Of a stretch of DNA of 64,000 bases, positions 1 to 64,000 are shown in pieces. Source of the DNA: Octopus vulgaris (Eukaryota); NCBI GenBank assembly GCA_951406725.2, contig OX597827.1, positions 15,872,001-15,936,000 on the forward strand. Reading direction: 5' to 3'. The notes beneath the pieces were generated by a model. That model saw only the letters and a program-made list of their open reading frames with translations. It was not told where the DNA came from and made no database searches. A program made the translations under genes and the position numbers. Positions within the stretch are counted from its first letter, which is position 1. Every line of letters begins with the position of its first letter.

Positions 1-340
1 CGGTTCATGGTGCTAGTGCATGCATATACAGCTGCGTGCGTGCGCACATACACGCGAGTACTGTCCAAATCTCTGACCAATCACATACAGCTAGCTGGCA
101 TTCAATTGGCGTATCAAGTTTTGGGCATTTTGATTGGGTTTTGGATAGAAAATTCACAAAAAAATCACTTCTATTGATCTTTTTAATTGCTTTGCGGGGC
201 GACTGGGGAAATGTAAAGATGTGCACGACCACCCTTGGACGGTTTTGAATGACCATAGAAAGTGCGAGCCCTCTAACTGAAATATTGTGGATTTGTATAA
301 AGGACACACACACAGACATTTTGCTGTTTATATATAGAGA
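1..340. mobile_element. Possible 3' part of a non-autonomous Helitron/Helentron-like element
   Basis: Ends in ACACACACAGACATTTTGCTGTTTATATATAGA, a layout typical of HINE-like elements; no coding evidence. Confidence 0.3.
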
Positions 341-565
341 GGATGATGATTTTGTCTGCTTGGCAACTGATTTCTGTTATTGTGTGCTGATACAGCAACA
401 CATAAAAGTGTCCATGTAGCGTCACGTAAAAGCACTCATGTGGCATCACATGAAGCGCCCATGTGGCGTCACATACAAGCATCCATGTGGTGCCAGCGGT
501 AGAAACGATGCCAAATCAGGCTGAAGTCTGGTGCAGCCCTCCAGCTTGCCAGCTCTGGTTATACC

Positions 566-1100
566 TATTTCTTTACTACCCACAAGGGGCTAAACACAGA
601 GGGGACAGACAAGGACAGACAAAATACCTATTTCTATTTCTTTACTACCCACAAGGGGATAAACACAGAGGGGACAGACGAATGGATTAAGTCGATTACA
701 TCGACCCCAGTGCGTAACTGATACTTAATTTATCGACCCCGAAAGGATGAAAGGCAAAGTCGACCTCGGCGGAATTTGAACTCAGAACGTAGCGGCAGAC
801 GAGATACCTCTTTCTTTACTACCCACAAGGGGCTAAACACAGAGGGGACAGACAAGGACAGACAAAATACCTATTTCTATTTCTTTACTACCCACAAGGG
901 GATAAACACAGAGGGGACAGACGAATGGATTAAGTCGATTACATCGACCCCAGTGCGTAACTGATACTTATTTAATCGACCCCGAAAGGATGAAAGGCAA
1001 AGTCGACCTCGGCAGAATTTGAACTCAGAACATAGCAGCAGACGAAATACTGCTAAGCATTTCGCCCGGTGTGCTAATGTTTCTGCCAGCTCATCGCTTT
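566..1100 (-). mobile_element. tRNA-derived SINE family A (Meta/MESC-like core), tandem multimer inserted in a family D repeat
   Basis: Two cores (GCCTTTCATCCTTTCGGGGTCGAT...AAGTAYCAG) with duplicated tails; TSD TGGTTATAC at 556-564 and 1102-1110. Confidence 0.8.
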
Positions 1101-1844
1101 ATGGTTATACCATCCAACCTATGCCAGCATGGACAAGAGACATTAAATGATAATGATGATGATGTATAGTCTGTCTCTCTTCTGTGTCTCAGATCATTGT
1201 CTGGTCTGTTTGTGCCTACATTTCAGAGGGGTTTTTACAATAGATATATAGGCTCATTTTCTATCACTGTGTGCAGTACCTTGGGCAAGTATCTTCTACT
1301 ATACCCCTGGATTGACCAATGCTTTGTGAGTGAATTTGGTAGATAGGGACTGTATGGAAGCCAGTCGTGTGTATGTCCTTGTGACTTAGCAATTTGGTAA
1401 GAGTAACTGATGGAGTCAATTTCTTTGACTTGTGAAGGCACATGGCCTAGTGGTTAGAGTAGCGGACTCGCGGTTGAGAGATCGAGTGTTTGAATCTCAG
1501 ACCAGGCGATGTGTGTGTTTATGAGCAAAACACCAAAGCTCCATGTGGCTCCGGCAGAAGGTAATGGCAAACTTCTGCTGACTCTTTTGCCACAACTTTC
1601 TCTCACTCTTTCCTCCTGCATCTTGCAGCTCACCTGCGATGGACCAGCGTCCTGTCAAGGTGGGGAACCTATATGCCAAGGAAACCGGGAGCCAGGCGTG
1701 GCTCGAAAAGGAGAAGGAATTTCTTTGATTAAACCCTTCAAGGTAGTGCCTCAGCATGACTGCCCACCTGTGATTGAAACAAGTAAACGAGGAAAAATAT
1801 ATATTTTTATGTATACTGTTGCTTATTATATTACTGTTATTGGT

Positions 1845-2020
1845 GCAGGTGGCTCTGGCTTTCCGCATCTGGCGTTTCTGTTCTGCTGACTGAATCCGTC
1901 TCTCCTCGGCTGTCTTTGCTCCTGTGGTGATTGCGCTGCGCCAGGATGAGCGGTCGGCAGCAAGTGTCTCCCAAGTCTCTGTGCAATTCCACCAAATGTC
2001 AATGGTCATCTTCGAACCCG
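1845..2020 (-). mobile_element. RTE-clade LINE 3' fragment
   Basis: WETLAADRSSWRSAITTGAKTAEERR motif. Confidence 0.7.
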
Positions 2021-2186
2021 AAGGACGAACATTATTATTATTATATATATTACCGTTAATAAAAGAAGTATTTTGATGTATTGTTATGTTGTAGCTATCA
2101 TTATTGTTGTTATCACCACCACCACCACCCTCAACAACAATAACAACAACATCATTTTGCATTATATTTCTTTTTTATCATTGTAG

Positions 2187-2371
2187 GCGAGTCGGCTGCG
2201 CAAGAAACCCTGAAGAATGCAGTGAGGGCGTTACACGATCTCCGCATTATCACGACTTACCATCGCGATGGCGATAAGAATAACCCCAAGCTTGTGAGCC
2301 TGTTGTGGGAAAACGACGTAAGGCAGCGACTCTATGACCTCATCGACCTGCTCGAACACATGCGCGAATGA
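2187..2371 (+). CDS. Terminal coding exon of a glycerol-3-phosphate acyltransferase 1 (GPAT1/GPAM)-like gene; upstream exons lie outside the window
   Basis: Polypyrimidine tract plus ttgtAG acceptor (2185-2186). The GC-rich exon reads (phase 1) ESAAQETLKNAVRALHDLRIITTYHRDGDKNNPKLVSLLWENDVRQRLYDLIDLLEHMRE* (TGA 2369-2371). It resembles the GPAM C-terminus (ES...L/VKNAV..F.D.G); family assignment is from recalled similarity. Confidence 0.6.
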
Positions 2372-2492
2372 ACTGTGTGCACCAGTGCACCACTTACATA
2401 CCAGCATCTCTTGTCTGCATTGCAGACGTAGACATAACACCTGTCTCCATTTGTAACTCTTTGCACCCATTACATGTAGTAGTTTATTATTA

Positions 2493-2544
<52 letters not shown>

Positions 2545-2677
2545 CATCGTCGTGGTATTCTTGTTAATTCTTTTTAACTTAAATGGGTGCATGCTATACA
2601 TTTGTGTATGTATATATGCATATAGTTACTTTTTATGCATGTGTCCATGTTTATACACACACACCCTAAACCTTATT

Positions 2678-2679
2678 TA

Positions 2680-2710
<31 letters not shown>

Positions 2711-2873
2711 ATATGTATATATATGTATATATGTATATGTTTATATGTATATATATATGTATGTATATATGTATATATATATGTATATATATGTATATGT
2801 ATGTATATGTATATATATGTATATGTATATATATGTATATGTATATATGTGTATATATATGTGTATATATATG

Positions 2874-2905
<32 letters not shown>

Positions 2906-2913
2906 TATGTATA

Positions 2914-2953
<40 letters not shown>

Positions 2954-2997
2954 GTGCACACATGTATATAAACACATACACACACACACACATACAC
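2678..2997. repeat. Compound (TA)n/(TATG)n/(CA)n microsatellite
   Basis: Direct inspection. Confidence 0.95.
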
Positions 2998-4078
2998 AAG
3001 ATTGTGGTTTTAATGTATATGTTAACATGTATTAACATGTGTCATTGAGAGTATGTGTGAATGTGTATGCGTCTAAGAATATATACACATGTTCTGTGTG
3101 TGTGTGTGTATAAATAATGACTTGAATGTGTTGCATATTTGCATATGTATATGTTGATACAGTATATGTATACACACACATACACACTTTGTATATTATC
3201 TTAATTGTCTCAGCATATACACCGTACACTGTCTCTGTATATATCTAATCTTACATGTGTATCTCTGTACTACTTCTGTGTATGTATACACGCGTACGAT
3301 CTGTATCTATATGTACGTGCCATGCCTCGGACATAAACACAAGGAATTTGGTTTAAATCCAGTGAAGACGCAACAGCCGACGAAGCATGTCATATTAAAG
3401 TAAGGGTGAACAGTTTTGGGGATGAGAGAGAGAGAGAAAGGGCAATAAAATATTGTTGTATGATTATATATAAAGGTGTATAGCTGCATGCAGTATATAT
3501 ATGTGTGTGTGTGTGAAGGTGTGTGGCCTTGTGGTTTGGGGTGTTTTCATCACAGTCATGAGATTGTTGTTTCAATTCCCAGACCAGTTCTGCATTGGGT
3601 TCTTGAGCAAAATGTTCCATTTCACGTTGCCCCAGTCCACTCAGCTGTAAGTGAGCAACCCTGCAACGGAATGATGATTCAGAGGGAACATTCGCCTGCC
3701 TGTCTGCCTGCCTAGCTAGTCGGGTGGCATCATTCAAAAGCTAAAAGAATGCAAAGTGCATTGTGACCAGTGGAGTGTAACAGCATTCAACAACCTGGTT
3801 GTTACCATGATATATATATACATACATATATATATATACACATACACACAGTGTGTGTATATTTGTATATGAAGAGTTGTATGTTTGAATAAGGTGTGTA
3901 TGTACATGTGTGTATTTATGTATACTTACTGTAAATAGATAACATGATATAAAATCAGTTTAAAGTGATGCAGAGTTTGTCCTGAAAAACAGTGCAGGAA
4001 TAGAGGACCACGGTAAAAAACATAGGGGTTCCTTCTGCAGTATCACCAATTGTCGTGTGACTTGTAGGTTTACTTTGC

Positions 4079-4082
<4 letters not shown>

Positions 4083-4122
<40 letters not shown>

Positions 4123-4184
4123 TACATATATACATACACATACATGCATACATACATATATATATATATATTTTTATATATATT

Positions 4185-4249
<65 letters not shown>

Positions 4250-4250
4250 G
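4083..4250. repeat. (TA)n/(CA)n microsatellite
   Basis: Direct inspection. Confidence 0.95.
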
Positions 4251-4688
4251 TATACTGGCACACATTATGTGCGTTTTGTATGAACAAGGCAGGTTTGTCA
4301 AAAATCATTTTTGTTGTTTTTGTTTTTCTTTTTGTGTTGTTGTTGTTTTTTTTTTTCATTTTGTTGTCTTGACACACCATCAAAAGTGCAACACTAAACT
4401 GAATTCTGACCCAGTCTCCGTTCTTATGTGTAACAATTTGAACACTGCAACTTCGTATTTCCCTTTTATGAAAAACATATTTTCATGTTCAACCAAGAAG
4501 TCACCATCAGTTATTCTTGACTGTTTAGCAATCCTAATCCGTAGTTTGTAATCCTGGTTTCAACTCTTACTTGAGATGTACTGTTCTACATTCACGGCCG
4601 TTAGAGCTCCATAGGTAATGCATGAATATTACATGTTACCTATTTTGTGGTCTTGTGTCTAATAAGTAAGAAATTATTATTAATATAA

Positions 4689-5092
4689 GGCGTAGGAGTG
4701 GCTGTGTGGTAAGTAGCTTGTTTGCCAACCACATGGTTCCGGGTTCAGTCCCACTGCGTGGCACCTTGGGCAAGTGTCTTCTACTATGGCCTCGGGCCGA
4801 CCAAAGCCTTGTGAGTGGATTTGGTAGACGGAAACTGAAAGAAGCCTGTCGTATATATGTATATGTATGTAAATATATATATGTATGTGTTTGTGTGTCT
4901 GTGTTTGTCCCCCCCAACATCGCTTGACAACCGATGCTGGCGTGTTTACGTCCCCGTAACTTAGTGGTTCGGTAAAAGAGACCGATGGAATAAGTACTAG
5001 GCTTGCAAAGAATAAGTCCTGGGATCGATTTGCTCGACTAAATGCGGTGCTCCAGCATGGCCACAGTCACATGGCTGAAACAAGTAAAAAGT
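4689..5092 (+). mobile_element. tRNA-derived SINE family B (CORE-like CCTTGGGCAAGT motif, internal TA/TG microsatellite)
   Basis: A-box TGGCTGTGTGGT, B-box GGTTCAGTCCC; near-identical copies elsewhere in the window. Confidence 0.82.
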
Positions 5093-5530
5093 AAAAAAAT
5101 AAAGCACACCAGGGAATTCAAATGCTGCCATGGTTGACTTTGTCTTTCATCCTTTCAGGGTCGATAAAATAAGTACCAGTTAATCACTGGGGGTCAATGT
5201 AATTGAAATTACGGGCCTCGTGCCAAAATTTGAAACCAGTATTAAGTATGCTAGGCCAAATGCTTAGCAGCAGTCTACTTGTCTTCCTATTCTGAGTTCA
5301 AATTCTGTCGAGGGCAACTTTGCCTGTCATCCTTTTTGGGGTCGATAAAAATAAGTACCAGTTGAACCCTGGGGTCAATGTAATTGACTTACCCTCCTCC
5401 CTTGAAATTACTGGTCTTGTGCTAAAATTTGAAACGAATATTCTTTTCTACTTTAGGCACAAGGCACGAATTTTAAGGTGGCAGCAGTCGATTAGATCGA
5501 CCCCTGTATGCAACTGGTACTTAATCTATC

Positions 5531-5765
5531 TAAGGCGGCGAGCTGGCAGAAACGTTAGCACGCTGGGCGAAATGCTTAGTGGTATTTCATCTGCCGTTAT
5601 GTTGTGAGTTCAAATTCCGCCGAGGTCGACTTTGCCTTTCATCCTTTCGGGGTCGATAAATTAAGTACCAGTTACGCACTGGGGGTCGATGTAATCGACT
5701 TAATACCTATGTCTGTCCTTGTTTGTCCCCTCTGTGTTTAGCCCCTTGTGGGTAATAAAGAAATA
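5531..5765 (+). mobile_element. SINE family A, full-length young copy nested in an older opposite-strand copy
   Basis: A-box TGGCAGAAACGTT, B-box GAGTTCAAATTCC; 15-bp TSD GGTACTTAATCTATC at 5516-5530 and 5766-5780. Confidence 0.88.
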
Positions 5766-6204
5766 GGTACTTAATCTATCAACCCCAAAGAGATGAAAGG
5801 CAAAGTCAACCTCGGTGGAATTTGAACTCAGAACGTAAGGATAGATGAAATACTGCTAAGCATTTTGACTAACGATTCTACCAGATTGCCACCCTAAATT
5901 TGAAGCCAATATTGCCACAATGGGCAAAATGCTTAGTAGCCTTCCTAAGTAGTCTTCCTATTCTAAGTTCACATTAATCCACTCCCTTGAAATTGCTGGC
6001 CTTGTGCCAAATTTTAAACCCATTATGTTCGTCCTCACATTCTGAGTTCAAACGTCGCTGAGGTCAATTTTGCCTGTCGTCCCTTTTGGGGTTGATAAAA
6101 TAAGTACCAGTTGAACACACTGTATATAAAAATGCTCTCTCTCTCTCTCTCCTACAAGTCTCACATACATCTTAAAAGATTATTTACACTGAAACCCCCC
6201 TTGT

Positions 6205-6431
6205 TTAACCCTTTAGTGTTCAGATTATTCCATCAGACATAATGCCTATTGATTCCCATTGATTTGAATTAATCATGCATTATCTCATATCTTCAAGATC
6301 TTGATGGTGTAATTACTTAATGTAGAATAACATTTTGGGGTAAGTGTGAGAGCCTGGATCTGGTCAGTTTGAACATAAAACAGACTAGCTATTTTGGCTG
6401 GATATGGCCGGTTTAAATACTAAAGGGTTAA
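6205..6431. mobile_element. piggyBac-like MITE family F (TTAA|CCCTTTAG...CTAAAGGG|TTAA); further copies at about 8786-9013, 11277-11471, 19158-19373, 35519-35765 and 48616-48830
   Basis: TTAA flanks, CCC/GGG termini and a conserved ~225-bp body. Confidence 0.75.
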
Positions 6432-7261
6432 ATATTGTAGAGAAGGATTAAATTCTATAAAACCTCAATGTGGTTTAAATAAGAAAGTAAAGATATTCGT
6501 ATCATATTAAGATGTGGGGGGAAAAAAGTGAAGGAATCCCTTGATAGACTGTTTCAATGTTGACTACTTTAAGAGATGTACCTGTTTCCATTATTTATTT
6601 AATAACACAGATCAGGTATTATACATAGCATTAAAGGATAGCGTAATATACATATTTGTATATTTGACGGGTATTATTCGAAGAATCAACCACGCATCAA
6701 AAGCATAAGAAAAATGTGTTTACATTCTTATTTAACAGTCGTGTGGCTTTGAAGCATTTAAAGTTATTAAATGCTCTCCCTCCCCTGACATCGCTGGCTT
6801 TGTGTCAAAATTTGAGGCCAATATTTATGGTGATGGAATGGTAGAGGCATTTGGAGTGCTGGGTTAGCTGCTTTGTGACAGTTGTTTGAGTTCAGCTTTG
6901 CTTAGTCTTTATTGTTACAGAATAAGTCAGTAAAAGAAGTCTTGTCAAAAGTCAATTCAGTTGCTTATATTCCTAAAAACTGATGGCTGTGTACCAAAAT
7001 TTAGAAACATTTGATATTATTATTACTACTACTACTACTATTGTCAGTGCAGTGGGTTAACAGGATCAGCTGTGTCAAACAAAATGCCTTGAGTAATTTA
7101 TTCTGGCTCTTTACACTCTGAGTTCAAATCTTGTTGTGGTCAACATTATTTTTCATTCTTCTAAGGTCAATAAAGTAAGAACCAGTTAAGTACTGGGCTA
7201 TACCAGTCTTCCAAAATTTCTGGCCTTGTGCCTGTGTTAGAAATTATATTATTATTATTAT

Positions 7262-8030
7262 TTAGGCAGCAAGCTGGCAGAATCATTAGCACACCGGACA
7301 AAATGCTGCTAAGCATTTTGTCCATCTTTGCATTCTGAGTTCAAATGCTGCCATGGTCGACTTTGTCTTTCATCCTTTCAGGGTCAATAAATTAAGTACC
7401 AGTAAAACACTGGGGTCAATGTAATTCGACTAGTCCCCTCCCCCCAAGTTTTAGTAGAAAGGATTATTGTTATTATTATTATTATTATTATTAAGGTGGT
7501 GAGCTAGCTGAAACATTAGCACATCAAGCGAAATGCTTAGTGGTATTTCGTCTGCCGCTACGTTCTGAGTTCAAATTCCGTCAAGGTCAACTTTGCCTTT
7601 CATCCTTGCGGGGTCGATAAATTAAGTACCAGTTGCGCACTGGGGTCAATGTAATCGACTTAATCCGTTTGTCTGTCTTTGTTTGTCCCCTCTGTGTTTA
7701 GCCCCTTGTGGGTAGTAAAGAAATAGGTATTTCATCTGTCCTTACGTTCTGAGTTCAAATTCTGCTGAGGTCGACTTTGCCTTTCATCCTTGCGGGGTCG
7801 ATAAATTAAGTACCAGTTGCGCACTGGGGTCAATGTAATCGACTTAATCCGTTTGTCTGTCCTTGTTTGTCCCCTCTGTGTTTAGCCCCTTGTGGGTAGT
7901 AAAGAAATAGGTATTTCATCTGTCCTTACGTTCTGAGTTCAAATTCTGCTGAGGTTGACTTTGCCTTTAATCCTTTCGGGGTCAATAAATTAAAAACCAA
8001 TTGCCCCCTCCCAAAATTTCAGGCCTTTTC
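7262..8030 (+). mobile_element. SINE family A cluster (old copy followed by a trimeric array)
   Basis: Repeated cores; units joined by AAAGAAATA|GGTATTTC. Confidence 0.8.
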
Positions 8031-9958
8031 TGTGTTAATGAATTAGTTATATCTCGAAAATGTACAAATAACTGAGATTAGCAAAATGTTTTCAAAGAAC
8101 ATTATTTATTTGTGACAGAAATGTGTTGATAGAAACAAGGGTATGCCTAAATCCTTTCTTATATTCTATTATGTGTGTGTGTGTGTGTTTTTATCAACTG
8201 TTTGATTTCAAATTTCCCCAAAGTCAACCTTGTTTTTTTGCGCAAACTAACAATCAGTCTTGAAATGTTTAAATTGTCTTTTCACTGCATATGTACTTCT
8301 TATCCGAAACTTCTGAACTTAGTTGTATTATTTTTAATGGTTCAGACCACCACAAGGATTTTTTTGCGCATGTGGCTTTTTTTTTTTTTTTTTTTCAACC
8401 CTTATTCTGTTTTAATGAGCCACAATGGTTGTTAGGTTAAGGTGTATGAGTTCAAATCTTAATGTACAGCTATTGTACTGCGACATAAAGTAAGAGATGT
8501 AAACCCTGTTTCCTATAGTTTTAGTGGATGCAAACATCCACCCCCACCTCACCTCTGTGTCTTGCCAATTCCTTGTTGAAGGGCTATTGACAGGAAGGGT
8601 GTCATCCAACAAAGAAAACCATTTCGTCTGTTCAAGTAGGAGAGTACCACAGCAAGTACAAAAGCTGCGGGTGTGGAACCAACTGTGGGTGCAGATCTTG
8701 GTGGTAGCAGCAAATACTGTAAAAAAAAAATCATGTAAAAAAACAATAAAATTGTATCAGAATTGTTCTTCTCTAAAAGTTTACATTAACCCTTTAGCAT
8801 TCAGATTACTCTGTCAAATGTAAACCCTGTTTAATCACATTGTTTTAAATTAATTGTACAGCATCTTGTAACTCTGAGATTTTGATGATGTCCCTGTTTA
8901 TTTTTATAATGACTTTGTAGGGTAGGTGTGAGAGGTCAGAGCTGGCTGGTTTGAGCATAAAACAGGAAGACAATTTTGGCCTGGTATGGCCGGTTTAAAC
9001 ACTAAAGGGTTAAACAATCAGTGTATCACATGTATGAGACACATCTTGAACCAACAAGGAACTCTCCATGTGGTGATTCATCAAACTAGAAATAGCTGCC
9101 TAATTTCACTGCCTAATTTCACTAATAAGGAAGGACACTCTTAAAAAGATGGGATGGTCATGGATGGAATGTCTCCAATCATAGTGCTCCTCAATCAAGC
9201 TTGATCTGGAGATAAAGAAATCAAATCATCACATTTACTGATCTATTAAATTCTCTCACAAATTCCCTGTTTCACAATAACAAACTTGTTTAACCCTTTC
9301 GTTACTGTATTTCTGTTGAGATGCTCTGTGTTTCTTTCAATTACTTTAAATATAACAAAGAATTTAGTAAAATAACATAGTCATCATTCAGCTAGTGTTA
9401 GGAACATAAATTGTGACTAAGGTTTGGTGGAAAATTTTAGTTCAAAACTTATGAAAACAAGACATTTGTACCACAGAGCCAGACCCGGTTTCAGCCGGGT
9501 TGGTAACAAAAGGATTAAGTCATTTATGTTTCCCTGCAAACCCACTGGATTACATTACACATCTGTAGAATCACCATGTCTCTGAAAGATTTATATTACA
9601 CCACCCTTTTTGAATGGAGTGTCTTTTTAAGGATAAGAAATGTATCCTTTTCAGGATCAAATGCCAGTTGATACATTTAACTGCCAATTATCCAGCATTG
9701 GAGGGACCAGGAGAGTGCTGGATTAGTGATTTTGCCAGATTATTGATTATTGATTGTGTCTTTGACTCACTGTCAGCAAAGAATCAAAGTAACTAGTCTT
9801 TCTGCTTTTTTATGTCATAAACTGTCAAAGATCCAATGTTGTATAATTCACGTAATCTTTTATGGACAAATGTACGGTATTTACACTTTACACCACAAGA
9901 AGCACTTCCTCTCTGCATTGGAATCATTGCTGGGGCTAAAAATGAAAAAGGTATAACA

Positions 9959-10300
9959 TCCACCCGTCTAACACCCGTGGACATATTTACAAAGTCAGAA
10001 AACAGCACAGCCCCCATGACTTTAGGAAACATTTTTTCACGCTGAGAGTTGCTGAAGCATGGAACAAGCTGCCGGCATAGGTTGTTAGTTGTCGGAGCAC
10101 TGCATCCTTCAAAACTTCCATGCTTCCTGAGATTCGCCAACACTACACCTGATTTCCTCCCCTCCATACACACACAAGCATGTATCTGACTCATACATTG
10201 TTCGCTTTCCAGACATTTGTACATTACTGCATACACTTTATATGCATTTTTTGACAAGTTGTGGTGCACCTGAGCACTGTATACAATAATTTCATTATTA
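9959..10300 (+). mobile_element. CR1-clade LINE 3' end
   Basis: NTRGHIYKVRKQ...FFTLRVAEAWNKLP ORF2 C-terminal motif; ends in (ATT)n. Confidence 0.82.
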
Positions 10301-10702
10301 TAAGTGAAAAAAAGCCCAACTGGAAAGGCCTGCCTTTGTTTACAAATGATGCAAATGTGTTTATGCAGCAAGTACCAACAACAAATCATAGCAGCAACCC
10401 AGGAAATTTGAAATTGTTCTAGCTGTAATTAATGCCAGATTACTGATTTTGTCAGATTAGTGACAGTCTACTGTAATAGGGTAGTGAAGGCATGTGGCTT
10501 AGTGGTTAGGGTATCCGGCTCACAATTGTATGGTCAAGAGTTTGATTCCCAATGATGCATTGGGTCCTTGAGCAAGACGCTTTATTTCAAGTTTCTCCTA
10601 TCTACTCAGCTGTAAAAAAATGAGTTGCACCTGTATTTCAAAGGGCCAATCTTGTCACACTGCATCTCCTGAGAATTACATTAAGGGTACACATATCACA
10701 TG

Positions 10703-10920
10703 AAGGTGGCGAGCTGGCAGAAACGTTAGCACACCGGGCGAAATGTGCAGCTGTATTTCGTCTGCCGTTACGTTCTGAGTTCAAATTCCGCCGAGGTCGA
10801 CTTTGCCTTTCATCCTTTCGGGGTCGATAAATTAAGTACCAGTTACACACTGGGGTCAACGTAATCGACTTAATACCTATGTCTGTCTTTGTTTAGCCCC
10901 TTGTGGGTAGTAAAGAAATA
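10703..10920 (+). mobile_element. SINE family A inserted in a decayed family C SINE (about 10487-11020)
   Basis: Full head, core and tail; GGTACACAT at 10686-10694 and 10921-10929. Confidence 0.82.
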
Positions 10921-11639
10921 GGTACACATGCCTGTGGGGTGCTCTGCCACTTGCACATTAATTTCACAAGCAGGCTTATTTCAATGGTTGGAAAGCTCGC
11001 CATCGTAGCTGACTGACTGCAAATAATAGTTAGGATAATGTGTCTTTCAGGGGTTATTTTACACACCATCTAAATCTTATTCATCCCTGCCCTTACTTTT
11101 ATACACTACATTTATTAGATCATAACTGTCTCACAATGGCTTACACTTATATACACTCACTGGATCATGCCATTCGGCTCCCTAAGGATCACATTCTCAC
11201 ATCCACTGAATCCATCTCAGATCCACAACACTGTGACATATTTATTTCCTAAAAATTGCGATTTTCTCTCAGAATATTAACCCTTGGGCATTCTGTCAAA
11301 TGAAATGCTAATTTATTCATATTTTTAAAACTTAATCTTGTAGCTTAACGATTTTGTAGTTGCGATCATTTATTTTTAGAATGACATTGCAGGGTAAGTG
11401 TGAAAAGCTGCATATGGCTAATTTGAACATATAACAGATTATTTGAGCCGGTTTGAATTCCAAAGGGTTAAATCTCTCTCGAGTTGTTACAGTTATTGGA
11501 ACACATTTGTATTAAACCCAAAATCAGCTACAATCGTCTCATTGCTTTGTTTGTTTTTTTCTTTGTTTTTTTTTTGTTTTTTTAAACGTCACTTCACTGG
11601 CACTTGTAAAACAGATTCGAGTGAGGTCGTTACCAGTAC

Positions 11640-11843
11640 CGCCTGACTGGCGCCCGTGCCAGTGGCACGTAAAAAGCACCCACTACACACTCGGAGTGGT
11701 TGGCGTTTACGAAGGGCATCCAGCTGTAGAAACTCTGCCAGATCAAGATTGGAGCCTGGTGCAGCCATCTGGTTCGTTAGCCCTCAGTCAAAATCGTCCA
11801 ACCCATACTAGCATGGAAAGCGGACGTAAAACGATGATGATGA
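11640..11843 (+). mobile_element. Retroposon family D 3' end
   Basis: Matches the 3' end of the 28078-28630 copy; (GAT)n tail. Confidence 0.72.
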
Positions 11844-12416
11844 CAGTAGTACATTTAAGACTGGTGTATCTCATTGATTCATTAGGATCATTTTTTCACA
11901 CACCTACCTAAGAACCATATTTACACATCTGTTTTATAGATCCTATTTCATTCACTTTAGGTTAATCCAGCCATCCACCAGGGCCCTCAAGACTCTATTT
12001 ATACACTGGTCCAATTTCCCTGTAGCATTCAGATTACTCTGTCAAATGTAATGCTTATTTATTCACATTGTTTTGAATATGCATCATGTCATAGCTTCAA
12101 GATTTTGATGATGCGATTGTTTATTTTTAGAATGACAATGTAGAATAGGTGTGAAAGGCCAGATCTGGCCAGTTTGAACATAGATCAGGTGGAATGCTTT
12201 AGGACAGATGTAGTCACTTTATCTGAGAATCAATTCCTCTCTTAAGCTTTGTCTGTTGGGAGGTTTTGAATTTATGTAGCCAAGGAATCATAACCTTCAA
12301 ATATACACAAAATATACTCTCAATGAACAAGGAAAGGCATTCGATTTGTTTTGACATTCCTGGAGCTAACAATTTTCATTCTCAATGTCTTCATGTTCAG
12401 GATATACTCTCTTTTA

Positions 12417-12817
12417 TACTCTTTTACTTGTTTCAGTCATTTGACTGCGGCCATGCTGGAGCACCGCCTTTAGTCGAGCAAATCGACCCCGGGACTTATT
12501 CTGTGTAAGCCCAGTACTTATTCTATCGGTCTCTTTTGCCGAACCGCTAAGTGACGGGGACGTAAACACACCAGCATCGGTTGTCAAGCAATGCTTGGGG
12601 GACAAACACAGACACACAAACATATACACACACATACATATATATACATATATATGACAGGCTTCTTTCAGTTTCCGTCTACAAAATCCACTCACAAGGC
12701 TTTGGTCGGCCCGAGGCTATAGTAGAAGACACTTGCCCAAGATGCCACGCAGTGGGACTGAACCCAGAACCATGTGGTTGGTTAGCAAGCTACTTACCAC
12801 ACAGCCACTCCTGCGCC
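12417..12817 (-). mobile_element. SINE family B
   Basis: Reverse-complement match to 4689-5092. Confidence 0.82.
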
Positions 12818-13133
12818 TATATAGCTGATTTTTTTTTTTTTTTAACAAAAATCTGGCACAAAAATAATTCAAATCTCTGTTCTGTAGTTATACAATAGCA
12901 TTATTTTTATCAACAAATGATTTCTAACTGTGACACATTCCAAATGTTGAAGAAGATTCAAGTCAGTTAAAATGACCAAGCATTTGCTTGATATTTATTT
13001 CATCGACTCCCTCCTTCGAAATAAATAAGATAAAATTTTGAAAGGCAAAGACATAAAAGAATTTGCTTAAATAACAGAGGTTCCTGCAAAGGTTACAGGT
13101 ACAGAGCTCCTTCTTTCAGACCAAACCAATAGA

Positions 13134-13440
13134 TCATCGTTTAACGTCTGTTCTCCATGCTAGCATGGGTTGGACGGTTCGACCGGGGATCTGGGAAGCC
13201 AGAAGGCTGCACCAGGCTCTGGTCTTATCTGGCAATGTTTCTACAGCTGGATGCCCTTCCTAACGCCAACCACTCCGTGAGTGTAGTGGGTGCTTTTTAC
13301 GTGCCAGGCGAAGCTGGCATCGGCCACGGTCGGATTGGTGCATTTTACGTGCCACCGGCACGGAAGCCAGTCGAGGCGCCACGATTCGGATGGTGCTTTT
13401 TACATGCCACCGACACGGAAGCCAGTTAAGGCGGTGCTGA
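13134..13440 (-). mobile_element. Retroposon family D
   Basis: Reverse match to family D. Confidence 0.72.
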
Positions 13441-13496
13441 CATCAAAACATTTTACCATTTCTACCTTTAATAATAATGATTTGTAAAAAAAATGA

Positions 13497-13880
13497 GGTG
13501 CAGAAGTGGCTGTGTGGTAAGTAGCTTGTTTACCAACCACATGGTTCCGGGTTCAGTCCCACTGCGTGGCACCTTGGGCAAGTGTCTTCTACTATAGCCT
13601 CGGGCCGACCAAAGCCTTGTGAGTGGATTTGGTAGACAGAAACTGAAAAGAATCCCGTCATATATATATATGTTTGTGTGTCTGTGTTTGTCCCCCTAGC
13701 ATTGCTTGACAACCGATGCTGGTGTGTTTATATCCCTGTCACTAAGCGGTTTGGCAAAAGAGACCGATAGAATAAGTACTGGGCTTACAAAGAATAAGTC
13801 CTGGGGGTCGAGTTGCTCGATTAAAGGTGGTGCTCCAGTATGGCCGCAGTCAAATGACTGAAACAAGTAAAAGAGAGAGT
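13497..13880 (+). mobile_element. SINE family B
   Basis: Match to 4689-5092. Confidence 0.82.
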
Positions 13881-14029
13881 ATTATGGCTGATTGATGTTT
13901 TATAATTGGCTGTGGGGAAGAAAGCAACTCAGAAATATTAAGTGAATCCAGGAACATTGATATAAGGTTAGAAATTTGGTTAGGAGGGGTTAGTCTATTA
14001 CATCAGCCCCCCAGTACTTGACTGATATA

Positions 14030-14448
14030 TAGAGAATACCAAACGAGTTCCCTATGGATACCGTATTTATTACAACGAGTGGCTTGTAAACGTATCTAAC
14101 AAGCGAAAGCGAGTTAGATACGTTTACAAGCCACTCATTGTAATAAATACGGTATCCATAGGGAATGAGTTTGGTATTTTATTTATTACACATGAATAAA
14201 CGACCCTATTTTATTAACCCAATAACTAAATTCTTCACGTTTAGTTGTAATTTATGAATGACAAAAGTAGTGCCATCACCGTGACCTCAGGTCATCACCA
14301 TGGATTGACCAATCAGAAGCAGCGCTGTCACCATGACCTCGGGTCATCACCATGGATTGACCAATCAGAAGCAGCGCTCGCAGTATCTGACATATGCTAG
14401 ATACCAAAAATGTCTCAAAAGTGTTCTCACTCACATGTGTGTAATAAT
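14030..14448. mobile_element. Palindromic non-autonomous element (Crypton-like architecture)
   Basis: 66-bp-arm hairpin at 14035-14178, TTATTACACA / TGTGTAATAA motifs and an internal ~53-bp duplication. Superfamily assignment is inference. Confidence 0.45.
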
Positions 14449-14740
14449 TTATTTTACCATCCTTACTTTGAAACATAAAAATAATCTTAGCATTTGAATT
14501 CAGAATATAAAGAGCTAGAACAAATATCACTTGGCATTTTTTCCTTATGCCATAACCAGTCTACCAAACCAGCGTTCTCAGTCGTCTTCATTGTCATTAT
14601 TATTCAACATCTGTTTACCATGTTGGACAGTTTGACAGATTCCAGCAAGTTGCAGGGCTGCACTGAGCTCCAGTTTCAGCTCTGATGTGGTTTCTACAGC
14701 TAGATGCCCTTCCTAATGCCAACTTCTTTACATTGTGTAT

Positions 14741-14935
14741 TACTCTTTTACTTGTTTCAGTCATTTGACTGCAGCCATGCTGGAGCACCGCCTTTAGTCG
14801 AGCAAATCGACCCCGGGACTTATTCTTTGTAAGCCCAGTACTTATTCTATCGGTCTCTTTTGCCGAACCGCTAAGTGACGGATACGTAAACACACCAGCA
14901 TCGGTTGTCAAGAAATGCTAGGGGGACAAACACAC

Positions 14936-14993
<58 letters not shown>

Positions 14994-15153
14994 CAGGCTT
15001 CTTTCAGTTTCCGTCTACCAAATCCACTTACAAGGCATTGGTCGGCCCGGGGCTATAGCAGAAGACACTCACCCAAGATGCCACGCAGTGGAACTGAACC
15101 CGGAACCATGTGGTTGGTTAGCAAGCTACTTACCACACAACCACTCCTGCGCC
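14741..15153 (-). mobile_element. SINE family B
   Basis: Reverse-complement match to 4689-5092. Confidence 0.82.
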
Positions 15154-15325
15154 TTCAACATTTAAATTGGAAACTTTTTTTTTATTTGTGCCACCAGCTA
15201 AACCGTCAAGACAAAAAAAGAAAATGGAAAAGCACACCCCTATTAAGTGATGGTGATGGTGGGGCTTTTTTTATGCCTAGGGTTGAACGGCAAAGGTATG
15301 ATAGAGAGCATAAGTTAAGGTATGT

Positions 15326-15547
15326 TAAGGTGGCGAGCTGGCAGAAACGTTAGCACGCCGGGCGAAATGCATAGCCGTATTTCGTCTGCCGTTACGTTCT
15401 GAGTTCAAATTCTGCCGAGGTCGATTTTGCCTTTCATCCTTTCGGGGTCGATTAAATAAGTACCAGTTACGCACTGGGGTCGATGTAATCGACTTGATCT
15501 GTGTGTCTGTCCTTGTTTGTCCCCTCCTTGTGGGTAGTAAAGAAATA
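15326..15547 (+). mobile_element. SINE family A
   Basis: Full head and core with a shortened tail, followed by GGTAT. Confidence 0.82.
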
Positions 15548-16983
15548 GGTATAATAGGGAGCATAGGTGTCTCACTATTAAAGGGAATACACGGCTACCA
15601 CACATTGTATAGGCGTGGATGGGAGTAGTTGTGAAAGAGAGAAAGATAGTAGTGATAGAATGACAGAGTAAACTCAAGGTACAGGTAATCAAGCACTATA
15701 GAGGATGCAGACAGTGGGTCCAGAGAAGGGAGACTGGGTACTTTCAAAAGCGTGTGAAGGGAGAATAACTATTAGAAATGGCAGGTAGAGGAGATACGAT
15801 ACAGTTGATGGGAAATAGCAGTATGGAAAGGAGACAAGGTGAGAGATGATGTGAATGATGAGTAAGGTGCTGGAGTGGTGAGGAAGGAGATATGTAAGGG
15901 TACATAAGGGTGGTTATAGTGGGTGGTGTGTAATGGCATATGCGTGAGGTATTAACCCTTTCGTTACTGTATTTATTTTGAGATGCTCTGTGTTACATTC
16001 AATTAATTTTAAATATAACAAAGAATTTAGTAAAAGAACTTAGTTATCATTAAGCTGGAGCTAGGAACATAAATTGTGACTAAGGTTTGGTGGAAGATTT
16101 TAATTCAAAACTTATGAAAGTAAGACATCTGTACTACAGAGCCAGAGCCGGGTTGGTATCAAAAGGGTTAATGGAACGTGACAGAAGCAAGAGACAAGTG
16201 AAGGCACAGAAGGGAATAGAAGCAGGGTGAGTAATGTGTGCTGATGCTGCCCTCGAGTGGTTACAGCTGCCAGGTAACATCATAGATACAGGAGCAATGG
16301 AAGACTGGGGGTTGGAAGAATGAGATGTGAGGAATCTTTGATAGGGCATAATAGTTCTAATTTTAGGGTTGGATATGTCAACACCAGTATTCAATTATTT
16401 TATCAACCTTCAAAGGATTAACAGTAAAGTTGACTTTGATGGGATTTGATCTCAGAATCTAAAGAGCCTGAACAAATACTGCAAATCATTTTTTCAAACC
16501 CTCTAACAATTCTGCTAATTTAGTGACCTCAATAATATTGGTTTCAAATTGTGGCATAAGGCCCAGGGTATGTCAATTATATCAACCCCAGTGCTCAACC
16601 GGTACTTATTTTATTGACACCAAAATGATAGAAGGCAATAATAATATTTAGGCAGAATAATAATATTTATTTCAGATTTTGGCACAAGGCCAGCAATTTG
16701 GGGAAGAGGGTAAGTTGATTATGTCAACCCCAGTGCTCAACTAGTACTTATTTTATTGTTTTGAAAGACTAAGTCAGCCTTGGAATAATAATATTGATGA
16801 TTAAAATTGATCATCAGTTACAAATAACTATAATCAAAACCTAAGCTGAAATCTTGTCTTTGATACAGTGTATGTTGCATGGAAATCCTGGAATTGTTTG
16901 GAGTTCAGACTCCCTGTTACCCTTTTAACAACCCGAGAAAAACTGGAATTAAAGAAAAAACTCCTGATGATATCCTGGGGGGC

Positions 16984-17441
16984 GGAGCACTCCGTCGGTT
17001 ACGACGACGAGGGTTCCGGTTGATCCGATCAACGGAACAGCCTGCTCGTGAAATTAACGTGTAAGTGGCTGAGCACTCCACAGGCAAAAGGGGCTGATAC
17101 AGCTTGGCACCATTGACGTCGCAGCTCATTTATTAACGTGTAAGTGGCTGAGCACTCCACAGACACGTGTACCCTTAACGTAGTTCTCGGGGATATTCAG
17201 CGTGACACAGAGAGTGACAAGGCCGGCCCTTTGAAATACAGGTACAACAGAAACAGGAAGTAAGAGTGAGAGAAAGTTGTGGTGAAAGAGTACAGCAGGG
17301 ATCACCACCATCCCTGTCGGAGCCTCGTGGAGCTTTAGGTGTTTTCGCTCAATAAACACTCACAACGCCCGGTCTGGGAATCGAAACCGCAATCCTCCGA
17401 CCGCAAGTCCGCTGCCCTAACCACTGGGTCATTGCACCTCC
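16984..17441 (-). mobile_element. SINE family C with an internal rearrangement
   Basis: Reverse match to 27142-27519; CTCCTGATGATATCC duplicated on both flanks. Confidence 0.82.
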
Positions 17442-17825
17442 TGATGATATCCAGCTCCTCTCTCATTCTCTACAACTGTCAGTTCTCACCATCTAACATA
17501 TCCAGCCAACAAGAACTTAGGTACTACTGTTTGTGTTTTCGTTTGACTGATTGAATTTTTTAATGTTCCTTCTGGTATGTCAAACTGCTGAAGTTTGAGA
17601 ATCCAAAGTTCTACTGCTTGTAGGTGCAGCAGCAAGTATGGCAATATGTTCGAGAAGTTCGTTCTGAAATCACATAGTCTTCAGTTCAGTACCACTGTGT
17701 GGGCCTGATCCGAGCCTTGTGAGTGAAACAGAAATTGTGCTGAAGCCTGCTGGCAGGACTGTACCTGTTCTTGGGTGCTAGATTTAATTCATCATCTAGC
17801 ACTACCAATTGGCCTTTCAGTGCCT

Positions 17826-18054
17826 TTAACCCTTTCATTACCATATTTATTTTGAGATGCTCTGTGTTTCTTTCAATTATTTTAGATATAACAAAGAATT
17901 TAGAAAAATAACTTAGTTACCATTAAGCTAGTGTTAGTAATGTAAATTGTGACTAAAGTTTGGTGGAAAATTTTAATTCAAAACTTAAGAAAACAAGACA
18001 TTTGTACTACAGAGCCAGAGGCGGTTTCGACCGGGTTGGTAATGAAAGGGTTAA
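17826..18054. mobile_element. piggyBac-like MITE family G (TTAA|CCCTTTCRTTAC...GTAAYGAAAGGG|TTAA); further copies at about 9290-9518, 15952-16171 and 60180-60345
   Basis: TTAA flanks, TIRs and a conserved body. Confidence 0.75.
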
Positions 18055-18551
18055 TTGTGTTCAATCTGTTGTATGCTTTTTGAACCAGGTTCTCAATCTG
18101 TGGATAGCCCAATATTCTTAGGTGCTGTTTCTTTCTGCTCCAACTTGGAAGTCAAGGGGTTATTCTTTCCTTTATCCAAAATGTCATAGGATCTTACCCC
18201 CTCTGACTAAGATATATATATAAAAAAAAAAAACAAAGGCTATATATCTGACTGTATTTTATTTATTTAAGCTGTGTAACTGATGTATATGTGTTAAATT
18301 CTATATTCTGTGTGTGTGTATATATATATATGTATATATATATCCCTCTCTCTCTTTTGGAGAGGCACTGAGCAGCTATACGCACACATACACACACGGC
18401 AGTAACTCCCGTCTACCGAATTCAATCACAAAGCTCCGGTCGGCTCGGGGCTACAGTGGAAGACACCTACCCAAAGTGCCACGCAGTGGGACTGAACCCG
18501 AAACCATGTAGCTAGGAAGCAAGCTCCCTAACCACACAGCCATGCCCGCGC

Positions 18552-18595
<44 letters not shown>

Positions 18596-19112
18596 GCACG
18601 TGGCTTAGTGGTTAGGGTGTCAGCACCATGATCATAAGATTGTGGTTTCGATTCCTGAACTGGGCGACACGTTGTGTTCTTGAGCAAAACATTTCATTTC
18701 ACGTTGCTCCAGTCCACTCAGCTGGCAAAAATGAGTAACGCTGTGATGGACTGGTGTCCCATCCAGCTGGGGAATGCATACGCCATTGAAACCAGGAAAC
18801 CGGGCCCATGAGCCTGGCTAGGCTTTAAAAGGGCGCAAAAAAAGAATATATATATATAGTAGAAATATGTTACAAAAAGAAAATATAAAATACACGTGGA
18901 AATGTAAGGGTAAAATATGAAAAATCAACGAAAATGCACATTGCAAATAGAAAAAGGCTATTTATGACAGGTAACGACAAATATATACATTTAGATTGAC
19001 TGAGGTAGTAATATGAGTCATAAAAGTCATTATTATGAGATGATTATAAGATGATAATAAAGTAAGAGAACAAAACGAACCATGGTTTACGCTAAGCTAT
19101 TCATCGTTGGGG

Positions 19113-19146
<34 letters not shown>

Positions 19147-19983
19147 CCCCTATAATTGAACCCTTCAGCATTCAGATTACACTATCAAATGTAACATTAA
19201 ACACTTTTTTAATTAATCATGCATTATTTCATAGCTTTGAGATATTGATGACATTTGTTTATTTTTAGAATGATATTGTAGGGTAGGTGTGAGAGGCTGG
19301 ATCTAGCCAGTTTGAACATAAAACAGGTAGAATCTTCAGGTGTGATACAACTGGTTTAAACGCTAAAAGATTAAAGGTCACACCTTGATATTCTAATTCC
19401 ACCTCAAAAATAAGTTAAGTCTGTGGAGTATTTGTTGAATCAGCTGCCAATTCAATGAGCAGGTGATTCAGTTAATTAAACACCTAAACAGTCAAAATTT
19501 AGGTTAATTAAACAACTGAACAGTCATTGTCACAATTAACAAATCCATTCTCTTTATGTACATATCTATCGACTTTATTTAACTTTTTAATTAGTTTGAG
19601 GAAGATGGATCAATGCCCATAGCCTTTTTTGGTTCCAATACACGGCTAATGAGCAGTTTGAAATTTGTGTGGGTGGGTGGAGTTTCATGAAAAAGGATTG
19701 AGAAATTTGCCACAAAATCACAAATTCTTGAGGGAAAGACACAGTTGAATAAGGCTGTTTCATATCCCTAGATTTATTTACTTGACATCCAACCCCCAAA
19801 TAACTCCAAAAGTTAAAATGCATGGCTGGCTTCAGCAGAAACTGAACTTTAAATCTAAAAGTTACAAATACTCTGAGTTTTATTATTTTTTTTATTTTTA
19901 CTTATTTATATTTTATCTTGGTGTTAGATAATGAAGATTCCTTACATAGACACTAAGTAACATATTCTGGAGTCAGTGGTTTA

Positions 19984-20271
19984 ATAATAATAATGAAATT
20001 ATTGTATACAGTGCTCAGGTGCACCACAACTTGTCAGAAAGTGCGTATAAAGTATATGCAGTAATGTACAAATGTCTGGAAAGCGAACAATGCATGAGTC
20101 AGATACATGCTTGCGTGTGTATGGAGGGGAGAAAATCAGGTGTAGTGTTGGCGAATCTCAGAAAGCATGGAAGTTTTGAAGGATGCAGTGCTCCGACAAC
20201 TAACAACTGATACCGGCAGTTTGTTCCATGCTTCAGCAACTCTCAGCGTGAAAAAATGTTTCCTAAAGTCT
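19984..20271 (-). mobile_element. CR1-clade LINE 3' end
   Basis: Reverse match to 9959-10300. Confidence 0.82.
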
Positions 20272-20564
20272 TAAATTTACTTACTCAAACTCTTTGTTAT
20301 TTCACTAGTAAATTTTATCACCCCTTCCCCCCAACACTCCCTGAAAATAAAACAATCGACAATCTTAGTGGGTCTTGAATTCAGGGTCCAAAAACCAAAG
20401 AAAAAAAAGGTACTTATTAATTATTGGATAATGATGATGTTGATAATAGTAATGTTTTTTTTAAGTGATACTGTAACAAGATTTTGAAGTTGTTGGTATG
20501 TAATGAAGAAAATTCAGACTTATTGCTATAATTTTCATTTCTATTTATTGTATATATATATGTA

Positions 20565-21812
20565 CAGGGGTTGGACAAAATAATGGAAACACCTTAAATT
20601 TTCAAACAAATTTATTTTAATATGAGGTAGGACCGCCTTTCGCAGTAAGTACAGCTTGAATTCTACAAAGTATGAACTTGTACAAATTTTGAATTGTTTC
20701 CAAAGGAATTTTTCTCCATTCTTCAGCTAAAACAGTCTCCAGTTCTTGTGGTGATGATAGTGGAGGATATCGACTCCTTACTTGTTTTTCTAAAATGCAC
20801 CATAAATGTTCAATAATATTGAGATCTGGGGACTGTGGTGGCCAGTTAAGATGTTCAACTTCACTAGAATGTTCCTCGTGTCATTCAGTAACAACTTTAG
20901 GTGTGTGAATTGGTGCATTATCATCCTGAAAGATTGTGTTTCCTTCTGGAAGCAGTTCTGCAACCATAGGATGAATTTGATCAGATAAAATGCTTAAATA
21001 GTCTTGACTATTAATTCTTTCATGAAGGGAAACCATTGGGCCGGCAGATTTCCAAGATATAGCCTCCCAGATCATCCCAGATCCTTCTCCATGTTTAACA
21101 GTTGGAAGAAGGCAGTCTGGGTCAAACGCTTCTTTTGACTGTCTCCACACGTATACTCTGTCAGTGTCGGAAATAAGGTAAAGGATGACTCATCTCAGAA
21201 AATAACATTCTTCTACTGCTCTAGAGACCAATTATGAAGGTTTTTACTCCACTCTAATTGCTTTGCAACGTTTGCTTTTGAAAGTAGTAGTTTTCTGATT
21301 GCTTTGTGCAGCTCCTGGTAAACAGTTTTTGTGGAAACTGGGTTCTCGAAGTGGTCATTAAGGTCTGCAATAATTTTGGGAGTTGTACTTTTGTGATCCT
21401 TTCTGACAATTCACATGAGAGACCAATGGTCCCTATCTGAAAGTTTTGGTTTTCTTCCAGACTTTGTTTTGATGAGGAGGTTTTTTCCCTCTTTCTTAAA
21501 GGCTGTCATTACTTTCGAGACAGTACTTCTTGATACACCAAACATTTTGGCTGTTTTCATTACGCTAGCAGCTGCCATACGAGCACCAACAATTTGACCT
21601 CTTTGAAAGTCCGATAGATCTGTCATTTTAATAATTTTAATTACCTTTTTCTGATGATATCTGAAAAGAAACGGCAATTTTAGCAAAACATATTAAGCAA
21701 CACTAATAATAAATCAAAAAACAAAAATAAACAAGCTTTTGACGGTTTTATAGATATTTCAAAATTATGATGTTATGATGCTAGGTGTTTCCATTATTTT
21801 GTCCATATCCTG
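20565..21812 (-). mobile_element. Tc1-family DNA transposon, full-length but decayed
   Basis: TIRs CAGGGGTTGGACAAAATAATGGAAACACCT / AGGTGTTTCCATTATTTTGTCCATATCCTG with TA TSDs. Transposase fragments MTDLSDFQRGQIVGAR, PTVKHGEGSGMIW, FQDDNAPIH and WPPQSPDLNIIEHLW, with frameshifts. Confidence 0.92.
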
Positions 21813-22378
21813 TACATGGCATCAATGTGATGAGGACTGAAGCTTTCATTGGAATGAATGCTGTGGAAATGCGAGTGTTTTGCATGTTTCATTTGAGTGA
21901 GATGAAGATCTTTGTACTGTACAACACATCAACGAGGGCCAAACTCTTGACCAGATGGGTTGCTGCAGAAGATACTGAGTGATTAAATTTGGACGAATTG
22001 GGATTAAACTATGAACTATATTTTGTGTGTAGTAGTGAAACAGCAAAACTCACTGCACACCCCTGTAACAGTAATAATAATAATAATAATGAATTTTTCT
22101 CATGTTTTGTTGTTATTTAATAAACTAATATAGAAATCATCTGTTGGTTCATTGGATGGCTGTTTGTTTGTTTGTCTCTAACAAGCAATAAATATGCTAT
22201 CTTCACACAAAGAAATAGATATATATTGTAATAATAATAATAACAATGGTGATAAAATATTTCTAAACAAATTGTCTTATTTTTGTTTTTGTTTTTTTCT
22301 TTTTATTATATTGATTTCTAACTTATGCAGAAAATTCACAGATCTCAGGTTACAACAACACACACGAATACTTATTTG

Positions 22379-22792
22379 GATCTTTTCTGTTTGAACGGCA
22401 GTTTTTAACATAATTTCTAGGTAACTAAAAAATTTTAAACTTCGTATACTGCTAGAATGTGTTTATAAAACATCTTTTTCTCTTGGCTTTATTGAGAAAA
22501 TTCTATAGTTTGTAAGATATTTGTTGTTTTTTTTTTCAATTTCTGCAATTTCAACCAATCAATTATGTCTATTGAGGTAAAAAAAAAAGCATTCTGTGCC
22601 GTATGAATATGTCCCCCGTTTAAGAAACAGATTGGGTTTATTTACATTTGTGAAGAAAAAAAGATACCCTTCCCCCCACCCCTAACCCTAAAAGAGATTA
22701 AAATGCAATAGATCGATTCTAGGGTCATAATTATGGGTGACAATTTCATATGACACCGCTAGAAAAAACTGCCGCTCAAACTGAAAAGATCC
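22379..22792. mobile_element. MITE family H (GG...CC termini, 8-bp TSD; Merlin/MULE-like)
   Basis: About 28-bp TIR GGATCTTTTC(G/T)GTTTGAACGGCAGTTTTT; CTTATTT flanking duplication. Confidence 0.8.
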
Positions 22793-22904
22793 CTTATTTT
22801 TATCAATGGCTCATGTAATATGTTAATTGTTGCTTAACCTATATAAGCTTTGATTCAGCAGACATAGGATGAACCATGTTCCAATTGTGACCATCCTGTA
22901 GTTT

Positions 22905-23316
22905 ATTCTACTATATGGCTCAGAAACCTGAACGTTATCAAAGAAGCTTGAGAGGCGTTTGGATGGAACCTACACTCGCCTCCTTATGAGAGCTCAACAT
23001 CTCTCGTGGAGGTGCCATCCAACCAAAATGCAAATATATGGGAAACTACCACCTGTGTCATCTCTTGTGAAAGGTAGGAGAGTCCAGTTTGCTGGACATT
23101 GTTGTAGAGCTGAAAAAGAGGTAATTTCTACTCTTCTCCTCTGGAAGCCATCTACTCGCAATACCAGAGGGTGTACACTCTCCTACCCTGATGTAATCTC
23201 CAGGGATACAGGCATCCAGAAACAGGACCTCCGTAATGCCATGATGGACCGTGAAGTCTGGCGTAGCATGGTAAATTCCATTGTCTCGACCACGGTCGAA
23301 CAATGATGATGATGAT
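22905..23316 (+). mobile_element. RTE-clade LINE 3' end
   Basis: LYGSET(*)TLSKKLERRLDGTYTRLL...RRVQFAGHCCR motif; (GAT)n tail. Confidence 0.82.
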
Positions 23317-23511
23317 AGTTGTAGCTATGGCTGCATGGCTGCAAGTTTTACTGATGCCAAAGGCAACAACATTGTTTTCACCAAATTCCTTTGCGGTAAG
23401 AGTACACTGCTGGGTGACTGAGAAGAGTAGGGCACCAATAGATTTAGTTTTATGGAAATCGTACAGGTTCTCATTAAAGAGAAAGAGGGAGAGCTGCTGA
23501 GAATGATGTTA

Positions 23512-23740
23512 CCTTACTTGACTTGAGACAGCATTCACCCAGGGTGGGTTGAGCTGGCTTCATTAATCCTCAATGCTGCATCTCTCGCAAGCGCCAACCA
23601 GGCCTGGCGATTTGAGGCTAACGACCGCGTGATCTCCAACCACTCCTTATTCCAGCGGCGAACGCCGTAGATATGGGAGCCTAGGTTGGGTTCCAGATCA
23701 GCCTTGATTGTCATCAGCCAGGTTTTTCATTGTCCACCAC
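23512..23740 (-). mobile_element. RTE-clade LINE 3' end (different family)
   Basis: Minus strand reads GWRKRCGGQ*KTWLMTIKADLEPNLGSHIYGVRRWNKEW...LASNRQAW; CAAGT-repeat tail. Confidence 0.7.
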
Positions 23741-24182
23741 ATCGCTTTCGCCAACCCTGAAGGGGAGCTGGGGCAATTGCTTTGTAGGTTGGGTTTCAGA
23801 TTAGCCTATTACCTTAGATAGATTATGACTGCAATAAGGTGATATTTGACTGGGTCAGAGAGGCTGCCTTCTTGAGGATGTGACACACTGTATGAGGTGG
23901 TATCAAAAAGTTCCTGGACTGGTTCTATGGTGCACCAACAGATGGCAGCACATGGTTGCATGCACAGTGGGAGCTAGCAGTGACCTTCAGGAGTTAGTGT
24001 GTTGAGTAACATCATTGTGTTTACTTTGCAAGTTGTAAAATTTGTGCTTTTGTGATCGCGTGTATGTTGTAGTCTGTGATTTTATCATGCACAGGAACAA
24101 AGAGCCAATGTGAAACTCTGTGTTAAACTTGGGAAGTCTAATACAGAGACATTGAGTATGCCTTGGCAGGATTAGTGATGAT

Positions 24183-25124
24183 TAAGGTGGTGAGCTGGCA
24201 GAATCAATAGCACGCCGGGCGAAATGCGTAGCCGTATTTCGTCTGCTGTTACGTTCTGGGTTCAAATTCCGCCGAGGTCGACTTTGCCTTTCATCCTTTC
24301 GGGGTCGATAAATTAAGTACCAGTTATGCACTGGGGTCAATACAATCGACTTAATCCGTTTGTCTGTCCTTGTTTGTCCTCTCTGTGTTTAGCCCCTTGT
24401 GGGTAGTAAAGAAATAGGTATTTCACCTGCCGCTATGTTCTGGGTTCAAATTCCGCTGAGGTCGACTTTGCCTTTCATCCTTTCGGGGTCGATAAATTAA
24501 GTACCAGTTATGCACTGGGGTCAATACAATCGACTTAATCCGTTTGTCTGTCCTTGTTTGTCCTCTCTGTGTTTAGCCCCTTGTGGGTAGTAAAGAAATA
24601 GGTATTTCGCCTGCCGCTATGTTCTGGGTTCAAATTCCGCCGAGGTCGACTTTGCCTTTCATCCTTTCAGGGTTGATAAATTAAGTACCAGTTACGCACT
24701 GGGGTCTATATAATTGATTTAATCCGTTTGTCTGTCCTTGTTTGTCCTCTCTGTGTTTAGCCCCTTGTGGGTAGTAAAGAAATAGGTATTTTGCCTGCCG
24801 CTACGTTCTGGGTTCAAATTCCGCCAAGGTCGACTTTGCCTTTCATCCTTTCGGGGTTGATAAATTAAGTACCAGTTACGCACTGGGGTCTATATAATTG
24901 ATTTAATCCGTTTGTCCTCTCTGTGTTTAGCCCCTTGTGGGTAGTAAAGAAATAGGTATTTTGCCTGCCGCTACGTTCTGGGTTCAAATTCCGCCAAGGT
25001 CGACTTTGCCTTTCATCCTTTCGGGGTCGATAAATTAAGTACCAGTTACGCACTGGGGTCGATACAATCGACTTAATCCGTTTGTCCTCTCTGTGTTTAG
25101 CCCCTTGTGGGTAGTAAAGAAATA
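24183..25124 (+). mobile_element. SINE family A pentamer (one headed unit plus four headless units of 184/184/170/170 bp)
   Basis: Headless unit starts at 24417, 24601, 24785 and 24955; the array interrupts a mariner transposase relic. Confidence 0.88.
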
Positions 25125-25397
25125 GGATTACAGTGATGAGGCAGTGGAGCATATGCAATGTTTTGAGTGGCATGGGCCCTTCAAAAGTAGAAGGAAGACT
25201 GCCAAGAGTACCACCCCAAGAGATGGGGTATTGCGCATAGAGAATTCATCTCCCAGGGTGAAACTGTCAATTCAGAGTTCTACTGCAACATTTTGACGCA
25301 TTTGGCGAAAGCAGCCAGATCTGTGGAGCTTGAAGAAATGGATTCCTCACTTGTGAGTTTCTCACCAAAAACAATATGGTATCACTTCTGCACCTGC

Positions 25398-25810
25398 CCT
25401 ATTCTCCTGATAGGGCAGGCGCAGACCTCCATCTCTGCCCCCAAGATGAAAATGCAGCTCAAAGGTCACCCATTTTAACTCTGTTTTCGAGATCCAGAGT
25501 TAATCACAGAAGGCCCTTGACTAGCTTACGGAGCCCTATTCTCCAGATAGGGCAGGCACAGACCTCCATCTCTGCTCCCCAAGATGAAAATGCAGCTCAA
25601 AGGTCACCCATTTTAACTCTGTTTTCGAGATCCATAGTTAATCACAGAAGGCCCTCAACTAGCTTACGGAGCCCTTTTCTCCAGATAGGGCAGGCGCAGA
25701 CCTCCATCTCTGCCCCCCAAGATGAAAATGCAGCTCAAAAGTCACTTATTTTAACTCTGTTTTCGAGATCCAAAGTTAATCGCGGAAGGTCCACGACTAG
25801 CTTACGGAAA
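25398..25810 (+). repeat. Three tandem ~138-bp copies of the mariner YSPDLAP-coding segment
   Basis: Units start at about 25398, 25535 and 25673. Confidence 0.85.
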
Positions 25811-26759
25811 ATTACTTCCAGACCAGATTTCATAAGAGGCAGGAATGCTGGGGCTGGTGCATTGCTGAAACCTTGCATGTATATATGGTAGATGGAAACT
25901 GAAAGAAGCCCATCATCATAACACGCATTCACTATTTTCCCCTCGTTCTGGTCAAACAACCCTCCATGGTTGTTTTGTTCCGGTTTCCCTGTATGACTCC
26001 ACTGTCATTGTTTTTGTTCCCAACTTGGACCCTCCATAAATCCTAAATTTTACTTTAGAATTTATGATGGGAGCAACTGTCTTTAACCCTTTCGTTACTA
26101 ACCCGGCCAAAAAATTTTTTGGTTTATAGTACCAACCTGACCGAGAGAACCTATTGTTATTTAAATGTAAATTTGAACCCAAATCTCGTTGGTACATTCA
26201 TTAAAACATGTGATTTCACTTTGTAAATAGTTGGGTTATAGTATCAGACATTGCTTGAAGTGATATCTCAACTCAGTGAATTTTGGGAGATTTTTTTCTG
26301 CATTTTTTTCGGCATTGATTTTTTTTCAACTTTGAAAATGGATAGGAGTTTCATGTTATCAAGCATTGATTCCAAATTTAAAGCTTTTTCAACGGAAAAT
26401 AGGGAGATATCGAGAAAAAGAATGAAATAGGTACAAAAGCACGTGGTGTACAAAATAATGAATAGGATATTTTTTTTATCCGAAAATGAAAGCAGCACCT
26501 TCCGAAGAAACAAAGCGGCGATGGTGACAGCAAAGACGATTTTACATCGGAATGAAGTATAAAACTTTAAAAGACTCATGTTGTCATTGAATGCTTGAAA
26601 TGAGGAGTAGATAGACAGCAAACAACTGATGAAGGATCCTTTCTCTGTTTACTTGTCCTGTTTTCCATTTTTTTCTCGTTGTTTACATATTTCATGTTAT
26701 TTGCACTGTTGGTGACGTCCTGTACCCATATATTTTCCACAAGAGCAGCCATTCTGAGG

Positions 26760-27122
26760 GAGAGGATAAGTTGATTGCATCAACCCCAAAAGGATGAAAG
26801 GCAGTTGACCGTGACAGAATTTGAACTCAGAATGCAAAGACGGACAAAATACCTATTTCTTTACTACCCACAAGGGGCTAAACACAGAGCAGACGAACAA
26901 GGACAGACAGATGGATTAAGTTGATGATATCGATCCCAGTGCGTAACTGGTACTTAATTTATCGACCCCGAAAGGATGAAAGGCAAAGTCGACCTTGGTG
27001 GAATTTGAACTCAGAACATAACGGCAGACGAAATACAGCTACGCATTTCGCCCGGCGTGCTAACGTTTCTGCCGCTAAGCATTTCACTCGATGTGCTAAT
27101 GATTCTACCAGCTTGCTGCCTT
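26760..27122 (-). mobile_element. Young SINE A inserted into an old SINE A at the internal GGTATTT site
   Basis: On the minus strand: old head ...AAATGCTTAGC, then the young element ending ...AAAGAAATA, then GGTATTTTGTCCGTC continuing the old copy. Confidence 0.75.
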
Positions 27123-27141
27123 GTTATATAATAATAATGGT

Positions 27142-27519
27142 GGAGGCGCAATGGCCCAGTGGTTTGGGCAGTGGACTCGCGGTCGTAGGATCGTGGTTTC
27201 GATTCCCAGACCGGGCGTTGTGAGTGTTTATTGAGCGAAAACACCTAAAAGCTCCACGAGGCTCCGGCAGGGATGGTGGTGATCCCTGCTGTACTCTTTC
27301 ACCACAACTTTCTCTCACTCTTACTTCCTGTTTCTGTTGTACCTGTATTTTAAAGGGCCGGCCTTGTCACTCTCTGTGTCATGCTGAATATCCCCGAGAA
27401 CTACATTAAGGGTACACGTGTTTGTGGAGTGCTCAGCCACTTACACGTTAATTTCACGAGCAGGCTGTCCTGTTGATCGGATCAACTGGAACCCTCGTCG
27501 TCGTAACCGACGGAGTGCT
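27142..27519 (+). mobile_element. tRNA-derived SINE family C
   Basis: Head GGAGGCGCAATGGCCCAGTGGTT...GGTTTCGATTCCC (A/B boxes); matches 16984-17441 and 37473-37745. Confidence 0.82.
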
Positions 27520-28077
27520 TCCATCCATAATAATAATAAAAAAGCTTTCTTAAATGTATTAAAAGAAGTACACTTTGTGAATGATATTTTAGAGACACTT
27601 GAAACAATTTTACTTCAAAACCTTATAAAGAAAAATCCTTGATTCCCAAATGTTGTGTAATAAAATTCTGACCTAAAATCATAAAATGACAATTGGAACT
27701 ACAAAAATATTCTGGCCTAGCTCTGAGTGGCACACCTGAAGAAATGGTTTGTGGATAACACAAACATTCATTAGATATATAAAACATTGCTTTAAAATCC
27801 AGTGAACTTCAGCACTTACCATAACTTTAAAAATGGATTAAGGTACCCCATACATACAGACACATAAAAAGGTCCCCCAAAATCTGAGAATTATTGCTGT
27901 AAGACATCAAATCAACAGAGAAAAGAAACCACCACAAGAATTATTACCTCACAAAATTTCCCTCTGAAGCTGATACAATAAAACTAAGGTTTATTTAACC
28001 AAATATTTGTCTTGTCATTGTTGTGCAACAGGTAAACAGAGTTAGATGTGATGAAGTAATGTTAATAATTCAACCTT

Positions 28078-28630
28078 GACTGGCCTCCGTGCCAGTGGCA
28101 CATAAAAAGCACCAACTGATCATGGCCGTTGCCAGCCTCGTCTGGCACCTGTGCCGGTGGCACGTAAAAAGCACCAACTGATCATGGTCGTTGCCAGCCT
28201 AGTCTGGCACCTGTGCCAGTGGCACATAAAAAGCACCAACTGATCATGGCCGTTGCCAGCCTCGTCTGGCACCTGTGCCGGTGGCACGTAAAAAGCACCA
28301 ACTGATCATGGTCGTTGCCAGCCTCGTCTGGCACCTGTGCCGGTGGCACATAAAAAGCACCAACTGATCATGGCCGTTGCCAGCCTCGTCTGGCACATAA
28401 AAAGCACCAACTGATCATGGCCGTTGCCAGCCTCGTCTGGCACCTATGCCGGTGGTATGTAAAAAGCACCCACTACACTCACGGAGTGCTTGGTGTTAGG
28501 AAGAGCATCCAGCTGTAGAAACACTGCCAGATCAGACTGGAGCCTGGTGCAGCCTCCTGGCTTCCCAGACCCCGGTCGAACCGTCCAACCCATGCTAGCA
28601 TGGAAAACGGACGTTAAATGATGATGATGA
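28078..28630 (+). mobile_element. Retroposon family D: 62-bp tandem units followed by a conserved 3' end with (GAT)n tail
   Basis: Units GTGCCRGTGGCACRTAAAAAGCACCAACTGATC... at 28089, 28151, 28213, 28275 and 28337. The 3' end GGAAGRGCATCCAGCTGTAGAAAC...GGACGTTAAA(C/T)GATGATG is shared with the other copies. Confidence 0.75.
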
Positions 28631-28944
28631 CAACCAATGGCAAGAAAGGATGAATTTCCCATTTAATGAAGCAAAGTATTTTAACTGTAAATAGCTTACT
28701 AAACAATGTGCCACACTATATTAGAGTACTACTCTTATATCTAGTACTGAAGAAAAAAAAGAAAAATGGTTTTAGGTGCTCATGCAGCCACAACTAAGTA
28801 CAGACATCTCAAGCCTTCCACTCTTGATCTAGAGGAAGAGAGACAGGTACCATTTCTTTTTTATCAACCCTAAAACAATAAAAGACAGGGTTGACCTCAA
28901 CAAGATTGAACTCAGAACTGAAAGCCAAAATAAATATTGTAACC

Positions 28945-29437
28945 AAAAGAATACTCTCCATCAGGCATTTGCCATATTCTGAATGCCTTACTTCCCTGGG
29001 CATGGACACATTGAAACTCCGACATCTGGCAGCTGACTTGGCAGACACCCATAAAATTATTAACCATCTTACAAACAATAACTCTGAGCACCTTTTCAAA
29101 CTCCACCTGTCTAACACCCGTGGACATATTTACAAAGTCAGAAAACAGCACAGCTCCCATGACTTTCAGAAACATTTTTTCACGCTGAGAGTTGCTGAAG
29201 CATGGAACAAACTGCCGGCATCAGTTGTTAGTTGTCGGAGCACTGCATCCTTCAAAACTTCCATGCTTTCTGAGATTCGCCAACACTACACCTGATTTCC
29301 TCCCCTCCATACACACGCAAGCATGTATCTGACTCATACATTGTTTGCTTTCCAGACATTTGTACATTACTGTACACACTTTCTGACAAGTTGTGGTGCA
29401 CCTGAGCACTGTACACAATAATTTCATTATTATTATT
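28945..29437 (+). mobile_element. CR1-clade LINE 3' end
   Basis: ORF ...LPYSECLTSLGMDTLKLRHLAADL...TRGHIYKV...WNKLPASVV; (ATT)n tail. Confidence 0.85.
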
Positions 29438-29529
29438 ATCATAATGTATTCTACCCAACACTCAATTGACTGCTAGTTAATCACCCAAAATCTAGAACAG
29501 CTACCATATAAACAGAGATAGCTTTTCAC

Positions 29530-29928
29530 GGATCTTTTCGGTTTGAACGACAGTTTTTAACATAATTTCTAGGTAACTAAAAAATTTTAAACTACGTATA
29601 CTGGTAGAATGTGTTTATAAAACATCTTTTTCTTTTGGCTTTATTGAGAAAATTTTATAGTTTGTAAGATATTTGTTTCTTTCTTCAATTTATACAATTT
29701 CAACCAATCACTGACGTCTATTGAGGTAAACATTCTGTGCCGTATGGATATGTCCCTCGTTTAAGAAACAGATTGGGTTTATTTACATTTGTAAAGAAAA
29801 AAAAGATACCCTTCCCCCCCACCCTAAAATAGATTGAAATGCAATAGATCGATACTAGGGTCATAATTATGGGTGACAATTTCATATGACACCGCTAGAA
29901 AAAACTGCCGTTCAAACCGAAAAGATCC
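29530..29928. mobile_element. MITE family H
   Basis: Same TIRs and body as 22379-22792. Confidence 0.82.
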
Positions 29929-30133
29929 CTTTTTATTCATCTCAGTAGTTTCTGATCCTCAGCATTTGCTACTTACTTTCATTGAAATTCTCCTTGCCAT
30001 ATTCTCCAGATCCTACTTTCTTAATATTAAACAAGTGCCATTTAAGAAGAGAGGAAACCCTTAAAAAAGCAACAAGCACAGCTTTCTTTCCCCAGAATCA
30101 AAAATAAATAAATGCCTCCTCATAATGTTTTTG

Positions 30134-30546
30134 GGATCTTTTCGGTTTGAACGGCAGTTTTTTCTAGCGGTGTCATATGAAATTGTCACCCATAATTATG
30201 ACCCTAGTATCGATCTATTGCATTTCTATCTGTTTTAGGGTTAGGGGTGGGGGGAAGGGTATCGTTTTTTTCTTCACAAATGTAAATAAACCAAATCTGT
30301 TTCTTAAACGAGGGACATATTCATACGGCACAGAATGTTTTTTTACCTCAATAGACATAATTGATTGGTTGAAATTGCAGAAATTGAAGGAAAAAAGCAA
30401 CAAATATCTTACAAACTATAGAATTTTCTCAATAAAGCCAAAAGAAAAAGATGCTTTATAAACACATTTTACCAGTATACGTAGTTTAAAATTTTTTAGT
30501 TACCTAGAAATTATGTTAAAAACTGCCGTTCAAACCGAAAAGATCC
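30134..30546. mobile_element. MITE family H, opposite orientation to 29530-29928
   Basis: Same TIRs; 8-bp TSD TGTTTTTG. Confidence 0.85.
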
Positions 30547-31059
30547 TGTTTTTGTCACCTGAGCAGTGACAAAAGAAAAGAAAAAAGCAAAATGCAACAA
30601 AATAAAAACAACAACAAAAATACTGAGACAACGTGAAATATTTTTGTAGACATTTTACAGAAGTTCTTGAACAAGTTCATTGTCCTTTTTTTTTGGTTTT
30701 GTTTTCAAACATCATTCTTGCTTTTGTATTTTTTTTTTTTATCACTTTCCTGAAGTTGCATAAGATTTATAATACATTTTTTTTCTTTTTATAGAACATG
30801 GTTCTTTTTTATTTTTATTTCATATATATATATTTTTCTTGGAATTGGTTGGAAACTGGAGAAATAGTAACAATAATAGTAGTAGAAATAGTGGTAGTAT
30901 TAGTACTAGAAATAATTGGTGGTAGTAATAGTAGTAATAATAGTCAACATGACAAGATTTTTTAAAACTCAGAATGTAGATATTGAACACCGTCAAGCAT
31001 TTTAGAGTGACATTCTGTCTTGGACATTAAACTGTCCTAATAATAAATGACGGTGATGA

Positions 31060-34000
31060 TGATATCTTTTTAGGCAGAAGGCCACAAGTTTTGGGGTGGA
31101 AGGAATAGTTGATTAAACTGACCCAATACTTCACTGTATATTTCATTGATCTCGGAAGGTCGAAGGGCTATGTTGACCCCTGATAATGCTTCAATTCAGA
31201 ATGTAGATAGAGGAAGGAACATGACTAATAAATACGACAAATCATTTTGTCCAATGCTCTACCGATTCTGACCCTTCACTGGCCTTCCTCTGGTTTCTAT
31301 CGCAGGCACAAGACCTCGAGTTTGGCAGGATGAGCTCAGAGCATGAGTTGCAGCAAAATACCTATTTCTTTATTACCCACAAGGGGCTAAACATAGAGGG
31401 GACAAACAAGGACAGACATAGGTATTAAGTCGATTACATCGACCCCAGTGCGTAACTGGTGCTTAATTTATCGACCCCAAAAGGATGAAAGGCAAAGTCG
31501 ACCTCGGCGGAATTTGAACTCACAACGTAACGGCAGACGAAATACCGCAAAGCATTACGCCCGGCGTGCTAACGCTTCTCCCAGCTCGCCGCCTTTCTCC
31601 CATACCACATGGCACTTTGTCTGCCGCAAACAGTTCTGCTTACCCACCGCCCTTTCTTGTATCAACCCACACAACTTGACTGGGTCTTTGTTTAATCGAC
31701 CCAGGAAGGGTGAGAGGCAGAGTTGACACTGGTAGGATATGAACACAAGAACCAGAACAAACAGTACAAGGCATTTTGTCCAATATCCTAAAGATTCTGC
31801 CAACTCACCACCCTTCCAAATAATAATAATGATATTAATACTGGTTTCTAATTTATACACAAGGCCAGCAATACTGAGAGGAGGAGGGAAGTCAACTACA
31901 TTGACCCCCAGTGCTCAACTGGTACTTATTTTATCGACCCCAAAAGGATGAAAGCAAAGTTGACTTCAGTGGCATCCGGATACAGAACAAGAAATGCTTA
32001 ACAGCATTTTGTCCAGCGTGGTAACAATTCTGCTACCTAGCTGCCTTACTAGTTTCTAATTTAGGTGCAAAGCCAGCAATAGGAAGGAGGTTAGTCAATA
32101 CCATCAACCTCAGTACTCAACTGGTATTTTACTCTAGTATTAGTACTAGAAATAATTGGTGGTAGTAATAGTAGTAATAATAGTCAACATGACAAGATTT
32201 TTTTAAAACTCAGAATGTAGATATTAAACACCGTCAAGCATTTAGAGTGACATTCTGTCTTGGACATTAAACTGTCCTAATAATAAATGACGGTGATGAT
32301 GATATCTTTTTAGGCAGAATGGATGAAAGGTAAAGTTGACCTCGGTGAAATTTGAATTCAGAATGCAAAGAACCAGAACATATATTACAAAGCATATTTT
32401 TTCTGATGCTCTACCAATTCTGCCAATCCACATCCCTTCCTGATAATCCTTTCCACTGAAGGCACAAGGCCTGAAATTTGGGGGGAGGGGACTAGTCAGT
32501 TACATAAACCCCCCAGTGTTTCACTGGTACTTACTTTATCGACCCCCGAAAGGATGAAAGGTAAAGTTGACCTTGGCAGAATTTAAACTCATAATAGTAA
32601 TAATAATAATGATGACAATGATGATGATGATAATGATTTCTAACATAGGCACAAGGCAAGAAATTCCAAGGGGAAAAGAGGTATAATTGATTTAGCTGAC
32701 CCCTGTACTTGACCAGTACGCTATCACTACCAACCCCTCCAAGAGAATGAAAGACTAAGTCAGCCCCTGGGAATTTGAGCTTAGAACATAAACAGACACA
32801 ACAAAATACATCCAGGTAGTTAATCTGTCGCTCCACTGATTCTACTGTTTCCACTACCTTCAATAATAACAATCCTTTCTACTATGGGGAGAAGGCCTGG
32901 AATTTGGTGGAAGGGAACTAGTCGATTACATCAACCCCAGTGTTTCACTGGTACGTAATTTACTGAATTCTTTCTACTGTCGGTACAAGGCCTGAAATTT
33001 CTGGGGAGGTTGTAGTCAGTTACATTGACCCCCAGTCCAGTGTTCAACTGGTACTTATTTCATTGATCCTGAAAGGATGAAGAGACAAAGTTGACCCCCA
33101 GCAGAATGTAAAGACGGATGAAATGCTGCCAAGCATTTAGTCCAGCATACAAATGATTCGGCCAGTTTGCTGCTTTAACCTTCAGTAATAATAATAATAA
33201 TAATAATAATTTCTAACGTTGGAACAAAGCCTGAAATTTTAGGGGAAGGAAATATTTAACTAGATACAGTGAGGCATATTGTCCTTCACTTCACTGATTC
33301 TACTAATTCACAGTACCTATCATTCATATAATAATAATAATATTAATAACGGTCTCGCCTGACTAGGCAGAAAGGACCCGAACTGTCTGACTCCAGTACT
33401 TAACTGGAGCTTTATTTTAGCTACCCTCGAAGTATGAAAAGTAAAGTGAACATCAGTGAGAGTTGATCTCAGACATATATGATCATAACTAAACATTGGA
33501 AGGTTTTTACTCTAGCACAATTAATTCTGATAATTTACAGCCCTAATAATAATCCTTTCAACTATAGGCACAAGTCCTGAAATTTTAGGACAGTGGGGGT
33601 TAGTTGAATGCATCAACCCCAGTGCTTGACAAATACTTATTTCATGAACCCCCAAAAAGATAAAAGGTAATGTCAACCTCAGCAGAATTGGAAATACTTC
33701 CCAAATAATAATAATAATAAGCATTTCTTATTTAGGTACAAAGCCAGTAATTGTTAGGGGTAGGAGTAGTCGAGTGCATTGACTTTCGGTACTTGGTTGG
33801 TGCTTTATCAACCCCCGAATGGATGAAGGATAAAGTGGAGCCCATCAGGATTTGAACTCTGTCCAATGCTCTAACAATTCTGCTAATCTAACACCCTAAT
33901 AATAGTAATAATAATAATTGAATTTTTTAAATTAAATTTTGGCACAAGGCCAGCAATTTTAGGAGAGGAAGTAAGTTGGTTACATCGACCCCAGTATTCA

Positions 34001-35250
34001 ACTGGTACTTATTTTATTGACTCTGAAAGGTTGAAAAGCAAAGCTAACCTTCAGCAGAATTTGAATTCAGAATGTAAAAACTAGAAGAAATGCCACAACG
34101 CATTTTGTCCAACATCTAACGATTCTGCCAGCTCATCACCTTAATAAAGATAAGGATAATCCTTTCTACTATAGGAAATTTTAGCGGTGGGAGCTAGTAA
34201 ATTACACTGATCCTACTATGTGACTGGTACTTTATTTTATAGATCCCAAAAGGATGACCGACAAAACTGATCTCAAGGGAATCTGAATACAGAAGAAAAG
34301 TTGCTATGCATTTTGTCTGGCATGCCAACAATTCTCCCAGCTCACTGCCTTTTTAATAATAATAATAATAATCCTTTCTATTATGGGCACAAGGCCTGAA
34401 ATCTGAGGACATGGGGTTAGTCAATAACTCATTTTACTGACCTTGAAAGAATGTAAGGCAAAGTTGACGTCGGTGGAATTTGAACTCAGAACCTAAAGAC
34501 GGATGAAATACCACTAAGTATTTTACCTAATGTGCTAACGATTCTGCCAGCTCACCACCTTATTTACTTAATAACAATAATAATAATAATAATAATGGTT
34601 TCAAATTTTTGCCACAAGGGTAGCCATTTCTGGGGGAGGGGATGAGTTGATGACATCGACCCCAGCGTTCAACTGGTACTTATTTAATCGACCCTGAAAG
34701 GATGAAAGGCAAAGTTGACCTCGGCGGAATTTGAACTCAGAATGCAAAGACAGATGAAATACTGCCACGCATTTCGTCCGGTGCACTAAAGATTCTACCA
34801 GATCACTGTCTTAAATAACGATAATGACAATTTCAAATTTTGGCACAAGGCCAGCAACATCAGGGACGGGGATAAGTCAATTACATCAGCCCTTGTACTC
34901 AACTGGTACTCATTTTATCAACCTGAAAAGGACGAAAGGCAAAGCTGACTTTGGCAGAATCCAAACTCAGAATGTAAAGATGGACAAAATGCTGCTAAAT
35001 ATTTTACCTGGTGTGTTAATGATTCTGCCAGCTCACCACCTTATATAGTTAATAATAATAATCCTTTCTACAATAGGCACAAGGCTTGAAATTTTTGGGA
35101 GAGGGGACTAGTTGATTACATCGACCCCAGTATTACACTGGTACTTGATTTATTGACCTCAGCAGAACTTGAACTCAGAATGTAGCGATGGATAAAACAC
35201 CGCTAGGCATTTCATCCAGCATGATAACGATTGCACCAGTTCACTGCCTT

Positions 35251-35288
<38 letters not shown>

Positions 35289-35520
35289 TCTACTATAGGC
35301 GCAAAGCCTGAAATTTTGGGGGAGGGGGACTAATCAATTACACCGACTCCAGTATTACACTGGTACTTAATTTATCGACCATGAAAAGATGAAAGGCAAA
35401 GTTGACCTCAGAATGTAGTGATGGACGAAATATCACCAAGTATTTCATCCAGTGTGCTAATGATTCTGCCAGCTTGCTGCCTTAGTTAATAACAACAATA
35501 ATAATAATTTTTAACTTAGG
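31060..35520 (-). mobile_element. Dense head-to-tail cluster of mostly old SINE A-related copies with (ATT)n tails
   Basis: More than a dozen degenerate cores (GGATGAAAGGCAAAGTTGACCTC on +), all in one orientation and separated by AAT repeats; one young copy at about 31364-31594. Confidence 0.8.
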
Positions 35521-36096
35521 GACAAATCCAATTGATCCTTAACCCTTTAGTATTTAAACCGGCCATATCCGGCCAAAATAACTAATCTGTTTTATGTTCA
35601 AACTGACCAGATCCAGGCTCTCACACCTACCCTACAATGTTATTCTACATTAAGTAATTACACCATCAAGATCTTGAAGATATGAGATAATGCATGATTA
35701 ATCCAAATCAATGTGAATGAATAAGCATTATGTTTGATAGAATAATCTGAACACTAAGGGGTTAATCTTTTGACTGGTACTTATTTTGTTGATCCCAAGG
35801 GGGAGAAAAGAATGCAAAGTATTTCCTGGTAATAGGGATTTGAACGAAAATAAAATTTATCATTGTAATATATATTAATAAATGAATAAGAGAGAACATT
35901 AAAAAAAAAAAAAAATTAATTAATAGAAAGCAATTCAAAGCAAAGTGAACTAAAAAAAAAAATATCCTGTGAGAAAGGGAAGTGGAAGCGTTCGTATTGT
36001 GAATCCAGCTGGCTGTAATATCACATGAAGTGCAGCTGTGTGTTGTGTGTGTGGATGGGGGGTGGGCAGTGGAGGAAGAGAAATGGAGTGCTGCAC

Positions 36097-36644
36097 TCAG
36101 TTCCTGCCACGCCCTCTCCGTCCACCTCCACGGCCACCTCGTCCGCCTCCACCACCACGCTGCTGTTGGTAACCCCTTCCTCCACCTCCGCCTCCTCCTC
36201 CATAACCTTGGTTATCGTACTGCCCACCGCCTCCTTTGTAGCCTCCACCTCCACCTCCTCCTCCTCCACCACCACCACCACCGCCGTAACCCCCGTAGCC
36301 TTGATCATAGCCTCCGCCGCCACTGTTCTGTCCGTACATGCTGTAATTGTCTCGGCCACCACCGCTGGCACCACCACCACCACCACCACCGCCACGGTAA
36401 TTGTCTCGTCCGCCTCCTCCGCCTCTGTGATAATTGTCACGTCCACCACCACCACCACCACCGTAGTTGTAAGATCCGCCACCGCCACCACCACCACCAC
36501 CACCACCACCACCACCAGAATGGTAGTTTGATTGGTTGTTATAGTGTGGTTGCTGATGGTGATGATGTTGCTGTTGTTGATGTTGTTGATGATGATGTGG
36601 GTTCTGCTGGTAAGAATTGTAACCACCACCTTGTTGGTAACCTC
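36097..36644 (-). CDS. FAM98A: FAM98A/B last coding exon: Gly/Tyr/Gln/His-rich low-complexity and RGG tail
   Basis: Acceptor tttacctgtAG| at 36646-36645; phase 1 matches the upstream donor. Reads GGYQQGGGYNSYQQNPHHHQQ...GGGRDNY(x3)...YDQGYGGY...RGGRGGGRRGRGRN* with the stop at 36097. Total CDS is 1144+548=1692 nt, in frame. Confidence 0.88.
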
Positions 36645-37472
36645 CTACAGGTAAAGAAGAAAAAAAATTAAATTAAAATATGGTTCTGTGATTTTGTTAA
36701 AGACAAAAGATCAATGCTCCACATAAAATAAAGGGGCCAGTGCAATTACCACGGGGCCACACATACACAATATTGCTCCTGTACAGGATTGTGCCTTTAC
36801 TGTCTTTCCGTCTTAGCTCCATAATTTCTGCTTCTCCAATCTGCTATACAGTCAACTCTGCCTCTTACCTTTCCAGGTGATATGGGTTCCAATACAGTAC
36901 AGAGGACTGGCGTGACTGTAAGAACATCAGACCACATGCTTGACCATGTTTGTTCTGGTTCTTTGCATTCTGAGTTCAAATCTCAGCGTAGCCTACCAGG
37001 GTGCTGCACAGTTTAATACCTATTTCTTTACTACCCACAAGGGGCTAAACACAGGGAGGACAAACAAGGACAAACGGATTAAGGCAATTAGATCGAGCCC
37101 AGGGACAAGCAGGGGTAGAGATGTCCTACAAGAGAGAAGATATGTTGCTATCCTGTATTTATATAAGGGTGTGTGGGAGTATCTTGGAAAAAGGTATGGT
37201 GGTAATGTTGGGTTGCCACAGCAAGAATTTCATAGACGGCATGTGAGGATGCTTACTCCATTGCTTCTAATGGTTTAGACAGGAAGGGACATTGCCCATT
37301 GCTTTTGAAGGAGCTCAAGTCTGGTGAGATTACAGGTACTTATTTAGGACTAATTAGGCAGGATGAAAGGAGCTCAAAGATGTGTTTTTTTTCAATAAAA
37401 GCATATAGGTTATTTTATGGCAAAAAAATACTACTGTTTCATATCTTCATTGAATAGGGGTTTTGGATTTGG

Positions 37473-37745
37473 AAGCACTCCGTCGGTAACGACGATGAGG
37501 GTTCCGGTTGATCCGAATCAATGGAAAAGCCTACTCGTGAAATTAATGTGTAAGTGGCTGAGCACTCCACAGACACGTGCGCCCTTAACGTAGTTCTCGG
37601 GGATATTCAGTGTGATACAGAGAGTGACAAGGCCGGCCCCTTGAAATACAGGTACAATAGAAACAGGAAGTAAGAGTGAGAGAAAGTTGTGGTGAAAGAG
37701 TACAGCAGGGATCACCACCATCCCTGCCGGAGCTTCGTGGAGCTT
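37473..37745 (-). mobile_element. SINE family C, 5'-truncated
   Basis: Reverse match to the 3' two-thirds of 27142-27519. Confidence 0.78.
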
Positions 37746-37854
37746 TTATAGGGGTTTACACACACACAAATATATACCCTTTGCTCTTCCACAATATGTC
37801 AATGGTTTTCCTTTGACATCTCAATAAATATCAAATGGAAATTGTAGTTACGAT

Positions 37855-38272
37855 ACCTGTGCCGGCGGCACGTAAAAAGCACCATCTGAACGTGGCCGAT
37901 GCCAGCGCTGCCTTGACTGACTTCTGTGCCAGTGGCACTTGACCTGCTGTGCTTGAGGAGACTTATTGAGTCAAGTACATCAACATCAAAATGAATATCA
38001 AATGGAAATAGTAGTTGTGATACCTGTGCCGGTGGCACGTAAAAAGTACCAACTGATTGTGGTCGCTGCCAGCCTCCCCTAGCACCTGTGCTGGTGGCAC
38101 GTAAAAACCACCCACTACACTCATGGAGTGGTTGGTGTTAGGAAGGGCATCCAGCTGTAGAAACACTGCTAGATCAGACTGGAGCCTGGTGCAGCCTCCT
38201 GGCTTCCCAGACCCCGGTCGAACCGTCCAACCTGTGCTAGCGCGGGAAACGGACGTTAAACGATGATGATGA
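37855..38272 (+). mobile_element. Retroposon family D
   Basis: GGCACGTAAAAAG units plus the conserved 3' end. Confidence 0.72.
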
Positions 38273-38927
38273 TCTCCAAATGTTATATTTCTAGCTTAAA
38301 GTGATGTAGCCTAGAACTTATCTAAGTTTCAAAGCCATACAGGAGAGTGGGTACAACAAGTACACCAAAAATTTAGTTATCTTAGTCATGGTCTTTGTAT
38401 ACCCATATTCTCAGATGACCAAATATTGGGTCTCTTTATCAACATCTGAGTTCTATGATAGGTGACTAACCAGATACGCTCTATATTTTCAACCAACTGT
38501 TCTTGTACTTGGATGGATGGACCAGGTTCCTGCTTGCTCTTACAAGACTTTTGTTTTAATTACATTGATGGTAAGCCATAAGTCCTCACTCATATGTGTC
38601 AGCAAAACTATCACACGTCAGTACCAGTAAAACTAACTGGCATTATCTTTGTACTGAAGATTAGTTACTGATGTAATAATGGTTTTTGTTCTGGCACTGA
38701 GTCTTCCACATAGCTTCACAATTTATGAAACCAAATGCCTAAGCAATGTTAAAGAAAGCCATATACTGTGGGTGGTATATTGTTGCTCACAACATTTTCT
38801 CTATAACAGGCAACCATAGAATATATCAATAGTGCACTTGGAAAGTAATTAAAAAAAAAAACAAAAATAATTGAGCCTTAGAAAGTGTAGAGTTGGTTGA
38901 GCAGCATTTCCGCCAAAATTTTTCTAA

Positions 38928-39317
38928 TACTCTTTTACTTGTTTCAGTCATTTGACTGCGGCCATGCTGGAGCACCGCCTTTAATCGAGCAACTCGACCC
39001 CGGGACTTATTCTTTTGTAAGCCCAGGACTTATTCTATCGGTCTCTTTTGCCGAATCGCTAAGTTACGGGGACCAGCATTGGTTGTCAAGCAATGCTAGG
39101 GGGACAAACACAGACACACAAACACACACATGCATATATATATATACATATATACGACGGGCTTCTTTCAGTTTCCGTCTACCAAATCCACTCACAAGGC
39201 TTTGGTTGGCCCGATGCTATAGTAGAAGAAACTTGCCCAACGTGCCACGCAGTGGGACTGAACCCAGAACCATGTGGTTGGTAAACAAGCTACTTACCAC
39301 ACAGCCACTCCTGCGCC
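38928..39317 (-). mobile_element. SINE family B in the FAM98 intron
   Basis: Reverse-complement match to 4689-5092. Confidence 0.8.
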
Positions 39318-39497
39318 TATAATAGTTGACAAAAGTGAGAATTCTTCATAGTTGCTAAAATTTGATTTATCTCCTTTCTCGTAGAGAGTATGTTACATTA
39401 CCGCAGTCAGCTGTAGCTCTTCTCGTGCCTAAATTAGCATAAACAGTGCATGAAGCTTTGCTGTTGATGCTTCGTTTCCCCATTTATATATCTCAGC

Positions 39498-40087
39498 TAA
39501 GGCGGCGTGGTGGCAGAAACATTAGCATGCCAGGCGAAATGCGTAGCCGTATTTCGTCTGCCGTTACGTTCTGAGTTCAAATTCCGCCGAGGTCGACTTT
39601 GCCTTTCATCCTTTCGGGGTCGATAAACTAAGTACCAGTTACGCACTGGGAGTCAATATAATCGACTTAATCTGTTTGTCTCCTCTGTGTTTAGCCCCTT
39701 GTGGTTAGTAAAGAAATAGGTATTTCGCCTGTCGCTACGTTCTGAGTTCAAATTCCACTGAGGTCGACTTTGCCTGTCATCCTTTCGGGGTCGATAAACT
39801 AAGTACCAGTTACGCACTGGGAGTCAATATAATCAACTCAATCCGTTTGTCTGTCCTTGTTTGTCTCCTCTGTGTTTAGCCCCTTGTGGGTAGTAAAGAA
39901 ATAAATATTTCGTCTGCCGCTATGTTCTGGGTTCAAATTCCGCCGAGGTCGACTTTGCTTTCATCCTTTCGGGGTCAATAAACTAAGTACCAGTTACGCA
40001 CTGGGAGTCGATATAATCGACTTAATCCGTTTGTCTGTCCTTGTTTGTCTCCTCTGTATTTAGCCCCTTGTGGGTAGTAAAGAAATA
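39498..40087 (+). mobile_element. SINE family A trimer in the FAM98 intron
   Basis: One head and two headless units; TATATCTCAGC(TAA) duplicated on both flanks. Confidence 0.85.
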
Positions 40088-41563
40088 TATATATATCTCA
40101 GCTAAAATTCCATTGGGTCTTGACTGCTTTGTCTACTTTCTGCATAACTAGGTGATGCAACTAAGCAATATCATCCAGGGATATTTCATTTGTTGCACAG
40201 ACATGGCCTAGCAAACCTCTGAAATGTTCTCAGTTCTTGGCAGCTGCCTATTCCGTTACAAGTTTCATACCATCTCCGGACCCGAGGGTTTGTTGTACAA
40301 AGATTGCTCTGAGCAAAGCTGAAGAAATCTCTTACGCGTTCTTTCTCTTGAACCCTAGGACCCAGTTATCTAGTTTTTATAGTGTGTAAGTGAACGAGAT
40401 CACAACATTCTCATGAACAGATTGCCAGTTTGGTGCAGGATTCAGAGCCAGTATCTGGTTAGTCACCTATCATAGAACACAGATGTTGATAAAGAGACCC
40501 AATATTTGGTCATCTGAGAATATGAGTATACAAAGACCATGACTAAGGTAACTAAATTTTTGGGGTACTTGTTGTACCCACTCTCCTGTATGGCTTTGAA
40601 ACTTAGATAAGTATTTGACTGATGCTTTATTTTATTAACTCTGAAAGTATGAAAGGAAAAGTTGACTTTGGTAGGATTTGAACCCTGAGTGTAAATAACT
40701 GAAAGAAATGCCACTAAGCATAATGTCCAGCGTGCTAATGATTCTGCCAGCTCACTGCCTTATGCATGCAACCAGCTTTTAAGTAGTTAGGCCCGACACC
40801 AATTGTTCTTCATTGCACATTTGTTTCTGGATTGCAGTGCCTGCCTCATCATTCTTGTCATTTCATTGGGTATGAAAAGCTTTCTTTCTGTTGCTCAGCT
40901 ACTTTATTTAGGTGCTGTTCTTGTCAAACCAGTCTTGGTATTTTCTTACTGTTAAAAACCAAGAACTGACAAGAGGCAGAGATGCAATATGTAGAGAATA
41001 CAAATATTCTTTACTACTCACAAGGGGCTAAACACAGAGGGGACAAACGGATCAAGTCATTTACATTGACCCCAGTGTGTAACTGGTACTTTATTTATCG
41101 ACCCCGAAAGGATGAAAGGCAAAGTCGACCATGGCAGAATTTGAACTCAAAACGTAATGCAATAGGTAGAGAATACAAGTGTACACATTCAGGTTGTGCT
41201 GATATGAATACAATTCTATACGGTTTCAATATAAGTCTGTAAACTATACACAGTTTGCCAATAAGCTATTGATAAGAGTTACAGCAGTTGACCACCAGTA
41301 TCAAGCCATCTCTTTAATCTAGTACACAGATACTGAGCCTAGAAAGAGAACCTCAACATAGCCACTCAACTTGCAAGAAATAAGCATCCAAATTAGCATG
41401 CCTATGTGGCTAAGTTTTTCAACCACATGGTTTCAGGTTCAGTCCCACAGCATGGCACCTTGGACAAGTGTCATTCAGTATAGTCCTAGACCAAACAAAG
41501 CCTTGTGAGAGGATTTGATAGATGGAAACTGAAAGGAGCCTGATGTGTATGTGAGTGTGTGTG

Positions 41564-41597
<34 letters not shown>

Positions 41598-43480
41598 TGT
41601 ATGTGTGATATGTCTCTCCTTGTGATTGTTGTAAATGAATGTCATTAATTTCCAATATTCAGTGACATGTCTGATCACATTACCTTATTTGGTAAACAGA
41701 TATGGGTTAGTGAGAGGAAGGGCATCTAGCCATTAAAAATTTGCCTCAATAAACTGTCTGACCTATAAAAGCATAGAAAAGTGGACATCAAAATGATGAT
41801 GATGATGTTGAGCAATGGGAGTGATGCCATGTGGTGTCTGCTCCAACTTTTTGCATTTTGATAGCAATGTATGCGTACTGGTCCTAAGGCCTCAGTACGG
41901 GTAGAGATGGAAGACTCATGCATGGGAATCTTCCATATCATTTAATCTCCATGTTCCATGCCAGCAGGTGCTGGATGCTTTGATAGGATCCAATGGGCCC
42001 AAGGACGACATTGTGCACCAGTGTCAGCTTTGGCATATTTCTACAGCTGGAGGCCTTTCCTAATGCCCATCACTTCACAGCATGTACAAGGTGCTTTGTA
42101 CGTGTCATCAGTACTAGTGAGGCCATTATGTAGTTTGCAAGCTACAAACTCTGGGGAGGGAGGAGATGTCATGTTAGGAGGGGCAAAAGATGGGTAAAAG
42201 TATAATGGCCCAGAGCAGAACAGGTTTAAAAAATCTTACCCAGGGCTGTGTATACAGAGGAAGATAAATAGCTGACCATGACTGATAAAGGCCTTTGGAT
42301 TTGACTGATATTTTATTGGCAGGGTGATAGGCTAAAGTTGAACATAATGCTTGGTCCCTTGTTCTACCAATATCACAAGAAGCAGAAGACCATTCATTTT
42401 GGAGATAGAGCATAATTAATTTGTGCCCAGTATTTAATTAACATTTTCAACATTATGACTTTGAAAGCTACTAATACCTAGATGGCTGGTGAGGAAGTTG
42501 GGCACGACAGAGTTGTTGCTTTCTGCAGGTATAGTAATGATTGCTAGAGTTTACACCCTAGCCTAGGGGAAAGCAATACTAAAAGAAAATTCGTTTGGGG
42601 TTCACATAGTCATTTGCTTGAAGAAACCTAGGTGACACCAATATCACTAAATTGAAACCGACCCCAACACTTGACTGATACTTTATTTTATTGACTGTTT
42701 TGTTCAATATCCTTTCTTCTATTGATAATTCATAGGGTAGGGTGGGTGGGATAGTTTTTTTTTTTTGTAGTTGCTTCCATGAAAAAATGATGGGGTTCCA
42801 CAAGATAAGGAGTCTTAATAAAATTTAATAAAAAAATAAAAACAAGGGATTCACTATTTCAAAGTAATATTTACAGCATTTTCTTTCCTTTTTTTTTTAT
42901 AGATACGATCTTTCTCTCTAAAACAATTTGTTTCATTTAATATCTTAAATTTAGGATGGAGGGGGACTGTCCTTAAAATACAGGAACGAACTTGAGATAT
43001 CATATAAGGGTTACATAACGAAATAAGTTTGGGGAACAGCTGTAGTGGGGGTGGGTTAAATGTAATGGTATCGTCGACTGACTTCATCTTCAGTGCCATC
43101 AGCAAATAACTGGTACGTGGGTTTAACGAACTCCTGCTGTATTTCAAAATTATTTTTGCTGTTCTTCACTTGCCCCAGTGATTGATAAAGATATTGCTCT
43201 TGAAGTACTTAAATGGGCTGAGATTTATGAAACAGTATTTTGGGATATGTGTTTGAACGTGTGAGATACCTACAGATGTTCATTTATACAAGAATTGTTC
43301 ATGCTTTTCAAATCAGCATCAAATTGGTTAACAAACTAAAAAAAAAAATATATATATTTCGCTACACACAGACACATGTAACTCTATATACAGGGTGACT
43401 TGGATGTTCCTTGAACATTTTGGATTAAACTATTAATGTGCTGAAGGGACTTTGGAATCGTGTGAACATATATGTATATA

Positions 43481-43482
<2 letters not shown>

Positions 43483-43534
<52 letters not shown>
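43483..43534. repeat. (GA)n microsatellite, i.e. (CU)n just downstream of the FAM98 donor
   Basis: Direct inspection. Confidence 0.95.
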
Positions 43535-43536
<2 letters not shown>

Positions 43537-43542
43537 ACGAAC

Positions 43543-44686
43543 CTCCACCTTGATTCCAGTTGCCACTCATCTGTTGTGGTTGCTGTTGTTTCTGGTCATT
43601 CCAGTTGCCCTGGATCCGGCCACCTCTACCGCCACCGCGGTCACTCTGGTAGTTCCCACCGCCACCGCCTCCACGTCCTCCTCCGCCGCCGCCGCCACCC
43701 TGGTTAGCGTTCCTCTGCTGGAATGCCGGCATTTCGGGTGGCGGTGGTTCGTGCTCCCAAGCCCTGCCACCGCGATCGGGAACCTGCCCGATCCGGATTT
43801 TGTTGATGGCACACTGGGTTTTTTCACGCGCTTCGCCGCTGCTCGTCTTCTGGATCTGTAACAGACCATCTCTGGCAGCGAGTATCTGACAGATGCCAAT
43901 GTTAGATTTCGATGTTAACTTTTTGATCTGGGCCTCATACACGGCCCGAATCTGTTTTTCGTTTAACCTCGCCTTGTCCGACCACATAAACGATTGAATA
44001 GTAACATCCAGTCGTTTCAACAACATCTCTCGCCGGGTGTTGTACTCCGCCGACAGTGAATTGTTAACGTTTAAAATATGGGCCCACTGTTTGTCGGACA
44101 ATCTTGTCTTCATCAGAGATTTGCCCAGCTGGTTCGGATTTTTGCTCATCATTTCTTTAATCTTAGCTTCGACTTTGGAAAACAGCTGACTCGCTGTTAT
44201 ACTCGCCGGCGGTTTGGCAAAACCGAGAGCAATCAGCATGCTCTTGAGGAAAGCAGCTATTTCAGACTCACTGCTAACTTCTTGGTTGCTCTTAACAGAC
44301 ACCAAAGCTATAGGCTTATTCACAGCGAGCATCATGGAACTTGCTAATTCCATGGTTAAATAGTCGAGTAGTTGCAGACGTGAAGTCTTAGTGTTTAGTC
44401 GATCGTTGATAGTTCCACCGGTCAAACTATTCACAGGACATTCGATCTCGCGAAGGAATGAGCTCAGTTCGAGCATGAACGTATCGCTATCACTAGATTC
44501 TGTGATGGGGTTTACATGTTCCTCCATGATTAGGAAGTCTTTCAGTTTGAGTGAAAGCCATGATACTATCTGAGTAAAGAGCGGCGACCGTTGTCCGTCT
44601 TCCAAAGCCTTGTCAAACTCTTCTCCTTCAATCTGGTCAACTGGATAGCCCAAGTCTTCAAGAACGTCCAGCATATCGCATTCCAT
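43543..44686 (-). CDS. FAM98A: FAM98A/B family protein, first coding exon (whole FAM98 domain)
   Basis: ATG at 44686 gives MECDMLDVLEDLGY...FMLELSSFLREIECP...RLQLLDYLTMEL...EYNTRREMLLKRLDVTIQSFMWSDKA...KTSSG...CAINKIRIGQVPDRGGRAWEHEPPPPEMPAFQQR, which are hallmark FAM98 motifs. An acceptor (ttttgcAG) lies just upstream near 44723-44726. The donor G|GTTCGT is at 43542. Confidence 0.92.
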
Positions 44687-45479
44687 AGCGAGATTTTCAA
44701 AGCCGTGGATGGGCGATGCTGCTGCAAAACAAAGAAAAAGGTAGAAAACAAGATGTAAATGGATAAATCGTTTAGAAAGGAAACAGGCAAGATTTAGCGA
44801 AATCAAATGAGAAATTAATGCAGCAAAACAAAGAAAAAACACTAGGATAATCACCTAAAAAAAGGGACAGTCAATATGTCGAAAGTGCAGGTTCACCAAA
44901 GTTTTACAACGACGTGTGGCAGGAAAACGTTGCCGATAAGAGTTACTTCCCTTTGCCGGCTAATATATATGTGCGTGCAATGTAACGTTTCGTACAAGTT
45001 CGGCTTTTCCCGTCGATTAGGGAGGTGGAGCAGAGAGCAAATGAAAGTATTACAGTATTTAAGTTTCTCATCCCCCAAATCCCTTATGATTTTTAATTTG
45101 AAAAATTCACCGGGGTCTGATTTTTTTTTTTCCTTCTTCTATTTTAAATTAACACAAGGATGTTGAAAATAAGTTGAAAACTATTAATACTGTTACACAT
45201 CTACATCTACAAATACTTATTCTTGTCCATGCTGCATTAACCGCGTGGTATTATTAAAAAAAAAAAACCGGAAACTTTTTTTTTTTTTTTGAAGCTGAAA
45301 AAAAAAAAAACTTTTTCAAGTTTTTTTTTTTGAAAGTATTTTAAGTCTTCCGTTTATATATATATATATATACAGAAATAAAAGGTTTCAAAATTTTATT
45401 TATAATAATAATAACACAGAGGAAAAAAAAAAGAGAGAAACGACGGGAGTAATTAAAGATAATAATATCCTTATGTTAA

Positions 45480-45785
45480 CAACCTGGCGTGAATCACGTT
45501 TTAGTGCTAATACAGCACCACCGTCACCTCCGCCGCCGCCACCTCCGTCTCCACCACCACGACGATTCTTGCTCTGATCATTTGGCACCGCGTACATATT
45601 GTCGCGCATGCGCCATTGATAATGTGTAGGAGCCATCTTGGATCCTTTTTTTTCAGCTGGAGTCGTGTGTCGTCGTGTTGAGGTGCCTCCGACACTCTCT
45701 CGCACACGCACACATATATATATATTTGTATTGCATATTTTGTTGCAGCCGTCGCCGCAGCAACGTGTTCTAAAGAAAAGCAACC
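45480..45785. promoter_or_regulatory. CpG-rich bidirectional promoter / 5' UTR region shared by FAM98 and eIF3a
   Basis: Local CpG enrichment between divergent ATGs 1.1 kb apart. NRF1-type palindrome GCGCATGCGC at 45604-45613, YY1-type GCCATCTTG at 45632-45640, and a pyrimidine run CCTTTTTTTTC from 45644. Confidence 0.7.
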
Positions 45786-45834
45786 ATGCCGACTTATTTC
45801 CTAAGACCCGAGAATGCCCTCAACCGGGCTAACG
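45786..45834 (+). CDS. EIF3A: Eukaryotic translation initiation factor 3 subunit A, coding exon 1
   Basis: accATG gives MPTYFLRPENALNRAN, matching the conserved eIF3a N-terminus; donor G|GTATGT. Confidence 0.95.
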
Positions 45835-47217
45835 GTATGTTATCCCATTCACCCATAACTCACATTTTTCTCCTCCATATATCATCAGGTTATATATATA
45901 TATATGTATATATATATATGTGTGTAGTCTGCGATTGGGTTCTTCGTCATCGCTCTGCCTTACTGTATTTAGGAATCGAACTAATTTTTCTGTAACAAAT
46001 CCTCTTTTGTCTGTCAAAATTAATAACCATGTGACTGACACACACACATATATATGGTACTAGTAGCGTAGACTGGACCCGGTTTGTTCATCGTATTACC
46101 GAAGACGATGCTTTAAATTCATGTATGTGTGTGTGTCTGTGTGTAACAACATTCCTGGCAGATCTGCCACTTAATTGCCTGCGAGTCTAATCTAATTCTT
46201 TGACTGCAGTAATACGACCTCATTGGGGGGGGGGGGGTAAAAAAAAAAAACCCTCTTAGTATATATATCTTACGGGGGATTATAAAAGCCATTGTGTGAT
46301 TTCCCAGTAATTTCTTTCTCGGCTAGGCTATTAAATCACCAGTATTTCTGTGTGTGTGTCTGAGTATACCTGACAAAAGTTTCAATTTATTTACTGAAAA
46401 AAATTCCCAGAGACCGACGACGAACGGATACAATCAAACACGCAGAAGCGCCGCTTTGAGTGGGAATCATCTTGTCTTGCTTGTCTCGCCACCGCTTTTC
46501 GGCTTTCAACATTTCGTTCGAATCGGCTTCCAAAAATATCCCTACTGACCCCCTTTTTATTCATTTTTATTACTATTTCTTATGGATCATCGCTTCTTCC
46601 CTTTAAATTCCGTTCAAACGTCGATCTAAAATGCTTTTTTCCTCCCCTCCCAATCGAGGTTTCTGCGTAACGCTGAAACCTCTGGAAGCACGTTGCTTCC
46701 ATGCTCGACTCGACCTGTTGGTATGGCTGCTTCTTCCTCGTGGCTGAAATACTCTCGAACTCTTCTCTTAAAATATCTCTAATCGCATCTAACCCAATTT
46801 ATATTTTTTTAGGCTTAAAAAGCACCAAAAGTACTCCCCCAAAATATCTACAAGCAACAATGATATTACTACTTGTTTTAATCGGTATCTTTTTAAAATA
46901 ATTAATCTAAGAAATCGAGGTTATATCATGAGATATAACCGTGTATAATAGAATAGACTCCGTCGTCATTGACTTTTTTTTTTTTGACTAATTATCCGGG
47001 TACATGGTTTCATAAATCCTTCTAATTTCTTTATTCGTAGAGTTAAATAATAGCAGTAATGTTCGTTTTGACTTGCTTGACATATAAAACACGTAAAATG
47101 AAATTGTATGAAGCCGATCCTAATCCGTTCCATTATTCCCGGCTACAACATCCATATGGCGGGAGTCTTCGCTTCGAATTAGGGCTCAAAAGTGTGTGTG
47201 TGTGTGTCACACTCTCT

Positions 47218-47253
<36 letters not shown>

Positions 47254-49214
47254 GTTTATAAAACCTGATGACTTTTTTCGTTTTATGATTTGTGCTTATT
47301 CCGCCCCCCCCCACTCGCATTAAATGCTTTATTTAAATATCTAACATTGTCCATGTTTCTTTATGTGTGCCTGAATATACACACATAGTATACGAACTGT
47401 GACGTGGTTATTATATCTGACAATTTAAGAAATTCCCGTATGACCCTTTCTTTGCTTTTTGGTGATTGTACATTTTGTCGATGTTTAATATTTTAGAAAT
47501 CGGATTTTATAAAAAATACAAACTTGAAATTCAGAAAAACCCTCTCTACTTTTGTCTCATCGCCCACTGATCGCCTCGCCTGGTCAATCATCTGGAATTC
47601 CTTCTCTCGCAGACTTATTTTCTACAGACGTTGGAGGGGAATACGAACCTCATCGGTCTGTGAAGGTCATGAGTTTCGGCCACCACTTCTCACTCAGCTG
47701 TAAAAATAAAAATAAAAGCCATTAATGTTATATTAACATACGTAAACGTTGTATGTTCTGATACACCACAGTTAGTTACTAATAAAACTCCTGGTTGTAT
47801 GGTATGCCCTCTTTCATTCAGTTCATTATATGCCAGCATAGGAGGGTATGATGTGAGCGGAATGCAATTTGGCTGCTATTTCTAGCAGGTCGGGCGATCA
47901 CGCTCCCTCATTGGCTCGAGGCATGGCTTTATATCAATCAAGTTAAGCCACTGGTGAAAATTTTACCAATATTTCTAAGGCTATATGCTGTGTAGACTGA
48001 AGCATTTCTACTAACGATAGAAGACTTAGAAAAAAATAGTAAAACAAAGTTTGTGGTGTCAGCAGATAAGCCTGAGAAAAGTTTAATAGATAACTGGTAA
48101 AATTGAAAAGAAAGGTGGTCATCTAATGAAATATATATTTGCATATTCAACTATGTGTCCTTTGATCTTCATAGTTAATTAACAGGAAGATTTTTTTTGC
48201 TTTCAGTGTGATTGTAATTTTATATGATTTGACAATTACACATGGAATTGTCAGTTTGTTACAAAATTTAGTTTTGCCATATGGTAATGAGAGCTGTTGT
48301 TTGATCAGCTGGAAATTAAACTTCACTATCTGTTATATAATTATTTCTTTCCACCTCAAACAATTTCATTTAGTTGACTGTGTCCTGAGATTGGAAACAA
48401 AAAGTTTGATTTTGTTTGGAAATAGTTTGGTATTTATAGAGACAGAAAAGTACTGTAGACAAAAGGGAATTTAGATGTCACATCAAAGAGCATTTTAAAT
48501 AACCCTGTAGAAAATTTCTAAGTTTGCATTTGAATGATTTTTGGTGCAGGGTTTCCTAAACAAGAAATGAAGTATGACCAACTAAATAATTACTATTTCT
48601 AACCAAGCTGGATCTTTAACCCTTTAGTGTTCAGATTATTCAATCAAGCATAATGCCTATTGATTCCCATTGATTTGAATTAATCATGTATTATCTCATA
48701 TCTCCAAGATCTTGATGGTGTAATTACTTAATGTAGAATAACATTGTAGGGTAGGTGTGAGAGCCTAGATCTAGTCAGTTTGAACATAAAACAGATTAAA
48801 TATTTTGGCCGGATTAACTATTTTGGTTAATGTTCTCTCAGCTAGTTGTAAATCCCAAATTATTCTAAAGTGAGAACTTTATATGTGCGTGTACCATCAT
48901 CATCGTCAAATGATCATACACTCATAATTTATACATCTTCAAAACGATTTGTGTTTTACAACCAGCAAAGCGAGCATTAAGAATTCAGCTTAATTGAAAT
49001 AGTGATTACTTGTCATATTTTCATTTCCTCAGTCAAAAGTGATTTAAATGGAAACTAGATACTGCTTTATGATGGAACACATATAAATTCCCTTTGTGTT
49101 TTTATAGATACCAATTTCCAATATAAATCAGAATTCTTATTCCCAGCCCCTGGGCATTGTCAACCAAATGCAAGTGTTTCTGTGTATGTATATACATATA
49201 TATATATATATATA

Positions 49215-49430
49215 GGGAGAGTTTACGAAAAAAACAAAAGACGAAGGCAGGTGGTGCACAAAACAAACAGATGTATTAGTATAACGCTCAGGAATAGAAA
49301 GTCTTTTACGTTTCGAGCCTACGCTCTTCTACAGAAGGGGACACAGAAAAAACAAGGAGAGAAAAGAATGTGTGTAGTGGCTAACGATCAATCGTGGCGA
49401 CTAGTGCCGGACAGAAGGGTCACAAAGAGA
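49215..49430 (-). mobile_element. Penelope-like terminal fragment with a variant hammerhead (49303-49338)
   Basis: Minus strand CCUU-CUGUAGAA-GAGC(GUAG)GCUC-GAAA-CG-UA-AAAG; flanked by TA/CA microsatellite. Confidence 0.65.
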
Positions 49431-50398
49431 TGTGTACATGTACACACACATATATATATATATATTGAGTATGCACTACACTTTAGCTTTTGCCCTTCTC
49501 AACCATTTCTTGCTCTTCTACTGTCACTGTCCTCTCTTATTTCTTTCCTCAGTCTACATGCTTTAGATTAGAGTCCCTCTACGTTTAATGTGTGCAAAGC
49601 ACTCCACTTTCCCCTTAGTGAATGGTGAGTGAGGTAACTTCTCTAATGCTGGTGCCATGAAAAGGTGCACCCTGTACGCATGGTAAAGTGACTGGCAATG
49701 AGCAGAGAATGCTAAAGGTTGTTCAGTTGTTTTAGTTCTTCCTTGTTGAGAATTATTCAACCTCTGATATTGGTGCCACAAGAAAATGCATCCAGTGCAC
49801 TTTGCAGTGGTTGGCAGTAGGAATGGCATTCAGCTACAGAAACAATGTATGAGCACATGTCTACGAGAATAGTGGCTTCTAATTAGAAATCACTTTAACC
49901 ATGGCAACCTGTCTACTCATGCCAGCATGTAAAATGATGATACATAATTGTGTGTGTATATGTATGTATGTATATGTGTGTGTGTGTGTAAATAAAAGTA
50001 TACAGTATTATGGATCCACATAAGCTCAGTTTTGCACTGAGTATTAAGTTACCGGATGTTAAATAACAGGGCAGTTACCCAACACCCCGTGTTCTTCAGA
50101 GATGGCAGGTATGGAAAAAATATGGCAACAGCTCTGTTGTTGGTGAAGTTTCGCATCCAGTTTGCTGGTACTTTGAAAAAAGATAACCAAAATCACAGGA
50201 GACAACTGTGCAAGATTTATCAAGAGATCCTTCAGTTCAGTTATCTTCTGCAATTTTGTGTCCCCCCCCCCCCAGCACCCACAAACTGTATGTAACATTT
50301 TTCACCTCCAATAACAGAGTAGTTACTATATATTATTTTCCACCTGCCATCTCCTAAAAGTACATGGTGTTGGTATAACAGCTGAAATGGCTCTATAA

Positions 50399-50599
50399 CA
50401 GTGGTTTTCAACCAGGGTTCTGCCAGTACAGTCCAGGGGTTCCGCAAGAAGTTACAAAACTGCTAAAATCGGCAGTAATTTATAATTCTCCTGTGCAGAT
50501 ATGTGTGCATAAGACTATTAAATTATTGCACAGGGGTTCCTCGAGCCAGTGGAATGTTTCCTTGGGGTTCCGCTCCAGCAAAAAGTTTGAAAAGCACTG
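50399..50599. mobile_element. hAT-type MITE
   Basis: TIRs CAGTGGTTTTCAACC / GTTTGAAAAGCACTG with an exact 8-bp TSD CTCTATAA. Confidence 0.88.
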
Positions 50600-50693
50600 C
50601 TCTATAATATATTCTTTAACATACTCACTCTATGTGAGTGCCTTTTTTTTTCTGATTTATGGATTCTTAGATGATATATATATATATATATAT

Positions 50694-50790
50694 TCCCTCT
50701 CTGTTTATTTTCTCATGTTCCTTTCCGTTGAAGAGCATAGGCTCGAAACGTAAAAGACTTTCTCACCTTCCCAAGCGTTAAACTAATACA
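50694..50790 (+). mobile_element. Penelope-like terminal fragment with a variant hammerhead (50721-50756)
   Basis: CUUU-CCGUUGAA-GAGC(AUAG)GCUC-GAAA-CG-UA-AAAG; follows (TA)n. Confidence 0.62.
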
Positions 50791-52145
50791 CTTGACTGGG
50801 ACAACAATTTTTAACATAGTCCACCTAGTTGAACAAGCCAATAAACCAAAGAATTAAGTCTCAATTAACTCCAAGGTTATTAATAAATCTGATTCTGTAA
50901 ATGTATACTGTCCCACCATCTATAAATTAACATCAAATACTACTAATCGTTATCATAATTTGATGTCTATCTGCTTCACTGGTTTGGCTCGGACAGTTCC
51001 ACATAATCTAATGAGCTAGAGGACTACATTAAAAGGAACTGGTCTTGTAGTAAAGAGGCAAGATGGCTTTGTGCTGGGAGTTGAGAAGGTAAAATAGGAT
51101 TGCTCCTGCTGTAGAGGAAATACATGGTTACAGTATATTATATAAGCATGGGTGGGAATAGGTGGAATGAGATAAAAATAGTGGTGATAAGGTGTGTAGG
51201 ATATACTCTCAAGGTACAAGAAGGTGAGTGTAACAGAATACTGGAAGGGTGAGTGGGTAACGGTATGGGAAGAGTGACATGTGGTTAGAGATGGGGATAT
51301 GAGTGATAGTAGTGAATGGTGATTGAGGTTTAAAGTGTGGTCAGTGTTAAATATCAGATTGATGGTGGGGTGGAGGATAGCAGTATAATAAAATTGTCTG
51401 TAGATGGGAAAATAGGAGAGGGAGTGATAGAAATGGAGGCTTAACAGTTGCAGCCGTGGAAGTCAGAGATATGTAGGGGTGGGCGTGAGTGGTAGACAAA
51501 AGTAGTGGGGTGTCTGTGGCAGGAATGAGAGGGTGTTGAGAATGATAGCAGACATGGATGGGTTTTAGGGATGAGGTATGGCAGTTGTGAGCTGTAGCTC
51601 AGGGGAAAGGGAAGGGTCAGCAGAGGAAGGGGTGATCAGCAGAAAATTAAGAGGCAAGGAATGATTATTGAGTGCCAGACCAATATTAAAAGGAAGCAGT
51701 TTCAAGGAGAAAAATAGCTGGTTGCACAAAAAGATGAAGTATGGGCAGTACTGATGTGTCAGGAAGATGAAAAGGGTGCAGGGATAGGGCCCAGTTTGTA
51801 TAGAAATAAACAATGTTTTCAGGACCATATTGTGTATATATATACACACACACACATGCAGATATACATGCTGATATAATTCTAAGAATGTAAGGAATGA
51901 AAAAGGGTAAATAAAGACTACATATGTTTCTTAGCTAAACTTGATGTGTTACATAACTTGCAACACATACAAAACCTGTTTAGCTACTCCTTAGTTCAGA
52001 TTACTTTCGAGTTTATATTATTGCATGGAGAAGAGTGAATGAGTCAGTTCAAGTATTATCTGCTATAGGAGTCAATATGTTGCATAGGGTGGGTTGATTT
52101 GACAGTCTACTCTGAGTTTCACTTATATATGTGTGTGTGTGTATG

Positions 52146-52321
52146 TATTGCTAGCCACTACACATACTTTATTTTCTCTTGTTTCTTTCTGTGGAAGAGT
52201 GTAGGCTCGAAACGTTAAAGACTTTTTCACTTCTCAGGCGTTAAACTAATACATCTGTTGTCTACACCACCTGTCTTTGTCTCTCTTTTAAAAATTTTTT
52301 TTTTTTGTGGATTCTCCCCCT
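52146..52321 (+). mobile_element. Penelope-like terminal fragment with a variant hammerhead (52184-52221)
   Basis: UCUUU-CUGUGGAA-GAGU(GUAG)GCUC-GAAA-CG-UU-AAAGA; microsatellite flanks. Confidence 0.62.
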
Positions 52322-52579
52322 ATATATATATAGAGAAAGAGAAATGATGGGCTTCTTTCAGTTTCTGCCTACCAAATTCTCTCACAAGGCTTTGTTTGGT
52401 TAGACTGGAATTATAGAAGACACTTGCCCATGGTGCCATGCAGTGGGACTGAACCCAGTACCATATGATTGAGCTGCAATTTTCTTAACCACTGCACCAT
52501 AGTACCCCGTTTATTAAGTTGATAGATTGTCTATAGATTATGGCCATGGTGTGGCTAGGTCACACAGGTAGTTTAATAT

Positions 52580-53064
52580 GCTCTGGTCTGGTGGTACGTA
52601 AAAAGCACTATCCGACTCGTGGCCGTGGCACGTAAAATACTCCAATGTGACCGTACGACAGGCATCCGTGCCAACCCCCTTTGCTTGTGAAGACATGTTG
52701 GGGCAATCGAAATCGAATTGAACCAGCCAGGATCCCTGGTCTGGTGGTACGTAAAAAGCACTATCCGACTCGTGGCGGATGCCAGCACCGCCTCGACTGG
52801 CTTCCGTGCCGGTGGCACATAAAATACACCAATCCGACCGTGGCCGTTGCCAGCCTCACCTGGCACCTGTGCAGGTGGCACGTAAAAAGCACCCACTACA
52901 CTCACGGAGTGGTTGGCGTTAGGAAGGGCATCCAGCTGTAGAAACATTGCCAGATTAGACTGGAGCCTGGTGCAGCCTTCTGGCTTCCCAGAACCCCGGT
53001 CGAACCGTCCAACCCATGCTAGCATGGAGAACGGATGTTAAACGATGATGATGATGATGATGAT
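52580..53064 (+). mobile_element. Retroposon family D
   Basis: Repeated units plus the conserved 3' end with (GAT)n. Confidence 0.72.
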
Positions 53065-54123
53065 AATTGAAGTGGGTTCTGTGTTGTAGAGAAACTTGTT
53101 GATGAAAGCACGACAAGGGCCAGTAATGATAGGCAGAACTAACTTAATGAGACTGAAGACCAAGGTCATTATATATAAATGGGACGATGGCATGTTGCCA
53201 CCTGGTGTCATTAAACCAGATGTTACCTCTACACTGTACTAATTTTTGTGTATGGCGAGGCAGGCTTGCTGATGTAATTAGGAGGCTATGCAAAGGATAT
53301 AAAAGTTTTCAGAATGGTACAGAGTTCTTGAAGTGAAATGGGTGGCATGTCAAACAGATGCCATTCCTCAAGAAATTTTCATGGTGGTGGAGCTTGGATT
53401 CAATGGTCAGTCTGATATAGTGTGTGTGTGTGTGTACAGATACACACACAGCAGCAGCAGCATTTAACAACCTTGTTCCATGCTGGTATGGATTGGACGC
53501 TTTGACACAAGATCCAGTGGGCTGAAGGACTGAATTGTGCTCCAGTGTCTGTTTTGACATGGTTTCTATGGCTATCTGCCACTTCACAGCTTGTACAAGG
53601 GTGCATTTTTGTGCCGTCAGCACTAGTGAGGTCACCATACAGCTTGCAAGACTAGACTATTAAAGCATAATGGTGGGACAGCTATATGCTAGACCAGTGT
53701 TTCCCACACTTTTCGTGCCAAATTGCAATATCACCCACCTATCAGCCAAAAAATGTACCATCGCCCACTCACGTAAAAAAAACAACCCCACCTTGTATCA
53801 TATGACACACACACTATATTGTAGACTTGTTGTGCCCAGTTAGTGCTGCTTAGACTAAATATGCAGTTGTTTACAAATCCCTTATTGTGGGTTTAGTTTT
53901 GCAATTTGTGTGAATAAAATTCTAACTTAAACTCTATAGACAGATTAACTTTGGTAAACTTGCACCTTCTTTTACACTGATTTTTATTTTCCCCAAATGA
54001 ATCATTTATCAGACTACCAATGCAAAAATAATTAATGATTGTATTATAAAGGAAAAGAGTACAACTTTTTAATGAGAACCATGTGTTTTTAGTTAATTTT
54101 TTGGCTCAAAAAGCAAAAAGCAA

Positions 54124-54318
54124 GGCCATGTAGGGGGACATGGAGTTATGTACAGGGTGGTGTTCATGTAAAGAGTTCAGGCCATTTGTGGTCAAGGGAG
54201 ACTTTGAACCGAGCGGTCGTCGGCATCTTCACTATCTCATCCGGCAGCTTATTCCACGGATCCGCAACCCGGACGGAGAAAGCCCCCTCTCCTTCGATTG
54301 AGATGAAATCGTTGCAGG
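54124..54318 (-). mobile_element. Second CR1-like family, 3' end
   Basis: Minus strand reads RREGAFSVRVADPWNKLPDEIVKMPTTARFKVSLD. Confidence 0.7.
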
Positions 54319-55571
54319 TGTGATGCAGCTAGTGCAGATACATTTGGTTTCAAACTTGTCAACTTTAGACACAAATCTCTTCATTGTGTCACATCCAGTC
54401 CAATTCTTTTATGGGAAAGTAAAGTTCCAACATGGCTAAAACCAGATTCAACCAGATACAAGGTAGGGAAGGCAAGCAAAAGTAATTTCAGATGTTTGCA
54501 CAGATTGGGGTAGGAATTCAATATACTTTGATGGTACCACAAACCTTCTTTGCCATTACAGCGATATCGCATTGTGGTGTCATTGTCATTTTGTAATTCT
54601 ATTAATTTATCCTGAATGTCATCTTCGCAATTGACTGCAGCATAATAGCATCTTGAAATCGCTCCACCCTGTTATCGTGCAATGATTATAAATAGTTGCG
54701 ATATGTAGTTAAATCCTCATCAACCAATTCATCTTTCAAAGCATCAAGTTGTGGAAATTGATGTAATTCACGTTTTGAAATGCATCCTTATTCTAGGCAT
54801 GCTGAGATATAAGTTAAAACGGTACCAATTTTGAATTGAAGATAGTGATAAATGATTAACAATCATTGAAAGTTTTTCCGTTCCTTTGCAATAACCTATT
54901 CAAATCATTTAATTTTGTGAATATATCACAAAGAAAAAAGATATCACACCTTGCAGCCATCAATGCAATAGTGGGGTATCTTCAAAGAAAGATATGATTA
55001 TATGAAACAGTTCAACACAATTACCTTTTGACAGCCACTGCACTTCGGTATGGTATAAGAGTTTAGTATAGTCCTCATCATTTCTCAGACAGAGTTGAAG
55101 GAAAATTCTGTCAGACAAGGGACTGGACTTCAATTTGTTGAGAGTCTTGATAACTAACTGTAGTGCATCATTCAATGTACCGTTCATATTTTTTGTCACT
55201 AAATGCTGCCAGTGTACCAAGCAATGGACAGTTAGTATCTGGTGGGAAATTTCTGCTTTGGGAGAGATGAAAAACCTCAGTATCTTCCTACTATTGAAGG
55301 GGCTCCATCAGATGCACAGGCAAGAATGTTTTACTGAATGGGATATTATATTATGTTCAAAAAAGAAAGACTTGAGAGTGTGGAAAATAGGTGTATCTTT
55401 TGGATCAAGCAGCAATTTCTCTGCGACCAGCATTTCTTCACAAGGTTGAAGGTCTTTGAAATACTGAACATATGCCATCATCAAACATTGATTGTTCACA
55501 ACACTTGACTCATTCACTTGTATAGAAAATTCAGAAAGCTGGAGAATATTAATGAGCTGTTGTTTGACATC

Positions 55572-55802
55572 TATTTCTATATTACCCACAAGGGGCTAAA
55601 CACAGAGGGGACCAACAAGGACAGACATAGGTATTAAGTCGATTACATCGACCCCAGTGCGTAACTGGTACTTAATTTATCGACCCCGAAAGGATGAAAG
55701 GCAAAGTCGACCTCGGCAGAATTTGAACTCACAACGTAACGCAGACGAAATACCGCAAAGCATTTCGCCCGGCGTGCTAACGATTCTGCCAGCTCGCCGC
55801 CT
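55572..55802 (-). mobile_element. SINE family A inserted in a hAT transposase relic
   Basis: Full copy; TGTTTGAYATC duplicated on both flanks. Confidence 0.85.
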
Positions 55803-56147
55803 TGTTTGATATCGTTGGCCATTTCATTGATGTGTCGAGAAATCATGTTATTACTAAGTGGGATCCTCTTCATAATGTTATCTGGTTTTTCAATCATAAT
55901 GGTTGACAAAATCTCTTCGGTAACTGGGCGAAGTAATGTTTCTCCACTTGTGTGAGACTTCCCAGACTTAGCAACAAGCAATGCAATGCTGTACGATGCA
56001 ATTGATCCATCATTCTCCTGCTTACTAGTTTCCTGGAGTAGCATGTTGAATATTTGTGTTTGCTTTTTGAAAGAGGCGCTCATTTGCAGAAAGTATAGCA
56101 ACGGCTTGTTGTTCTTGTCAGAATGCTTTGCATCAAAGTGATACTTC

Positions 56148-56586
56148 AAGCATGGGCATGGACACATTGAAACTCCGACGTCTGGCAGCTGACTTGGCAG
56201 ACACCCATAAAATTATCAACCATCGTACCAACAATAACTCTGAGCACCTTTTCAAACTCCACCCGTCTAACACCCGTGGACATATTTACAAAGTCAGAAA
56301 ACAGCACAGCTCCCATGACTTTAGGAAACATTTTTTCACGCTGAGAGTTGCTGAAGCATGGAACAAACTGCCGGCATCAGTTGTTAGTTGTCGGAGCACT
56401 GCATCCTTCAAAACTTCCATGCTTTCTGAGATTCGCCAACACTACACCTGATTTTCTCCCCTCCATACACACACAGGCATGTATCTGACTCATACACTGT
56501 TCGCTTTCCAGACATTTGTACATTACTGCATATACTCTGACAAGTTGTGGTGCACCTGAGCACTGTATACAATAATTTCATTATTA
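56148..56586 (+). mobile_element. CR1-clade LINE 3' end inserted in a hAT transposase relic
   Basis: Same family as 28945-29437; splits the transposase at MKPS|CLK. Confidence 0.85.
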
Positions 56587-57453
56587 TATGAAGGTTTCAT
56601 TGCTTCATCGGTCAGCGTTTGATGGCAAAGAAGGCACATCGGTAACTGACAGTTATGAGGAGAGGGAATAAATCCAAATGATAAATAATTGCTACTGTAC
56701 TGTCAACAAATTTCTACGGGTGGCATCAGAAAGGCAGTGTGGTATTCCCAAAGAGAAGTCGTCGATAGAGCAAAGTCAAATGACACATCTTTGCTGGAAC
56801 AAATATGGATCTAGTTTGTTTGGCTGCCAGCATTTCAGAAGATTTTTGCAAATTTGCATTCTACACGCGGGAATTCATACAGTTATGCCAAAAGGAAAAA
56901 TTGCGGTGGAGCGTGATATAAGGCCTAGATCTATTTGGCTGCTATTTTTAGCACATATGACTGCGACAAAAATATTTGATCAGTAAACAAGTCCGCTTTT
57001 TTAATACAAAGGGATGTCTCATGCGATTAGTCTGATCAATAAAAATGCATCCTTTTTCTAGGCATGCCAAGATATAATTAAATACAGACTTGATTTCTTA
57101 AAATTCTTTGTCACCCACAAAATGTTCATATCACCCACCATTTTCTAGAAATACGCCCATCACTCATGTGGTTAACAGAGCTGATCAGTACTGAATTCAA
57201 CCGTACTTTATCTAGTGTTCTCAAACAAAGCAGATCCTACTTTTGTTGCTTTTGAAAGGACTATTAACAAGAAAAGAAATTGAATAATTATGTGAAACAG
57301 CAAAAAAAATAAAGCTTTGTATTTCACCTATTGACAAAGGTGTCTCAAGATAGTTAATTTATTTCGTTAGTAAATAAATGACAAATTTTACAATAAATCT
57401 TCTGTTAGTAGTAAAGGCGTGACATTTTTTCTTGGTTAACAGAAAAACAAGTG

Positions 57454-57866
57454 GGATCTTTTCAGTTTGAACGGCAGTTTTTTCTAGCAGTGTCATATGA
57501 AATTGTCACCCATAATTATGACCCTAGTACAGATCTATTGCATTTCAATCTATTTTAGGGTTAGGGATGGGGGAAGGGTATCTTTTTTTTCTTCAGAAAT
57601 GTAAATAAACCCAATCTGTTTCTTAAACGAGGGACATTTTCATATGGCACAGAATGTTTTCACCTCAATAGATGTCATTGATTGGTTGAAATTGCAGAAA
57701 ACGAAGAAAAAAACCCAACAAATATCTTACAAACCGTAGAATTTTCTCAATAAAGCCAAGAGAAAAAGATGTTTTATAAACACATTCTACAAGTATACGA
57801 ATTTTAAAATTTTTTAGTTATGTGGAAATTATTTTAAAACAACTGCCGTTCAAACCGAAAAGATCC
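57454..57866. mobile_element. MITE family H
   Basis: Same TIRs; 8-bp TSD AACAAGTG. Confidence 0.85.
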
Positions 57867-58314
57867 AACAAGTGTATTGGGGCAATGGACTGGTACTAAG
57901 AGAGGAAAATGTAGACCATTTATACATTTCAGTCAGTTAATGGTTCAACATGAACTCAGTGTACTGTTAGCCAGAAAACACTCTGATAATTCATAATCTT
58001 ATATCTGTTACTTTTACTTAACATTAAGTGTTCACTGTGCAAGGTTAATTAGCTTCTCTCCACTTGCACCTGCATCATACTTGTATTAAAGCCAGTCCAC
58101 ATGCCATGTCGAAGACCAGTGGTCAAATTGAGATCTGCTGATGACCTGCAACTATATTCAGTTGTAGATGAAGCTCATGTTAGTCGTGATCAGGTCGATT
58201 TTTGAGCTAGTGTTCCAGTATGACCGTTCCATGTAAGGATTCCATTTTCTAATGCATCATTGGGTGATTGCCTCATAGGCTTAGGTACCACAATGACATG
58301 AGCTGTATAATATA

Positions 58315-58533
58315 TATTTCTTTACTACCTACAAGGGGCTAAACACAGGAGGGACAAACAAGGACAGAGAAACGGATTAAGTCGATTACATCGTCGCCAG
58401 TGCGTAACTGGTACTTAATTTATCAACCCCGAAAGGATGACAGGCAAAGTCGACCTTGGAGGAATTTGAACCCAGAACGTAACGGCTATGCATTTCGCCT
58501 GGTGTGCTAACGTTTCTGCCAGCTTGCTGCCTT
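58315..58533 (-). mobile_element. SINE family A
   Basis: Head, core and tail; TSD AGCTGTATAATA. Confidence 0.8.
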
Positions 58534-60562
58534 TGAGCTGTATAATATAGATGAGACCAAAGCAATTGACATTGATTCCTCCCCGGATGCTGTCTGCAGA
58601 ATATTGGCATGATAGGAAGAGGAACAGAGAATGGGTTTTAGTTTGGATCACAGTGACTTTACAGATTGATGTGTTATCTTCACCCAACTGTTGAAGGTGG
58701 TCTGTGAAACCATGTCTCACTTTTTTTTTTATTTGGGGGTGTTTCAGTTATTTAACCTTTTTGTTCCTATATTGCTAACCAGAAAGCACCTGTTAGGTGT
58801 TCCAATTAAATTCTGAAATAATCATGAGTTTAGACTGTTTTCATAAAACAACTTTTATTTTTCAAATACAATTTAACTGAAAGGTTTTTAGTTAATATTC
58901 AAGGAGCATGCAACAAAATTTAATACAGAATACCTGTGCAGATAACTAGGTTATCTATAAGTCAAACTTAATGCACATAGGGACAGGTGTACCATAAAGG
59001 TAAAATAGAACAAAATACTGGAATGTGTCTGAAGAAAACTTGGAAATGTAGTACACAGAAACACATAAGGATTCACAATATAAAATAATCAAAATTTGTC
59101 ACACCTTAGAGGTAAATAATTCATAAAAATGAGGTAAATTTGAAAAAAAATATATTTATGAATCGAATTTATGTATACACACACACACACACACACACAC
59201 AATATTACTAAAAATGCTTGGATTTCTTTCTCCCAAGCATATGGAAACCTCAAACTGTTGCTTTTTCCTTTTTGTTCATGTTTTATATAAGGGTTTGTTT
59301 CCACAGTAATAGCTTCAAAGAGCTATGGAAAATGGTGGAATTCTGCTTTAAGTATGCCATATACACCCTTATAACTTTTAAAAAATTTTTTGTGTATTTA
59401 TGTTCTATGCACAGAAATTCATATGACTGAAAACAATTGTTTTTTTCTTCAATTTAAAAAAATGGTCGAAATCTGGGGAGTCTGAAGTTTTTACTTAAAT
59501 CCCAGCAATAATAGACTATGAAATGTGTTTATGAGGTGAAAGACATTGAAAAACATCATTACTTCAGTGACAAAGAAATGAGAAGGGCATTAGGTGGACG
59601 TGAGATGTACTAAAATAACAGCTAAATAACCCTTAAAATCACAGTCATTTTTCTTTTCTTTGTGCGTATTCATATGAATTCCTATATGCAGAACACAGAT
59701 GCGTAAAAATTTTCTTGAAATTTTTAAAAAATGGAAAAAGATATGAGGGGTTATATATATGGTGTACTTAAAGCAGAATTCTACCAAAAAAACAGTTTAA
59801 AATTTTTTACTATACTCAGGTGCAAATTGACTTTTTTTTTGCTATCGGAACTGTTGTCGGAATTGTTTCACTTATGTTTGCCTTATATTTTCTTAGGTTC
59901 TTTTATATCTTTGAATTTGAACTTGTTGCTTGACAACAAGAAAGTGGTATACAGTTTTTGTCCATAGTGGAACATTTCAGAAAATCAAAGTGTAAAAGAA
60001 CAGGGGGGAAATTTCCAAAAATTTGCAGCTCTCAGATATCATATAAAATAATGTCAGACAGTGTAACTCGTTTATTTAATGAAATCACGTGTTTTCACAA
60101 GTGTGTTAACAAGATTTACGCTGAAATGCACATTCAGATATGAATAGGATCATTTTGAGTGATTATGGGCGTTTTGGTAACTCTTTCAATTACTTTAAAT
60201 ATAACACAGAATTTAGTAAAATAACTTTATCATTAAGCTAATGTTAGGAACATAAATTGTGACTAAGGTTTGGTGGAAGATTTTCATTCAAAACTTATGA
60301 TATTTGTACTCAGAGCCAGAGCCGGGTTGGTAATGAAAGGGTTAACCAGAATTTTTTCAGATGTCTACAAGGTGGGTTAGTGACAAAAGGGTTAAAAAAA
60401 AGCTTGTTTGCTGCAGCCAATGGCAAACCATATTACACAAATACACTCCCCTTTCTCTTGAGCCTCTTCAGTTTCCCAACTTCATCGTTGTGCAACATGG
60501 AAACTACTTTTGACCAATATCCGAATAGCTACTTTAGATCAATGCAATAGAAAGAAAATTCT

Positions 60563-60760
60563 TTTAAAGAAATTCAAGTATAAAATCATACTAAATCTTT
60601 GTAATTTCTTGTTTTATTGCTTTTAGAATTTAAAGAAATTCAGGTATAAAATCATACTAAATTTTTGTGATTTCTTGTTTTATTGCTTTTAGAATTTAAA
60701 GAAATTCAGGTATAAAATCATAGTAAATCTTTGTTATTTCTTGTTTTATTGTTTTCAGAA
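60563..60760 (+). repeat. Three tandem 66-bp copies of the eIF3a exon 2 splice-acceptor region
   Basis: AG dinucleotides at 60625-60626, 60691-60692 and 60757-60758, each preceded by the same branch/polypyrimidine sequence. Confidence 0.9.
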
Positions 60761-60949
60761 TTTATTGATGTGGACAAGAAACAACGTGCCTTGGATGTCC
60801 TGTACGATGTCATCAAAAGTAAGAAACACCGCACATGGCAAAAGATTCACGAGCAGATTATGGCCAAGTACCTTGAGCTCTGTGTCGATCTCCGGAAGAG
60901 TCACATTGCAAAAGAGGGCTTGTACCAGTATAAGATTATTTGTCAACAG
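60759..60949 (+). CDS. EIF3A: eIF3a coding exon 2
   Basis: tttcAG acceptor; [64 protein letters not shown]; donor GTTAGT; frame continuous with exon 1. Confidence 0.96.
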
Positions 60950-61013
60950 GTTAGTATTTAATGACATTTAATTACACACTTTTCAAAAAAAAAATTTTTT
61001 TTTTTTTTTACAT

Positions 61014-61056
<43 letters not shown>

Positions 61057-61059
<3 letters not shown>

Positions 61060-61225
61060 CGGAGTAAACACATAAATGCGAAACAAGGTGGAAAAAAGAG
61101 TATTCAAATACCAGTGGTAGAGTAATATGCTTTATTTTAAGCAGCAGAAAATTCAACAAAATCTGTTACTCTGAGTTTCTCGTTGCCGTTCATCAGACAG
61201 TTTTTGCTAGAATATAAAATAAAGT
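61057..61225 (-). mobile_element. Penelope-like terminal repeat fragment embedded in (TA)n
   Basis: Contains a minimal hammerhead followed by AATAAA on the minus strand; flanked by TA microsatellite. Confidence 0.7.
61156..61207 (-). ncRNA. Minimal type I hammerhead ribozyme motif
   Basis: GCAAAAACUGU-CUGAUGA-ACG(GCAA)CGA-GAAA-CUC(A)GAG-UA^-ACAGAUUUUGU; stem I 10 of 11 positions paired; predicted cleavage between 61167 and 61166. Confidence 0.75.
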
Positions 61226-61840
61226 ATATATATATATATATATATATTTAATTAAACACTTTTGTACTCTTTCACTGCTCTTTCTTCTGTTGGCCTGCTC
61301 ACTTAGCCAGCGGTGTGGTGTCATTCGAAGGCTAAAACAATGCGAACTCATTGTGACCAGCGATGTGTAACTACATCTGATGGACTGGTCGGTCACGTGA
61401 TCACGTGATATATATACATATATATGCTTCAAAGGTGGGACATGTTTTTGTGACCAAAGAATTTGAAGTTATTTAGCAAAATAACTAACTTTACCATGTA
61501 GTTGATGTTTTAAGCTAGTGTTTGGAACACAGAAAGTTGTGACATAATGATGTTTTATACATGTGAGGGTTTATGTTAGAACTGAAGCAGGTTTTTAGGA
61601 TAATCAACTGCAAATTGATTATTACTGCAAATTTATGGTGTCGTACCTTTGTTAGAAACCATTATTGCTATTAACTGTTTCATATTCTTTTTTCCTCATC
61701 ACTTTTAAATCTACTGCGATTAAATTTTTTTTTAATTATGAATTTGGGATTGAGAAATGTGTAGCCTTGTACAAAGTAGGACTTCATTATTGTGCTAGAT
61801 CTTATTAATTTTTTTATATTTCAATTCTTATTTTCAATAG

Positions 61841-61977
61841 GTGAGCATCAACTCTCTCGTGGATGTGGTGGAGAACTATTTGAAGTTGGCTGAAAAGACA
61901 ACTGAGAAAGCTCGTGAACAATCTCACCAAGCCGTTGTTGATGTTGACGATTTAGACAACCCTGATACTCCGGAGAG
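61841..61977 (+). CDS. EIF3A: eIF3a coding exon 3
   Basis: caatAG acceptor; [45 protein letters not shown]; donor GTAAGT. Confidence 0.95.
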
Positions 61978-62937
61978 GTAAGTTTGTAAACTTTCATATT
62001 GCTCAGAAGGCATTGCACCTATTAGAGAAATGTTTGACTCCTCGAGCATCACTAGTTTTCTCTACTTGTGTCTTACTCTCTTTGGCCACTTACTATTTTT
62101 ATGCAGTTAATGTTTTATATAATTGAAATAATTATCGGGTCATAATGAGTTGTAGGCATACAAAATTTCAAATTATGATGCATACAGTATTTGAAAAACG
62201 TTTTTCAGTAATTTGTGCAAAAATTGAAAATTTTCTTCTGAAAGTTCATAATAACTGAACCATCTAGAAAGTACTAAGCTTATAATTTTAGAATTAAAAT
62301 ATTAATTTTTTTTTTTTTTTTCCTCATTTTATTGGCCTTTTCACTTTTAAAATATTCTACTTCTCAGACACACCTTTGGACAGATGGCTACTCAGTGTGA
62401 TAATCTTATTTGACTTTGTTAGGCTGGTATTTTATAATTACATGGTGGCTTGTTATTAGTTAAGGTTTATGGACAAAGCCTAGTTTAGTCTGCTGATCAT
62501 GTTTGACACTGTTATTGAAAATTACTAGCTGCAGATATCCTATCACCAGCCTTAGTGTTAAAATTGGGACACGAGACAACTTAGTTTACGACATCATTAG
62601 CTGCAGTGATTTGCTTAAAACATCTGTATTGTCTGTGGAAACATCTGGTTCAAGAATAGTTAATTGTTCAGGAAGAATATTAATGTGCCAGTGAGGAGAA
62701 ATGGTTTTTTTTTTTTTTTCTAAGGTAGTAGATAGCAGAATTAATAGTTTCAATTAAAAACGCTTTGTTGCCATTGTGCATTCTGGGTATGGTGGTGACA
62801 AAATTAGTACCAGTCAAATAGTGGTGGTGTTAATTTAATGTTCTTTTCTCAAAATTTGCCTTATACCAATGTTAGGAGCAATCATTTCTAAAGAGCCAGG
62901 CTAAATGCTTTGCCAATTCAGTTTTTGAGTCAACTTT

Positions 62938-63067
62938 GTTTAACGTCCGTTTTCTGTGCTAGCACGGGTTGGACGGTTCAGCCGGGGTCTGGGAAGCCAG
63001 GAGGCTGCACCAGGCTCCAGTCTGATCTGGCAGTGTTTCTACAGCTGGATGCCCTTCCTAACGCCAA
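62938..63067 (-). mobile_element. Retroposon family D 3' end
   Basis: Reverse match to the family D terminus. Confidence 0.7.
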
Positions 63068-63418
63068 AACATCTCAGTTGAGATGGTTGTAGAGTAATAG
63101 TTAGCATTGTTTGTTGGTTGTTTATGAGTCAAAGTTCCTTTAGTGCTATGGGAGGTATCATATTTTTTTACAGTATATCTGTAAAGCCACTCTACTAGAG
63201 AAGGCTTCAGGCTGCAATAAATGTTCATATAAGAAGATCTTTCTTACCCATGTAAGCAAATAGCTGTAAAATAGTGCAAGCTAGCTAAATTGGTAGAACA
63301 TTGGAAAAATGCTTTGTGGCATTTCTTCTAATACTTTGTATTCTAGGTTCAAATCCTGTCAACATTTGACTTAATCATCCCAAAATATAGTACTAGGGTC
63401 AACGGTATTGACTAAAAA

Positions 63419-63654
63419 AAGGCGGCGAGCTGGCAGAATCGTTAGCACGCTTGACGAAATGCGTAGCCGTATTTCGTCTGCTGTTACGTTCTGAGTTCAA
63501 ATTCCGCCGAGGTCGACTTTGCCTTTCATCCTTTCGGGGGTCGATAAATTAAGTACCAGTTACTCACTGGGGGGTCAATATAATCGACTTAATCTGTTTG
63601 ACTGTCCTTGTTTGTCCTCTCTGTGTTTAGCCCCTTGTGGGTAGTAAAGAAATA
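63419..63654 (+). mobile_element. SINE family A in eIF3a intron 3
   Basis: Full copy; TSD GGTATTGACTAA at 63404-63415 and 63655-63666. Confidence 0.88.
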
Positions 63655-63759
63655 GGTATTGACTAACCCCCCCTCCCTCAAAACTGCAGGCTTTTTGTTT
63701 TAAATAAGAAATCGTTGTTGTTACTTTTGTAATGTAAATTTTCTTTCATTCTTTCAAAG

Positions 63760-63923
63760 CTTGTTAATGAAAGCTGTGAGTGGTGAAGACACACAGGACC
63801 GTACAGACCGTGCCATTCTGACACCATGGGTCAAGTTTTTGTGGGAGTCTTATCGTCAGTGTCTGGATCTTTTGAGGAACAACTCTCGTGTTGAAAGACT
63901 GTACCACAACATCGCACAGCAAG
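63760..63923 (+). CDS. EIF3A: eIF3a coding exon 4 (gene continues beyond the window)
   Basis: ttcaaAG acceptor; [55 protein letters not shown]; donor GTAAGT. Confidence 0.96.
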
Positions 63924-64000
63924 GTAAGTAATGAAGTGAATACTTGACTGTCCATCACTTAGCAGGATTATAGAACTGGTTGAAACAAGCATTTCAATAC

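Follow-up and report, generated by a model that had tools for sequence, protein, structure and literature searches.

The three hammerhead-like motifs in the first coding intron of eIF3a belong to a family that has U rather than A at position 6 of the ribozyme core (U6) and that lies in the terminal repeats of a Penelope-like element (PLE). Judged by its sequence, the motif is a variant of the PLE minimal type I hammerhead and not a canonical member, and the element that carries it is a very abundant, young, still intact, and autonomous retrotransposon.

Three motifs in an eIF3a intron

By "the window" we mean the whole 64-kb stretch of DNA that was analysed. The features that matter here, in window coordinates, are:

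45786..45834, + strand: first coding exon of eIF3a, with its ATG at 45786
45835..60758, + strand: predicted first coding intron of eIF3a (GT..AG, phase 1; donor 45835, acceptor 60758), which contains all three copies
49215..49424, - strand: copy 1, a 5'-truncated terminal repeat (pLTR) of a Neptune element, A7 subfamily, with a (TA)n end; antisense to eIF3a; ends approximate
49303..49338, - strand: hammerhead-like motif within copy 1; its core is CUGUAGAA, H17 is A, and stem I has one mismatch
50695..50794, + strand: copy 2, a terminal-repeat fragment that is truncated at either end and belongs to the intermediate U7 subfamily; sense to eIF3a
50721..50756, + strand: hammerhead-like motif of copy 2, core CCGUUGAA, private change U4C; predicted cut 3' of 50752
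52147..52320, + strand: copy 3, a 5'-truncated terminal repeat of the G7 subfamily, with a (TA)n end; sense to eIF3a
52184..52221, + strand: hammerhead-like motif of copy 3, core CUGUGGAA, stem II with one U-G pair; cut predicted 3' of 52216
60759..60949, + strand: second coding exon of eIF3a (Pfam PF22591 match, E 5.8e-23)

The first coding exon encodes an N-terminal peptide that we take to be that of eIF3a. A sequence-only reading of this DNA had reported the three motifs, and all of them are present at these positions in the intron. The sense copies 2 and 3 are separated by 1,464 nt, with the antisense copy 1 in the same intron, and homology among the three copies extends over 100-210 nt. 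Copy 1 reads CCUU CUGUAGAA GAGC GUAG GCUC GAAA CG UA AAAG; copy 2 reads CUUU CCGUUGAA GAGC AUAG GCUC GAAA CG UA AAAG; and copy 3 reads UCUUU CUGUGGAA GAGU GUAG GCUC GAAA CG UU AAAGA. The 5' arm of stem I had been described as YUUU, which fits copies 2 and 3, but copy 1 has CCUU with one C-A mismatch. The variable pyrimidine that had been given at core position 4 turns out to be a change private to copy 2 (U4C), not a feature of the family: the U4C pattern has 154 exact matches genome-wide, or about 1%. Position 7 (N7) differs among the three copies because they belong to three subfamilies (A7, intermediate U7, and G7).

The family has the expected nucleotide at every position of the PLE minimal type I core (C3 U4 G5 A6 N7 G8 A9) except position 6. 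It also has the extra nucleotide that separates position 9 from 10.1, G10.1-C11.1, G12 A13 A14 A15.1, and U16.1 H17, and, in sequence, the palindromic 15.1-16.1 (ACGU) that would form stem III of a dimer. The sequence-only reading had counted the extra A before stem II as part of the variant. However, the published consensus for minimal hammerheads, CUGANGAH, already includes this nucleotide between 9 and 10.1, along with G10.1-C11.1 and a palindromic 15.2-16.2 (PMC4209133), so U6 is the single departure from the consensus. The metazoan PLE hammerheads described there (Cervera and de la Pena 2014) resemble ours in their U-rich leader, a stem I of 4-5 bp, the additional nucleotide that follows A9, G10.1-C11.1, GAAA, palindromic CG, and UH, as well as in having a motif in each terminal repeat around the RT-EN ORF and thousands of solo truncated copies. 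In contrast to our family, the rows of their Fig. S3 that we examined have A6, and the core variant that they report is U3-A8. As had been expected, standard models miss the motif: Rfam gave 95 matches at E ≤ 10 in the 64-kb window, and none of these was a hammerhead.

U6 across the genome

We searched the genome (2.8 Gb, 227 contigs) with a 27-nt pattern. With U6, there were 15,730 exact matches, against 180 with A6 and 372 with C6 (G6 has no separate count in this tally); the reversed control had 0. When the core was left free, there were 16,712 matches, and among the first 100 of these listed (from one contig, tallied by hand), 96 had U6. In the same 100, C3 was found in 99, U4 in 97, G5 in 97, G8 in 96, A9 in 100, and the extra A in 98, while N7 was split as U42/A26/C20/G12. 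A canonical control family from the same genome gave the mirror image, with A6 in 97 of the first 100 of its 1,737 matches. There is also a canonical sister family, which has A6, shares the stem II arms, and has loops of 3 nt; it makes up the bulk of 4,868 matches. All 76 motifs of the young family, from 56 loci that were selected for their ORFs, have U6. Finally, a scan with a hammerhead descriptor over loci totalling 603,534 bases, some of them chosen for the motif, found 136 matches, while three shuffles gave 0. The proposal that U6 is a family-level variant instead of random decay is borne out by these counts and by its fixation in at least five successive subfamilies, and the genome-wide consensus has a U6 core, not the canonical CUGANGA.

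The 30 A6 copies that we fetched have ordinary subfamily flanks and are scattered over the flank tree, with the exception of one chimera, so they are point mutants. A C6 subfamily was considered and rejected, as the 372 matches have mixed N7 and are scattered on the tree, which again indicates point mutants. We also rejected an A6 ancestor within the GUAG-loop lineage, as an A6 copy used as the query retrieves U6 neighbours, and a second U6 family with other stems, for which the 132 matches are either indel mutants of the U6 family or point mutants of a canonical family. The genome contains further canonical hammerhead families with other stems II and III (loci L047, L068, L127, and L190-L195).

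Among 118 metagenome matches listed for U6, 4 close both stems; none of these is near a match to a PLE ORF, and one lies beside a canonical twin. A search of viral contigs for U6 motifs found nothing. Contigs from four sequencing runs with four other organism labels had no other letter at position 6, but they had no other letter at N7 either, so this table is uninformative; one contig, from organism B, spanned the core, which was unchanged. One metagenome contig (L295:1460-1530) has two minimal hammerheads that are back to back and inverted, one with A6 and one with U6. The survey by Lunse, Weinberg and Breaker is reportedly the largest of PLE hammerhead variants. We found no natural A6U core in the literature that we searched; Lunse, Weinberg and Breaker 2017, Scott 2013, and the supplements of PMC8557442 lie outside that set and may list U6.

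A Neptune-type element with the motif in its terminal repeats

The loci around the motif encode a GIY-YIG domain upstream of it, on the same strand. A protein search yielded 147 scored matches among 18,699 candidates, with long open frames in many of them. In 12 of the 16 loci that were picked for having the longest frames, two U6 motifs on the same strand, 3.9-4.6 kb apart, flank the RT-EN frame; once loci with shorter ORFs are included, 18 of 56 have this arrangement. The open frames have 1,000-1,200 residues and form a single ORF with a reverse transcriptase and, at its C terminus, a GIY-YIG domain. RVT_1 scores above the cut-off and GIY-YIG just below it (E 0.0004-0.005); homologues carry both PF00078 and PF01541, and the CCHH residues of the GIY-YIG domain can be seen by eye. 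The sequence-only reading had assigned the termini to PLEs and suggested looking for such an ORF, and this provides the link, to a Neptune RT/GIY-YIG ORF.

The linker CX2-5CxxC between RT and EN is present in the translations as CSRPRCRTC, and we found both partial-tandem pLTRs and (TA)n targets. For 48 of the 76 motifs, the distance from H17 to the start of the (TA)n is 101-104 nt, and 18 of the 76 have no (TA)n within 200 nt; most of these are 5' repeats that run into the body of the element. The Neptune clade, as described by Craig 2021 (PMC8557442), shares with our element the RT followed by this linker and then by GIY-YIG at the C terminus, the partial-tandem pLTRs, and the (TA)n targets. 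From the domains, linker, pLTRs, and targets we infer that the element belongs to the Neptune clade, although the linker is also found in Nematis. According to PMC8557442, canonical hammerheads are universal outside of Naiad/Chlamys, and the U6 family is an exception to this rule at position 6.

Near motifs of the canonical sister family (L226:1002-4079 and L229:1690-4970) there is an RT-like frame with 28-34% identity to the ORF of the U6 family, and the motifs are opposite to it in strand.

Subfamilies and constraint on the motif

We grouped 161 distinct copies into at least five subfamilies that differ in their flanks and at N7 (old U7, intermediate U7/C7, G7, A7, and young U7); with the coarse cut, 29 of the 161 fall in none of the three large clusters. 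Even in the oldest subfamily, which was retrieved with an A6 query, position 6 was U in 23, C in 4, and A in 0 of the 27 copies that were called (29 were examined). Between the old and the young subfamily, 69 of 182 four-fold degenerate sites in the ORF differ (38%, or a corrected distance of 0.53), and the flanks of the motif are just 67% identical. Yet the 36-nt motifs differ only at H17 (binomial P about 1e-5 to 1e-6), so the conservation of the motif over its flanks, which had been proposed as a check, is found. Across all of the subfamilies, variation in the motif is confined to N7 and H17. These are the positions that a working hammerhead leaves free. Because only N7 and H17 change while silent sites in the ORF have diverged by 38%, the motif as a whole is, from this comparison of copies, under selection.

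This claim is limited to the whole motif, as selection on U6 by itself lacks significance: the chance of retaining U6 under neutrality at d = 0.53 is about 0.59. A6 revertants are present in every subfamily, and none of them has founded an A6 subfamily.

Covariation, another check that had been proposed, does not support stems I and II within the family. Pairing holds in 91% of cells, yet the stems hardly vary, and 52 of 500 shuffles score as high (9 sequences), so this analysis cannot tell selection on structure from selection on sequence. Across subfamilies there is no variation in stem II or its loop, and GUAG is the dominant loop. We also observed that over successive subfamilies N7 takes all four states and H17 toggles between A and U, which is more change than the silent-site distance (about 0.5) predicts.

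Mutations shared by the two repeats of an insertion

In 11 full-length loci, 9 of 9 private doubleton substitutions were common to both repeats of one locus (the chance is 1/21 for each; there were also 17 singletons). Furthermore, the two repeats of one insertion differ by 4.3 changes per 510 nt, versus about 8 between loci (10 loci). The shared variants flank the predicted cut on both sides, with 19 upstream, some of which may be alignment slips, and 3 downstream (16 loci). The 5' ends of the repeats lie anywhere from 329 to 1,422 nt upstream of the motif. Because both repeats of an insertion share private mutations, these data point to each insertion copying one unit-length template for more than one round, and they would be direct sequence support for a unit-length, re-read template. 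(A circular RNA template was proposed for PLEs in PMC4209133.) Alternatively, gene conversion, re-priming by the RT, or genome assembly could account for the shared mutations.

Using the shared mutations to locate the join in the template was rejected, as they are logically unable to place it and there is only one chimera. That chimeric repeat (L072:1400-1620), the only clear one, combines an upstream flank and A6 core from the canonical sister family with a GUAG loop and tail from the U6 family; the switch is upstream of the cut, in shared sequence.

What U6 might do to the ribozyme

In the folding model, U6 completes a helix of U4-G16.2, G5-C15.2, and U6-A15.1 (plus U7-A14 in the U7 subfamilies), and the predicted helix occupies both the core and the ACGU palindrome. 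The predicted probability of the 6:A15.1 pair is 0.41-1.00 in U6 copies, versus 0.00 in those that naturally have A6. It is possible to draw a nested dimer fold, and its energy is negative, but it is not the minimum-energy fold. The active dimer is predicted to lie 8-13 kcal/mol above the minimum-energy dimer in U6 copies, as compared to about 7 in matched A6/U7 revertants; tertiary terms are outside of the model, and other A6 copies show equally large gaps. The canonical sister family has its own predicted misfold, so this lock is not special to U6. The identity of N7 also sets its predicted strength.

Minimal hammerheads are described as weak and dependent on dimerisation (PMC4209133), and position 6 has been altered in other hammerheads. 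The closest natural case is the hammerhead of phage Bcep176, which has A6C: its cleavage is lowered but not abolished (Perreault 2011, PMC3088659), and it is slow in Mg2+ but has good activity in Mn2+ (Naghdi 2020, PMC7151607). The same core position is naturally substituted in both cases, but in Bcep176 it is C in a single phage ribozyme and here it is U, fixed in a high-copy retroelement lineage; the low activity in Mg2+ is a property of Bcep176. In a type III hammerhead, all of the single and double mutants of the CUGA turn had low activity except for a swap of C3 and G8 (PMC9901934); the passages of that paper that bear on this hold no figure that we could find for A6U specifically. In the structural description of PMC11300833, A6 stacks on G5 and points away from the turn.

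Another relevant system is the Poseidon PAc hammerhead from Anolis carolinensis, which cleaves only with the element's protein, and on whose cleavage insertion in vitro does not depend (PMC11167929). As in our family, this is a pLTR hammerhead of an EN+ PLE, with a fixed 3' tail downstream of the motif and AT-rich targets. However, its core is canonical and the motif overlaps the start of the ORF, while in our family about 730 nt separate the motif from the ATG downstream of it, and the protein-assisted cleavage that was demonstrated for Poseidon PAc would apply here only by extension.

We consider the chances to be about even that the motif is a damped, conditional ribozyme, which alone would stay closed and which would have to refold as a dimer in order to cut, probably together with the element's protein. 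According to the folding predictions, U6 would zip the core shut by pairing with A15.1. Cleavage would be slow, given the published A6 mutants; the element's protein would assist it, by analogy with Anolis Poseidon; and the cut might serve to circularise or end-join a unit-length template. Several observations weigh against a ribozyme of this kind. First, A6U on top of an already weak minimal hammerhead may simply be dead. Second, the ends of the copies do not map to the cut, with 3' ends 101-104 nt past H17 (48 of 76) and variable 5' ends. Third, Naiads are described as spreading without canonical hammerheads (PMC8557442), and mutating the Anolis Poseidon hammerhead left insertion in vitro unaffected (PMC11167929). 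A bolder proposal is that U6 is a selected switch, which, by zipping the catalytic core onto the palindrome used for dimerisation, would keep the ribozyme off in host transcripts and in monomers until the RT-EN protein of the element unlocks it, leading to the cut and to a closed circular template of 4.5 kb that goes through more than one round of copying. We think that this is rather unlikely, but if true, it would be a natural protein-gated hammerhead, based on a core letter that was thought to be invariant, and carried by an autonomous retrotransposon whose copies number in the tens of thousands.

A different explanation is that A6U inactivated the ribozyme early on and that the motif has another job, as a rod-like hairpin or sequence signal that is read by the element's RT or by a host factor, with the RT re-reading its template by jumping and without self-cleavage. 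The invariance of the GUAG loop and of both stem II arms would fit sequence-specific recognition, and the model has U6 completing a continuous helix. The slow A6 mutants (PMC9901934, PMC3088659), the dispensability of cleavage for Anolis Poseidon in vitro (PMC11167929), and the copy ends that do not map to the cut are all consistent with a dead ribozyme as well. What such a signal does not explain is that variation among subfamilies is limited to N7 and to H17 (A or U), which are exactly the positions that are free in a hammerhead, while the catalytic positions C3, G5, G8, A9, G12-A15.1, and U16.1 stay fixed. We regard the dead ribozyme as possible but doubtful.

It also seems improbable that U6 is fully tolerated in the context of the extra A, the GUAG loop, and the dimer, with cleavage about as good as in the canonical A6 sisters and perhaps an altered metal preference like that of A6C. 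This would suit the most abundant hammerhead family that we counted (15,730 exact matches versus 4,868 and 1,737), the existence of intact young copies, the good activity of A6C in Mn2+ (PMC7151607), and the stacking of A6 away from the turn (PMC11300833). On the other hand, published changes at A6 reduce activity in Mg2+ (PMC7151607, PMC9901934, PMC3088659), and the larger gap predicted for U6 dimers than for matched revertants also speaks against it, although other A6 copies have gaps as large.

The U6 family offers a clean natural test of whether PLEs need hammerhead cleavage: an intact, young, autonomous element whose changed core letter is fixed across five or more subfamilies, A6 revertants that arose naturally and are otherwise identical, and, from the same genome, a canonical sister whose stem II is the same. 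Should U6 cut, then the hammerhead consensus and the search descriptors need to be widened, as Rfam and CUGANGA descriptors miss more than 16,000 copies here. Should it not, then a very successful PLE can do without cleavage, and its motif has a second role that is not catalytic.

The copies in eIF3a as probable insertion remnants

The three copies in eIF3a are likely to be inert, passive remnants of insertions. The sequence-only reading had suggested that the two sense copies could dimerise and that the antisense copy could pair with them. Cleavage by such a dimer is unlikely, given U4C in copy 2 and the G-U pair in stem II of copy 3, and the pairing of copy 1 with either of them, which is predicted at about -103 kcal/mol, would block the folding of the hammerhead. 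That the copies act locally on the eIF3a pre-mRNA, with the two sense copies dimerising to cut the intron and the antisense copy regulating them, would make sense of two sense copies and one antisense copy within a single intron, but it is very improbable: three copies in 64 kb is an unremarkable density when a family has more than 16,000 exact matches, the copies are drawn from three subfamilies of different age, each has its own private damage, and sense-antisense pairing is predicted to dominate. As these are independent insertions of different age with private damage, ordinary density, and sense-antisense pairing, a local role of any kind in eIF3a is unlikely.

The same intron contains other repeats. 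At 50392-50606 there is a 215-nt piece of an interspersed repeat that is 96% identical to locus L045, and at 52560-53065 there is a SINE-like element that contains internal repeats and has (GAT)n as its tail. A purine-rich stretch at 50800-51830, between copies 2 and 3, has no match to the element's ORF, its UTR, or any of the loci that we fetched; a PLE body between copies 2 and 3 was accordingly rejected, as there is no ORF or element match there. On the minus strand, the broken reading frames at 54384-55595 and 56526-56702 resemble a hAT-type transposase.

Two further observations concern eIF3a itself. The acceptor region of the intron is duplicated nearly in tandem (60674-60765, + strand), so that another AG precedes the in-frame acceptor by about 67 nt. 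On the other side of the gene, a long uninterrupted frame at 43436-44854 (- strand) matches Pfam DUF2465 (E 7e-106) and is presumably FAM98-like; it is head to head with eIF3a, about 1 kb away, and a shared promoter is possible.
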